From: Pelagibacteraceae bacterium
GTDB taxonomy: Bacteria; Pseudomonadota; Alphaproteobacteria; Pelagibacterales; AG-422-B15
Reading direction: 5' to 3'
NCBI GenBank assembly: GCA_038103905.1
Contig: JAYNZW010000002.1
Location: 10,293-74,292 of the forward strand
Length of the DNA stretch: 64,000 nucleotides
In this document: positions 1-64,000 of the stretch, one piece after another
Layout: the number at the start of each line of letters is the position of its first letter
Position numbering within the stretch: position 1 is the stretch's first letter
The notes under the pieces: model-generated
The model's database searches: none
What the model saw: the letters and a program-made list of their open reading frames with translations, nothing else
Told to the model about the DNA's origin: nothing
Program-made: the position numbers and the translations under genes

Positions 1-1713
1 TAAGGTCTCATTTGAAAAAGAAACACTATGAATATTTAATAACTCTTCAAAACTTTTTTCTTGTTCGTCTTGTTGTTTATTAATCAAAAACTTATGTGTC
101 TCTAAGTGAGAAGGATTATAAATACTCCTTATTAAATTTGAAAATTCTGATGCTTCTAAATATGTCTTTAAATCAGTATTTTCAAGGCTTTTGTTATCTA
201 GAGATAAAAAATCAAGAATTTTTGAGCATATTTTTGCTAAATTCTTGTCATTGAATCGTAAATTTCCAATTTCTTCTGTGTATTTATCAATGAGACTCTG
301 ATTCTCAATCATCATCCAAATTATAATTTTCTCTCGTATTACTGACTCAGGTTGGTTTGAATTTGCTCTTTCACTCTTTAATGCTTCGTTTGAAGGTTTT
401 GAAAAATTCTTATATTTTTTTGAATTAATATTTACATTATCAATTCTCTTAATTTGAATAATTTTTTCACTAAAATATTTTTTATAATAATCAGCAATTG
501 TCCTATCTGATATTTCATTTGTAATACTCATTACTTTTTTTTCAAACCCGGCTTTTTTTTCAGGAGTTGAGATATCTGAAGCACTATATTCACTGTTCCA
601 AATAAAATCTGACAAAGACAATGAATTTTTGATTAACCTTTTAAATTCTTCGTTTGAATTTTGTTTGAGAAAATCATCTGGATCCGTATCATTGGGTAAG
701 ATACAAAACTTTAGTGAATACTCTGGTTTTAATAATTGTAAACTTAACCGCGCCGCTCTTAATGCCGCTTTTTGACCAGCTTCATCTCCATCAAATACAA
801 TTGTAGGACATTTACAATATCTCCACATAGCTTCTAATTGAAATTTTGTAACTGCAGTTCCTAATGGTGCAACAACTGTCTTAAACCCATACTGATATAA
901 AGAAACTGCATCCATATATCCTTCAACCAGAAATAGTTCATCTAAATTTCTTTTTTCTTCTATCGCTAAACTAATATTATAAAGGTTAAAACTTTTTTTA
1001 AAAATTATGCTATCAGAAGAGTTAATATATTTTATTTTAGAATTATCTAACTCTCTACCACCAAATGCTATTACACGTGATCGATAATCTTTTATTGGAA
1101 AAATTAAACGACTTCTAAAGAAATCATAATATTCATTTTCTTTATACTTTGATTTTTTTATCAGTCCAAGCTTAAGAACATCCTCTATCTTATGTCCTTT
1201 TGATTTTAAAAAATTAAATAAATCACTATTTTGATTATTTGCATATCCAATCTCAAACTTATTAATTATATCTTTATCTACCTCTCGTTTATCTAAGTAA
1301 GATTTTGGAATTTCAGATTGTTTAAGATTTTCTCTATAAAAATCTTTAGCATCCTCAACTATTTTGTAGAGGTTTAAATTGATTTGCTCATTACTATAAT
1401 TTTCATTTCTTATTTTTCCTTTTTCTGGATCAAAGCCCGCTTGTCTTGCTAGAGTTTCAATTGCCTCAGGATATGTAAGCCCTTTTGTTTTCATCAAAAA
1501 AGAAAAAATATCTCCATGCTCCGATGTACTAAAACAATGATAAAATTCTTTTTGGTCGTTAACTGTAAATGAAGGTGTTTTTTCATTTTTAAAAGGACTA
1601 AGACCTATAAATTCTGATCCTCTTTGAGTCAGTTTCACTGATTTACCAACAACATCAGAAACCTTTAAGCGACCCTTAATCTCATTAATAAATTCTTTAC
1701 TGTATCGAGCCAT
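1..1713 (-). CDS. dnaG: DNA primase DnaG; the C-terminus runs off the left edge, with 571 codons in the window
   Basis: Absent from the ORF track because there is no stop in the window. I translated the minus strand from the ATG (complement of 1711-1713) and checked every in-frame triplet down to position 1: no stops. The N-terminus [61 protein letters not shown] aligns with the primase zinc-ribbon region. TOPRIM motifs [11 protein letters not shown] and [11 protein letters not shown] follow. Confidence 0.9.
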   Translation of the reverse strand, partial: [571 protein letters not shown]

Positions 1714-1767
1714 ATACAAATAATAATAGCGATATCATGTAAGATTGTCTTAAAATTAATTGGAAAA

Positions 1768-2220
1768 CTATTTCAGTTTCTCCTTTAAAATTCGGCTTGC
1801 AATAGACATATCGAGTGAATCTGAGTGCTTCTCTTTCAAAAGCTTAATAACTTTTCCTATATCTTTTAAATTTTGGGCATCAGATTGACTGATTGCTTCT
1901 TCACAAACTTTAACGGTCTGTTCTTCATCAAGTTGAGCGGGCAAAAACTCGCTTATAATTTTGACTTCTTCCTGTTCTTTTTGAACTAATTCTTGCCTAT
2001 TGGCCTTTTCAAACATTTCAATCGAATCATTTCTTTGTTTAATCATTTTTTTAAGAAGACCTGAAACAACATCTGATGAAATTTCATCATTTTCTCCATT
2101 TGATCTACTTGCGATTTCTTTATCCTTTATCGCAGCCAAAATAAGTCTAAGAGTATGAATTCTTATCTTGTCTCCACTTTTAAGCGAGTTAGAAAGCTCA
2201 TTTACAATTGTATTTTTCAT
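1768..2220 (-). CDS. GatB/YqeY domain-containing protein
   Basis: 150 aa. The N-terminal pattern SLKSGDKIRIHTLRLILAAIKDKEI is typical of the YqeY family. Confidence 0.8.
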   Translation of the reverse strand: MKNTIVNELSNSLKSGDKIRIHTLRLILAAIKDKEIASRSNGENDEISSDVVSGLLKKMIKQRNDSIEMFEKANRQELVQKEQEEVKIISEFLPAQLDEEQTVKVCEEAISQSDAQNLKDIGKVIKLLKEKHSDSLDMSIASRILKEKLK

Positions 2221-2366
2221 AGTCTTTATAATTAAAAAAACAGCTGAACTTATATTAAGATGATCATCATATCAACAAATGTTGAGTAATTTTTTTTAGG
2301 CTTAAATTCTGGCTTGCAACGGGCAAATTATTAGATTAAGTTCCAATAAATCTAGAATCAGTTTTA

Positions 2367-3545
2367 ATGAAAAAAACAAATCGATCGAGAAAACTTAATA
2401 AAGTGTCCCGATCTTTTGATTCTCCAGCAAAAATAATCCTTGAAGACAAATCAACTTTTTCCGGTATTGCAATTGGCGCCAGAAAGAAAGTTGTTGGGGA
2501 ATTATGCTTTAATACTTCAATGACAGGATATCAAGAAATAATCTCTGATCCATCTTACGCTGGGCAAATAATTAATTTTACTTTTCCTCATATCGGCAAT
2601 GTAGGCACAAATAGTTATGACAATGAAACGTTTATTCCTTTTGCAAGTGGAATTGTGGTTAGCGCTGATATCTCAGAGCCTTCAAATTTTAGATCAATTC
2701 AACATTTAGACTCTTGGCTAAAAGAAAATAATATTCCTGGTATCTGTAATGTAGATACTCGATCTATAACAAATTTGATAAGAGAAAATGGAGCTTATAA
2801 ATGTCTACTAAATACAAAAGAAAATGACCAATCTTCTCTTAGGAATAATCTTAAACTAATTAATGACTGGAATGGATTAAATAATCTTGATCTTGCAAAA
2901 GAAGTGTCATGCAAAGAACCTTTCACTTTAAAACCTAATAGTAAAAAAAATTCAATGAGAATTATTGCAATTGATTATGGAATAAAACATAACATCGTGC
3001 ACTCACTTATGAATTTAAATGCCGAAGTGATAATTGTTCCTGCAACTTCTAATGCAGAAATGATCATGAGTTTTAAACCTGATGGAATATTTTTATCTAA
3101 TGGTCCAGGCGATCCCAAGGCTACTGGTAAATATGCCATACCAACAATAAAAAAACTTATAGAAACTAAAATACCTATGTTTGGTATATGCCTTGGACAT
3201 CAACTTATCTCGTTAGCTCTAGGAGCTAAAACAAAAAAAATGTTTCAAGGACATAGAGGGGCTAATCATCCAGTAAAAAACTTGACCACAAATCAGGTGG
3301 AAATTACATCACAAAATCATGGATTTGTAGTTGAGGAAAAATCTATTCCTAAATCAGTTTCAATTACACATAAATCATTATTTGATGGATCAATAGAGGG
3401 AATAAAACATAAAAACAAAAAAGTGTTCTCTGTGCAATATCATCCTGAAGCATCGCCAGGTCCACATGATAGTCATTATTTATTTCAAGACTTTATATCA
3501 TTAATAAAAGATCATTTAAAATATGCCAAAAAGAAAAGACATTAA
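2367..3545 (+). CDS. carA: Carbamoyl-phosphate synthase small (glutaminase) subunit
   Basis: [21 protein letters not shown]-domain; GATase triad context GICLGHQL and [10 protein letters not shown]. The N-terminus is about 15 aa longer than usual, and an in-frame GTG at 2403 is an alternative start. Confidence 0.95.
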
Positions 3546-6500
3546 ATCAATATTAGTTGTGGGTGCCGGACCAATAATAATTGGTCAAGCTTGTGAGTTT
3601 GACTACTCAGGAACTCAAGCTTGTAAAGCGCTGATGCAAGAAGGTTATAGGGTAATTTTGATTAACTCTAATCCAGCTACGATTATGACAGATCCAGAAA
3701 CTGCAGATGTTGTCTACATTGAGCCCATTACACCAGATGTGGTTAAAAAAATTATTATTAAAGAAAAACCCGATGTCTTGCTACCAACAATGGGGGGTCA
3801 AACAGCTTTAAATATTGCTCTCAGTTTATCTGAAAATGGAACTTTAAAAAAATATAATGTTGAGTTGATTGGGGCAAACTTAACAGCAATTAAAAAGGCT
3901 GAAGAAAGAGAGAGTTTTTATAAAGCGATGAAAAAAATAGGACTAGACTGTCCTAAAGCTGAGATAGCAAGAAGTGTTAAAGAATCATATCAATCTCTAG
4001 AAAAATTAGGTCTTCCAGTAATCATTCGTCCGTCTCTAACTTTAGGAGGAACAGGTGGTGGTATCGCAAATACCAAAAAAGAATTTGATGAAATAATTAA
4101 GTCTGGACTTCAAAACTCTCCGATTCATGAGATCTTGATTGAAGAGTCAATTGCTGGATGGAAAGAATATGAAATGGAAGTAGTAAGAGATAAAAATGAT
4201 AACTGTATTATTGTATGTTCAATTGAAAATTTAGATCCGATGGGCATCCATACAGGAGACTCTATTACTGTAGCTCCCGCATTAACTCTTACAGATAAAG
4301 AGTATCAAGTTATGCGCAATGCATCGATAGCTTGCTTGAGAGAAATTGGCGTAGAAACAGGTGGGTCTAATGTTCAATTTGCTGTAAATCCAAAAAATGG
4401 AAGATTAGTCATAATTGAAATGAATCCAAGAGTTTCAAGATCTTCAGCATTAGCATCTAAAGCTACAGGTTTTCCAATTGCAAAAATAGCTGCAAAGTTA
4501 GCTGTAGGATACACACTTGATGAACTTGATAATGAAATAACAAAAGTAACACCTGCTTCATTTGAGCCTACAATAGATTATGTTGTAACAAAAATACCTC
4601 GTTTTACTTTCGAAAAATTTCAAGTTACAAAGCCCTTGCTCTCAAGTTCCATGAAATCAGTTGGAGAAGTCATGGCAATTGGTCGCTCCTTCAATGAGTC
4701 GATGCAAAAAGCTTTGAGATCTCTTGAGGTTGGGTTTGAAGGATTTGATAAGGTAGAAAAAACTAGTAATCAAAAAATATTAACAAAAAAAAATATTCTT
4801 ACTGAGTTAAAAAAACCAGTTGTTGATAGAGTTTTACTTGTTGCTCAGGCGCTAAGATTTGGAAAGTCTATTAAAGAAATATATAATGCCTCGAAAATAG
4901 ATCCATGGTTTATAGGCCAAATAAATGAGATTATTGAGAAAGAAAATGAGATAAAGAAGAAAGGCCTGCCAAAATCAGCTTTAGAATTTCAAAAAATTAA
5001 GGCAATGGGATTTTCTGATAAAAAATTAGCTCAATTAGTAAATAAAAAGCCGGAGAATATTCTTAATATTAGAAATAAACTGAAAATATTTCCTGACTTT
5101 AAAAGAATAGATACTTGTGCCGCTGAGTTTAAGTCATTAACGCCATATATGTATTCAACATATAAAAAGAATGAAGTTTCAAATACATTTTGTGAATCAA
5201 AACCATCAAGCAGAAAAAAAGTTATTATATTAGGGAGTGGTCCTAACCGAATTGGTCAAGGAGTTGAATTTGATTATTGCTGTGTTCACGCATCCTTTGC
5301 AATTAAAAAAATGAACTATGAAACTATAATGATTAATTGTAACCCTGAAACAGTTTCAACTGATCCCGATACGAGTGATAGACTTTATTTTGAACCTTTA
5401 ACAAGTGAAGACGTATTTGAGATAATTAGAAAAGAAAAATTAAATGGAAAACTAATGGGAGTAATTGTGCAGTTTGGAGGACAAACTCCCTTAAAACTGT
5501 CTAGTTTCCTAGAAAAAATGAAAATCCCAATATTGGGCACATCTGTTGACTCAATTGATCTTGCTGAAGATAGAGAAAGATTTAAAAAAATTGCTGAAGA
5601 GCTTAACCTACTGCAACCAGCTAATGGTATTGCTTTTTCGGAAAAAGAAGCTTTTCAAATAATTGGTAAAATTGGATTTCCTGCAGTTATTAGACCTTCT
5701 TATGTACTTGGAGGAAGAGCAATGGAAATTGTTCATAACAAGGAAGAACTTAAGAAATATTTTAAACAAGCTGTCATTATTTCAGGTGATAGCCCTGTAT
5801 TGATTGATAGTTACTTGAAAGATTCAATTGAAGTGGACGTAGATGCAATTTCTGATGGTAAAAACATATTAATTGCTGGGATTATGGAGCATATCGAAGA
5901 GGCAGGCATTCACTCAGGAGATTCAACTTGCACTCTCCCACCATATTCTCTCTCAAATAAAATAATTGAAAATATAAAAAAACAAACAGTTAAGCTGGCT
6001 AAAGCTTTAAATGTCAAAGGGCTACTAAATATACAATTTGCAATACAAAATAATAATATTTTTTTATTAGAAGTTAACCCGAGAAGTAGTAGAACAGTTC
6101 CATTTGTGGCTAAGGCTACTGGAAATCAAATAGTAAAAATTGCTTCAAAAGTTGTAATGGGTAAAAAATTAAAACCTAATGATTTAAAAGAGCAAAAGAG
6201 TAATTTCATAGCAATAAAAGAGCCTGTCTTTCCTTTCAAACGTTTTCCTAATGTTGATACAATATTAGGGCCAGAAATGAAGTCTACAGGTGAAGTAATG
6301 GCAATTGATACTAGCTTTGAAAGCGCGTTCATTAAATGTCAATTAGCTGCCTCTAATCCACTACCACAAAAAGGAACTTTATTTGTATCAGTTAAAGACA
6401 CTGATAAAGCTAAGATACTTCCGGTTATTCGATCATTCAGCAAACAAGGCTTTAAAATAATGGCTACTTCTGGCACTGCTCAATATCTAATAGACGGCGG

Positions 6501-6762
6501 AGTTAAAACAAAAGTAATAAATAAGGTTTCTCAGGGTTCTCCACATTGCGTTGATGCATTGCTAGATGATAAAATTGATATTGTAATAAATACAACTGAA
6601 ACAAGAAAATCAATTAATGACTCATTTGGGATTAGAAGAACAGCACTAATTAAAAATATTCCATATTCTCTGACAGTTTCTGGTGCAAGAGCCTGTATTA
6701 ATTCTATAAAAAGACTGAAAGCTGAAGATATTACAGTTAATTCTATTACTAATTTTCATTAA
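3523..6762 (+). CDS. carB: Carbamoyl-phosphate synthase large subunit
   Basis: 1079 aa. Duplicated ATP-grasp halves ([15 protein letters not shown] and [14 protein letters not shown]; [16 protein letters not shown] and [16 protein letters not shown]) plus an MGS-like C-terminal domain. Overlaps carA by 23 nt. Confidence 0.97.
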
Positions 6763-7244
6763 TCAAGAGGGACTTTACCCAACGATTTGGTGTTCTTGAT
6801 AGCAAATGCAGTTTTAACACTAGAAATATTTTCATAAGAAGTGACTTGATTAGTTAAGAAGTTATTAAAATCTTCCATGTTTTTTGAAATACATTTGAGT
6901 ATAAAATCCACTTCTCCATTTAACATGTAACATTCTCTTACCTGTTCCCATCCCCAGACAAGTTTCTCAAATTGCCTTAAGCTCTCTTCATTCTGATTTT
7001 TAAGACTTATGAAAATCCATACAGTTAGGTCAAAGCCTAATTTTGATGCGTTTATATTAGCTCTATATTCATCAATAAATCCAGCTTGTTCTAAATCTCT
7101 AACACGTCTTAACGTCGGTGGTGGGGACATATTAATTTTCTTGGCCAAGTCTAAATTAGATATTCGTCCTTCATCTTGTAATATTCTTAATATTTTAAGA
7201 TCTGTACTGTCTATTTGTTTCTTCACCACTATTCTACAGGCCAA
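6759..7244 (-). CDS. Lrp/AsnC family transcriptional regulator
   Basis: N-terminal HTH ([43 protein letters not shown]) followed by a RAM/AsnC-type effector domain. Confidence 0.9.
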
Positions 7245-7855
7245 TCAGTTTTGAATGTTACATAATTAATTTGAATACATCTTCTTTCTTTCTTAATTTT
7301 CTTTTTTTCTAGACCATGCCACGAGTCTTTTTCAGCTGTAAAAATATATCCATAATTATTTTTGTAAGGAATTGTTTTAGCAATACTCAAATCAGGATTA
7401 TAAAAATCAGTTCCAAGATTTTCATCCTCACCATATTTATTCACAAATATTATACTAGACATAAGTTTTTCTTTAATATCACAATGAGGCTCTAGCCAAA
7501 AACAATCTTTATCTTCTTTTTCCTCAACTCGAACATAGTATTTTGCCAAATTGAAATTTAACATTTCTTCCACAATATTTTGACATTCTTTAGATTGCAT
7601 TTCTGAAATTAAATCTCTTAAATGTGGAAATTCATTTTGATTTTGATGATCAACAAAAACTCTTAATTTTGATAATAAGTCTTTTCCAGTTTTATCCCCT
7701 GCTCTTGTTCCATCAAAAATTACTTCTCCAGATGGAATAGGCGTCTTATAGATTTCAATTATTGTTTCTTCAGATAATGGTTCATCAATAGTCCAATAAT
7801 TAAATGGACTTTGGTACTTAGACGATTTTGTTCTTAGAGAATTAATAAGTGTCAT
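7229..7855 (-). CDS. Hypothetical protein, putative 2OG-Fe(II) oxygenase-fold
   Basis: 208 aa. The pattern H-x-D (EPHCD), a distal His (SWHG) and a following Arg (RRCIQINY) has spacing typical of 2OG-Fe(II) oxygenases. The function is inferred from this motif only. Confidence 0.45.
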   Translation of the reverse strand: MTLINSLRTKSSKYQSPFNYWTIDEPLSEETIIEIYKTPIPSGEVIFDGTRAGDKTGKDLLSKLRVFVDHQNQNEFPHLRDLISEMQSKECQNIVEEMLNFNLAKYYVRVEEKEDKDCFWLEPHCDIKEKLMSSIIFVNKYGEDENLGTDFYNPDLSIAKTIPYKNNYGYIFTAEKDSWHGLEKKKIKKERRCIQINYVTFKTDWPVE

Positions 7856-7857
7856 AG

Positions 7858-8823
7858 TTATTTAAACTTATTTCTTAATTTACTAGCAATAATAGCAGTT
7901 TCATTTATGTAGTCATGTTTAAATTCATTTAGTTTATTTTCAAGCTTTCTAACCAATCCCGCTGATGATATAAAATCGTTAAAATCTTCAATTCTATTTT
8001 TAGATTTCACGCTACTTAGACGAAATACATAAACTGATTTCATTGACACAATTGCTTCAGATATCATTGAAACTGAATCAGAAGTACAAATTATGTATTT
8101 TGAAAAACCTAATAAAGCTAAGTATGGATTACTTTTGGTATCGGACCAAACAATATCACTTTTATTAAATTCAGTATTTATTTTATCTATAATTTTTTTT
8201 TCAGTTCTCCTTGAAAATAGAAAAAAAAACCTGATCTCTTGATTTTTCTTTATATTCTTTATTTTCTCTATAAGTCTTTCTAGCTCAACCTCGTCAAATT
8301 TATAATTATTACTTTGTCCTCCTAATAGGACTAAACAAATTGGCCTATCATCAAAACTAATGACATCAGAAAACTTTTCCATTTCACTTTTGATAAGATT
8401 TTCAGATATATGATTTATTGCTAAATTTGTAGTGTATGAATTTGGAAAATCTATTTTATCGTGTTTTGGGGAAATAATTGCATCAAATTCATCAAATTTA
8501 GATTTGGGATTTTGAATATGTATAGTTACTACTTTATTCTTATATTTTCTTTTTAAAAAAAGAGATAAGTAAACGCTTTTTCTACCGCATGTAATAATAA
8601 ATTTAGGAGGATTTGTTTTTTTAAAATCAAAAAGGTTGCTAAAAGCACTACTAAGAATAGGTACTATGCCAACTGGTAGAATGTTCCAAGGAAAGTTTAG
8701 TTTAACTTCCTTTAGAGTATAATCTAATTTCATCGCTAGAGCTAACCCTTTAACCTGGCTGACCATTCCTGCTGATCCATCTGTGATACACCAAGCCGAA
8801 TTTTCTCTATTGAAACTATCCAT
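7858..8823 (-). CDS. ELM1/DUF1022 family protein (GT-B-like fold, function unknown)
   Basis: 321 aa. The N-terminus AWCITDGSAGMVSQVKGLALAM resembles the conserved ITDGKAG-x-xNQ start of bacterial ELM1-family proteins. Confidence 0.6.
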   Translation of the reverse strand: MDSFNRENSAWCITDGSAGMVSQVKGLALAMKLDYTLKEVKLNFPWNILPVGIVPILSSAFSNLFDFKKTNPPKFIITCGRKSVYLSLFLKRKYKNKVVTIHIQNPKSKFDEFDAIISPKHDKIDFPNSYTTNLAINHISENLIKSEMEKFSDVISFDDRPICLVLLGGQSNNYKFDEVELERLIEKIKNIKKNQEIRFFFLFSRRTEKKIIDKINTEFNKSDIVWSDTKSNPYLALLGFSKYIICTSDSVSMISEAIVSMKSVYVFRLSSVKSKNRIEDFNDFISSAGLVRKLENKLNEFKHDYINETAIIASKLRNKFK

Positions 8824-8895
8824 TAAATTATTAATTATAATATATCTAAAAATACTTTAATTTTTAGAATTAAAATATACATTTATTTAAATCGT

Positions 8896-9828
8896 ATGCA
8901 TTCTAAAGTCTTAATTATTGGTTCTGGGCCCGCTGGCTATACAGCTGCAATTTATGCTGCAAGAGCAATGCTTAAACCAACATTGGTTCAAGGTTTACAA
9001 CCTGGAGGTCAATTAACAATCACAACAGATGTTGAAAATTATCCAGGATATGGTGATGTCATTCAAGGACCGTGGTTAATGGAGCAGATGGAAACCCAGG
9101 CAAAGAATGTTGGAACGAACATCATTAATGACATGATTAAATCAGTTGATTTTGAAAATAGACCCTTTACCGCGGTCAGTGAAAATGGTGATACATACAC
9201 TGCTGACTCCATTATCATTTCAACAGGTGCTCAAGCAAGATGGTTGGGTCTAGAGAGTGAACAAAAATTTCAGGGATATGGTGTTTCAGCATGTGCAACT
9301 TGTGATGGGTTCTTTTTCAAAGATAAAGAAGTAGTAGTGGTCGGTGGAGGTAACTCTGCTGTTGAAGAAGCACTGTTTCTAACAAGTTTTGCCTCAAAAG
9401 TGCATCTTGTTCACAGAAGAGACACTTTGAGAGCTGAAAAAATTTTACAGGACAGACTCTTAAATCACACAAAAATAAATTGTATTTGGAACAACCAGCT
9501 TGATGAAATTTATGGTGAAGATAATCCGCCAAACGTTCAAGGTGTTAAGCTTAAAAGTACGTTAGATGGCTCAATAACCGATTTGAAAGTTGATGGTGTA
9601 TTTATTGCAATAGGACATGATCCAGCAACACAGATCTTTAAAGGAAAGGTTGAAATGGATGATGAGGGCTACATAATTACAAAACCCGATTCTACTGTAA
9701 CTAGTGTTGAGGGAGTTTATGCGGCTGGAGATGTCAAAGATAAAACATTTAGGCAAGCTGTTACTGCTGCAGGAATGGGATGTATGGCTGCTCTTGAGGC
9801 TGAAAAATTTATCTCAGGATTAGAATAA
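8896..9828 (+). CDS. trxB: Thioredoxin-disulfide reductase
   Basis: FAD motif IIGSGPAGYTAAIYAAR, redox-active CATCDG, NADPH motif VVGGGNSAVEEA, C-terminal GVYAAGDV. Confidence 0.96.
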   Translation: MHSKVLIIGSGPAGYTAAIYAARAMLKPTLVQGLQPGGQLTITTDVENYPGYGDVIQGPWLMEQMETQAKNVGTNIINDMIKSVDFENRPFTAVSENGDTYTADSIIISTGAQARWLGLESEQKFQGYGVSACATCDGFFFKDKEVVVVGGGNSAVEEALFLTSFASKVHLVHRRDTLRAEKILQDRLLNHTKINCIWNNQLDEIYGEDNPPNVQGVKLKSTLDGSITDLKVDGVFIAIGHDPATQIFKGKVEMDDEGYIITKPDSTVTSVEGVYAAGDVKDKTFRQAVTAAGMGCMAALEAEKFISGLE

Positions 9829-9841
9829 TTTTATACAACTA

Positions 9842-11053
<1,212 letters not shown>

Positions 11054-11115
11054 CTATAAATGTAATTATTAGATTTTTCACAATCACAAGCTATATTTAA
11101 TACGTAGGAACAAAA

Positions 11116-13167
11116 ATGTCTAAAAATAAAATTCTCAAAACTGTGTCTGATTATAAGCCAGCGGGAGATCAGCCCCAAGCAATACAGGAAATAGTAGAGA
11201 ATATATCAAAAAAAGAAGATGATCAGGTTTTGCTTGGTGTTACAGGCTCAGGAAAAACATTCACAATGGCAAAAATTATTGAGAAAACTCAAAGACCAAC
11301 TCTGATTCTTGCTCCAAATAAAACTTTAGCAGCTCAGTTATATGGCGAAATGAAGTCTTTCTTTCCAAATAATGCGGTTGAGTACTTTGTTTCATATTAT
11401 GATTATTACATTCCTGAAGCATATGTACCTCGTTCAAATACATACATTGAAAAAGAGGCTTCGATAAATGAACAAATTGATCGAATGCGTCACTCTGCAA
11501 CTCAATCTCTTCTTGAAAGAGATGATGTTATTATAGTTGCAAGTGTTTCTTGTATTTACGGAATTGGCTCAGTTGAAACGTATCGTACTATGACAATCAA
11601 ACTTGAGGAAAATCAAAAAATTGGACGAAATGAAATTGTACAGAAGCTTATTGCATTACAATATACTCGAAATGATACCGATTTTCATAGAGGGACTTTT
11701 AGGGTAAGAGGAGATTTAATTGAAATATTCCCATCACATTATGAGGATAGAGCATGGAAAATATCTCTTTTTGGGGATGAGCTCGAAAGTATAAATGAAT
11801 TTGATCCACTTACTGGAAAAAAAACTGAAACACTTTCAAATATAAAAATTTATGCAAATAGTCACTACGTTACTCCAAGACCTACATTACAAAATGCAAT
11901 TAAACAGATTAGAAAAGATCTTGAGTCACGTATTCCAGAGTTTAAAAAAGAAAATAAATTAATTGAAGCACAAAGAATTGAGGAGCGAACAAAATTTGAT
12001 CTTGAAATGATAGAAGCTACGGGTAGTTGTCCAGGTATTGAAAATTATTCTCGATATCTATCGGGAAGAAAACCCGGAGAACCACCTCCAACTCTTTTTG
12101 AATACCTGCCTGAAAACTCTCTGTTATTTGTCGACGAAAGTCATGTTACTGTACCTCAGCTTGAGGGAATGTATAAAGGAGATAGAACTAGAAAACACAC
12201 ATTATCTGAATATGGTTTTCGATTGCCTTCATGTAAAGATAATAGACCTCTTAAGTTTGAAGAATGGGAAATAATGAGGCCACAAAGTTTGTTTATCTCT
12301 GCTACTCCAGGACCATGGGAATTAAAAAAAACACAAGGTGTTTTTACTGAACAAATTATCAGACCAACTGGTCTAATAGATCCTGAAGTAGAAATAAGGC
12401 CTGCAAAAAGTCAAGTTGAAGACCTCATATCAGAATGTAAAAAAGTTGTTAAAAATAAATACAGAGTTCTTGTCACAACTTTAACAAAGAGAATGGCAGA
12501 GGATCTATCTGAGTATATGCATGAAAATGGGATCAAAGTAAAATACATGCATTCAGACATTGATACTCTGGAAAGAATAGAAATAATTCGAGACTTAAGA
12601 AGAGGTATGTTTGATGTACTAGTAGGCATTAATTTACTTCGTGAAGGCTTAGATATACCTGAATGTGCATTAGTAGCAATTCTAGATGCTGATAAAGAAG
12701 GCTTTTTGAGATCAGAACGTTCTTTAGTTCAAACAATTGGAAGAGCAGCAAGAAATGTGGATGGTAGGGTAATTTTATATGCCGATAAAAAAACTGATAG
12801 TATGAAAAAAGCAATTGAAGAAACTAAAAGAAGAAGAAAAATACAGGAAAAATTTAATAAAGATAATAATATTACCCCAAAAACAATTAAACGAGATATA
12901 AGTGATATACTCGAAAGCATTTACGAAAGTGACCGAGTTAATGTGGAACTTCCTGAGAGTGAGGAAAAACACTTAGTTGGTAATAATTTAAAGAAGCACT
13001 TAGATAGCTTAAAAAAGAAAATGCTAAATTTTGCAGAAGATTTAAATTTTGAAGAAGCGGCTAAGTTAAGAGATGAAATAAAAAGATTAGAAAATAACGA
13101 ATTAGAATTACCTAATATAAGATCAGTAAATTATAAAAGAAAAAAAAGAAAAAAATATTTTAATTAA
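11116..13167 (+). CDS. uvrB: Excinuclease ABC subunit B
   Basis: Walker [18 protein letters not shown] helicase motif II, C-terminal UVR domain [15 protein letters not shown]. Confidence 0.97.
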
Positions 13168-14106
13168 ATGATAACAAGCTCTATTTTAGTAATCTTTGGT
13201 CTTCTTTTATTACTTTACTGTGCAGATCGCATGATTATGTTCGCAGACATAATTGCTAAAGAATTTTCACTTTCACCTATCTTAATTGGCCTAACAATCG
13301 TAGCATTTGGAACATCGGCTCCTGAATTAGTCATAACTATAATTGCTTCCTTGAAGGATGTTCCGGCAACTGATGCAATAATTGGAAATGTTATTGGTTC
13401 TAATATAGCAAATCTGATACTAATTTTGGGTGTATCAGCGTTATTCTTTAAAATTGATTTAGGAAAAGTTAAGAATGCTACAAATGCATACTTGTTTTTT
13501 ATAACTTTCTACTTTGCTTTTATTTTTTTTATAGATACAGCATTTAAATTCATTTTTGCAATTGGTTTTTTTATTTTTCTAATAGGTTTTATTTATTACT
13601 TAAAAAATTATCAAAATGAGCTCACTGATGATGACGATGATCATAATCAAATTTTCCAAAAGTCTGTTTATATAAAATTAATATTTACCTTTATTGGAAT
13701 ATTTATTGGTGGAAAATTATTTTTAGATAACTCACTTTATCTGTTTAAATATTTGGGTTTACAAGAGACGGTTATAGGTGTTTCAGTTTTAGCGATTGGA
13801 ACATCACTGCCAGAATTAGCCACAGTAATTTTAGCATATCTTAAAAAGAAAGGAGCAATAGGTATTGGAAATGTTATAGGTAGCAATATTATGAATATAT
13901 TATTTGTTTTCTTACCAGGGCTACTAATTATTCAAGCTAGAGGTTTAATATTTAATATTCCAGAGAATTCTATCTTTCATATTTATACACTGATACTTTC
14001 AACAAGTATGGTTATATTATTATCATTATTAAAAATAAAAATTGGTAAATTCATTGCTTTGTTATTTACTGGATTTTATGCTACTTACATTTGGAACATT
14101 GTATGA
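13168..14106 (+). CDS. Ca2+/Na+ antiporter (CaCA / YrbG-type)
   Basis: Polytopic membrane protein with two alpha-repeats (GTSAPELV...GNVIGSNIANL and GTSLPELA...GNVIGSNIMN). Confidence 0.8.
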   Translation: MITSSILVIFGLLLLLYCADRMIMFADIIAKEFSLSPILIGLTIVAFGTSAPELVITIIASLKDVPATDAIIGNVIGSNIANLILILGVSALFFKIDLGKVKNATNAYLFFITFYFAFIFFIDTAFKFIFAIGFFIFLIGFIYYLKNYQNELTDDDDDHNQIFQKSVYIKLIFTFIGIFIGGKLFLDNSLYLFKYLGLQETVIGVSVLAIGTSLPELATVILAYLKKKGAIGIGNVIGSNIMNILFVFLPGLLIIQARGLIFNIPENSIFHIYTLILSTSMVILLSLLKIKIGKFIALLFTGFYATYIWNIV

Positions 14107-14831
14107 CAAAAAAAAGAACAGTTTTGATTACTGGTGGCGCAAAACGAGTGGGTAAAGAAATAGCCTTATCTCTTGCAAGCAAAGATACAAACCTAATCAT
14201 TCACTACAATAAATCGATAGAAGAAGCCAAGAAATTAAAGCTACTAGTAGAGGATAAAGGGTCTAAATGTGCCTTGATAAAGAACGATCTAAGTAATCAG
14301 AAAAACATAAAAAAAGTCATTGATAGTTCTAAAAAGTTTTTTGGAACAATTAATTGTTTGATAAATAATGCTTCATTATTTTTGAATGACAATGTTGAGA
14401 ATTTTTCAGATAAATTGTGGAATGATCATTTAAATATAAATTTATTAGCACCTGTAAGACTATCTCAAGAATTTAATAAGCAACTACCGAAAAAATCTCA
14501 AGGTCATATTATTAATATACTTGACCAAAATATTTTTAATCCAGATACATCTTTTTTTTCATATAACATATCAAAATCAGCTTTGTATACCGCAACAATC
14601 ATTTTGGCAAAATCCTTTGCTCCAAATATTAGGGTGAATGCAATTGGACCTGGACCAACGATTAAAAATATTCATCAATCAAAAGAGCATTTTGAAAAAT
14701 CAGTAAAAAGTACACCACTTAAAATTGGGTCCCCACCATCTGAAATAGTAAAATCGGTTATATTTTTACTTGAATCCAAGGCTATAACAGGTCAATTTAT
14801 CACTGTTGATGGAGGCGAACATTTAAAATGA
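14103..14831 (+). CDS. Short-chain dehydrogenase/reductase, pteridine-reductase-like
   Basis: Rossmann motif ITGGAKRVG and catalytic YxxxK (YNISK). I moved the start to the ATG at 14103, which forms an ATGA overlap with the antiporter stop (the track start is 14091). It lies immediately upstream of folB and is translationally coupled to it. Confidence 0.75.
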   Translation: MTKKRTVLITGGAKRVGKEIALSLASKDTNLIIHYNKSIEEAKKLKLLVEDKGSKCALIKNDLSNQKNIKKVIDSSKKFFGTINCLINNASLFLNDNVENFSDKLWNDHLNINLLAPVRLSQEFNKQLPKKSQGHIINILDQNIFNPDTSFFSYNISKSALYTATIILAKSFAPNIRVNAIGPGPTIKNIHQSKEHFEKSVKSTPLKIGSPPSEIVKSVIFLLESKAITGQFITVDGGEHLK

Positions 14832-15259
14832 CATTAAAAAATGTTCTTAAATTGAATTCATTAAGGTCTGAAACTGATTTGATTAATAAAAAATCAGGTT
14901 ATGATCTTATTTTTCTAAATGATTTCACCTTACAAGCTAATGTCGGCGTCTACAAACATGAAAAAGAAAAATCTCAACCAATTAAAATTAATGTAGTTGC
15001 TAAAGTTAGGAATCCAAAAAAAATAAATGATAACAATCTACAGAGTGTTGTCTGTTATAATCAAATTTCTAAAAAAATAAAAAAAATTATTAAATCTGGT
15101 CACACAATTCTACTTGAAAAACTAGCAGAAAAGATATTTCAAGAATGTTTTAAAAATAAAAGAATTGAAACAATGAAAATTAGACTTGAAAAACCAGAAG
15201 CAATTGAAGGTGCTGCAGGTGCTGGAATTGAAGTAGAGCGTTCACGCATAGAAAAATGA
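14828..15259 (+). CDS. folB: Dihydroneopterin aldolase family protein
   Basis: 143 aa. The FolB-like core (NVGVYKHEKEKSQPIKINVV) and length fit the tunnelling-fold aldolase. It has ATGA overlaps with both neighbours. Confidence 0.7.
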   Translation: MTLKNVLKLNSLRSETDLINKKSGYDLIFLNDFTLQANVGVYKHEKEKSQPIKINVVAKVRNPKKINDNNLQSVVCYNQISKKIKKIIKSGHTILLEKLAEKIFQECFKNKRIETMKIRLEKPEAIEGAAGAGIEVERSRIEK

Positions 15260-17088
15260 AGAATATTGAAACACTAAAAAAAATAGTAGATCAACAGCCA
15301 AAATCTTCAGGAATTTACAAGATGGTAAATGCGAACGACAAGATACTTTATGTAGGAAAAGCCAAAAATATCCAAAATAGACTTAAAAGTTATCTTAACC
15401 CTAATAGCTTATCTAATCGTATCAAAAGACTTATGTCTCAGGTTGAGAAGATTGATGTGGTTGTTACTGAAACTGAAAAAGAAGCTCTTTTGCTAGAAGC
15501 AAATTTAATTAAAAAAATAAAACCGCAATACAATATTCTACTTCGAGATGATAAATCTTTCCCCTATATTTTGATTAATTATGAGCATGATTATCCTCAA
15601 ATAAAAAAGCATAGAGGAAAACAAAGTATTAAAGGTAAATATTTTGGACCTTTTGCAACTATTTCCTCTTTAGATTATACACTCAAAATACTTCAAAAGG
15701 TTTTCTTATTGAGATCATGTGAAGATACAATATTTGAAAATAGAACAAAACCTTGTCTACTGTTTCAAATAGAGAGATGCAGTGGACCTTGTGTTGATTA
15801 TACAATTAGTAAAGAAGATTACTTAGACTCTGTTAAGAGTGCAGAAGATTTTCTTTCTGGCAAACATAGTAATTTACAAGAAGAATTATCAATAAAAATG
15901 GATAATGAAAGTAATAACCTTAATTTTGAAAAAGCAGCGAGCTACAGAGATAAAATAGTTGCATTAACACAAATTCAAAGTCAACAAAATATAAATTTAA
16001 AAGATATTAAAAATACTGATGTCATTTCAATTGCACGACAAGGCAATAGATCATGTATACAAGTTTTCATATATAGATCAGGTCAAAACTGGGGAAATAG
16101 ATCATATTTTCCAAAACATAGTGATGAAGATCAAACCTCAGAAATATTGGAGAGATTTGTTGTAGATTTTTATACTAAGTACAGTCCACCGCGTGAAGTA
16201 TTAATAAATCATAAGTTAAATGATGAAAACCTAATTGTATCATCATTACATTCTATTTATGACTTTAAAACTAGATTTAATCTTCCAGTTAAAGGCAAAA
16301 AACTAGATATTATTAAGTATGCAAATAGAAACTCTGAAATCTCTCTAAAAAATCACATTGCTCAAAAACTTAGCGACTCTAAAAACCTTGAATCTTTGAG
16401 AGATAACCTTGGAATTAAAAAACATATTGGACGTATTGAAGCTTTTGATAACAGTCATTTATTTGGGAAAAATGCTGTCGGTGCTATGGTTGTATACACG
16501 AGTGAAGGCTTTGATAAGAAGAGTTACCGCAAATTTAATATTGACTCAAAAAATGTTAAATTGAGTGATGATTATGGAATGATGAGACATGTGCTCAACC
16601 GACGATTCAGCAATGAAGCAATTAACGATAATAAAAAACATAACAAACTTCCAGATTTAATTATTATTGATGGTGGCAAAGGACACTATGATTTAGCTAG
16701 AGAAATATTAGATGATAAAGGATTAAATAGTATTAGCGTACTTTCAATATTTAAAGGAGAAGGAAGAAAAGAGTCATTGGATCAAATAATATATGACAAT
16801 CAAAAAGGCTTTATTAAAAAAGATACTTCATCATTTTTCTTTGTACAAAGAATTAGAGATGAGTCTCACAGATTTGCTCTGGGAGCCCATCAGGCAAAAC
16901 GTAAAAAAGATATGAAATCATCTGAATTGGAGGCTATAGATGGACTTGGTCGCATAAAAAGAAAGTTGCTATTAAATCATTTTGGATCTGTTTTACATAT
17001 TAAAAATGCTTCACCTCAAGATCTAATGAAGGTAAAAGGTATCCACAAAGGACTTGCCCAAAAAATATATAATTTTTTTAGAAACTAA
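15256..17088 (+). CDS. uvrC: Excinuclease ABC subunit C
   Basis: GIY-YIG (GIYKMVNANDKILYVGKAKNI), four-Cys cluster (RSCEDT...KPC...RCSGPC), UVR domain (FEKAASYRDKI), and C-terminal endonuclease plus HhH2. Confidence 0.97.
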   Translation: MKNIETLKKIVDQQPKSSGIYKMVNANDKILYVGKAKNIQNRLKSYLNPNSLSNRIKRLMSQVEKIDVVVTETEKEALLLEANLIKKIKPQYNILLRDDKSFPYILINYEHDYPQIKKHRGKQSIKGKYFGPFATISSLDYTLKILQKVFLLRSCEDTIFENRTKPCLLFQIERCSGPCVDYTISKEDYLDSVKSAEDFLSGKHSNLQEELSIKMDNESNNLNFEKAASYRDKIVALTQIQSQQNINLKDIKNTDVISIARQGNRSCIQVFIYRSGQNWGNRSYFPKHSDEDQTSEILERFVVDFYTKYSPPREVLINHKLNDENLIVSSLHSIYDFKTRFNLPVKGKKLDIIKYANRNSEISLKNHIAQKLSDSKNLESLRDNLGIKKHIGRIEAFDNSHLFGKNAVGAMVVYTSEGFDKKSYRKFNIDSKNVKLSDDYGMMRHVLNRRFSNEAINDNKKHNKLPDLIIIDGGKGHYDLAREILDDKGLNSISVLSIFKGEGRKESLDQIIYDNQKGFIKKDTSSFFFVQRIRDESHRFALGAHQAKRKKDMKSSELEAIDGLGRIKRKLLLNHFGSVLHIKNASPQDLMKVKGIHKGLAQKIYNFFRN

Positions 17089-17630
17089 TGAAGCATCTTC
17101 CAAATATACTAACTCTATCAAGAATTTTATTATTACCACTTTTATTATTTATGATTTTATCATCAAGTTATCAATTAAATTTATACTCTGTAATATTATT
17201 CATATTTGTTTCATTAACTGATTTTCTTGATTGATTAATTGCGAGGTATCACGATAGTACATATGAATTTGGAAAAATGCTTGATCCAATTGCTGATAAA
17301 TTATTAGTAGTTGGCGTTCTTACAGTCTTAATGATCAATGGAACCATTGCGCACATTAACATTATTCCAGCACTATTAATTATTTTTAGAGAAATTTTTA
17401 TTTCTGGACTTCGTGAATACGCGGCAAATATTAAGCTTGAAGGCACAATTGATGTTTCTAGCATCGGAAAAGTGAAAACTGCAATTCAAATGATAAGTCT
17501 TGTACTTATACTTTTCAGCGCATCAATAGAATATTCGATATTTATTCTAAATATTGGAATTATTTTATTGTGGGCATCAATGGTACTTGCACTTATAAGT
17601 GGGTATAAATATTACAGGGCAATTTTTTGA
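17088..17630 (+). pseudogene. pgsA: CDP-diacylglycerol--glycerol-3-phosphate 3-phosphatidyltransferase, interrupted by an in-frame TGA at codon 49 (17232-17234)
   Basis: The track lists only 17277-17630. The same frame from ATG 17088 (a TAATG overlap with the uvrC stop) reads MKHLPNILTLSRILLLPLLLF...SLTDFLD*LIARYHDSTYEFGKMLDPIADK. The D-G-x2-A-R-x8-G-x3-D-x3-D motif is complete if the TGA is read as Gly. Gene identity is confident; whether it is a true pseudogene, a sequencing error or a readthrough gene is unresolved. Confidence 0.85.
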
Positions 17631-18512
17631 TCAAGATCTAACAAGATCGTGAAACTCTTGCATAAATTTAAATGTCTGAGTCTTTTCTCCAGTTTGAAAA
17701 ATGTTTTCATCTATTGACTGAATTGGTGTAACTTCTGCAGCTGTTCCTGTCAAAAAAGCCTCATCATAATTTGAAATATCCTCTGGCTTTATATATTTCT
17801 CTGTGACAGAAAAACCATTTTTAGAGACCATCTCAATAACTGTTTGGCGAGTAATTCCATTTAAAAAACAATCTGGAATAGGAGTATGAATTTCATTACC
17901 TTTAATAAAAAATATATTTGCACCAGTGCCCTCTGCTACATAACCTCGATAATCAAGCATAAGAGCATCATTGTATCCCTTTTCTTCTGCAAATTCCTTT
18001 GACATTGTACAAATTACATATGGTCCAGAAGCTTTAGCTTCACAAGGAGCTGTATCGGGTGATGGTCTTTTCCAAGGTGATGTAATTAATCTTAAACCTG
18101 CTTTTCTATCTTCTATTTTAAAGTATGATGCCCAATCATCCCACAAAGCAATAGCAACATTTATATCTGCGCTTGAAGTAGAAAGGCCCATTTGTTGACT
18201 TCCTCTCCATGCTATTGGACGGACATAGCAGTCCTTTAAACCCATCTTATTTATAAGCTCATCTTTTGCGACATTAATCTCATCCATGCTAAAAGGAATC
18301 TTAATACCTACAATTTCGGCTGATTTAAATAGCCTTTTAGTATGTTCCATGGACTTGAAAATTTTACCGTTATAAGCCCTCTCACCCTCAAAAACTGCAC
18401 TTGCATAGTGCATTCCTTGGGTAATTATGTGGCATCTTGCATCATTCCAATCAATGAAATTGCCATTCATCCAAATAATACCGTCTCTATTATCGAAAGG
18501 TTTTGAGTTCAT
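17631..18512 (-). CDS. ilvE: Branched-chain amino acid aminotransferase (class IV)
   Basis: 293 aa. Class IV PLP fold motifs (FEGERAY, EGTGANIFF, LNGITRQ). Confidence 0.9.
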   Translation of the reverse strand: MNSKPFDNRDGIIWMNGNFIDWNDARCHIITQGMHYASAVFEGERAYNGKIFKSMEHTKRLFKSAEIVGIKIPFSMDEINVAKDELINKMGLKDCYVRPIAWRGSQQMGLSTSSADINVAIALWDDWASYFKIEDRKAGLRLITSPWKRPSPDTAPCEAKASGPYVICTMSKEFAEEKGYNDALMLDYRGYVAEGTGANIFFIKGNEIHTPIPDCFLNGITRQTVIEMVSKNGFSVTEKYIKPEDISNYDEAFLTGTAAEVTPIQSIDENIFQTGEKTQTFKFMQEFHDLVRS

Positions 18513-18597
18513 AAGCTAAAAAAATAATAACTGAGAAATAGCTAATTAACATAAATATTTCTTGATTAATATCTATTTTTAAAATTATTATGTCATA

Positions 18598-19080
18598 ATG
18601 TCTGACTTAAATTTTAATGGTCCGAAGGGATCACCTCTTCTTTATCTGAGAGAAGATAAAGTAAAAGAGTCTTTAAATACTTTTTTTAATGTCTCTAAAA
18701 ATTTTGAAAAGATTATTCTCAGTAAAATAAATAATGACACATTTGGAATAGCGGATATTAGATGTCTTTTGATCATTAACTTAAATCCAGGAATAATATT
18801 TAATGAACTTATGGAGGAGCTGGATATAAGTAAGCAAAGTCTTAATCGAGTTTTAAAAAAACTTATACTCAAGAATTTTATAATTCAGAAAATCAATTTA
18901 GAAGATGGTAGAAAAAAAAATCTATATCTATCAAATCAAACCAATAGAATGCTAGATAATATATTAGAGCCAATTCTAAAAGATATATCTGACGCCTTTC
19001 AGAAATCTGGCTCTAATTCTGTTCAAGGCTTTAATCAAATTATAAATAATATTGTGAAAAGAAAAAAAAATGAGTACTAA
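18598..19080 (+). CDS. MarR-family (winged-helix) transcriptional regulator
   Basis: 160 aa. The central wHTH-like segment (IFNELMEELDISKQSLNRVLKKLILKNFIIQKINLEDGRKKNLYLS) matches the MarR pattern. Its 3' end overlaps the response-regulator start by 11 nt. Confidence 0.6.
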   Translation: MSDLNFNGPKGSPLLYLREDKVKESLNTFFNVSKNFEKIILSKINNDTFGIADIRCLLIINLNPGIIFNELMEELDISKQSLNRVLKKLILKNFIIQKINLEDGRKKNLYLSNQTNRMLDNILEPILKDISDAFQKSGSNSVQGFNQIINNIVKRKKNEY

Positions 19081-19744
19081 ATTTCACCTGCTGATTGTTG
19101 ATGATGATGATAAAATTAGATCTCTATTGAAATCATTTTTACAGAGTAAAGATTTTTTAGTTTCTACGGCAGAAAATGCAAGTGAAGCAAAAGGAATGAT
19201 AGATTTTATTAAATTTGATCTATTGATTGTTGATATAATGATGCCCGGTATGAATGGGTTTGACTTAACTCGGGAAATTAGAAATTTTTCAAATGTACCC
19301 GTTATTCATTTAACAGCAATGGACGAAAAAAAAGATGTTATTTATGGCTTAGAAATGGGGGCTGATGATTATATTGCTAAGCCATTTGAACCAAAAGAGC
19401 TTGAACTTAGAATAAATAATATTTTAAAGAAAAGTTCCGTCAAATCAAAAAATAAAACACTTCAACTGAATAATATTTTGCTTGATTTAAGTACTGGTTC
19501 AATAAAAGGCTTAGATAAAGACCTATCACTGAGTGAAAATGAGGTAAAGATATTAGAAATTTTATCTTCCAAGCCAGGAGAATCTTTTGAGAGAGAGTTT
19601 CTAATAAAATCACTAGGTTTTAATCAAGAAAGAACATTAGATGTATGTATCAATAGACTGAGAAAAAAAATAGAAAAAAACCCAAAAGTTCCAAAGTACC
19701 TTAAAACCAAAAGAGGCTCTGGCTACGTTTTATGGATAGATTGA
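19070..19744 (+). CDS. OmpR-family response regulator
   Basis: Receiver domain (LLIVDDDD, phospho-Asp context LLIVDIMMPGMNG, AKPF) and a winged-helix C-terminus (KTKRGSGYVLW). Confidence 0.92.
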   Translation: MSTKFHLLIVDDDDKIRSLLKSFLQSKDFLVSTAENASEAKGMIDFIKFDLLIVDIMMPGMNGFDLTREIRNFSNVPVIHLTAMDEKKDVIYGLEMGADDYIAKPFEPKELELRINNILKKSSVKSKNKTLQLNNILLDLSTGSIKGLDKDLSLSENEVKILEILSSKPGESFEREFLIKSLGFNQERTLDVCINRLRKKIEKNPKVPKYLKTKRGSGYVLWID

Positions 19745-19745
19745 T

Positions 19746-21044
19746 ATGAGGATTAAAGATTTTTTACCACAAAGCTTACTTGGAAGAACGACATTAATAG
19801 TTGTTTTTCCATTCATAGTATTTCAACTTATTATTTTATCATATTATTACAACAGCTTATGGGAAAGAACATTACATCAACTGTCAAGGACTGTGGTTCA
19901 AGAAATTAGTCTCATATTAAATTTATATAATTCTAATAGTGAATTAAATTTTGATACCTATGAAGATCAATTAAAATTTGAAGTAAAAATATATGATTCT
20001 TTACCTGATTCTGTAAACAGAATTAAACTTAAAGAAGATATAATTTATGAAACTCTTAGGGATGAGTTAAAAAATATTGCTTTATCAAAAGTATATATTG
20101 ATGAAATCAGAGAAACTGATGAATTCTATATCATACTTCCATCTAACACAAAATTTTTTAAGTTCATACTTCATAAAAACAGAATAACAACCTCTAGAAA
20201 TCATATTTTTTTAGGATGGCAAATTATTTCTGCACTAATACTAATAATCATTTCTATGCTTTTTCTTAAAAATCAAATTAAGCCAATTATTAATCTTGCA
20301 AAAGCTGCAGAAAGTTTTGGAAAAGGGCAAAACATTGATGACTTCAAGATATCTGGAGCTTCAGAAGTTAAACTTGCTGCCAACGAATTCTTAAAAATGA
20401 AAGATAGAATTTTAAAACAAATTGATCAACGCTCACTCATGCTTGCCGGTGTAAGTCATGACTTAAAAACTCCTTTAACTCGTATGCGTTTACAAACTGA
20501 AACAATCGAAAAAGAGGTAATAAAAAAATCACTTAATGATGAAATACAACATATGAATGAAATGTTAAGTGAATACCTAGAATTTTCATCAACAGAGCAG
20601 CAGGTAAAAACTGGAAATATAAATCCAGTAGAAGCGATATTAAAAATAAAAAATGATATCAACTTTATAGACAAGCATATTGAAGTTGAAGTGACTAAAA
20701 GTAATGACTCACTTGTAAATGAAAATATATTTAATCGTATTATAATAAATATACTTAATAATTCTATTCTATATGCAGACCATATAAAGATATTAATAGA
20801 AATGAGCAGTAAATTTATTTTAATTGATATACATGATAATGGCTCTGGTATTCCAGATGATGAAAAGGAAAATGTATTAAAACCATTTTATCGTATTGAT
20901 AAGAGTAGAAATCAAAACAAAGCGAACTCTGGACTGGGGCTGTCTATTTCAAAATCTTTACTCTCACAAATCAACGGAACGATAAACCTGGAAGACAGCT
21001 ATCTTGGAGGTTTGGCTGTAAAGATAAAGATTGAAAACCAGTAA
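19746..21044 (+). CDS. Sensor histidine kinase, EnvZ-like
   Basis: Two TM segments, a HAMP-like linker, H-box LAGVSHDLKTPLTRMRL (close to the EnvZ H-box), and ATPase G-boxes DNGSGIP and GLGLSIS. Confidence 0.9.
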   Translation: MRIKDFLPQSLLGRTTLIVVFPFIVFQLIILSYYYNSLWERTLHQLSRTVVQEISLILNLYNSNSELNFDTYEDQLKFEVKIYDSLPDSVNRIKLKEDIIYETLRDELKNIALSKVYIDEIRETDEFYIILPSNTKFFKFILHKNRITTSRNHIFLGWQIISALILIIISMLFLKNQIKPIINLAKAAESFGKGQNIDDFKISGASEVKLAANEFLKMKDRILKQIDQRSLMLAGVSHDLKTPLTRMRLQTETIEKEVIKKSLNDEIQHMNEMLSEYLEFSSTEQQVKTGNINPVEAILKIKNDINFIDKHIEVEVTKSNDSLVNENIFNRIIINILNNSILYADHIKILIEMSSKFILIDIHDNGSGIPDDEKENVLKPFYRIDKSRNQNKANSGLGLSISKSLLSQINGTINLEDSYLGGLAVKIKIENQ

Positions 21045-21050
21045 AATTAT

Positions 21051-21842
21051 ATGAATAATATCTTGATTAAATTTCTTATCTTCTTTTCAAGAATTTCAAT
21101 CATAGGAACAAGAGGGATTTTCAGAAAATTTTTTATATCTATAATAAGATTACTTTCCAAAGAATCTGGCGCTATTAATCTGACAATAAATCATGTTCCG
21201 TTCAGAATTTTTTTCGATACTGATTTCAAGGCTATTTTTCAAAATTATAATTTAAAGGAAATAAATTTTCTTATTAATAATCTTAGAAAAGATGGTGCAT
21301 TTATAGATATTGGAGCTAATTATGGCTATTATTCTCAGACTATTAGCTTTCATAACTGTACTAATAAAATCATATCCGTTGAACCCAACATAAAATTTGT
21401 ACCAAGAATTCAAGAAAATCATTCATTATTGTTGGCACATAAAAAAAGTATTTCACCTATTATTGTTGAAAATTGTGCTGTTAGCGATAATGAGGATGAC
21501 GCTTTTCTTAATTTGAATCTTGGTTTTGGATCAGCATATTTAGAAAAAACGAATTCTTCTACATCAATAAAGATTGTATGTGATACTCTTTTAAATATAC
21601 TTGAAAGACATAACATAAAAAATATCTCAGGTATCAAAATTGATATTGAAGGGCATGAAGATAAGGCTTTAATTCCTTTCTTTAAAAAAGCAGATCAAAA
21701 CTTGTATCCAAAAATAATCCTAATTGAATATACAAGCAGTGAAGGCTGGAATTCAGATATAATTTCTTTTCTTAAAGAGTTGGGCTATAATGAAGAATTC
21801 AGAACAAAAGCAAATATGGCACTTAAGTTAAGTAGCGATTGA
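21051..21842 (+). CDS. FkbM-family SAM-dependent methyltransferase
   Basis: SAM motif FIDIGANYGYYS and the FkbM-type IKIDIEGHE motif. Confidence 0.7.
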   Translation: MNNILIKFLIFFSRISIIGTRGIFRKFFISIIRLLSKESGAINLTINHVPFRIFFDTDFKAIFQNYNLKEINFLINNLRKDGAFIDIGANYGYYSQTISFHNCTNKIISVEPNIKFVPRIQENHSLLLAHKKSISPIIVENCAVSDNEDDAFLNLNLGFGSAYLEKTNSSTSIKIVCDTLLNILERHNIKNISGIKIDIEGHEDKALIPFFKKADQNLYPKIILIEYTSSEGWNSDIISFLKELGYNEEFRTKANMALKLSSD

Positions 21843-22658
21843 AGCTAACTCTTTTGATCTTTTTTTTGCCTTAATAATTGCTTTATTTAAAATATCATAA
21901 AATTTATTTGAAGAAAGCAGTGACTTTATTGCTGCATCTGTTGTACCACCCTTGCTGGTAACTTTTTGCCTAAGAATCTTTGGGTGTTCTTTTTTATTAA
22001 CCATTAGTAAAATTGAACCTAAAAAAAGATGGATAATCATTTGATCAGATAATTTAAAGCCATTTTTCAAAGCAATTTTTGTTAATGTCTCAATAAAGAA
22101 ATAAACATACGCTGGCCCACTTCCAAATATAGCAGTAAATGAATCAATCTGTGACTCTCTACCAACCTCAACAACTTGTCCAACAAGACTAAAAAATTGT
22201 TTTGATAATTTTTTTGCCTTTGGTGTTGTTTTCTTATCAAAGTAAACAACTGAAGAACCCATTCCAACAGATATTGGAGTATTTGTCATTGATCTCACAA
22301 TATTATAATTTTGATTGGTTAGCTTTCTCAATGTAGATGTTTTTTTGCCTGCAATAATAGAAACTATAACTGATTTTTTTGTTAAATTTATTAAGTTTAA
22401 AGAAAATAGTCCTTTAAGCTGATTAGGTTTTACAGCTAGCAACACGATATCAGGTATTAAATTTTGGAAATCTTCTTGTTTTTTAATTAAAACTAATTTC
22501 TTTTTTTTGCTTAAATTTAAAAGCTCTTTTGAGGGTTTGGGCTCAAGAACCAGAATTTTTTTATGTGTAAATTTATTCCTTATTAATGCATGTATAAATG
22601 AAATGCCCATATTACCAGCACCTATAATTAAAACAGTTTTACTACTAATTGCCTTCAT
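21828..22658 (-). CDS. proC: Pyrroline-5-carboxylate reductase
   Basis: Rossmann motif LIIGAGNMG and the C-terminal P5CR signature VTSKGGTTDAAI. Confidence 0.9.
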   Translation of the reverse strand: MKAISSKTVLIIGAGNMGISFIHALIRNKFTHKKILVLEPKPSKELLNLSKKKKLVLIKKQEDFQNLIPDIVLLAVKPNQLKGLFSLNLINLTKKSVIVSIIAGKKTSTLRKLTNQNYNIVRSMTNTPISVGMGSSVVYFDKKTTPKAKKLSKQFFSLVGQVVEVGRESQIDSFTAIFGSGPAYVYFFIETLTKIALKNGFKLSDQMIIHLFLGSILLMVNKKEHPKILRQKVTSKGGTTDAAIKSLLSSNKFYDILNKAIIKAKKRSKELASIAT

Positions 22659-22803
22659 TTCTTCTTAATTCCTCTTTATTCACTTTTCTTTCTTTTCTGA
22701 AGGTTTTTAATATTTCTATTTCATCTTTAAATATACTTGAGAACTCATAAATATTTAAAAATATCTTTGCGGCAAAAGTTTTTAAATTATTTCTAGGTTT
22801 CAT
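22645..22803 (-). CDS. Small ORF (52 aa) translationally coupled to proC; possible UbiK/BMFP-like remnant
   Basis: Below the track length cutoff. My translation: MKPRNNLKTFAAKIFLNIYEFSSIFKDEIEILKTFRKERKVNKEELRRNEGN*. It fills the otherwise unexplained proC-lgt gap, and its stop overlaps the proC start by 14 nt. The family assignment is a guess. Confidence 0.3.
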   Translation of the reverse strand: MKPRNNLKTFAAKIFLNIYEFSSIFKDEIEILKTFRKERKVNKEELRRNEGN

Positions 22804-22838
22804 TGAGGATAAAATATTATTAGTTTATATTAAAATAC

Positions 22839-23651
22839 ATGATCTATCTCGATTATCCATCCATTAGTCCAATTATATTTTCTATAGGTTCATTTGAAAT
22901 CAGATGGTATTCAATAGCTTATATAATCGGATTTTTATTTGCATGGCAATATATTAAATTATTGTCAAATAAAAAAGCATTATACGGCTTCAAAACAAAT
23001 CTTGAGAGTCAGTCAATAGATGATCTTATTTTTTATTCTATAATTGGCTTAATTATTGGAGCGCGCCTCGCTTATGTAATTTTTTATAATGGAGGATATT
23101 ATTTAGATAATCCCCTACGTGCATTCTACATATGGGAAGGCGGTTTATCATTTCATGGTGGCTTAGCAGGAATTATAACTGCCATTTTTTACATACAACA
23201 AAAATATAAAATAAAATTTTATATCATAAGTGACTTAATTTGCTCATCTGCCCCTGTTGGGATTTTTTTTGGAAGAATTGCAAATTTTATAAATGGAGAA
23301 TTGTATGGAAGACCTGCATCATCCTTATTTGGCATGATCTTTCCCAATACAGATGGTCAAGTTAGGCATCCAAGTCAATTATACGAGGCCTTTTTTGAGG
23401 GTATCATTATTTTTTTGATACTTAATTTTCTAATCTTTGGATTTAGAAAATTGTCAAATCCAGGATTCATTAGTTCAGTTTTCCTAATCCTTTATGGATC
23501 ATTTAGATTCTTAATTGAATTTACTCGTGAACCTGATGCGCAATTAGGATTTATTTTTAGTTTCTTTACAATGGGAATGCTACTATCGATACCAATGATA
23601 ATTGCAGGATTTATAATGTTGTTCTTTATAAAAAAAAGCAATGCAGATTGA
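22839..23651 (+). CDS. lgt: Prolipoprotein diacylglyceryl transferase
   Basis: Lgt signatures GRIANFINGELYGRP and HPSQLYEA in a polytopic membrane protein. Confidence 0.95.
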   Translation: MIYLDYPSISPIIFSIGSFEIRWYSIAYIIGFLFAWQYIKLLSNKKALYGFKTNLESQSIDDLIFYSIIGLIIGARLAYVIFYNGGYYLDNPLRAFYIWEGGLSFHGGLAGIITAIFYIQQKYKIKFYIISDLICSSAPVGIFFGRIANFINGELYGRPASSLFGMIFPNTDGQVRHPSQLYEAFFEGIIIFLILNFLIFGFRKLSNPGFISSVFLILYGSFRFLIEFTREPDAQLGFIFSFFTMGMLLSIPMIIAGFIMLFFIKKSNAD

Positions 23652-24678
23652 GCCTAAAGATAAAGTTCTAAGCATCATCCAAGAGAAGGGGTATATTTTT
23701 CTTGATGAATTCATTGATATCTCACTAAATAAATTAGAATTAAGCTATTATAGATCAGAAAATCCTTTAGGAAAAAAAGGTGATTTCATTACTGCTCCTG
23801 AAATATCTCAACTTTATGGTGAGATAGTTGGAGTCTATATCGCTAATTATATTAAAAAAAATAATATTAAAAAATTTAATTTAATTGAACTAGGCCCTGG
23901 AAAAGGGACTCTGATGAGCGATGTTACAAGGGTTTTATCCTCAATTACAAATAATCAGATTAATTATGATATTCATTTTGTTGAAATTAATGAGAGCTAT
24001 AAAGTGAATTTAGCTACACTGTTTACAGGTTGTAATATACATTCCTCAGTTGATCAATTACCAAATGACTATTCCATTATAATAGCTAATGAGTTTTTTG
24101 ATGTCTTTCCAATTATTCAAGGTCAAAAAATCGATAATAATTTATATGAAACAATAGTTATAATGAATTCTGGTAAGTTTATTTTTGATAAAAAAGAAAT
24201 TAGAAATGAGTACAAGTCATTATTTAATTTAGATTTATTAGATAATAATCAGATTGTTGAGACATCGCCAGTTGCAAATTTAGTTTTTGAAAAGATAACT
24301 AAGCTTTTACTAAAAAACTCAGGAATGATGATAGTCATGGATTATGGTTACACATCTGCGCCTAAAATCAGCACCCTCCAGTCTATTAAAGATAATAAAA
24401 AGACTAATTTTCTTGATAATATTGGAAGACAAGATTTAACATCGAGCGTCAACTTTAAAAATTTTTTGGAAATTCTTGGAGAAAATAAAATAAGCAGTAA
24501 ATCAATACAAACTCAACGAGAATTCTTAATAAATAATGGTATTAATTATCGTGCCGAAATGCTCATAGAAAAAAATAAGGAAAAAGAAAAAGAAATTTTA
24601 AGCCAAGTATCAAGATTAATTGATATCGATAAAATGGGTAACTTATTTAAATTTTTACAATTTAGCACTAATACATAA
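23641..24678 (+). CDS. MidA/NDUFAF7-family SAM-dependent methyltransferase (DUF185)
   Basis: GDFITAPEISQLYGE and the ELGPGKGTLM SAM motif, characteristic of the MidA family. Confidence 0.8.
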   Translation: MQIEPKDKVLSIIQEKGYIFLDEFIDISLNKLELSYYRSENPLGKKGDFITAPEISQLYGEIVGVYIANYIKKNNIKKFNLIELGPGKGTLMSDVTRVLSSITNNQINYDIHFVEINESYKVNLATLFTGCNIHSSVDQLPNDYSIIIANEFFDVFPIIQGQKIDNNLYETIVIMNSGKFIFDKKEIRNEYKSLFNLDLLDNNQIVETSPVANLVFEKITKLLLKNSGMMIVMDYGYTSAPKISTLQSIKDNKKTNFLDNIGRQDLTSSVNFKNFLEILGENKISSKSIQTQREFLINNGINYRAEMLIEKNKEKEKEILSQVSRLIDIDKMGNLFKFLQFSTNT

Positions 24679-25439
24679 TGTTTTTTTCAAAAAATTTACT
24701 TGGTGTGGATCACTGCTTCTTTACAAAATTAGGTGGAGTTTCAACTGGTCAATATTCAAGTTTGAATTGTGGCAAAGGATCGAGTGATGATAGAAAAAAA
24801 ATAAATAAAAATTTAAAATTTGTAGCAAATTACTACGACTTAAGCATTAATAATATTTTCACGTTACATCAATTTCACTCAAATAAAGTTCTAGAAATAA
24901 ATAATCATAATTTAAGAAGACATAATTTATATTTTGATGGATTAGTAACAAATAAAAAAAATATAATTCTAGGAATTTTAACTGCTGACTGTGCACCAGT
25001 ATTATTTTACGACCCAATCAAACAAGTAATTGGTGCATGTCATGCTGGATGGAAAGGAGCATTAAGTGGTATAATTGAAAATACTATAAGCAAAATGCAA
25101 GAGCTTGGCTCAAAGCCACAAGACATTAGATGCGCTATTGGTCCTTGTATTGATCAAGAGTCTTATGAAGTTGGAAAAGATTTTTATGATAAATTTTTAA
25201 ATATTAATCAACGCAACTCAGAATTTTTTATTAAAAAGAGCCTAAAAAAAGGTAAATATAAATTTTCTTTGAGGAATTTTATTGTGAATAAGCTATCAAT
25301 TCTTGGCATTCGTAGCACTAATTCAATCATTATTGATACCTATAAATCAGAGCACATATGCTTTAGCTATAGAAAGTCATTAAATAAAAAAGAAAATGAT
25401 TATGGTAGAATGATTTCAACAATTGTTATAAAAGATTAG
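24678..25439 (+). CDS. pgeF: YfiH/PgeF family (laccase-domain) peptidoglycan editing factor
   Basis: [11 protein letters not shown]...[14 protein letters not shown] and CHAGWKG motifs. Confidence 0.85.
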
Positions 25440-25444
25440 ATATA

Positions 25445-26380
25445 ATGAAAATTATTGCAGGAAATAGCAACCTTCCCCTATCTTCAGACGTTGGCAAATA
25501 TCTTCAGATTGATCTTGCAAAGGCGACTATACGTAGATTTGCTGATGAAGAGGTTTACGTTGAAATAAAAGAAAATATTAGAGGAGAAGATGTCTTTGTA
25601 ATCGAGTCCACATCTTACCCTGCTAATGATAATTTAATGGAACTCCTTGTCATTATTGATGCGTTAAAACGAGCATCTGCGAAGCGTATAACTGCTGTAC
25701 TGCCCTATTTTGGTTATGCTAGACAAGATCGTAAACCAGGTCCAAGAACACCAATATCAGCTAAATTAGTAGCAAATTTAATTTCCACTGCAGGAGCTGA
25801 CAGAGTTCTAACTGTTGATCTACACGCGGAACAAATTCAGGGATTTTTTGATATACCAACTGATAATCTTTTTGCTGGTCCAGTTTTCTCTAGAGATATT
25901 AAAGAGCACTTTGATTTATCAAATCTAGTAGCTGTCTCTCCAGATATCGGTGGAGTAGTAAGAGCGAGAGCGATAGCTAGTAAATTTGGCGCATCAATCG
26001 CGATAGTTGATAAAAGAAGGCCAAAAGCTGGCGAAAGTGAAGTTATGAATATAATTGGTGATGTTAATGGCAAAGACTGTATCATTTTGGATGATATTAT
26101 TGACTCAGCTGGAACTATCTGTAACGCTGCAGACAAATTAATAGAAATTGGCGCAAATAGTGTGACTGCTTATGTAACGCATGGGGTGCTGTCAGGAAAA
26201 GCTCTTGTAAGAATAAAAGAATCTAAGTTAAAAGAAGTCGTAATTACAGATACAATCAATAATACAGAAAATGCTAAGGAGCTTAAAAAAATAAGAATCA
26301 TACCTATTTCTGACCTATTAGGAGAAGCAATAAAGAGAATTTCTGAGGAAAGCTCTGTCTCAAGCCTTTTTGAATTTTAA
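25445..26380 (+). CDS. prs: Ribose-phosphate pyrophosphokinase
   Basis: [10 protein letters not shown] flexible loop and PRPP-binding site [14 protein letters not shown]. Confidence 0.97.
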
Positions 26381-26432
26381 TTAATTTGGCTTGCCTTCTA
26401 TAATAATTTAATTTAATACCTCTAAAAATATC

Positions 26433-27122
26433 ATGGCAAAAGAAACAAATATTGAAGCTGTAATTAGAGAAGGAGCAGGAAAATCTGCTGTAAAAAAAAT
26501 TATGGCTGTAGGGAAAATTCCCTCAATTTTATATGGCCTTAATGAAGAACCAGTAAATATTGCCGTTGATAAGATTTTTATACAAAAAGAACTAAATGCC
26601 GGTGGTTTTTTAACAAAAATATTTAATCTTAGTATTGATGGTAAAAAAAATCTTGCAATCCCAAGAGATGTTCAATTTCACCCTCTCTCAGATCAACCAA
26701 TACATGTTGATTTTCTTAGATTATCAGAGGATTCAAAAGTTACCCTAGATATTCCTACGAAGTTTATTAATGAGGAATCATCTCCTGGTCTTAAGCGAGG
26801 TGGTGTATTAAATGTTAATAGAAGAACTGTTCAATTGAACTGCCCTGCAAACAATATTCCTGAAGAGTTGGTATTTGATCTTACGGGTCTTGAAATTGGA
26901 GATACAATTAGAATTTCAATGGTTAATTTAGATGAGGGTATAACACCAACTATTACTGATAGAGATTTTACTGTTGCATCTGTGGCTGCACCTACGGTAG
27001 TTAAAGAACCTGAAGCACAAGCTGAAGCTGCTGAGGGAGATGAAGCAGCTGCTGCAGAAGGCGATGCTGACGCGAAAGCTCCTGACGCTGCGCAAGATTC
27101 AAAAGAAGAAGATAAATCTTAA
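26433..27122 (+). CDS. rplY: 50S ribosomal protein L25 / general stress protein Ctc
   Basis: Two-domain L25/Ctc (GKIPSILYG...) with an Ala/Glu/Asp-rich acidic C-terminal tail. Sits in the conserved prs-rplY-pth-ychF order. Confidence 0.9.
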   Translation: MAKETNIEAVIREGAGKSAVKKIMAVGKIPSILYGLNEEPVNIAVDKIFIQKELNAGGFLTKIFNLSIDGKKNLAIPRDVQFHPLSDQPIHVDFLRLSEDSKVTLDIPTKFINEESSPGLKRGGVLNVNRRTVQLNCPANNIPEELVFDLTGLEIGDTIRISMVNLDEGITPTITDRDFTVASVAAPTVVKEPEAQAEAAEGDEAAAAEGDADAKAPDAAQDSKEEDKS

Positions 27123-27164
27123 AGATTCTTTTTTAAAAATTTTTTTACCATATACTAGCTATCT

Positions 27165-27728
27165 ATGATTGCTTTGATAGGACTAGGAAATCCTGGAGAA
27201 AAATATTCTTTTAATCGTCATAATATTGGGTTCATGACTATTGATAAAATCTGTGAAAACTTGAATGCTGAACCCATTAATGGAAATAAATTTGGTGGCG
27301 ACAGTTTTAAATTACAAATAAATAGAAAAAAAATTATTATTTTTAAGTCTCATGAATTTATGAATGAATGTGGGCAATCGATATCAAAGCTAATAAAATT
27401 TTATAAAATTGAAACAAAAAATATATTTATTTTTCATGATGACTTAGATTTAAAACTTGGAAAAATTCGTATCAAAGAAGGTGGTAATCCTGCCGGTCAT
27501 AACGGACTAAAATCAATTGATAGCTTTTTAGGCAAAAACTATAATAGAATAAGAATGGGAATTGAACATCCTGGGAATAAGGACTTAGTCATTAAGCATG
27601 TGCTATCTAACTTTAAAAAGAACGAATTAGATATATTTAATGAAATAAATGAAAATATCTCAAATAATATTAATTTACTAATTAAAGGCGAATATTCCAC
27701 ATTTATGAATAAAGTTAAAATAAACTAA
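27165..27728 (+). CDS. pth: Peptidyl-tRNA hydrolase
   Basis: GLGNPGEKYSFNRHNIGF and GHNGLKSI signatures. Confidence 0.94.
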   Translation: MIALIGLGNPGEKYSFNRHNIGFMTIDKICENLNAEPINGNKFGGDSFKLQINRKKIIIFKSHEFMNECGQSISKLIKFYKIETKNIFIFHDDLDLKLGKIRIKEGGNPAGHNGLKSIDSFLGKNYNRIRMGIEHPGNKDLVIKHVLSNFKKNELDIFNEINENISNNINLLIKGEYSTFMNKVKIN

Positions 27729-28816
27729 TGGGGTTTAGTTGTGGAATAGTAGGACTTCCAAATGTTGGAAAATCTACTCTATTTAATGCTCTCACAAAAA
27801 AAATAGCAGCCGAAGCAGCAAATTATCCTTTTTGTACAATAGAACCTAACGAAGGTACCGTTATTGTACCTGATGATAGGATTTATAAATTAAGTGAGAT
27901 TTCAAATTCAAAAAAAGTAATTCCTGCTACTTTAAAATTCTACGATATAGCTGGACTTGTCAAAGGGGCCTCAAAAGGTGAAGGTCTAGGAAATAAATTT
28001 TTATCACATATAAGGGAAGTTGATGCAATCATTCACTTAGTTAGATGTTTTGAAGATGAAAATATTACTCATGTTAATAATTCAATTGATCCAATTAGTG
28101 ATTCAGATGTTATTGAAACTGAGCTAATTTTATCGGATCTTGAAATGCTTGAAAAGATAAGTTCAGGTATACAAAAATTAGTTAAAAAAGGGGATAAAGA
28201 TGCTTTAAAGAAAGCTCAATATATTGATCAGGTAATTTCTCATCTATCAAGTGGAATGGCTGCTAGATCTATTAAAAATATTTCAGAAATAAAAACATAT
28301 CTAAATGAATATAATTTAATAACACTTAAACCTGTAATTTATGTCTGTAATGTTGACGAAAACTCAATTATCAATGGCAATAAATTCTCGGAAAATTTTA
28401 AGAACCATATTAAATCAAATATAATTTTAATTTCTGCAGATATTGAGTCACAAATTGCAACATTATCTGATGAAGAGCAATCTGACTTTTTATCGTCTCT
28501 TGGATTAGAAGAGTCAGGTTTAAATAAAATTATTAAAGAAGGCTACAATACTCTCAATTTAATTACTTATTTTACTTCTGGAGAGATGGAAAGTAGGGCG
28601 TGGACCATTGAAAAAAATACTCTTGCTCCGGATGCAGCCGGAAAAATCCACACTGATTTTAAAAGTGGATTTATAAGAGCTGAAACTATTTCATCAGAAG
28701 ATTTTATTGCTTGCAAAGGAGAAGCAAAAGCTAGAGAATTAGGCAAACTAAGAAGTGAGGGAAAGGAATATGCTGTGCAAGACGGTGACGTAATGCACTT
28801 CTTATTTAATAATTAA
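27728..28816 (+). CDS. ychF: Redox-regulated ribosome-binding ATPase YchF
   Basis: G1 motif GIVGLPNVGKSTLFNALT, DIAGLVKGAS, and TGS-domain C-terminus YAVQDGDVMHFLFN. Confidence 0.96.
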   Translation: MGFSCGIVGLPNVGKSTLFNALTKKIAAEAANYPFCTIEPNEGTVIVPDDRIYKLSEISNSKKVIPATLKFYDIAGLVKGASKGEGLGNKFLSHIREVDAIIHLVRCFEDENITHVNNSIDPISDSDVIETELILSDLEMLEKISSGIQKLVKKGDKDALKKAQYIDQVISHLSSGMAARSIKNISEIKTYLNEYNLITLKPVIYVCNVDENSIINGNKFSENFKNHIKSNIILISADIESQIATLSDEEQSDFLSSLGLEESGLNKIIKEGYNTLNLITYFTSGEMESRAWTIEKNTLAPDAAGKIHTDFKSGFIRAETISSEDFIACKGEAKARELGKLRSEGKEYAVQDGDVMHFLFNN

Positions 28817-29263
28817 ATGAATCATAACCTTGTTTTTCCAACATACGATGAAATTCATGAAAAAGCTGTCAAGCTTGCTGAATTAATTAAAAATAAAAAT
28901 ATAAATTTTACAAAAATGGTCGTTGTCTCAAGAGGTGGCTTTGTTCCAGCATCAGTTGTGGCTTACTGTCTTGGAATCCAAGATGTCGATATTGTCTCAA
29001 TACAAAGCTATATCCATAGAGAAGCAGGAGAAGCATTTGTTCACCGAGCTCCAAAAACAGATGAAGTTGTTTTAGTTATTGACGATATAGTCGATAAAGG
29101 AGGAACTGCAAAAGCACTAAGGGAGTTTATGCCAAATATGCATTTAGCCGTTGTTTACGCTAAGCCAAGAGGTCTTCCTTTAGCGAATACATATGTTGAG
29201 GAAATAACTCAAGAAACTTGGCCTGTCTTCCCCTGGGATGAGGAAGACAAAGCCAATCACTAG
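28817..29263 (+). CDS. gpt: Xanthine-guanine phosphoribosyltransferase
   Basis: 148 aa, collinear with E. coli Gpt as I recall it: VVSRGGFVPA, PRPP motif VLVIDDIVDKGGTA, and a C-terminal ETWPVFPWD-type ending. Confidence 0.8.
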   Translation: MNHNLVFPTYDEIHEKAVKLAELIKNKNINFTKMVVVSRGGFVPASVVAYCLGIQDVDIVSIQSYIHREAGEAFVHRAPKTDEVVLVIDDIVDKGGTAKALREFMPNMHLAVVYAKPRGLPLANTYVEEITQETWPVFPWDEEDKANH

Positions 29264-29272
29264 CTTATTTAA

Positions 29273-30562
29273 TTAGGCGATAAAATAAAGAACCGATAAA
29301 GCGCCAATCACAATTGATCCTGCGTTTAAATCTTCATGCCTACCACTTAAAGCTTTAATAACAACATAAGCAATGAAACCTAATGCAATTCCATGTGCAA
29401 TACTGAATGTTAATGGCATTAATACTGCAGCGAGGACTGCAGGAGCATATTCGCTCACGTCATCCCACTCAATATCTCTCAAATTCTTCAGGAAAAATGT
29501 TGCTACAAAAACTAATGCAGGTGCTGTCGCAAAAGCAGGAATACTTTGAGCTAAAGGAGCTAAAAATAAACATACAGCAAAAAGAACTGCAACGGTAACA
29601 GCTGTTAATCCTGTTTTTCCACCTTCTTTGACACCAGCGCCAGACTCAATGTACGAAGTTGTATTTGAAGTGCCTGCTAATGCACCCACGGTTGTTGCAA
29701 CTGAGTCAGCTAAAACAGCTTTTCCAATTCCATCAACCTTACCTTCGTTATCCACTTTACCAGTTAAGTTGGCAACTGAAGTTAATGTGCCTGCAGTATC
29801 AAAAAAATCTACAAACAGAAAAGCAAAAGCAACACCTATAAAACCAGAAGTTGCGATTAGACTAAAATCTAGAGAAAAAGCATGAGAGGCAGGAGGAATA
29901 GAGCCTACAACACCTTCTATAGAGCTGACTCCCATAACCCATGCTATAATACTTACTGCTAAAATTCCGATTATGATCGATCCAGTTACCCCTCTTTTAT
30001 CCAGGATAGCCATTATCATGAATCCTACTGCAGCTAGAATAACAGGCATAGATGTAACGTCACCTAAGCCAACAAGCGTTGCTGGATTATCTACAACCAC
30101 ACCAGCATTTTTTAATCCAATGATTGCGAGAAACAATCCTATTCCAGCACCAACTCCAAATTTCATACTTTTTGGGATACTGTTAATGATCCATTGTCTC
30201 GCTGGGGTTACAGATAGTAAAATGAAAACTAAACCCGCAACAAAAACTGCTGCTAAAGCTTGTTGGTAAGTGTAACCCATTCCAAATACAACACCAAAAG
30301 CAAAAAAGGCATTAAGCCCCATGCCAGGCGCAAGAGCTATCGGCCAGTTAGCCCATAGGCCCATTATTAAACAACCAATAACAGCCGCTATGATCGTTGC
30401 GACAAATACACCACCAAAGTCCATTCCTGTTCCTTCAGTAGATAAAATTGCCGGGTTAACAACAATGATATATGCCATTGTTAAGAATGTTGCAAAGCCC
30501 GCAACAATTTCTGTTCTTACAGATGTACTGTTACTGCTTAGCTTGAATAAATTTTCTAGCAT
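29273..30562 (-). CDS. NCS2-family purine permease (AzgA/PbuG-like)
   Basis: 429 aa. Polytopic and Gly/Ala-rich, with an N-terminus (FKLSSNSTSVRTEIVAGFATFLTMAYIIVVNP) typical of adenine/guanine/hypoxanthine permeases. Convergent with gpt. Confidence 0.88.
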   Translation of the reverse strand: MLENLFKLSSNSTSVRTEIVAGFATFLTMAYIIVVNPAILSTEGTGMDFGGVFVATIIAAVIGCLIMGLWANWPIALAPGMGLNAFFAFGVVFGMGYTYQQALAAVFVAGLVFILLSVTPARQWIINSIPKSMKFGVGAGIGLFLAIIGLKNAGVVVDNPATLVGLGDVTSMPVILAAVGFMIMAILDKRGVTGSIIIGILAVSIIAWVMGVSSIEGVVGSIPPASHAFSLDFSLIATSGFIGVAFAFLFVDFFDTAGTLTSVANLTGKVDNEGKVDGIGKAVLADSVATTVGALAGTSNTTSYIESGAGVKEGGKTGLTAVTVAVLFAVCLFLAPLAQSIPAFATAPALVFVATFFLKNLRDIEWDDVSEYAPAVLAAVLMPLTFSIAHGIALGFIAYVVIKALSGRHEDLNAGSIVIGALSVLYFIA

Positions 30563-30640
30563 TCGAATCTCCTAATTATGATTAATATCAATCTACATTA
30601 TGATCTTGGAGTTTTCGAATAAGATATTTTGAAGATGTGG

Positions 30641-30674
30641 ATAAAATTAATTGTATTTATTTAAATAAATTCAA
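30641..30674 (-). terminator. Candidate intrinsic terminator after petC: an AU-only hairpin followed by a U-tract
   Basis: In the minus-strand RNA, UUGAAUUUAUUUAAAUAAAUACAA can form an imperfect inverted repeat (about 11 AU/GC pairs, one mismatch). It is followed by UUAAUUUUAU. The stem is weak because it is almost all A-U. Confidence 0.3.
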
Positions 30675-30699
30675 TTAATTAAATGAACCAAATAAGATT

Positions 30700-31512
30700 T
30701 TAGTGCGAGTCTTTCCAAATAGCTTTGTTTGTAAAGTAAAATAAAAATGCAAGAATCAGCAGGTAAATTATTACCTTGAAACCCATTCTCTTTCGTTCCT
30801 CAAGTTTTGGTTCGGCCGACCAAGTAAGAAATGTTGTTACATCATGTGCCATTTGTTCTTCAGTGGCTGCTGTACCATCAGTATATTCAACTCCATCTTC
30901 ATAAAGTACTTGTGGCATCGCTATTCGCATTCCTTTAGCATATTCATTATAATAGACTCCATCGTCCAGATCTGTTCCTTCTGGAGCATCTTTATATCCT
31001 AAAAGAAGAGAGTAGATATAATCAGCGCCGTTTGGTCTTGCTTTTACGATCACTGAAAGATCAGGGGGATAAGCTCCACCATTTGCTGCTCTAGCCTGTT
31101 GCTCATTCTCCCATGGACTTACAAACTTATCAGATAGAATTGCAGGTCGCATGAACATTTCACCATCTTGGTCAGGTCCAGTTTCAACCTCAAACATTGC
31201 AGCCATAGCTTTAGCTTGTTTTTCAGAAAATTCTGGCCCACCTGGTTGAATTAGGTTTCTGTAGCTTAGTAAATCCATTGAATGACAACCTGAACATACT
31301 TCAGTATAAACTTGGTATCCTCTTTGTAGCGAGGCTCTCTCAAATTTTCCTAATGGACCTTCAAAAGACCAATATGGCCTCATTGGCTCATGAATTTCAG
31401 CTGCAATTGAAGTCGATTGATATGCCGAAACTGCCAATAGTATTGATAATATATATTTGATAGATCTAAACACGCTAAGCTGATGCAGCTTTCGCTGCCC
31501 TCTCCTTTTCAT
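30700..31512 (-). CDS. petC: Cytochrome c1 of the bc1 complex
   Basis: Heme motif CSGCHS, signal peptide and C-terminal TM anchor. The ATG at 31512 overlaps petB by 38 nt. An in-frame GTG at 31473, one nt after the petB stop, is an equally plausible start. Confidence 0.92.
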
Positions 31513-32722
31513 TTAGAACAGGCTCACTAATACTTTTTGGAAGTGGTTTTGTTTTTTCTACAAAACCTAATACTGGTAAGATAACAACGAAATGAACAAA
31601 ATAATAAATTGTCGCAATTCTTGAAATTATAACATAAATACCTTCTGCTGGTTGAGCTCCCAAATAACCAAGTAAAAGAAAATTAGCGAGAAAAATCCAA
31701 TAAAACTGTTTAAATAAAGGTCTGTACTTTGCTGACCTTACTTTGGAAGTATCCAGCCATGGTAAAAAAGCGAGAATTGCGATTGCTGAAACCATCATAA
31801 TTACGCCACCCAATTTATCGGGAATAGCTCTTAAGATTGCATAAAATGGAAGGAAGTACCATTCCGGCACAATGTGTTCAGGAGTTTGCAAAGGATTTGC
31901 CTGAATATAATTATCTGTATGACCTAATAAGTTCGGAGTAAAAAAAACAAAACCAGCAAATACAATCATAAATACGATTAAAGCAAAAACATCTTTTACT
32001 ACATAGTGCGGATGAAACGGAACTGTATCTTGTGATCCCTGAACAACATCGATGCCCTCAGGATTATTATTGCCAGGAACATGTAGGGCCCACACATGAA
32101 GTATGACCAGACCAAAAATTAGAAATGGAAGTAAGTAATGTAATGTAAAAAACCTTGTTAATAGAGGAGAGCCTACTGAGTAACCTCCCCACAACCAATT
32201 AGTTATTGACTCTCCAAAAACAGGGATTGCACTGAATAAATTAGTAATAACGGTAGCTCCCCAAAAACTCATTTGACCCCAGGGTAAAACGTAGCCCATA
32301 AATGCAGTAGCAATCATTAATAGAAATATGAACACACCGATTATCCAAATCAATTCTCTTGGCTCTTTATAGGAACCATAAAATAATGATCGTGCCATGT
32401 GAATATAGACAGCAATAAAGAACATTGAGGCACCATTTGCGTGAATATATCTCAACAGCCAACCATAGTTTACATCCCTCATGATGTGCTCAACACTTGA
32501 AAAGGCTAGCTCAGCATCTGCAATATAGTGCATTGCTAAAACTAGTCCCGTTATGATTTGGGTCACCAGGCAAAAGGTTAATATTCCACCAAATGTCCAC
32601 CAATAATTTAAATTTTTTGGTGTCGGATATTGCATCAAGTGTCCATTAAATAATGTGACAATTGGAAGCCTTTTATCTATCCATTTAGCAACTGCTGATT
32701 TTGGTTCGTAATCTGTACTCAT
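31475..32722 (-). CDS. petB: Cytochrome b
   Basis: 415 aa. A typical long bacterial cytochrome b ([19 protein letters not shown]). Confidence 0.97.
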
Positions 32723-32730
32723 ATTAATGT

Positions 32731-33243
32731 TTATCCAATTTTTATCGTGTTATTGTCTAAAAATACATAGTCCGGAATTTCTAAATTTGTAGGTGCAGGT
32801 CCCTTTCTAATTCTACCAGAGGTATCATAATGTGATCCATGGCACGGACAGAACCAACCATTGTAATCACCCTTGTTTCCAAGTGGAATACAACCTAAAT
32901 GAGTACAAATGCCAACCATCACTAACCACTCAGGGTTTTGAACCCTAGTGTCATCACCTTCAGGATCAGGTAGGTCTTCTAACTTCACTTTTTGAGCTTC
33001 GTTAATTTCTTCTTCAGTCCTTCTTCTTATAAAAACTGGCTTTCCACGCCATAAAACAGTGATACTTTGACCTGGTACGATTGTAGATACGTCTACTTCA
33101 GTTGAAGCAAGGGCTTTAACTGATGCATCAGGATTCATTTGTGATACAAGAGGTATACCTATTGTTGCAGCTCCCGCAGCACTGAATGCCGCAGTTGAAA
33201 TGAAAAGAAAATTTCTTCTAGTTACTGGCTTTGAGTCCGACAA
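32731..33243 (-). CDS. petA: Ubiquinol-cytochrome c reductase Rieske iron-sulfur subunit
   Basis: Tat-type signal TRRNFLF; Rieske boxes CTHLGC and CPCHGS. The start codon is TTG (complement of 33241-33243). Confidence 0.95.
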
Positions 33244-33372
33244 ATTTACAATCTCTTATTGAATAATTAGTATTTAATCCCAATATGTTCTTTTATCAAA
33301 AAACCATTGAATTTGTCACCTAAATTTTGTGGCAAGATGACGCATATTAAAAAATTAGATAAGATAAAAATT

Positions 33373-33819
33373 ATGAAATTAGTCATTTTTCAACCTGATA
33401 TACCTCAAAACACTGGTGCAATGATTAGAACCTGTGCATGCTTTGATACAGACATTGAGATTATTCACCCTTGCAGCTTTCCTCTTAATGGTAAACTCCT
33501 TAAAAGATCTGCAATGGATTATGGAAGTTCAATTAAAATAACCGAGCATGATAGTTGGGATGCATTTAGAAAATCACTAAAATCAAAAAAAAGAATTATA
33601 TTGCTCTCTACTAAGGGAAAGATTGATTATACTGATTTTATTTTTCAGAATGATGATTGCTTAATGGTTGGAAGAGAATCTGCCGGTGTTCCTAATGAAA
33701 TCCATAATGAGGTAGATGAAGTTGTTACTATTCCAATCTCTAAATCATCCAGATCTCTGAATGTTTCAACGGCAGCTGCAATTGCTTTATCTGAAGCAAA
33801 AAGACAGCTAAAAGTATAA
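33373..33819 (+). CDS. trmL: tRNA (cytidine/uridine-2'-O)-methyltransferase TrmL (SpoU family)
   Basis: SPOUT motifs NTGAMIRTC, GRESAGVP and LNVSTAAAIAL. Family members begin at the MKLVIFQPDIP-type N-terminus, so I use the ATG at 33373 rather than the track start 33307. Confidence 0.85.
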   Translation: MKLVIFQPDIPQNTGAMIRTCACFDTDIEIIHPCSFPLNGKLLKRSAMDYGSSIKITEHDSWDAFRKSLKSKKRIILLSTKGKIDYTDFIFQNDDCLMVGRESAGVPNEIHNEVDEVVTIPISKSSRSLNVSTAAAIALSEAKRQLKV

Positions 33820-33821
33820 AT

Positions 33822-34667
33822 ATGAAATATTTGAAAAAGAAAGAACTAGCTCAAAAATGGTTTAGATCGCTACGTAATGAAGTAATTAACCAATTTGAAA
33901 AAATTGAGAATCAAAACTCTAAAAAACAAATAAAATTTAAGAAAAAAAATTGGAAAAGAAAACCACATCTTAAAAAAGATAATGGTGGTGGTGAAATGGC
34001 AATAATGCATGGGGATATTTTTGAAAAAGTTGGTGTAAATATATCTACAGTTTATGGCCAGTTATCGAATGACTTCAAAAAAAATATACCTGGTACAAAT
34101 AAAAATTCTAATTTTTGGGCTAGCGGAATTTCAATTGTTGCTCATATGCAAAATCCTTACTTACCTTCATTTCATTTTAACACGCGAATGATTCAAACAT
34201 CTAAAATATGGTTTGGAGGCGGTATGGATATGACTCCTACTTTTAAAAATATTAAGCATAAAAAATTATTTCATAAAAAAATTAAAAATATGTGTGATAC
34301 GCATGATAAAAATTATTATAAGAATTTTTCAAAATATTGTGATGAATATTTCTATTTGCCCCATAGAAAAGAAGCTCGCGGTGATGGTGGCATCTTTTAT
34401 GATTATCTTAGCTCAGATTCATGGGAAGACGATTTTGATTTTACAAAAGATGTTGGTACTTGTTTTATTGATGCGATCAGAGAAATAATAATGATGGATA
34501 TTAATAAAAAGTGGAAAAAATCACATAAAGAACAACAAAAAATTAAACGTGGTCGATATGTTGAGTTTAATTTATTATATGATCGAGGTACAAAGTTTGG
34601 ACTTCAAACTGATGGCAATATAGATGCCATTTTGATGTCAATGCCTCCTGAAGCTAAATGGATTTAA
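33822..34667 (+). CDS. hemF: Oxygen-dependent coproporphyrinogen III oxidase
   Basis: GGGEMAIMHG, SFHFNTRM and RGRYVEFNLLYDRGTKFGLQT signatures. Confidence 0.92.
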   Translation: MKYLKKKELAQKWFRSLRNEVINQFEKIENQNSKKQIKFKKKNWKRKPHLKKDNGGGEMAIMHGDIFEKVGVNISTVYGQLSNDFKKNIPGTNKNSNFWASGISIVAHMQNPYLPSFHFNTRMIQTSKIWFGGGMDMTPTFKNIKHKKLFHKKIKNMCDTHDKNYYKNFSKYCDEYFYLPHRKEARGDGGIFYDYLSSDSWEDDFDFTKDVGTCFIDAIREIIMMDINKKWKKSHKEQQKIKRGRYVEFNLLYDRGTKFGLQTDGNIDAILMSMPPEAKWI

Positions 34668-34671
34668 TAAT

Positions 34672-35148
34672 ATGACAGAACCAATAACTGTAAATGGTGC
34701 TCAAAAATTGCAAGACGAGCTTAATGATTTAGTAAATAATAAACGTCAGCAGGTAATTCAAGCAATTGCAGATGCCAGAGAACACGGTGACTTAAAAGAA
34801 AATGCTGAATATCATGCTGCCAAAGAAGAACAAGGACACATCGAAAGTCGGATCCAAGAGATACAATTATTGCTATCTAATGCAGAAATAATCGACATTA
34901 CAAAATTAGACCAAAAAATAAAAACTGTAGTCTTTGGATCAACTGTTGAATTATCAGATCTTGATGATGATACAAAGGTAAAGTACCAAATTGTTGGAAA
35001 TGATGAAGCAGAAATAGAAAAAGGACTTATATCTTTTAAATCTCCAGTTGCATCAGCACTAATTGGTAAAGAGAAAGGTGATTTTGTTACCGTATCAACT
35101 CCAAAAGGTGAAAAAAGTTATGAAGTGGTGAAAGTAATTTATAAATAA
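34672..35148 (+). CDS. greA: Transcription elongation factor GreA
   Basis: Coiled-coil N-domain with GDLKENAEYHAAKEEQ, plus an FKBP-like C-domain. Confidence 0.95.
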   Translation: MTEPITVNGAQKLQDELNDLVNNKRQQVIQAIADAREHGDLKENAEYHAAKEEQGHIESRIQEIQLLLSNAEIIDITKLDQKIKTVVFGSTVELSDLDDDTKVKYQIVGNDEAEIEKGLISFKSPVASALIGKEKGDFVTVSTPKGEKSYEVVKVIYK

Positions 35149-36375
35149 CTATTTATAAGATAAACAAATTGCCTTTAACCGCTCAAAAATTGAATACTCA
35201 TCATCAATAAAATCATTATCTATCCACCATTCTTCTAATTCAGATAATATTGTGCCCACTAAAGGACCTTCTTTTATTCCCATTCGAATTATTTCATTTG
35301 CTCCAAAAGAAAAATTTGGTCTTTCAAAATTTTTTGCTATTTCATAAAGTGTATGCCAATTGAGATCATTTTTTTGGTTTGGATCTTTAACCCAATTTAA
35401 AACTAAAAAGTTCTGAAATTTTGTTATACCCATACGATATAACTTAGCTCGTGACTCTTTAATTGATAAGTATGATCTGATCGATAAATCTAAGTTCGCA
35501 AATGATTTCAATTTTTCAGAATCTTCTTTGCTCATAGAAAACTGATTTAAAAAAATATCAGTCTTATATTCAGAGTTCTCAAGTAAAATTGAAAGCTTGA
35601 GCTGAGGATCAATAGACTCATTAATTTTATCCTCAATTTGCAGCAACTTTGAATATTCTTGAGTTAGTAAGAGTTGTTCAGAGACTGAAGATAAAATATT
35701 TAATTCATGCATTAATGAAAGAGATTTGAGAGAATGGGTATTACTGATAATTTTTTTTAACTCACTCCAAATTCTTTCTTTTGATATTTTGCTTAAGTTT
35801 ATTGATTCTTCCTTAAAGATTTTATTTAATTTTGAGTTATTATCTAGGTTTGAAAAATCATTATAAAATCTAAAATATCTAAGAATTCTCAAGTAATCTT
35901 CTTTGATTCTTTCTTCAGCGCTACCAATAAATCTAAGTTCTCTATTTTCTAAATCCTTTAGTCCATCATGAAAATCGTAGAGTTCTCCATTTCGACTTGC
36001 ATATATGGCATTTATAGTAAAATCTCTTCTGAAAGAGTCAGCTTTCATATCTTTTGTGTAGCTAACATTTGCATATCTTCCATCTGTCTCTATATCTTCT
36101 CTAAATGAGGTAATTTCATATTTTTTTGAATTTACTATCGCGGTAACCGTCCCATAGTTAATGCCAATATCATAGAATTCTATATTTTTATTAGTAAGAA
36201 CCTGTACAACTTCTTTAGGTTCAATATCAACTGCAAAGTCTATATCCTCAACTTTTTTTCCTGATAGAAAATCACGAATACAACCTCCAACGAGGTAAAC
36301 ACCCTGATTCTCACTAAATAGATCAAATATATTTTTTGCATCAGGCGAGTTAACAAGTTCAATTATTTTTTTCAT
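35149..36375 (-). CDS. cca: CCA tRNA nucleotidyltransferase / poly(A) polymerase-family enzyme
   Basis: Nucleotidyltransferase head VYLVGGCIRD...DIDFAV and the RRDFTINA motif. Confidence 0.8.
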   Translation of the reverse strand: MKKIIELVNSPDAKNIFDLFSENQGVYLVGGCIRDFLSGKKVEDIDFAVDIEPKEVVQVLTNKNIEFYDIGINYGTVTAIVNSKKYEITSFREDIETDGRYANVSYTKDMKADSFRRDFTINAIYASRNGELYDFHDGLKDLENRELRFIGSAEERIKEDYLRILRYFRFYNDFSNLDNNSKLNKIFKEESINLSKISKERIWSELKKIISNTHSLKSLSLMHELNILSSVSEQLLLTQEYSKLLQIEDKINESIDPQLKLSILLENSEYKTDIFLNQFSMSKEDSEKLKSFANLDLSIRSYLSIKESRAKLYRMGITKFQNFLVLNWVKDPNQKNDLNWHTLYEIAKNFERPNFSFGANEIIRMGIKEGPLVGTILSELEEWWIDNDFIDDEYSIFERLKAICLSYK

Positions 36376-37001
36376 TTTGATTTATTCATAATAACTTCAT
36401 AAAGATTTATTAACATACCAGCTGTAGCGCCCCATATATAATGGTCTTTGTACTGAATAACATTAAAATCATATTCATATGAACTATCACCTTGTTTAAA
36501 TGATTTAATTTCACGAGTATGATTACTAGAGTCCATCAAAAAATTAAGCGGAAGAAAGAAAATACTCTCTACTTCTTCCTCGTTAACTTGAAACTCAGTC
36601 TGATCATTTATTATAGCAAGTATTGGCATGATTCTAAAACCTGTTCCAGTTTGATACGCATCTAAACTTCCTAATATACTAATGTTTTTTGGTTTAACTC
36701 CAACTTCCTCATAACTCTCTCGAATTGCAGTATCAACAGGTGAAGCATCCATTGAGTCTATGCGTCCACCAGGAAAACTTACTTGACCCGCATGGTCTTC
36801 TAGATGAGCAGATCTGTTAGTAAGTAATATGTTAATCTTGCCATCTATTTTTAAAAATGACACTAGAACAGATGCCCTTGTTAAACTTAAACTGATACCA
36901 GAATTAATACATTCCTTTTCAAAGGAATCATGAGTCAATTCTTTTTTTTGTTCTAAAAACTTAAATAATTCTTTTATTGATATATCTTCTTTATAACTCA
37001 T
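36372..37001 (-). CDS. NUDIX hydrolase, CoA pyrophosphatase type
   Basis: Nudix box GGRIDSMDASPVDTAIRESYEEVGV, preceded by the CoA-pyrophosphatase-type LLTNRSAHLEDHAGQVSFPGG. Confidence 0.8.
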   Translation of the reverse strand: MSYKEDISIKELFKFLEQKKELTHDSFEKECINSGISLSLTRASVLVSFLKIDGKINILLTNRSAHLEDHAGQVSFPGGRIDSMDASPVDTAIRESYEEVGVKPKNISILGSLDAYQTGTGFRIMPILAIINDQTEFQVNEEEVESIFFLPLNFLMDSSNHTREIKSFKQGDSSYEYDFNVIQYKDHYIWGATAGMLINLYEVIMNKSK

Positions 37002-37563
37002 AAAGTTTAAAATAATTATTATTACTTGATAGTGCTAAGCATCTTTTATTTTCTATCATTACTTCTTGAGCATCATCAATCATTTCATAATAAACTGATC
37101 TTGAAATTAGAGCCTTCAAATTTCTTCTTACTGTAATGTAAGGCTTTGGATGATTATTCTCATTCACACTTATTTCTATTGGATTTTCATTCGATAGCTT
37201 TATTTTTTCCAGAGTATTAGTATAAAAATAAAAACTTGTTATACTTTCAATTGTATTTTTTTCCATAGAAATAATAAAGAAAGGCGCATCCTCAACCTCA
37301 ATTTTCAATTTTTCTACAGGAGTAACTAGATAAAAATTACCATCACTATCAAGTCTTAGTACGCTTGAGAATAATTTAACCAGGGCGGGTCTTTTGATTT
37401 CTGAACCCATATAAAACCATTTACCATTTTGGCTTATTTTTATATCTATTTCTCCACAGTAATCTGGATTCCAACTTTCTACTGGAGGGTTTTTTTGTTT
37501 AGTATTTTTTGCATGACTATAAATTGTTTCTAAACCTTTAGGAAAATTAGTAATATCAGTCAT
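36991..37563 (-). CDS. DUF1285 domain-containing protein
   Basis: The core GKWFYMGSEIKRPALVKLFSSVLRLDSDGNFYLVTPVEKLKIEVEDAPF matches the DUF1285 pattern. The DUF1285-nudix-cca order is common in alphaproteobacteria (from memory). Confidence 0.6.
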   Translation of the reverse strand: MTDITNFPKGLETIYSHAKNTKQKNPPVESWNPDYCGEIDIKISQNGKWFYMGSEIKRPALVKLFSSVLRLDSDGNFYLVTPVEKLKIEVEDAPFFIISMEKNTIESITSFYFYTNTLEKIKLSNENPIEISVNENNHPKPYITVRRNLKALISRSVYYEMIDDAQEVMIENKRCLALSSNNNYFKLYEL

Positions 37564-37565
37564 AA

Positions 37566-38054
37566 CTAAATAAGCTTAATTCTTTTTAATTTTTTGAGTT
37601 CCACTTTATCGTCCAAATTTAGTATGAGAACTTTATCAGGATTGACTGGACCAATTAACTCTAAAGGTTGCGAAATTTTTTCAAAGTTGAACCGTTTATA
37701 ATAATCAAAATCACCAACTAAAACTATAAAACTATATTTTTTACTATGTTTAATTAAATTTATTGTTTTTTCTACTAATGCAACTCCATAGCCTTTGCCA
37801 ATGTGATCAGGTTTTACCACGAGTGGCCCCAAAAGCACTCCTATAAATAAATTATTCAAACAAATTTCGCTGTAAGAAATACTTGCTAAAAGTTGTTTAC
37901 CCGCTTGATATACATAAGAATACTCTAGTAGAATTTTATTTTTTTCTCGATACCTATATGCAGTTCTTGCATATCTTCCAGGACCAAAAGACTCGTCCAA
38001 AATTCTTTCTATATTTTTATGATCTTTGTTCTCAGTTAATCTGATATTTTTCAT
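37566..38054 (-). CDS. GNAT-family N-acetyltransferase
   Basis: Acetyl-CoA binding motif HIGKGYGVALV and overall GNAT length and topology. Confidence 0.75.
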   Translation of the reverse strand: MKNIRLTENKDHKNIERILDESFGPGRYARTAYRYREKNKILLEYSYVYQAGKQLLASISYSEICLNNLFIGVLLGPLVVKPDHIGKGYGVALVEKTINLIKHSKKYSFIVLVGDFDYYKRFNFEKISQPLELIGPVNPDKVLILNLDDKVELKKLKRIKLI

Positions 38055-38132
38055 GCTAAATAATAAGTGTATAAAAATAAATTTAAATCGGTATGATTTT
38101 ATATTTAAAATTAATTATTTGGGAGAATTTTT

Positions 38133-38588
38133 ATGAAAACAGTTGATGTTAATGAGTTAGAAAATATAAAAGGTCAAGATCTAGGTCATTCAGACTGGAT
38201 GGCAATTGAACAAGATAGAATTAATCAGTTTGCAGATGCAACCGGAGATCATCAATGGATTCATTTAGATGCTGAAAAAGCAGCAAAAGAACTGCCTACA
38301 AAATCCACAATTGCTCATGGGTTTCTCAGCTTATCACTAATAGTGCCTCTAGCAGCGCAAGTATGGTCTATTACGGGGGCAAAAATGATGATCAACTATG
38401 GTCTCAATAAAGTAAGATTTATAAATATGGTTCCTGTAGGTTCAAAAGTTCGACTTGGAGTGAAAATTTCTGAAGTAAACAAGCTTGACAATGGTGGAAC
38501 TCAAGTCATTTCAGAAGCAACCTTAGAGATTGATGGTCAGGAAAAACCTGCTTATGTAGCTGAATCTATTATGGTTGCATTTCCATAG
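38133..38588 (+). CDS. MaoC-like (R)-specific enoyl-CoA hydratase/dehydratase
   Basis: Hot-dog fold with FADATGDHQWIHLD and IAHGFL motifs. Confidence 0.85.
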   Translation: MKTVDVNELENIKGQDLGHSDWMAIEQDRINQFADATGDHQWIHLDAEKAAKELPTKSTIAHGFLSLSLIVPLAAQVWSITGAKMMINYGLNKVRFINMVPVGSKVRLGVKISEVNKLDNGGTQVISEATLEIDGQEKPAYVAESIMVAFP

Positions 38589-38599
38589 GAGCAAGTTAG

Positions 38600-39439
38600 G
38601 TGCCCAATAAGTCTTACCCTGATACAGATGCATATGGCGCACTTAGTAATAAGAGAGAAGTAAAAGTTTTATCATGGAATATCTGGTGGAAATTTGAAGA
38701 CTATCTAAGTCGTCAAAAACTAATATTTGATGAACTTAAAAATTCTCAACCCGACATTTTATGCCTTCAAGAAGTATGGGAAGACAATGATGGAAGCCAA
38801 GCAAAAGAAATAGCTGATTTATTTGGTTATGATTATTGTTATTCAAAATCATTTGATTTTGATGAAGTTTCCTTTGGTAATGCAATAATTTCAAAATATC
38901 CAATAATTAATCATACATTCCATTTAATACCTACAGAGAATGAATTTAATGAAAATCGTACTTTGCTTCATGCAGAAATTTTATATGAGAAAAACAAAAT
39001 AAACGTTCTGTGCACTCATTTAAATTATAAATACAATCAAGGTGATATTCGAAAAAAACAAGTTAACTACATACTAGAATACATCAGTAAGTTGGAAAAA
39101 TCGACATTCCCAAATATTCTGTGTGGTGACTTTAATGCTGATCCAAATAGTGACGAAATAAGATTAATTTTAGGTCTTACTTCACCAGTATATAGAACTG
39201 TTTTAAGAGACTCGTGGCAAATAACTAATCCAAATGATCACGGCTATACATGGTCAAATGAAAATACTTTTGCGCAAAAAACTCTGGAGCCAAATAGACG
39301 AATTGATTATATATTTGTTGGAAGTCCGGGTAAAAATGGTCTCGGCCACCCTCTGAAATCATATTTAATTGGAAATAAAGAAAAAGACGGACTGTATCCA
39401 AGTGATCATTTTGGTATAATGACGTGTCTTGAGGGCTAG
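38600..39439 (+). CDS. Endonuclease/exonuclease/phosphatase (EEP) family protein
   Basis: GTG start. EEP motifs SWNIW, ILCLQEV, CGDFN and the C-terminal SDHFG. Confidence 0.8.
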   Translation: MPNKSYPDTDAYGALSNKREVKVLSWNIWWKFEDYLSRQKLIFDELKNSQPDILCLQEVWEDNDGSQAKEIADLFGYDYCYSKSFDFDEVSFGNAIISKYPIINHTFHLIPTENEFNENRTLLHAEILYEKNKINVLCTHLNYKYNQGDIRKKQVNYILEYISKLEKSTFPNILCGDFNADPNSDEIRLILGLTSPVYRTVLRDSWQITNPNDHGYTWSNENTFAQKTLEPNRRIDYIFVGSPGKNGLGHPLKSYLIGNKEKDGLYPSDHFGIMTCLEG

Positions 39440-39441
39440 GT

Positions 39442-39819
39442 ATGAATATCTTACTAATAATTTTTTTGGGTGGTGGAACTGGAGCTACTCTAAGATATTT
39501 AATTTCAGAACTAATATACAGGGCCGCTCCATCATCTGTTTGGTATGGAACTGTTAGTGTAAATTTAATTGGAGCATTTCTGATGGGTGCTTTGTTTTAC
39601 TTTATTTCATCTAAAATCTTAATCAACGAGCATATAAAAATTTTTCTCACTATTGGATTTCTGGGTGGATTTACCACATTTTCGAGCTTTAATTTAGATT
39701 TTTATAATTTATTAGAAGCCTCCAATTATCTGCAAGCTATCAGTTATGCGTTAATTTCTCTAATTGGTACAATAATTCTATTTTTTATAGGTTTTAATTT
39801 AGTAAAATTCTTATTTTAA
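39442..39819 (+). CDS. crcB: Fluoride ion channel CrcB/FluC
   Basis: 125 aa, four TM segments, GFLGGFTTFSSF signature. Confidence 0.87.
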   Translation: MNILLIIFLGGGTGATLRYLISELIYRAAPSSVWYGTVSVNLIGAFLMGALFYFISSKILINEHIKIFLTIGFLGGFTTFSSFNLDFYNLLEASNYLQAISYALISLIGTIILFFIGFNLVKFLF

Positions 39820-40371
39820 TTATCTTTTTCGCTTTTCAAGCATGTAATCTGCTAAACCTTGATAACCTTTTTGAATCATCATCCTAACTGATGCTGAGTT
39901 CATATTATCGTTAAGTGGTGGAATATTGTGCGCCTTTACGGTTGTATTCATGTATTGAGCTGCACTGCAAATCGCAATGACTTCAGAAATAACATTTTCA
40001 GGAAATCCATTAGACAAAATATCGTCAACATCATTTTGACTAATTGAAGATAGATCCTCATTAACCTTGTAAGAAAATTTAAGAATTGATTTATATTCTT
40101 CCTCTATACTCGCCATCGAAATATCTTCTAATGGAGAAGAAGTTCTAATTTCATCAATTAATTCTTTTGCAATCTCAGCATGAATATTCTTACAGTAGAC
40201 ACATCCATTAAGGCTAGAAATATATGCAAAAATCATCTCCTTAATATGAATTGGTAAAATCGTTTCATTGTACAAAAGTTTTTCAAGAAACATTACATAA
40301 TGAGATTGATAATCCCAGTTATCTAAGAAAACATTATAGACAGATTTATATTTGTTTAAAAAATCACTCAT
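39820..40371 (-). CDS. Carboxymuconolactone decarboxylase / AhpD-like family protein
   Basis: 183 aa, all-helical, with the CxxC-containing segment LNGCVYCKNIHAEIA typical of AhpD-like peroxidase-related proteins. Confidence 0.6.
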   Translation of the reverse strand: MSDFLNKYKSVYNVFLDNWDYQSHYVMFLEKLLYNETILPIHIKEMIFAYISSLNGCVYCKNIHAEIAKELIDEIRTSSPLEDISMASIEEEYKSILKFSYKVNEDLSSISQNDVDDILSNGFPENVISEVIAICSAAQYMNTTVKAHNIPPLNDNMNSASVRMMIQKGYQGLADYMLEKRKR

Positions 40372-40382
40372 ACAAAAACCTT

Positions 40383-40458
40383 TGGCTGGGGCGGAAGGAT
40401 TCGAACCTTCGAAATGCCGCTACCAAAAAGCGGTGCCTTACCACTTGGCTACGCCCCA
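40383..40458 (-). tRNA. tRNA-Gln (anticodon UUG), CCA encoded
   Basis: Reverse complement: TGGGGCGTAGCCAAGTGGTAAGGCACCGCTTTTTGGTAGCGGCATTTCGAAGGTTCGAATCCTTCCGCCCCAGCCA. It has a 7-bp acceptor stem, anticodon stem CCGCT/AGCGG with loop TTTTGGT (anticodon TTG), and T-arm GGTTCGAATCC. It closely resembles E. coli tRNA-Gln. Confidence 0.95.
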
Positions 40459-40505
40459 ATTAATTGAATAATAACATTTAGTTTAACATCTTTAGAATGC
40501 AAGAA

Positions 40506-41339
40506 TTATATTATTCTGGATAAATGAAACCACCAGTTAGAATGGTTACTTTTCAGCGTATTTAGTGCTTCTTGAGCTAAATCTTTTTCATGAAATACAG
40601 CAAAACAACATGATCCACTTCCTGTCATTCTTGAATATAATGATCCATCTGTAGATGAAAGCTCATCAATTATGATTTTTATATCTGGACAAAGTTTTAC
40701 TGCCGCATCTTGTAAAGAGTTTGATGAAGATTTCATAATAATATCAAAATCATATACTTTTTGATCAATTGAAAAGCTGCTTTTGTCATCAAATTGACTA
40801 TTCATTTCATAAGTTTTTTGAGTAGATAACATAAAATTAGGATAAACTAATAAAATATATAATTTTTTAAAAGCCTTTATTCTCTGATGGATGCTTCCTT
40901 TTCCAACTATAATGGCAGGACTCTCATCAAAAAAGAACTCTATATCAGATCCTAGTTCTCTAGCCGTTATTAATGCATCTTTGTATTCAATTAAATTTTT
41001 CGAACATAAATATTTTAATATTGTTGCTATATTGCTTGAACCGCCTCCAAGTCCTGCTCCTACAGGAATCTTCTTAACAATATCGATAAAATACTTATCT
41101 GAATTTAAATAACCTTTCTTTAATAAATATTCAAATAACATCAGAATATTATTTTGATTAATGTCTTTTGAAAATTCACCTGAAAAATTTATACCTAAAG
41201 ATTTTGACTCCTTTATCTTTATCTCATCATTTAGGTCAATTAACGTAATAATTGAATGAATATTATGATAGCCACCAATGTCTTTAGACAGAACGTCTAA
41301 AAAGAGATTTATCTTCGCAGGTGATTTTAGAAACTTCAT
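40506..41339 (-). CDS. ispE: 4-diphosphocytidyl-2-C-methyl-D-erythritol kinase
   Basis: N-terminus PAKINLFLDV and GHMP kinase motif PVGAGLGGGSSNIA. Confidence 0.9.
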   Translation of the reverse strand: MKFLKSPAKINLFLDVLSKDIGGYHNIHSIITLIDLNDEIKIKESKSLGINFSGEFSKDINQNNILMLFEYLLKKGYLNSDKYFIDIVKKIPVGAGLGGGSSNIATILKYLCSKNLIEYKDALITARELGSDIEFFFDESPAIIVGKGSIHQRIKAFKKLYILLVYPNFMLSTQKTYEMNSQFDDKSSFSIDQKVYDFDIIMKSSSNSLQDAAVKLCPDIKIIIDELSSTDGSLYSRMTGSGSCCFAVFHEKDLAQEALNTLKSNHSNWWFHLSRII

Positions 41340-41342
41340 TTG

Positions 41343-43016
41343 CTAAATTCCAAGGATAAGCTTTTTCATAATTCTTTTTGAAATTGATTCATCTTCGTTG
41401 AAATCAAGAGCTTTTTGCCATTGATATCTGGCTTGAGAAAATTTACCTACCTTCCATAATACATCTCCATAATGATCATTGATTGTTGGATCACTTGGAT
41501 CAATCAAAATTGCGTACTCAAATAATTGTAAAGAATCTCTGAAATTACCAATTTTGAAATAGTACCACGCCATACTATCTAAAATATAGGCATCATCCGG
41601 TTTTTGCTTTACTGCTTCCTCTAGCATTTTTCTTGCATCTTCAAATTTGTGAGTGATATCTAAATCTAAATATGTGTAACCTAAATAATTTAATACATCA
41701 GGTTGAAAACTTGAAAAGTGTAAGGCCTTTAAAAGATATTCTTCAGCTTTTTTCCAATCTTTTTTTCTTTCATATGATATGCCTAATTTGTAATAGGCAT
41801 CCCACAAATTGAAACCGGAGTCATTTTTCTTTTTTTCAATAGCACTCATATATGTATCTATTGCAGTATCCCATTCAGAATCATATCTGAATAAATTTCC
41901 TAATGTCATAAGTCCTTGAAAACTATTTTTTAGTAAATCATTGTTTAATAGATAATTTTTTGCTTTTTGATTGTCACCACTCATAGAATAAATATTTACA
42001 ATTTTTAGAGCTGTTATTTCTGCAAGATAATTATCCGATGGTATACTTTTAAAAATTTTAAGTGCAGTTTCATAATCAGATAAAGAAATAAATGTATCAG
42101 CAAGTACAAATTTATTTTCAATAAAACGATCTGATATTGTTGATGCTAAATTAATAACAAAAAATCTTTGATTATCATTGATGCCCGATAACAGTTCGTG
42201 AGTATTAAATAAAGCAACTGATATGCCATCTAACTCATTATTAATTATTCTTTGAGGATTATATTTTGTTAGTCTTTGGATAAAATCTTGATCATATCCC
42301 GATAAATATTTTTCTATAATTTGTTTTTTCTTATCAATTTTATTATTTCTATCAAGAAAACTGAGATAGAGATTAATGATATATATTTCATTATTTAGAA
42401 CTAATGACTGATCAAAATATACTTCTGCTAACTCTGGTTCGTCGACAAAGTCATAAATTAGAGCTTTGTGAAAAATTGTTATGAACTGATAATCATTGGA
42501 ATTTATTGAATCAATTATTTTGATGCTTTTATTAAAATCTCTTTTATTTGCCCAAGTCCAAGCATCTAAAATTCTGGTAAAATTTATCTGAGTTAAGTTT
42601 TTTAATGATAGATTATTAAAATTGTTAGATGCATCATCTGGATTTTTGTTTGAAAGCGCATGAACTCCATTTACTAATTTAGCTTGAAATTCAATATCAT
42701 TTTGACATCTTTTATATAGATTCTTTACACATTCTAATTGTAAAATTTTCTCTGCGTATTTATTGGCTGATGACAAATCACCATTCATTGTCTCAATAAA
42801 TATTAATTTTTCCAATGTTTGTTGTTTATCTGGATCTATCCCATGAATTTTTTTTAAAAATTTAAGAGAAGTATCATAATCATTTACATTGATAGAAATA
42901 TTAGCAATTAAATAGTCTCCAGAATGAGAATTATTTCCTACAGAGTAAAAGGCTATGCTGTGATTTAAAGAAAAAAAATAAAGTATTAAAGAAATATAAA
43001 TAAATTTTTTATTCAC
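41343..43016 (-). CDS. TPR-repeat protein with an N-terminal signal/anchor
   Basis: 557 aa with a hydrophobic N-terminus. Several TPR-like units lie in the C-terminal half (WDAYYKLGISYERKKDWKKAEEYLLKAL, DAYILDSMAWYYFKIGNFRDSLQLFEYAI, and others). Confidence 0.75.
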   Translation of the reverse strand: MNKKFIYISLILYFFSLNHSIAFYSVGNNSHSGDYLIANISINVNDYDTSLKFLKKIHGIDPDKQQTLEKLIFIETMNGDLSSANKYAEKILQLECVKNLYKRCQNDIEFQAKLVNGVHALSNKNPDDASNNFNNLSLKNLTQINFTRILDAWTWANKRDFNKSIKIIDSINSNDYQFITIFHKALIYDFVDEPELAEVYFDQSLVLNNEIYIINLYLSFLDRNNKIDKKKQIIEKYLSGYDQDFIQRLTKYNPQRIINNELDGISVALFNTHELLSGINDNQRFFVINLASTISDRFIENKFVLADTFISLSDYETALKIFKSIPSDNYLAEITALKIVNIYSMSGDNQKAKNYLLNNDLLKNSFQGLMTLGNLFRYDSEWDTAIDTYMSAIEKKKNDSGFNLWDAYYKLGISYERKKDWKKAEEYLLKALHFSSFQPDVLNYLGYTYLDLDITHKFEDARKMLEEAVKQKPDDAYILDSMAWYYFKIGNFRDSLQLFEYAILIDPSDPTINDHYGDVLWKVGKFSQARYQWQKALDFNEDESISKRIMKKLILGI

Positions 43017-43028
43017 TATGTGTCATTA

Positions 43029-44678
43029 TCACATATTTGAATACTTTGGACCACCGCTACCTTCTGGTGTTACCCAATTAATATTTTGTGATGGGTCCTT
43101 AATATCACAAGTTTTACAGTGAATACAATTTTGACTATTAATAACAAATTTTGGATTACTACCATCATCATCTTTGTGAATTTCATATACTCCTGCTGGA
43201 CAATATCTTTGTGCAGGTTCATCAAATTTTTCTAAAGTATATGTAATTGGCAGTTCTTTATCTTCAAGTACTAAATGAACAGGCTGATTCTCAGCATGGT
43301 AAGTACCAGTTAAAAAAACAGAACTTGCTCTATCAAAAGTTATTTTGCCATCAGGTTTTGGATACTCTATTTTCTTACTCTCACTTGCCGGCATAAGTGT
43401 TTCATGATCAGCATGAGAATGATTTAGAGTAAATGGAAGTTTTCCTCTGAAAAGTATCTGATCAATGCCTGTAAGAATGGTTCCAATAAGAAGGCCAAAT
43501 TTTGTAATAAATGGTTTTACATTTCTAGCGGCATGTAGTTCTTTATACGCCCAACTATCCATAAATTTTTTCTCATAATTTTCTAGAGAACTTAGACCAT
43601 CTTTTAAATATTCATCAATTGCCTCTGCTCCAATAATCCCACTTTTCATTGCTGTGTGTGATCCTTTGATTTTAGGCATATTTAAAGTACCGGCATCACA
43701 CCCTATTAATAATGCACCTGGCATGAACATTTTTGGAAGACTTTGAATTCCACCTTCAATTAATGCTCTTGCGCCATAAGAAATTCTTTTACCACCATCT
43801 ATCATTTTTTTAATTCTGGGATGAGTTTTGAATCTTTGAAATTCTTCATAGGGAGATAAATATGGATTTTTATAATCTAATCCGACTACATACCCCATAT
43901 AGATTTGATTATTCGAGGCGTGATATACAAAGCTTCCACCATAAGTATTATTGTCCAATGGCCAGCCCGCAGAATGAAGGATAAGTCCTTCATCATGATT
44001 TGCTTCAGGCACTTCCCATATTTCCTTTAAACCGATTCCATATTGTTGAGGATCAGAGTCTTTATCCAGCTCATATTTTTTAATTAACTGCTTTCCTAAG
44101 TGACCTCTACATCCTTCAGCAAACACAGTTACTTTAGCATGAAGTTCAATTCCCGGCTCATAGGTATCTTTTTTTTGTCCATTAATATCAATACCCATAT
44201 CATTTGTTGCAATACCTTTTACTGAGTTGTCATCATTAAACAAAACCTCTGATGCAGCAAACCCAGGATATATTTCTACCCCAAGATTCTCAGCTGTCTG
44301 ACCCAGCCATCGACAAAGATTTGCTAAGCTTATTATATAATTGCCTTTATTGTGCTGAACCGGCGGCAAAAGCCATGCAGGCCAGCTAAAGCTGCTTTTC
44401 TCAGATAGTAAAAAAAGAAATTTTTCCTTAACAACTTTAGTCTTTATTGGACAACCCTCCATATTTTTCCAATCAGGAAATAGTTCATCAAGAGCTTTAG
44501 TTTCAAATACATTTCCGCTGAGTATATGAGCTCCAACTTCTGAGGCTTTTTCAACCACACAGACGTTTAAGTCTGGATTGAGTTGTTTCAATTTTATTGC
44601 ATTTGCTAAACCCGCAGGTCCAGCCCCAACAATAACAACATCATATTCCATTGACTCACGTTGCATATCGGTACTCAT
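43029..44678 (-). CDS. Electron transfer flavoprotein-ubiquinone oxidoreductase
   Basis: FAD motif VVIVGAGPAGL, full-length collinearity with ETF-QO, and the C-terminal 4Fe-4S motif NCIHCKTCDIKDP. Confidence 0.95.
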   Translation of the reverse strand: MSTDMQRESMEYDVVIVGAGPAGLANAIKLKQLNPDLNVCVVEKASEVGAHILSGNVFETKALDELFPDWKNMEGCPIKTKVVKEKFLFLLSEKSSFSWPAWLLPPVQHNKGNYIISLANLCRWLGQTAENLGVEIYPGFAASEVLFNDDNSVKGIATNDMGIDINGQKKDTYEPGIELHAKVTVFAEGCRGHLGKQLIKKYELDKDSDPQQYGIGLKEIWEVPEANHDEGLILHSAGWPLDNNTYGGSFVYHASNNQIYMGYVVGLDYKNPYLSPYEEFQRFKTHPRIKKMIDGGKRISYGARALIEGGIQSLPKMFMPGALLIGCDAGTLNMPKIKGSHTAMKSGIIGAEAIDEYLKDGLSSLENYEKKFMDSWAYKELHAARNVKPFITKFGLLIGTILTGIDQILFRGKLPFTLNHSHADHETLMPASESKKIEYPKPDGKITFDRASSVFLTGTYHAENQPVHLVLEDKELPITYTLEKFDEPAQRYCPAGVYEIHKDDDGSNPKFVINSQNCIHCKTCDIKDPSQNINWVTPEGSGGPKYSNM

Positions 44679-44751
44679 TTCAAAAAATTCTAAATTACTC
44701 TATATATTTAGTTGATTGATACTATAATTCAAACAATATTTAAGTAAGCAT

Positions 44752-45498
44752 ATGAACAAATCATCAATTAAAGATACCTTAAACTTACTTAATTTATACA
44801 AAGAAAGTGGTGTTGATGAAATAATTTCCTCTAGCCCTCAAAATAGAACAGCTAAAAAAAGGGGTTATCTGTCACAAAAAATGAGAAATTCAGAAAAATC
44901 AAATGATACCAAGATTCCTGATTTTATAAATCTTGATAATGTTGTTACACTTGAAGAATTAAAAGAAAGAATGTCATCTTTCAAAGGGTGTGAGCTGTAC
45001 AAGAGTGCAACAAATATGGTTTTCTCTGATGGAAACCCAAAATCAAAAATTATGTTAATTGGAGAAGCTCCTGGACATGACGAGGATCTTCAAGCCAAAC
45101 CATTCGTAGGAAGAAGTGGCAAACTACTTGATAAAATGTTAGAGGCAATAAATCTAAATCGTGAAAAAGTGTATATAGCAAATATTATTCCTTGGAGACC
45201 TCCAGCGAACAGAAGGCCTACAGAGGATGAAATTAATTTATGTCTTCCTTTCTTGCTTAAGCATATTGAGATTATAAAGCCAGCTGCACTGATGCTCCTC
45301 GGAAGTACTGCTTCATTTGCCCTTTTAAAAAATAAAGAAGGTATATCAAAAATAAGAGGAAAATGGGTAGATTTAAAAATTAATAATATAACAATTCCTA
45401 CAATGCCAACTTTCCATCCAGCGTTTCTGTTGCGTCAGCCAGGACAGAAAAAACACGTGTGGACTGATTTAAAAAGTTTAAGAGATAGAATTAAGTAG
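44752..45498 (+). CDS. Uracil-DNA glycosylase, family 4, with an approximately 75-aa N-terminal extension
   Basis: GEAPGHDEDLQAKPFVGRSG motif A and FHPAFLLRQP motif B. The Fe-S cysteine pattern is incomplete (see findings). Confidence 0.85.
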   Translation: MNKSSIKDTLNLLNLYKESGVDEIISSSPQNRTAKKRGYLSQKMRNSEKSNDTKIPDFINLDNVVTLEELKERMSSFKGCELYKSATNMVFSDGNPKSKIMLIGEAPGHDEDLQAKPFVGRSGKLLDKMLEAINLNREKVYIANIIPWRPPANRRPTEDEINLCLPFLLKHIEIIKPAALMLLGSTASFALLKNKEGISKIRGKWVDLKINNITIPTMPTFHPAFLLRQPGQKKHVWTDLKSLRDRIK

Positions 45499-45500
45499 CA

Positions 45501-46103
45501 GTGGAATTAGATTTACCATCTATTGAATTTGAAAGGAAGTTTTCATATCCGTTAGCTGGTGTCGATGAAGTTGGAAGAGGCACTTTAGCTGGCCCAGTCG
45601 TAGCAGCCGCTGTCATTCTAGATTATAATAATATTCCTGAGGGAATTAAAGATTCAAAAAAAATTGTAAAAAGAAAAAGAGAGCAGATATGCAAGGATAT
45701 ATTATCGTCTTCTATCACCTCAATTGGTTTAGCGACTTCAGGAGAAATTGATAAAATAAATATTTTAAAAGCATCTTTACTGGCAATGAAAAGAGCAATT
45801 GAAGATTTGAAAAAAAAACCAAACATAGTTTTAATTGATGGCAGTTATACTCCTGAAATTTCAATTCAATCAAAATCAATCATCAAAGGTGATAACAAAT
45901 CAATATCAATTGCTGCAGCTTCAATTGTTGCAAAAGTTTATAGAGATAATTTAATGACAGAATACTCAAAAAAATACCCTGGTTACCTGTGGGAAAAAAA
46001 CTCTGGTTATGGAACAAAAGAACATTTAGAGGCCATTAAGAAGCTGGGTGTTACCCCTATACATCGCACATCTTTTAAACCAATACACAACATATTGAAT
46101 TAA
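45501..46103 (+). CDS. rnhB: Ribonuclease HII
   Basis: GTG start. Catalytic GVDEVGRGTLAGPVV and the ILKASLLAMKRA region. Confidence 0.93.
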   Translation: MELDLPSIEFERKFSYPLAGVDEVGRGTLAGPVVAAAVILDYNNIPEGIKDSKKIVKRKREQICKDILSSSITSIGLATSGEIDKINILKASLLAMKRAIEDLKKKPNIVLIDGSYTPEISIQSKSIIKGDNKSISIAAASIVAKVYRDNLMTEYSKKYPGYLWEKNSGYGTKEHLEAIKKLGVTPIHRTSFKPIHNILN

Positions 46104-46122
46104 GTAAATCATGTAACTTATT

Positions 46123-48341
<2,219 letters not shown>

Positions 48342-48355
48342 ATGGTTCTTTTATA

Positions 48356-48820
48356 ATGAATATTAAAAAATATAACGGTTTAATATCAGTATCAAATTTT
48401 TTTCCAAAATCTGTGAAAGAGCTTTTACGTAAAAGAGGTTTTTTTGAGTTAGAGCTATTAAAAAACTGGATTGAAATAGTTGACGAAAAATATGCTAAAA
48501 AAACACTTCCAATAAAAATAAGATCCACAAATAGCAATAATGGGGCAAACTTAACTATTAAAGTTGATCCAAGTATCGCCTTTGGATTTGAACATGATAG
48601 AGAGATAATTAAGAATAAAATTAATTCTTATTTTGGATATAGTGCCATAGAAAAAATCACAATAATTCAGCATCGATTTAAAAATGAACATATAAATAAC
48701 GATAACAATGAGTTAGGCAAATTAGCTAAGAAACAAAGTAAAATATATAATCAATTAGATGAATACCCTAAATTAAAAAATGCTTTTGAAAAGATATCAA
48801 AAAAAATATCAAAATTCTAA
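48356..48820 (+). CDS. DUF721 (DciA-like) protein
   Basis: The pattern LLKNWIEIVDEKYAKKTLPIKI...GANLTIKVDPSIAFGFEHDREIIKNKINSYFGYSAIEKITI fits DUF721. The call is from pattern recognition only. Confidence 0.55.
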   Translation: MNIKKYNGLISVSNFFPKSVKELLRKRGFFELELLKNWIEIVDEKYAKKTLPIKIRSTNSNNGANLTIKVDPSIAFGFEHDREIIKNKINSYFGYSAIEKITIIQHRFKNEHINNDNNELGKLAKKQSKIYNQLDEYPKLKNAFEKISKKISKF

Positions 48821-48867
48821 TTTATGACAAATTTTGAACTTATTAATTTAATCAATTAAAAAAACTG

Positions 48868-48896
48868 TTATAAAACGCTAAAAAATTGATTATAAT
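48868..48896 (+). promoter_or_regulatory. Candidate sigma-70 promoter for the dsbA-like/smc/atp gene string
   Basis: TTATAA (48868-48873), a 17-nt spacer, then a perfect TATAAT (48891-48896), about 40 nt upstream of the ATG at 48936. AT-rich DNA yields such matches easily. Confidence 0.3.
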
Positions 48897-48935
48897 CAAG
48901 ATATTGTATTAAATTTTATTACCTAAGTACTAAAT

Positions 48936-49553
48936 ATGGGCTACTTAAGAACTCCAATCCAAGCAATTCTCATTATTCTTATTTCGGTATTCTATTCGCT
49001 ATCGATTGAATCTTCGTTTGCAAATAAAGAGTTGAAAGGATTTGAAATTGGAAGCGCTGAAGCCCCTATAACTATTATTGAATACCGATCACTTACTTGC
49101 AGTCATTGTGCAAATTTTTCAAAAAATGTTTTTCCTGATCTAGAAAAGAATTACATCAGTACAGGTAAAGTAAAATTTGAATTCAGACCTTTTGTATTAA
49201 ATGCTGTCGATCTCAATGCATTCAAATTACTTAATTCGGTCAGTGAAAAAGATTTTGTAGCGTTAGATAAAATGCTCTTTAAAGATCAAGATAAATGGCT
49301 AGTGACTAGTGACTCTGATAAAATTTTAGAGAATAGTACTAATGCACTTAAAAAATATGCCTTATTATTTGGACTCTCTGAGGAGAAGTTTGACTCTGTA
49401 TTAAAAGATAAAGACCTAGAGGAATGGATTTTGTCGATGAGGGTTGAAGGTTCTAAACAATTTAATATTCAATCGACACCTTCATTTGTAATTAATGGCA
49501 AAGTTTTTTCTGGCAATATGCCTTTTTCTGAATTTGAAAAAATACTGAACTAA
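48936..49553 (+). CDS. DsbA-family thiol:disulfide oxidoreductase (periplasmic)
   Basis: Signal peptide plus the thioredoxin-fold active site CSHC in the context YRSLTCSHCANF. Confidence 0.8.
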   Translation: MGYLRTPIQAILIILISVFYSLSIESSFANKELKGFEIGSAEAPITIIEYRSLTCSHCANFSKNVFPDLEKNYISTGKVKFEFRPFVLNAVDLNAFKLLNSVSEKDFVALDKMLFKDQDKWLVTSDSDKILENSTNALKKYALLFGLSEEKFDSVLKDKDLEEWILSMRVEGSKQFNIQSTPSFVINGKVFSGNMPFSEFEKILN

Positions 49554-49554
49554 A

Positions 49555-52149
49555 ATGAAATTTAAAAAAATAAAAATTCTTGGATTTAAAAGTTTTGTAG
49601 ATCAAACTGATATTGTAATTGAAGAAGGACTTACAGGTATTGTAGGGCCCAATGGATGTGGAAAATCAAATGTTGTAGAATCTTTAAGATGGTGCATGGG
49701 CGAAACATCTCCAAAAATTATGAGAGGTTCAGGAATGGAAGATGTAATTTTCTCTGGAACTTCTGACAGACCTGCAAGGAACAATGCTGAGGTCACTATT
49801 TTTTTAGACAATAAAGATAGAAATGCACCTGCAGAGTTTAACAATGATGAAGAAATTCAAATTCGTAGAAAAATAGAAGTAGAAAAAGGTTCTGAATATA
49901 GAATTAATGGAAAAGAGGTAAGGGCTAGAGATGTTCAAAGATTATTTGCTGATCTTTCAACTGGAGCTCATTCACCCTCTCTTATCAGTCAAGGAAGAGT
50001 TGGTGCTTTAATAAATGCTAAGCCTATCGATCGAAGAGCAGTGCTAGAAGAAGCTGCGGGGATTTCTGGATTACATTCGAGAAGACATGAAGCAGAGCTT
50101 AAACTCAAAGGTGCTGAAAATAATCTGCAAAGGTTGAAAGATATTATGAGGCAATTAAACACTCAAATAAACAATCTTCAAAAACAAGCAAAACAAGCAG
50201 AAGCTTACAAGTCTATTTCAGAAGAAATTACTCGTCTCGAGGGCATCGTAACATATTTAAAATGGTACAATCTAAAAGAATCCTTTGAAAAATCTAATAC
50301 AGACTTAAAGTCAAGTGAGCAATTAATACAAAAATATACACTAGAAGTTACGCAGGCTACAAATGATCAAGCCAAAGCAAATGAAAAAATACAACCTTTG
50401 AGAGAAAAGGAGATAGAAGCCGCTGCTAAGTTAAATAGAATTAACCTTGAAAGAGAAAGTCTTGATAAAGAAGAAGAAAGAATAAAAGAATTAAAAACAT
50501 CACTAGAACAGTCAATTCAGCAAAATATTGGTGATTATGAAAGAGAACAATATCAGTTAGAAAATGCATTAAGAGATTTGGAAACATTAAATACAAAAAA
50601 ATCTGAGTTAGGCTCAGAAGTAAGCCTTCAAGACTTTGATAACGATCAAGTTGCTGGCTTGAAAGAAGAAAAAAAACAACTCGAAGCTCAAATTGATGAG
50701 TTAGAAGAAAATATAGAAAAATATAATTCAATTAAACTATCTAAGAGAGATGATTGGCAAAGGTCTATCATAAGTGAAGAGAATCTGAGATCTCGAGAAT
50801 CAACTCTTAAAGAAGTTGAAGGATATGATGATCCTAAAAATTGGACACAAACTTTTTCGGAAAAATTTTATAATAGTCTAAAAGATATTTCAGATAGAGT
50901 AATCAATGCAAAAGAATTAACCGAAGATGCCAAAAAATCTTATGATAAAGCCAGTGGTGATGCAAAAGATGCTGTAACAATGTCAATGCAGCTCAGAGAG
51001 AATTTAAGACAAAAAGATGTAGAAGAGAAACATAGTGATTGGAATTATGAATATCAAAGACTGAATAAAAATATACAATCTTCTAGAAAGCAGATTGATG
51101 AATTAAAACAAAGAAGAGTTAAATCAGAAGAAGAATTAAAAAAAATTATTAATAGACCAGAAGAAATTGCCCAAAAAAGAGGTCAACTAATTGAAACAAA
51201 AGGCTTTGCTGAAAAAGAAAGACAGTTTGCAGCAGATAGGCTGGCTGAAGCAGATAATGAGTTAAAAAAATACGAAAATGTCCTAAGAAAAGCTCAAAAT
51301 GATCTGGCAAATGTTAGAGAGTCAAAGGGTAGAACTGAAGCAACAAAAGAATTGGCCGAAAGTAGGCTTTCTGAATTAGAGTCAGAGTCATTAGAAAAAT
51401 ATAATTGTAGACCTGACTCAATAATATCAAAGTTATCCATTACGGATGATTTAGAAACATTGCAAAATAATTTTGAAAGAAATGAGACTAGGCTGGACAA
51501 ACTTAAGCAACAAAGAGATACGCTTGGTGTCGTTAACTTAAGAGCAGATTTAGAAACAAAAGAAATAGAGCAGGAATTAGAAAAAATGAATAATGAAAAA
51601 ACTGATTTAGAAACTGCAATTAAAAAAATGAGAGAGTCAATTGAAGAACTAAACAAAGAAGGAAGAGCAAGGCTCTTAGAGGCATTTGAAGTTGTAAATA
51701 AACATTTCAAAGAAGTATTTATAAAGTTGTTTAACGGTGGAAAAGCTCATTTAGAACTTGTAGATGCCGATGATCCATTAGAGGCCGGTCTTGAAATGAT
51801 GGTTAGTCCACCAGGAAAAAAATTGCAATCGATGTCGCTTCTATCAGGTGGCGAACAGGCTTTAACAGCAATGTCATTAATCTTTGCAGTATTTTTAACT
51901 AATCCATCACCTATTTGTGTACTTGATGAGGTTGATGCTCCACTCGATGATGCAAATGTTGAGCGTTTTTGTAACCTTCTTGATGATATTGCTGAAAAAA
52001 CCAATACTAAATTTTTGATTATTACTCACCATGCACTAACAATGTCACGCATGGATAGATTGTTTGGCGTCACAATGGCTGAAAGAGGTGTGAGTCAAAT
52101 AGTTTCTGTTGATCTTAAAAAAGCTGAAGAAATAGGTGCAGTTGCTTAA
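49555..52149 (+). CDS. smc: SMC chromosome segregation ATPase, unusually short (864 aa) with no recognisable hinge
   Basis: An N-terminal head typical of alphaproteobacterial SMC (KSFVDQTDIVIEEGLTGIVGPNGCGKSNVVESLRWCMGE; ARDVQRLFAD; RRAVLEEAAGISGLHSRRHEAELKL). The C-terminal head carries the signature LSGGEQ and Walker B ICVLDEVDAPLDDAN. Confidence 0.85.
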   Translation: MKFKKIKILGFKSFVDQTDIVIEEGLTGIVGPNGCGKSNVVESLRWCMGETSPKIMRGSGMEDVIFSGTSDRPARNNAEVTIFLDNKDRNAPAEFNNDEEIQIRRKIEVEKGSEYRINGKEVRARDVQRLFADLSTGAHSPSLISQGRVGALINAKPIDRRAVLEEAAGISGLHSRRHEAELKLKGAENNLQRLKDIMRQLNTQINNLQKQAKQAEAYKSISEEITRLEGIVTYLKWYNLKESFEKSNTDLKSSEQLIQKYTLEVTQATNDQAKANEKIQPLREKEIEAAAKLNRINLERESLDKEEERIKELKTSLEQSIQQNIGDYEREQYQLENALRDLETLNTKKSELGSEVSLQDFDNDQVAGLKEEKKQLEAQIDELEENIEKYNSIKLSKRDDWQRSIISEENLRSRESTLKEVEGYDDPKNWTQTFSEKFYNSLKDISDRVINAKELTEDAKKSYDKASGDAKDAVTMSMQLRENLRQKDVEEKHSDWNYEYQRLNKNIQSSRKQIDELKQRRVKSEEELKKIINRPEEIAQKRGQLIETKGFAEKERQFAADRLAEADNELKKYENVLRKAQNDLANVRESKGRTEATKELAESRLSELESESLEKYNCRPDSIISKLSITDDLETLQNNFERNETRLDKLKQQRDTLGVVNLRADLETKEIEQELEKMNNEKTDLETAIKKMRESIEELNKEGRARLLEAFEVVNKHFKEVFIKLFNGGKAHLELVDADDPLEAGLEMMVSPPGKKLQSMSLLSGGEQALTAMSLIFAVFLTNPSPICVLDEVDAPLDDANVERFCNLLDDIAEKTNTKFLIITHHALTMSRMDRLFGVTMAERGVSQIVSVDLKKAEEIGAVA

Positions 52150-52436
52150 TGCAAGATGATGAGCAAAGACTTAATCAGTTAAATCAAAAAATAGAAGCCG
52201 CAAAATCAAGAAATAAAGATAATAGTCAACCTGATGTTCAGCCTTCACAGTTGGGAAAAGTAATGAAATTAACGGTAGAAATTGTCGCAGCTGTGGGAAT
52301 AGGGGTCGGGATCGGAATACTATTAGATAATTTTTTTGATACACGCCCTTTATTTATAATAATCTTCTTCCTTCTAGGCGGTTGCGCTGGAATTTTAAAT
52401 GTTTTTAGGGTTGCAAAATCAATGCAAAATCACTAA
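52149..52436 (+). CDS. atpI: ATP synthase protein I (AtpI/AtpZ family)
   Basis: 95 aa with two TM helices, directly preceding atpB as in alphaproteobacterial F0 operons. Its start forms a TAATG overlap with the smc stop. Confidence 0.65.
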   Translation: MQDDEQRLNQLNQKIEAAKSRNKDNSQPDVQPSQLGKVMKLTVEIVAAVGIGVGIGILLDNFFDTRPLFIIIFFLLGGCAGILNVFRVAKSMQNH

Positions 52437-52446
52437 AAATTACGCG

Positions 52447-53196
52447 ATGGCGTCAGCAAAAGAACCAAATTTAATAGATCCAATCCACCAGTTTGCTATT
52501 ACTAAATTAGCAGATATCAAAATTGGAAATGTAGATATTTCTTTCACAAATTCATCACAGTTTATGGTTATTACAACCATCGCAATAATGGTCTTATTTA
52601 TGCTAGGACTCTCAAAAAGATCAATCGTTCCTAATAGATTTCAGATGATTTGTGAACTATCATATAATTTTATAGCAAACTTACTCCGTGCAAATGTAGG
52701 TGATCAAGGAAGAAGTTATTTCCCATTTATCTTTTCACTATTTATGTTCGTTTTCTTCTGTAACTTAATTGGACTTATCCCATATACTTTCACTGTTACA
52801 AGCCATATCATTGTTACTTTTGCTTTCGCAGGTTTAATTTTTATTGGGGTTACTCTTATTGGCTTTATTAAAAATGGCTTTGGATATTTAAGGATGTTTT
52901 ATCCTTCTGGAGTTCCAGTATATATGGCTCCGATTATAATACCAATTGAAGTTATTTCATATCTTACAAAACCAGTAAGTCTATCCGTACGATTAATGGC
53001 AAATATGCTTGCAGGTCATAGTATAATCAAAATTTTTGCTGGGTTTATTGTTATGATGGGTTTTTTCGGAATTATACCTCTTGCAGGTCTTGTAGCTATT
53101 TACGCATTAGAAGTTTTTATTGCATTTTTACAAGCATATATTTTTACAATTTTAACATGTATTTATCTTAATGATGCATTGCATCCGCATCATTAA
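52447..53196 (+). CDS. atpB: F0F1 ATP synthase subunit a
   Basis: Essential Arg region LSVRLMANMLAGH. I use the ATG at 52447 (MASAKEPNLIDPIHQF) instead of the track start 52399, which overlaps atpI. Confidence 0.93.
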   Translation: MASAKEPNLIDPIHQFAITKLADIKIGNVDISFTNSSQFMVITTIAIMVLFMLGLSKRSIVPNRFQMICELSYNFIANLLRANVGDQGRSYFPFIFSLFMFVFFCNLIGLIPYTFTVTSHIIVTFAFAGLIFIGVTLIGFIKNGFGYLRMFYPSGVPVYMAPIIIPIEVISYLTKPVSLSVRLMANMLAGHSIIKIFAGFIVMMGFFGIIPLAGLVAIYALEVFIAFLQAYIFTILTCIYLNDALHPHH

Positions 53197-53214
53197 TTTG
53201 AATTATAAGAATAA

Positions 53215-53457
<243 letters not shown>

Positions 53458-53476
53458 TTAAGATTAAATTTCAGCA

Positions 53477-54025
53477 ATGGCTTTTCTTAAAAAATTATTT
53501 TTTCTCATCTCCTTTCTTCTGTGGCCCCAATTTGGATTCACAGAAGGAGATGGTCTTCCTCAGATGGATATTACAACTTTTCCATCTCAAGTATTTTGGC
53601 TCATTATAACTTTTGGGATCCTCTACTTATTTATGTGGAGAACTGCTATTCCAAAACTAAGAAATACAATTGAAGAAAGACAAGACAAAATACTCATTGA
53701 CATTAATGAAGCTGAAAAAGTTAAGTCAGAGGCTGAAGAAACTCTAAAAGAATACGAAGAAAAAATGCAATCAGCATCAAAACAAGCTAGTGATATAATT
53801 AGCCAAGCGAAAAATAAATCTGATGCAATGATTGATGAGATCAAGAAAAACCAAGAACTTAAGCTCTCAAAAATGCTTAATGACTCTAAAGATAGAATTA
53901 GTAAGCAATATGAAGAATCTAGACAACAAATTGAAAATGCTAAGATTGAGTCTATTAAACTTATCAGTTCAAAATTCCTCAATGATCTTCCAAGTGATGA
54001 AGATATAATGAAAGAGATAAATTAG
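53477..54025 (+). CDS. F0F1 ATP synthase subunit b'
   Basis: A single N-terminal TM plus a long charged helix. It is the first of two b-type paralogs, as in alphaproteobacteria. Confidence 0.8.
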   Translation: MAFLKKLFFLISFLLWPQFGFTEGDGLPQMDITTFPSQVFWLIITFGILYLFMWRTAIPKLRNTIEERQDKILIDINEAEKVKSEAEETLKEYEEKMQSASKQASDIISQAKNKSDAMIDEIKKNQELKLSKMLNDSKDRISKQYEESRQQIENAKIESIKLISSKFLNDLPSDEDIMKEIN

Positions 54026-54033
54026 GACAAATT

Positions 54034-54525
54034 ATGGAATTCTTTTATCAACCAGCATCTTGGGTATTTATCGCATTTCTTATTTTTGTATCTATCGCTG
54101 TATACCTAAAGGTTCCAAATATGGTTACCAAGCTATTAGACGAACAGATAAATAAAATAAAAAATGATTTAGATGATGCGAGAAAATTAAAGGAAGATGC
54201 TAACTCCCTACTAGCAGAATACGAAAGAAAAATTGAATCTGCTAACAAAGAAGCTGAAAATATAATAAATCAAGCTCAAAAGAATGCAGAAATTTATGAA
54301 GAGAGTTCAAATCGAAAAATTGAGGAGTTTATTTCAAGAAGTGAAAAAAATTCAATTGAAAAGATTCAGCAAGCTGAAAAAAGTGCTATTTACAAGATCA
54401 ATGAAGAAATTGTAAATAAATCGATTGAAGCTTCCGAAAAGATAATTTCTAAAAATTTGAATGATCAGAATAATAAACAATTATTTGAAAGTTCAATAAA
54501 TCAAATTAAAAAACTTCAAGATTAA
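54034..54525 (+). CDS. atpF: F0F1 ATP synthase subunit b
   Basis: A single N-terminal TM plus a long charged helix, following b'. Confidence 0.8.
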   Translation: MEFFYQPASWVFIAFLIFVSIAVYLKVPNMVTKLLDEQINKIKNDLDDARKLKEDANSLLAEYERKIESANKEAENIINQAQKNAEIYEESSNRKIEEFISRSEKNSIEKIQQAEKSAIYKINEEIVNKSIEASEKIISKNLNDQNNKQLFESSINQIKKLQD

Positions 54526-54588
54526 GTAAATATTTTAACAATTTAATAAAATTATTTTATCTTTGTCATTCTAAGCTATAAATAGAAT

Positions 54589-55551
54589 ATGGCTGTATAC
54601 ACAAATATTACATTAGATGAATTAAATGAATTTTTGAAATTTTATTCTATCGGCAAAGCCGATGAACTAATTGGAATTAAATCCGGAATAGAAAATACTA
54701 ATTATTTGGTTAAAATTAATAATCAAAAATATATTTTAACTCTCTTTGAGAAGCGCACCCATCAAGAAGATTTGCCATTCTTTTTTGAATTAATGAACCA
54801 TTTAAATTCTAGTGGTATCAAATGCCCTCAAGTGATTAAATCAAAAGATAATGAGTATTTTAAATTATTAAAAGATAAACCAGCTTCTTTTACATCTTTT
54901 ATTAGTGGTGAAACCCTTAGCCGCATTGAGCCAAATCATTGTTCAGAATTGGGGAAGGCTATGGCGTTATTTCATAATGCTTCAAGTAGTCTAAAAATCA
55001 GTAGAGATAATCAAATGGGTTTCAAAAATTTTGATACTTTAATTGAAAAATTAGAAATTAAATCTTTTAATTCTGAAGATATTCCAATCAAGCTAATAAA
55101 AGATGAGTATAGATTCTTAAATGAAAATATATCCTTCAATTTACCTAAAGGCATAATTCATGCAGATTTATTCCCCGATAATGTTTTTTTTGAAAATCAC
55201 TGCTTATCTGGAATAATCGATTTTTATTTTTCTTGTAATGACTATTATGCTTATGAAATTGCTATTTGTATTAATGCCTGGTGTTTTGAGGAAAATAGTA
55301 ATGAGTTTAATATCTCTAAAGCAAGAAAACTTCTTTCCAGCTATAATCAAATAAGGAAACTCACTGAGGAAGAGATTAATAGTTTGCCATTATTTTCTAG
55401 GGTCGCAGCCTTAAGATTTCTATTGACTAGATTGATAGACTATTATCGAGAGACTAATGACTCACTTCTCATAAAAAAAGATCCATCAGAATATTTAAAA
55501 AAACTTAACTTTCATCAATCTGTTTCTAAGTCAAGTGAATATGGATTATGA
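54589..55551 (+). CDS. thrB: Homoserine kinase, type II (protein-kinase/APH fold)
   Basis: N-terminus MAVYTNITLDELNEFLKFYSIG and the catalytic IIHADLFPDNVFF motif, typical of ThrB2. Confidence 0.85.
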   Translation: MAVYTNITLDELNEFLKFYSIGKADELIGIKSGIENTNYLVKINNQKYILTLFEKRTHQEDLPFFFELMNHLNSSGIKCPQVIKSKDNEYFKLLKDKPASFTSFISGETLSRIEPNHCSELGKAMALFHNASSSLKISRDNQMGFKNFDTLIEKLEIKSFNSEDIPIKLIKDEYRFLNENISFNLPKGIIHADLFPDNVFFENHCLSGIIDFYFSCNDYYAYEIAICINAWCFEENSNEFNISKARKLLSSYNQIRKLTEEEINSLPLFSRVAALRFLLTRLIDYYRETNDSLLIKKDPSEYLKKLNFHQSVSKSSEYGL

Positions 55552-55976
55552 CAATTAAAATTTATACAGATGGAGCTTGTTCAGGGAATCCAGGAAATGG
55601 GGGTTGGGGAGCTTTAATTCAAGAAAATGAAAATGAAATAAAAATAAATGGAGGTGAGCTGAATACTACTAATAATAGAATGGAGCTGACAGCGGTAATA
55701 AAAGCGCTTGAATTATTTGAAAGATCGGTAGAAATAGAAATATATACTGATTCAAAATACGTCATGCAAGGCATCACTGAGTGGATTAAAAATTGGAAAA
55801 TAAATCAATGGAAAACATCACAAAAACAAGATGTGAAAAATAAAGATCTTTGGATCTTATTAGATAAGGCTTCAGAAAAGCATAAAATCGAATGGATTTG
55901 GGTAAAAGGTCATGCCGGTAACTATGGAAATGAAATGGCAGATAAACTTGCAACACAGGCGATAATTAAAAGTTAA
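55548..55976 (+). CDS. rnhA: Ribonuclease HI
   Basis: IYTDGACSGNPGNGGWG, TNNRMEL, TDSKYV and VKGHAGNYGNEMADKLA. Confidence 0.94.
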   Translation: MTIKIYTDGACSGNPGNGGWGALIQENENEIKINGGELNTTNNRMELTAVIKALELFERSVEIEIYTDSKYVMQGITEWIKNWKINQWKTSQKQDVKNKDLWILLDKASEKHKIEWIWVKGHAGNYGNEMADKLATQAIIKS

Positions 55977-56458
55977 ATACTATCAATCATATTTAAGGCG
56001 CCGCTAAGTAATGCTTGTCCTGATTCTTGCTCTATAAAAAGTTCCTTAATTACTGAGTCAACTAAATACATAGAGAGCCTTTGTGTTTTTATTGAAGTTC
56101 CAAAAGGATCACTAAAATCTGTTCCTAAAGCTTTTGCAAACTCTGCTTTTGAGTCAGATAATACTAGAACCTTATCCTCAGCACCCAAACTCTTTATCCA
56201 AGCTGTATTTACAAATATATCATTTGTACTAAAGCATAATATTTCATCGATGCCTTTTGATTTTATAGCACTATAGTTATCTAAATATCCTGGAAGATGA
56301 TTTCGATGGCAGGTAGGAGTAAATGCTCCAGGCACACCTATTAAAACTACTTTCTTTCCTTTGCAATACTCTCTCAAAGAAAGAGCTTGAGGCCCATCCT
56401 TTTCATTCATTATAACAAGGTTTTCTTCGGGTATTTGATCACCTACTTTTATACTCAT
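55973..56458 (-). CDS. Peroxiredoxin, Prx5/type-II subfamily
   Basis: Active site GVPGAFTPTC; 161 aa. Confidence 0.87.
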   Translation of the reverse strand: MSIKVGDQIPEENLVIMNEKDGPQALSLREYCKGKKVVLIGVPGAFTPTCHRNHLPGYLDNYSAIKSKGIDEILCFSTNDIFVNTAWIKSLGAEDKVLVLSDSKAEFAKALGTDFSDPFGTSIKTQRLSMYLVDSVIKELFIEQESGQALLSGALNMIDSI

Positions 56459-56483
56459 AATCAGATCTTCCTTTTTTTTATTT

Positions 56484-56512
56484 TATAATATCCAATGATT
56501 TCAAGGTGTAAA
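56484..56512 (-). promoter_or_regulatory. Candidate sigma-70 promoter for the peroxiredoxin gene
   Basis: On the minus strand: TTTACA (56512-56507), a 17-nt spacer, then ATTATA (56489-56484). An AAGGAAG Shine-Dalgarno sits about 8 nt before the ATG at 56458. Confidence 0.3.
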
Positions 56513-56516
56513 GTTA

Positions 56517-57098
56517 TTAGTCTTCAGCGTCCAGACATGAGAAGATTAAATGATCCTGCCATTTGCCATTAATCTTAAGATACTTTCTAGCCGTCCCTTC
56601 GAAATGAAAGTTATTTTTCTTTAGAACATTTAAGGATGGCACATTTGATTCTAAACATGCAGCCTCAATACGATGCAAGTCAAGTTCATTAAAAATAAAA
56701 TTTTTAATAACCAAAATCGACTCTGACATAAATCCAAGACCAATTCTATCTTTTGCAATCCAATATCCAATAGAACAGCTTTGTAAAACTCCCCTTTGAA
56801 CATTATTTATGTTTAATTCACCAATCAAATCATTAGTTTTTTTATCAAAAATAAGAAAGGGATATGCCTCATCATTAATAATCAACTTTTCATAAACCTT
56901 AACTCTTCTTAAGAAAGAATTTCTCTCAAGGTCATTAAGAGGCCAAGTAGGTTCCCAAGGTTTTAGATGAGCCATATTTTTTCTTCTAGTGTTCGACCAT
57001 TCTTCCCAATCTCTATATTCCGGAGACCTTAAATATACTCTTTCACCATCAAGAAGTTTCGGTATTTTCTTTGAGGGATATGAAGATAAGAATGACAT
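56517..57098 (-). CDS. GNAT N-acetyltransferase, RimJ/RimL-like
   Basis: RimJ-like architecture (RSPEYRDWEEW...SIGYWIAKDRIGLGFMSE...HRIEAACLESNVPSLNVLKKNNF). The start is moved to the ATG at 57098 (MSFLSSYP), which removes the overlap with the thrC 3' end. The track start is 57143. Confidence 0.8.
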   Translation of the reverse strand: MSFLSSYPSKKIPKLLDGERVYLRSPEYRDWEEWSNTRRKNMAHLKPWEPTWPLNDLERNSFLRRVKVYEKLIINDEAYPFLIFDKKTNDLIGELNINNVQRGVLQSCSIGYWIAKDRIGLGFMSESILVIKNFIFNELDLHRIEAACLESNVPSLNVLKKNNFHFEGTARKYLKINGKWQDHLIFSCLDAED

Positions 57099-57102
57099 GT
57101 GA

Positions 57103-58476
57103 TTAATTTTTAGATTCAATTTTAAGTTTAACTTCATCAACACTGTTGTTCAAGCTATCAAATTTTTCGATGGCCTCAAATAAGTCTTCATAACCACTCA
57201 ATAAATTAGTTTTCTTTTGAATAGAGCTTTCTACTGTATCAAGAAATTTAACTGGGTGAGCTGTTCCTAAAATTAAATTATTATTGATAGATTTATTTTG
57301 TCTTGATGCGTGAATACCAATTGCAGTATGAGGATCAACTAAATAATCATCTTTTTCGAAAGTTTCTCTAATTACATTTGATACACTTTCCATATTAACT
57401 TTTGCAGAAGAAAAATATTTTTGGCAAATTTCAAGATATTCAGAAGTAATACGGATATAACCATTTTTTTTAAAGTTCATCATTTTTTCACTTATCTCCG
57501 AACTTGAACGATTAAGAGCATCAAATAAAAATCTCTCAAAGTTACTTGCAACTTGAATATCCATACTAGGACTTGAAGTTTTTATAACTTTACGAGTAGC
57601 ATATTCACCTGTTTTAAAAAATCGATCTAAGATATCATTTTCATTTGTAGCCACAATTAAACGATTAATATTTAAACCCATTTTTTTAGCAATATATCCT
57701 GCATAAACATCTCCAAAATTACCTGTTGGTACAGAAAAATTATACTCACTCTCAAAATTATCTAATCTCAATGCTGAAAAAAAATAATAGACAACTTGAA
57801 TCATAACTCGTGCCCAATTTATAGAGTTAACAGCTGATATATTATGTTTACCCCTAAAATCTTTATCTGCTAAAATCTCTTTGACTATACTTTGGCAGTC
57901 ATCAAAGGTTCCATCTATCTCGCATAAATTAATTCTTTCACTATTGACAGTAGACATTTGTCTTCTTTGAAATTCAGAAACTCTACCCTTTGGGTAAAGA
58001 CAAAATATATTTAAACACTTACTTTTATTGACTGCATGAATTGCTGCAGATCCAGTATCACCTGAAGTAGCAACAATTAAATTCATTTGTTTACTCTCTT
58101 TATTAAGGAAGTGATCAAAGATAGGTATTAATAATTGCATTGCGAAATCTTTAAATGCCAATGTCGGTCCATTAAATAACTCTACAATTATTTCTCCTTG
58201 GGATATTTTTTTGAAGGTAACAGGATCTGGAGAAGAAAAATCACTATAGGCATTTTTTATAATATTCTGAAGATCATCATCTTTTATTTCTGACCCAATA
58301 AATGGCTTTACTATTTTTGCCGTAAGATCCTCATAACTTAAGTCAGACTTAAAATCATTTGTATTAATTTGTGGCCACTCGCTTGGTACAAATAAGCCTC
58401 CATCTTGAGCGAGACCTTTCATAAGAGCATCTTGAAATGACCCTACCCTTGATCCTCTTGTGCTTATGTATTCCAT
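57103..58476 (-). CDS. thrC: Threonine synthase
   Basis: PLP-lysine motif GPTLAFKDFAMQ, ATSGDTGSAA; 457 aa. Confidence 0.94.
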   Translation of the reverse strand: MEYISTRGSRVGSFQDALMKGLAQDGGLFVPSEWPQINTNDFKSDLSYEDLTAKIVKPFIGSEIKDDDLQNIIKNAYSDFSSPDPVTFKKISQGEIIVELFNGPTLAFKDFAMQLLIPIFDHFLNKESKQMNLIVATSGDTGSAAIHAVNKSKCLNIFCLYPKGRVSEFQRRQMSTVNSERINLCEIDGTFDDCQSIVKEILADKDFRGKHNISAVNSINWARVMIQVVYYFFSALRLDNFESEYNFSVPTGNFGDVYAGYIAKKMGLNINRLIVATNENDILDRFFKTGEYATRKVIKTSSPSMDIQVASNFERFLFDALNRSSSEISEKMMNFKKNGYIRITSEYLEICQKYFSSAKVNMESVSNVIRETFEKDDYLVDPHTAIGIHASRQNKSINNNLILGTAHPVKFLDTVESSIQKKTNLLSGYEDLFEAIEKFDSLNNSVDEVKLKIESKN

Positions 58477-59216
58477 TTTCCCCTAATTATTTGATATAAT
58501 TGATAAAAATACAGAGTTGCAATCACTAAAAAAAGCAAAAACCATGTTCCAGCATATTGTAAATGATTATTTGGTATTTGAGTAGGATTAAACTCAATTA
58601 AGGTTTGGTCAAAAAAATTTTGATCAATTATTTTTAAAATAAAAAAACTTCCATTTAAGTTATAGAATTTATTCATTTCAGAAGAACTCATTGTATACCA
58701 TATATTTTTATTATAATCATTATCTGGGGAGAATAAATTTTTCTCCTTAGAAGAGATTAAAATTCCATTTAAAGTAAAATAATTATTATAATCTAAATCG
58801 ATGTAATTAATATTCTCTTTATGCTTAAAAGATATCCATCCTAAATCTACATAAATTATATTATCATCAACGGTCTTAAATGCATTTAAAACATTATATC
58901 CAGATTGGCCACTTAAGTTAGGCCTAAAAAAAAATGTCTGAGTATTTTTTACAAACTTTCCTTCAACAGACGCATTTCTAAACTCATAATCTTTTTTAGT
59001 TTCATTGTGAGGAAAATTAATATTTTCAGCTGATTGTCGGCTATTAATGTTTTCTAATAATTCAGTTTTCCACTCTAATCTATCTAGTTGCCAAAAACCT
59101 AAATTAGGCAAAACAATCAAAGCAGAAAGAAAAAGTAAGTGGAATAGAATGTTTCTTATCAATTTAAAATTTAATAATAGCCCCAAACATATATTGCAGC
59201 AAATAAGAACAACCAA
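58464..59216 (-). CDS. SURF1 family cytochrome oxidase biogenesis protein
   Basis: GFWQLDRLEWK motif and a C-terminal YAGTWF-type TM segment. The ATG at 59216 overlaps ctaE by 46 nt, whereas an in-frame TTG at 59162 would avoid the overlap. Confidence 0.8.
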   Translation of the reverse strand: MVVLICCNICLGLLLNFKLIRNILFHLLFLSALIVLPNLGFWQLDRLEWKTELLENINSRQSAENINFPHNETKKDYEFRNASVEGKFVKNTQTFFFRPNLSGQSGYNVLNAFKTVDDNIIYVDLGWISFKHKENINYIDLDYNNYFTLNGILISSKEKNLFSPDNDYNKNIWYTMSSSEMNKFYNLNGSFFILKIIDQNFFDQTLIEFNPTQIPNNHLQYAGTWFLLFLVIATLYFYQLYQIIRGKWNT

Positions 59217-59968
59217 ACAACATCAACGAAATGCCAATACCATGCACACGCCTCAAATCCAAAGTGATGATCTGATTTAAAATGTCCTGCAAGCATTCTT
59301 CCAAGACATACAACTATAAAAAGTGTTCCTATTATTACATGTGCGCCATGAAACCCTGTAGCCATATAAAATGTAGCTCCATAGATATGTCCTGAAAAAT
59401 CAAATTCAGCATGCTGATACTCATAGACTTGAAAGCCTGTAAAAACTACGCCTAATAAGATTGTAAGAATCAATCCCTGAATAACCTCTTTTCTGTGACC
59501 TTCCTGAAGAGCGTGATGAGCCCATGTGAGCGTTGTTCCAGATAATAATAAAATAAGTGTATTGATAAGTGGAATATGCCAAGGATCCATCAAATGAATG
59601 TCTGCAGGTGGCCAAGCAGATCCAATTTGTTCAGTAGGAAATAATGAAGCATTGAAATAAGCCCAAAACCAGGCAACAAAAAACATCACTTCAGAAGCAA
59701 TAAACAATGTCATTCCATATCTTAAGCCAAGCTGAACAACTTCAGAATGATGACCATCATGCTCACCCTCTCTAATAATATCTCTAAACCACATATATCC
59801 AATATAGATTACTGAAGCTAAGCCAAGTAACATGACCCATGGATTATCTGATCTGAAGTATATTACAGCTCCAAAACACAGTATAAGCGCTCCTATTGAA
59901 GCCAATAAAGGCCATGGACTAGGATCTACTAAATGATATTGATGTGAATTTGTATTTTTTGAACTCAT
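59171..59968 (-). CDS. ctaE: Cytochrome c oxidase subunit III
   Basis: HQYHLVDPSPWPL N-terminus and the WYWHFVDVVWLFLF C-terminal motif. Confidence 0.96.
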   Translation of the reverse strand: MSSKNTNSHQYHLVDPSPWPLLASIGALILCFGAVIYFRSDNPWVMLLGLASVIYIGYMWFRDIIREGEHDGHHSEVVQLGLRYGMTLFIASEVMFFVAWFWAYFNASLFPTEQIGSAWPPADIHLMDPWHIPLINTLILLLSGTTLTWAHHALQEGHRKEVIQGLILTILLGVVFTGFQVYEYQHAEFDFSGHIYGATFYMATGFHGAHVIIGTLFIVVCLGRMLAGHFKSDHHFGFEACAWYWHFVDVVWLFLFAAIYVWGYY

Positions 59969-60522
59969 GAAACTGGTGTATCACCATTTTTATAAAAGGT
60001 ATAGGATAAAGTAACTTCAGATAGATCTTTTAAAAATTGATCATCAATAATATCTGGATCAATGTAAAAACTTACAGGCAGTTTAATTTCCTCCCCAGGC
60101 TCAAGCATAAGATCATGAAAACAAAAGCACTCTATTTTTGTAAAATATTGACCAGCTTGTTCAGGGGTAACATTAAATAATGCTGTACCCACTTGCTTTT
60201 CATTAGATAAATTTTTAGCAAAGTAATTGATAACTTTATTTTCTCCAATTTTAATCTTATATACATTTTTTTCAGGTGAAAAATCCCATCTAAGGTTTGT
60301 AACGTTTGCATCTAATCTAATGTTTATATTTTGATTTATAGAATACTCACTCTTCTCAAGACTAATTGCTGGAGTTCCGCCAAAGCCAGTAACTCTGCAA
60401 AACAAGTCGTATAATGGAACCGATGCATAAGCTAGGCCTAACATTAAAAAAACGATTGTCACAAGCATTATAACAATTCGATTATTGCTATATTTAATAT
60501 CTGTTGGTCTAAAATTTTTCAT
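59965..60522 (-). CDS. ctaG: Cytochrome c oxidase assembly protein CtaG/Cox11
   Basis: One TM segment plus the copper-binding CFCF motif (KIECFCFHD). Confidence 0.93.
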   Translation of the reverse strand: MKNFRPTDIKYSNNRIVIMLVTIVFLMLGLAYASVPLYDLFCRVTGFGGTPAISLEKSEYSINQNINIRLDANVTNLRWDFSPEKNVYKIKIGENKVINYFAKNLSNEKQVGTALFNVTPEQAGQYFTKIECFCFHDLMLEPGEEIKLPVSFYIDPDIIDDQFLKDLSEVTLSYTFYKNGDTPVS

Positions 60523-60528
60523 AAATAA

Positions 60529-60639
60529 CTAACCCACTAGAGAAAGTTTATACATAGTATAAAAAAAGAATGCCAAGACAAAACCAGCAAGAATAAGTGC
60601 CGTAATAAGATTTTTTCTTTTTATTTTTTTATTCTGCAT
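60529..60639 (-). CDS. Small single-TM protein (36 aa) between ctaB and ctaG (CoxF-like position)
   Basis: Below the track cutoff. My translation: MQNKKIKRKNLITALILAGFVLAFFFYTMYKLSLVG*. It has a basic N-terminus and one hydrophobic helix. It fills the ctaB-ctaG gap exactly, 2 nt after the ctaB stop and 6 nt before the ctaG start. Confidence 0.45.
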   Translation of the reverse strand: MQNKKIKRKNLITALILAGFVLAFFFYTMYKLSLVG

Positions 60640-60641
60640 AT

Positions 60642-61562
60642 TTACCAAATTGAATTATCTATAAGAATTATTGAAAAAATATTGAATAAATAAAATATTG
60701 AAAAGAAAAATAAATTTTGAGCTTTTTTTTCAAAATTCGGTTTATCAATATTCGATCTCAAAGTCATAGAGAGATATACAAATATCGAACTTAAAATAAA
60801 AATTGAAATAGAATAAAAAAATGAATAATAAAGTGAAAGAGACATTACTACTGGCAAAAGAATAAATGAATATGCGATAATCATATTTACAGTTCTTTTC
60901 TTGCCGACAATTAGTGGCATCATTGGTATATTTGCCCTCTTGTAATCATCTGATTTATACAGTGCTAAAGCCCAAAAATGAGGTGGCGTCCATACGAATA
61001 TAATTGCAAAAATCAAAAAAATCTCCATCGATAAGGATCCTGCAATAGCTGCCCAACCAATCATTGGCGGAAAAGCTCCGGCTGCACCTCCAATAACAAT
61101 GTTCTGAGAAGTTCTCTTTTTTAGCCATATTGTATAAATAAATATATAAAAGAATATTGTTAGCGCTAAAATTGAAGCAGCTAAAAGATTAGAAAAAAAA
61201 TATAGAGTGCCGACCGAGACAAGAGATAAAAATAATCCAAAGAAAAGAGCATTGTTTGGTTTAATTTTACCTAATGGAAGTACTCTATCTTTAGTTCTTT
61301 CCATAAGTTTATCAAGATCTCTTTCGTACCACATGTTTAAAGCACCAGAAGCTCCTGACCCAAGAGATATTGCAAATAAAATCATTAGTACCTCGTAATT
61401 AAATACAAATCCTGGGGCAATCATTATTCCAACAAATGATGTGAATATTGAGAGAGACATCACTCTAGGCTTGAGAAGAGAAAAATAATTTTTAAAAATT
61501 TTTATCCCAGTAAGCTTTGAATGAACGTTATCGCTCATCAATGTGTTTGTTATATTTGACAC
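60642..61562 (-). CDS. ctaB: Protoheme IX farnesyltransferase (heme O synthase)
   Basis: UbiA-family polytopic protein (NMWYERDLDKLMERTKDRVLP, GGAAGAFPPMIGWAA). GTG start at 61562, with an ATG at codon 9 as an alternative. Confidence 0.93.
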   Translation of the reverse strand: MSNITNTLMSDNVHSKLTGIKIFKNYFSLLKPRVMSLSIFTSFVGIMIAPGFVFNYEVLMILFAISLGSGASGALNMWYERDLDKLMERTKDRVLPLGKIKPNNALFFGLFLSLVSVGTLYFFSNLLAASILALTIFFYIFIYTIWLKKRTSQNIVIGGAAGAFPPMIGWAAIAGSLSMEIFLIFAIIFVWTPPHFWALALYKSDDYKRANIPMMPLIVGKKRTVNMIIAYSFILLPVVMSLSLYYSFFYSISIFILSSIFVYLSMTLRSNIDKPNFEKKAQNLFFFSIFYLFNIFSIILIDNSIW

Positions 61563-61574
61563 ACCTATTCCTTT

Positions 61575-63194
<1,620 letters not shown>

Positions 63195-63200
63195 TTAATA

Positions 63201-64000
63201 CTAATTTGTTGCAACCTGAAAAGTTTTATTAAAATTTGTTTTACTTGATGCGTATTCTTCTTTTGCAAAGTTTAACCAATCATCAAATTCATCTTGCGAA
63301 ACAACTTTAACATTTATAGGCATAAATGCATGTTTAGGTCCACAGAGTTCAGAACACTGTCCATAATAAGTTCCAGTTTTTTCAGCCTTAAACCACGTTT
63401 CATTAAGTCTGCCTGGAACAGCGTCTTTCTTAACTGCAAATGCTGGGATTGTCCAAGCGTGCAATACATCATTTGATGTAATTAATAGTTTTACAACTTT
63501 ATTAACTGGTACAACAATTTGAGTATCTGTTTCTAACAATCTCAAACTTGGATCAGATAGTTCGTCATCTTGAAGCATATTTGCATCGAAAGAAAAGTCA
63601 TCATAATCTGGATACTCATAACTCCAATACCACTGATTGCCTATTGCTTTGATTGTAAGATCAGCTTTTGGGATTGTTTCGGCAGTATAAAGAATCCTAA
63701 ATGATGGAATAGCAATAATTATAAGAAGTATAACTGGTATGACAGTCCACAATACTTCGATCAAAGTATTATGAGTTGTCATAGAAGCCGTATGGTTTCT
63801 ATTGCTGTTATATCTATAGACGATGTAAAGAAGCAAAGCTAAGACCAATATAGATATACCAGTAATTATTGGCATTAAAATATAACTATGAAATGAAATG
63901 ACATCTGACATTAATTCTGTTGCAGGCTCAGAAAAACCAAGTTGCCAATCTTTAGGTAGTGTCTCAGTTGCGTGAGAGTTAGCTAAAAGTAAAATAAGGG
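63201..64000 (-). CDS. ctaC: Cytochrome c oxidase subunit II (N-terminus probably beyond the right edge)
   Basis: CuA site CSELCGPKHAFM. The frame stays open upstream of the track Met (63911) to the window end, reading ...LILLLANSHATETLPKDWQLGFSEPATELMSDV. This looks like the signal peptide plus the conserved mature N-terminus, so the true start is likely outside the window. Confidence 0.93.
   Translation of the reverse strand, partial: LILLLANSHATETLPKDWQLGFSEPATELMSDVISFHSYILMPIITGISILVLALLLYIVYRYNSNRNHTASMTTHNTLIEVLWTVIPVILLIIIAIPSFRILYTAETIPKADLTIKAIGNQWYWSYEYPDYDDFSFDANMLQDDELSDPSLRLLETDTQIVVPVNKVVKLLITSNDVLHAWTIPAFAVKKDAVPGRLNETWFKAEKTGTYYGQCSELCGPKHAFMPINVKVVSQDEFDDWLNFAKEEYASSKTNFNKTFQVATN

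Follow-up and report, generated by a model that had tools for sequence, protein, structure and literature searches.

An in-frame TGA at the catalytic glycine codon of pgsA in a SAR11 contig is very probably an error of the deposited assembly

Introduction

The interrupted gene described here can be set beside draft assemblies in which local consensus errors, in the form of clustered bases miscalled where coverage is thin, give rise to false pseudogenes, beside the PgsA family to which its product belongs, and beside the systems in which UGA is decoded as an amino acid. UGA specifies Gly in the code known from Gracilibacteria and SR1 (genetic code 25) and Trp in code 4; bacterial UGA readthrough is effected mainly by near-cognate tRNA-Trp. 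In E. coli pgsA is essential because lipoprotein processing requires phosphatidylglycerol (PG), and the gene becomes dispensable once lpp and rcsF are removed (10.1101/2022.10.21.513317). A study on a SAR11 isolate describes the replacement of membrane phospholipids by non-phosphorus lipids under phosphate starvation, and an agt gene in the same isolate that makes the glycolipids MGDG and GADG (PMC4796936).

The DNA analysed here, referred to as the window, is a stretch of 64,000 nucleotides with a G+C content of 30% and densely packed genes; the nearest species representatives in the genome collection belong to the Pelagibacterales (family Pelagibacteraceae; SAR11), with PgsA identities of at most 77%. 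Its pgsA gene resembles known PgsA (TIGR00560; PF01066; PDB 7DRJ) in a length of 180 amino acid residues, a score above the equivalog cut-off, the spacing of the catalytic motif and a site 3′ of uvrC. It differs in having TGA as codon 49 and Tyr as residue 59, both of which are private to this record. The likeness to consensus errors in draft assemblies extends to the private variants, their packing into about 50 bp, a non-evolutionary spectrum, changes at invariant residues and the involvement of two genes, the difference being that the patches in the window contain no indels. With UGA recoding systems (code 25, code 4 and selenocysteine) the locus shares solely the TGA where Gly belongs, whereas the window uses TGA as a stop, has no SECIS-like fold and carries a stop that is not conserved. 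Judged on these features, the closest known kind of case is the false pseudogene that arises where the consensus of a draft assembly is locally wrong.

The pgsA locus

Translation of the window gave a single pgsA frame of 180 codons. The features of the locus are as follows:

15256..17088, + strand: uvrC, intact (Pfam GIY-YIG, UvrC_RNaseH and HHH domains)
17088..17630, + strand: pgsA, CDP-diacylglycerol--glycerol-3-phosphate 3-phosphatidyltransferase (translation, PF01066, TIGR00560 and 7DRJ alignment)
17232..17234, + strand: in-frame TGA, read as GGA (Gly49) in relatives (comparison with relatives)
17277..17630, + strand: 117-residue fragment annotated in the public record, starting at Met64 (P0106, 100% identical)

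The ATG at 17088 overlaps the uvrC stop codon TAA (17086-17088) as TAATG, and pgsA is most likely translationally coupled to uvrC. The sole break in the frame is the TGA at codon 49 (17232-17234), the terminal codon of the frame being a second TGA at 17628-17630. When translated through, the region reads ...SLTDFLD*LIARYHDSTYEFGKMLDPIADK..., which places the TGA (asterisk) exactly at the G of the motif DxxDGxxAR-x8-G-x3-D-x3-D. The remaining motif residues are all encoded, namely D45-x2-D48-[G49]-x2-A52-R53-x8-G62-x3-D66-x3-D70, but the deposited pgsA does not contain the full catalytic motif in one open frame, its G being a TGA stop. Beyond the altered sites discussed below, no decay was found elsewhere in the gene.

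Profile and structure comparisons were carried out with the 180-residue product in which Gly was supplied at codon 49. This product matches Pfam PF01066 (CDP-OH_P_transf) with an E value of 3e-32 and 112.5 bits against a cut-off of 22, and the NCBIfam pgsA equivalog TIGR00560 with 144.4 bits against a cut-off of 109.1; alignment to Staphylococcus aureus PgsA (PDB 7DRJ) places DFVDGYLAR opposite DFLD*LIAR. The first-pass annotation had described a pgsA frame at 17088-17630, coupled to uvrC through TAATG and broken by a single TGA at the motif glycine, and translation, both profiles and the structural alignment bear out the frame, the identity of the gene and the position of the stop. In the public record, by comparison, pgsA is annotated as the 117-residue piece alone, which is missing D45, D48, G49, A52, R53 and G62.

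Comparison with relatives

Contigs from close relatives were drawn from metagenomes in ENA, JGI and Logan, some sequenced with short and others with long reads. Over 2.4-12 kb, five contigs from short-read metagenomes (L002-L005 and L007) show 99.1-99.35% DNA identity to the window. Closer still are L088-L093, six reef contigs assembled from long reads and 0.47-1.39 Mb in length, which reach 99.7-99.8% across 20.5 kb; the remainder of the window is matched by other stretches of these reef contigs at 99.6-99.9%. The long-read reef genomes are deposited under ERZ28548062-91. The uvrC-pgsA adjacency is present in all of the SAR11 relatives retrieved, and the order uvrC, pgsA and a class IV aminotransferase on the opposite strand is kept in L002, L003, L006 and the six reef contigs.

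The position occupied by TGA in the window is GGA in 11 of 11 independent close contigs (99.2-99.8% DNA identity) and TGA in none. Farther afield, Gly49 is found in 132 of 132 homologous PgsA proteins of 180-181 residues; the full motif is present at 79 of 80 genome loci, ranging from SAR11 to other proteobacterial lineages, and the codon is GGN at every one of these (79/79). A scan of JGI metagenomes with a 26-mer made degenerate (G/T) at the critical base returned one match, which equals GGA. The allele is thus private to the record. The first-pass annotation had proposed examining the codon in the closest genomes and in metagenomes, and had held that GGA in sister genomes would reduce the stop to a sequencing error; every sister sequence reads GGA.

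Exact-product look-ups were made for several peptides. The 48-residue N-terminal peptide, with either Leu or Phe at position 43, has no match on record, and neither have the full-length Gly49 haplotypes (Leu/Phe43 combined with Tyr/Ser59, with Asp56 and Tyr149 retained), so that the exact intact allele of this strain was not recovered. The ORF at 33307-33819, taken from its TTG start, likewise gave no match, this gene having probably been called from a different start. The sole other 117-residue product derives from a 576-bp contig (L001) that begins at the Met64 ATG (17277) and so stops short of the TGA codon. Contigs of the same strain found through the neighbouring aminotransferase end at 17497 (L117) and 17526 (L118), and none spans 17232. 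The breakpoints of these three contigs inside pgsA adjoin polymorphic sites at 17516 and 17532. All three come from short-read assemblies of this strain; their ends within pgsA mark the locus as hard to assemble and provide circumstantial support for thin coverage there. The strain is also present, at 100% identity over several kb, in the metagenomes SRR26337556, SRR26337557, SRR26337568 and ERZ27295410, and 17254A, 17516C and 17532T are linked markers for it.

Clustered substitutions

Substitutions were scored as window-unique when they set the window apart from at least four near-identical genomes, a comparison that covered 56,900 bp (7083-64000). In all there are 33, of which 12 fall inside two patches, eight in 7504-7555 and four in 17216-17263. 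The densest 52-bp span holds eight, whereas random placing of 33 substitutions gives four or more per 52 bp with P = 0.00025 (permutation); the substitutions are clustered. No window-unique indels were found, barring unaligned bases where the compared stretches end, and the lack of indels in the patches argues against long-read noise. Comparison of the first 7 kb with two reef genomes yielded one extra, isolated difference and no patch. The two patches are:

7504..7555, - strand: patch 1, eight window-unique transversions in 52 bp, within a 208-residue hypothetical gene at 7229-7855 (comparison with relatives)
17216..17263, + strand: patch 2, 17216 C>A (F43L), 17232 G>T (G49*), 17263 C>A (S59Y) and 17254 G>A (G56D) (comparison with relatives)

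Within patch 2, the change at 17254 is a known population polymorphism that also occurs in L002 and L007. Leu at position 43 occurs in other SAR11, and F43L taken by itself could, as far as the alignment indicates, be a natural variant. Ser59 is kept in 132 of 132 homologues, and the window reads Tyr.

Patch 1 is of the same kind but lies in an unrelated gene. In the 208-residue hypothetical protein it changes NINLANSYVRVEVIADKDGFW to NFNLAKYYVRVEEKEDKDCFW, and the residues affected are strongly conserved: among 109 homologues at 65-97% identity, S106 and I113 are each kept in 109/109, and V112 and G118 each in 108/109. Against its nearest database protein the product of the window has exactly seven differing residues, all of them those of patch 1.

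The character of the substitutions inside the patches also differs from that of the remaining ones. Transversions account for 11 of 12 changes in the patches against 10 of 21 outside (Fisher p 0.02; 0.005 without 17254), nonsynonymous changes for 11/12 against 11/21 (p 0.03), and the new base is A or T in all 12 against 10 of 21 (p 0.002). The sole transition within the patches is the polymorphic site 17254; the 11 transversions comprise six G:C>T:A and five A:T>T:A. Natural divergence, or import by recombination, is expected to bring many synonymous changes, transitions, and residues already known in the family, and the patches show none of these marks. Their spectrum is a non-biological one. 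No known DNA polymerase, the translesion enzymes included, has an error rate high enough to produce 15% divergence within 52 bp.

Other sources of localised variation were considered for the patches. A diversity-generating retroelement was ruled out, G and C positions being mutated as well as A. Recombinational import from a divergent lineage was likewise rejected, the new residues occurring in no homologue and nearly all of the changes being nonsynonymous transversions.

From these comparisons we consider it highly probable that the TGA in pgsA came into the deposited assembly through a technical error; we infer that read quality or assembly, rather than a mutation in the cell, was the cause. 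A short stretch of poor-quality sequence would have entered the consensus, probably at thin coverage; GGA would have been turned into TGA and two or three adjacent bases miscalled in the same stretch, and patch 1 (7504-7555) would represent a second stretch of miscalled sequence in the same assembly. It is the recurrence of such odd substitutions as a patch in an unrelated gene that specifically indicates technical error, and the spectrum of the patch substitutions that points to a low-quality read stretch and not to evolution or recoding. The organism itself most likely carries an ordinary, intact pgsA of 180 codons.

Against technical error we counted the restriction of the newly introduced bases in the patches to A and T, and the consideration that a true mutation confined to a single sequenced cell would likewise be private to its record.

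TGA as a stop codon

TGA is a working stop in the window, where it ends 12 of the 67 long ORFs, including those for the SDR, FolB, the response regulator, Lgt and PgsA. This is in line with the view, already taken in the first-pass annotation, that UGA has not been reassigned genome-wide. The TGA stops which it had listed for these five genes were all recovered; of the "several" ATGA overlaps that it had mentioned, two were found, at the SDR/folB and folB/uvrC junctions. Apart from pgsA, no gene is split in the 64 kb.

Downstream of the pgsA TGA no SECIS-like structure was found: the folding energy of the 3′ region is -11.6 kcal/mol (z = +0.5), and 138 of 200 shuffled sequences fold at least as well. 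Leaky readthrough at UGA would insert Trp and not Gly, and would therefore not restore the PgsA motif. On this evidence a genome-wide reassignment (code 4 or 25) is contradicted by the use of TGA as a stop throughout the window; selenocysteine recoding by the missing SECIS-like fold and by the Gly found in 132/132 homologues at this position; and programmed readthrough by the sense codon present in all relatives (GGA in close ones and GGN at 79/79 loci).

Alternative explanations

The first-pass annotation had offered a base-call or assembly error, a recent nonsense allele and tolerated readthrough side by side without ranking them. The GGA of the sister sequences and the second patch favour an error, and readthrough is disfavoured by the Trp that it would be expected to insert where 132/132 homologues have Gly.

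G49* and the changes around it may truly have been present in the sequenced cell or clone, as a lesion of very recent origin that was probably lethal or at least strongly deleterious; this we regard as unlikely. The allele does stand in the public record (P0106), single cells can harbour mutations that have not been purged, and G:C>T:A, the class tied to oxidised guanine, makes up six of the 11 transversions in the patches. Clustered damage might have been the cause, or a damaged template amplified in a single-cell genome, which would amount to an artefact arising before sequencing. The remaining five transversions, however, are A:T>T:A and carry no oxidative signature, and no known mutational process accounts for two patches of about 50 bp, up to 15% divergent, in a genome that is otherwise 99.8-99.9% identical to its relatives. 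The TGA allele was found in no other data searched. The essentiality of pgsA in E. coli, where PG is needed for lipoprotein processing, also speaks against such a lesion, as does a PG-consuming gene that is intact in the window:

22839..23651, + strand: lgt, intact (PF01790, 238 bits)

The substrate of Lgt is phosphatidylglycerol, from which it follows that the organism needs PG. That both patches are real lesions, left by some novel process of localised hypermutation or extremely error-prone patch synthesis that writes A/T transversions, is a proposition to which we attach very little weight.

Even slighter is the chance that the loss of pgsA is real and tolerated, either because a second PG-phosphate synthase is encoded elsewhere or because the cell lives free of PG on non-phosphorus lipids. 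The lipid exchange described for the phosphate-starved SAR11 isolate (PMC4796936) would be compatible with such a life, and so would the survival without pgsA of E. coli that also lacks lpp and rcsF (10.1101/2022.10.21.513317). Against it, a six-frame hmmsearch found no second CDP-alcohol phosphatidyltransferase in the 64-kb window, genomes that are 99.8% identical retain an intact pgsA under purifying selection, pgsA is otherwise free of decay, and lgt, the product of which uses PG, is intact. A tolerated loss would also leave the patch in an unrelated gene unaccounted for.

Least credible of all is the decoding of UGA (by programmed or leaky readthrough, as selenocysteine, or through a UGA=Gly code) to yield full-length PgsA, for which the stop does sit exactly at the Gly codon, one base from GGA, but against which stand the termination of 12/67 ORFs by TGA (pgsA included, at the same end point as its homologues), the failure of any relative to conserve the stop, the want of a SECIS-like fold downstream and the finding of no suppressor tRNA in the window, its only tRNA being tRNA-Gln.

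Conclusions

A miscalled stretch in the consensus thus remains the preferred explanation of the TGA. It has practical consequences, in that the public record annotates a truncated PgsA that is predicted to be catalytically dead. Taken at face value, this would imply an abundant ocean bacterium without phosphatidylglycerol synthesis. If the patches were real lesions, the cell would have been without functional PgsA at the time of sampling; a true stop would bear on the question of whether SAR11 can do without PG, and nothing in this analysis supports that. Since at least two stretches of the same assembly (7504-7555 and 17216-17263) are very probably corrupted, its pseudogene and gene-loss calls should be checked against population data. 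As for the biology of this SAR11 lineage, the truncated annotation should not be counted as a loss of phosphatidylglycerol synthesis, for the gene, to judge from its relatives, is almost certainly intact.

Window-unique substitutions

7504-7555, minus strand: patch of window-unique transversions within the gene for a hypothetical protein (ORF 7229-7855)
48606-49726: looser group of eight window-unique variants in 1.1 kb
42830-43113: looser group of five window-unique variants in 283 bp

The 52-bp patch contains eight transversions, all of which are private to the window when it is compared with the genomes of its close relatives. They alter seven residues of the 208-aa product, and these lie at sites that are invariant or nearly invariant among 109 homologues. 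The corruption here is of the same kind as that found around the in-frame stop codon of pgsA. In the two looser groups transitions and transversions are mixed, and approximately half of the changes are synonymous; rather than errors, these seem to be normal variation between strains or short tracts of recombination.

Reference genomes and gene starts

Long-read metagenomes from reefs contain SAR11 genomes that are nearly complete and share 99.7-99.9% identity with the window (L088-L093 and L100-L112; ERZ28548062-91, "_pilon" contigs with sizes of 0.47-1.39 Mb). Frameshifts interrupt many genes in these genomes, such as uvrB, uvrC and lgt in L088 and L090, a pattern resembling the indel noise of long reads. 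As a reference, their substitutions were usable and their indels not.

14091-14831: SDR gene, TTG start, 246 aa, by mechanical ORF prediction

The product is 246 aa in the window from the TTG start versus 242 aa as called in the relatives, a trivial start-codon ambiguity situated where the gene overlaps the tail end of the Na/Ca exchanger gene.

The same strain in metagenomes

Four metagenome contigs (L096, L113, L114 and L117), which originate from Logan runs SRR26337556, SRR26337557 and SRR26337568, exhibit 100% identity to the window across 1.7-3.5 kb. Since L096 possesses the window-specific variants 37548T and 37571T, the strain represented by the window is present in these runs. Short-read contigs of the same strain break within pgsA: L001 starts at 17277, while L117 and L118 end at 17497 and 17526, respectively. 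Two polymorphic sites, 17516 and 17532, lie close to these breaks, and microdiversity seems to have fragmented the assemblies at the pgsA locus.
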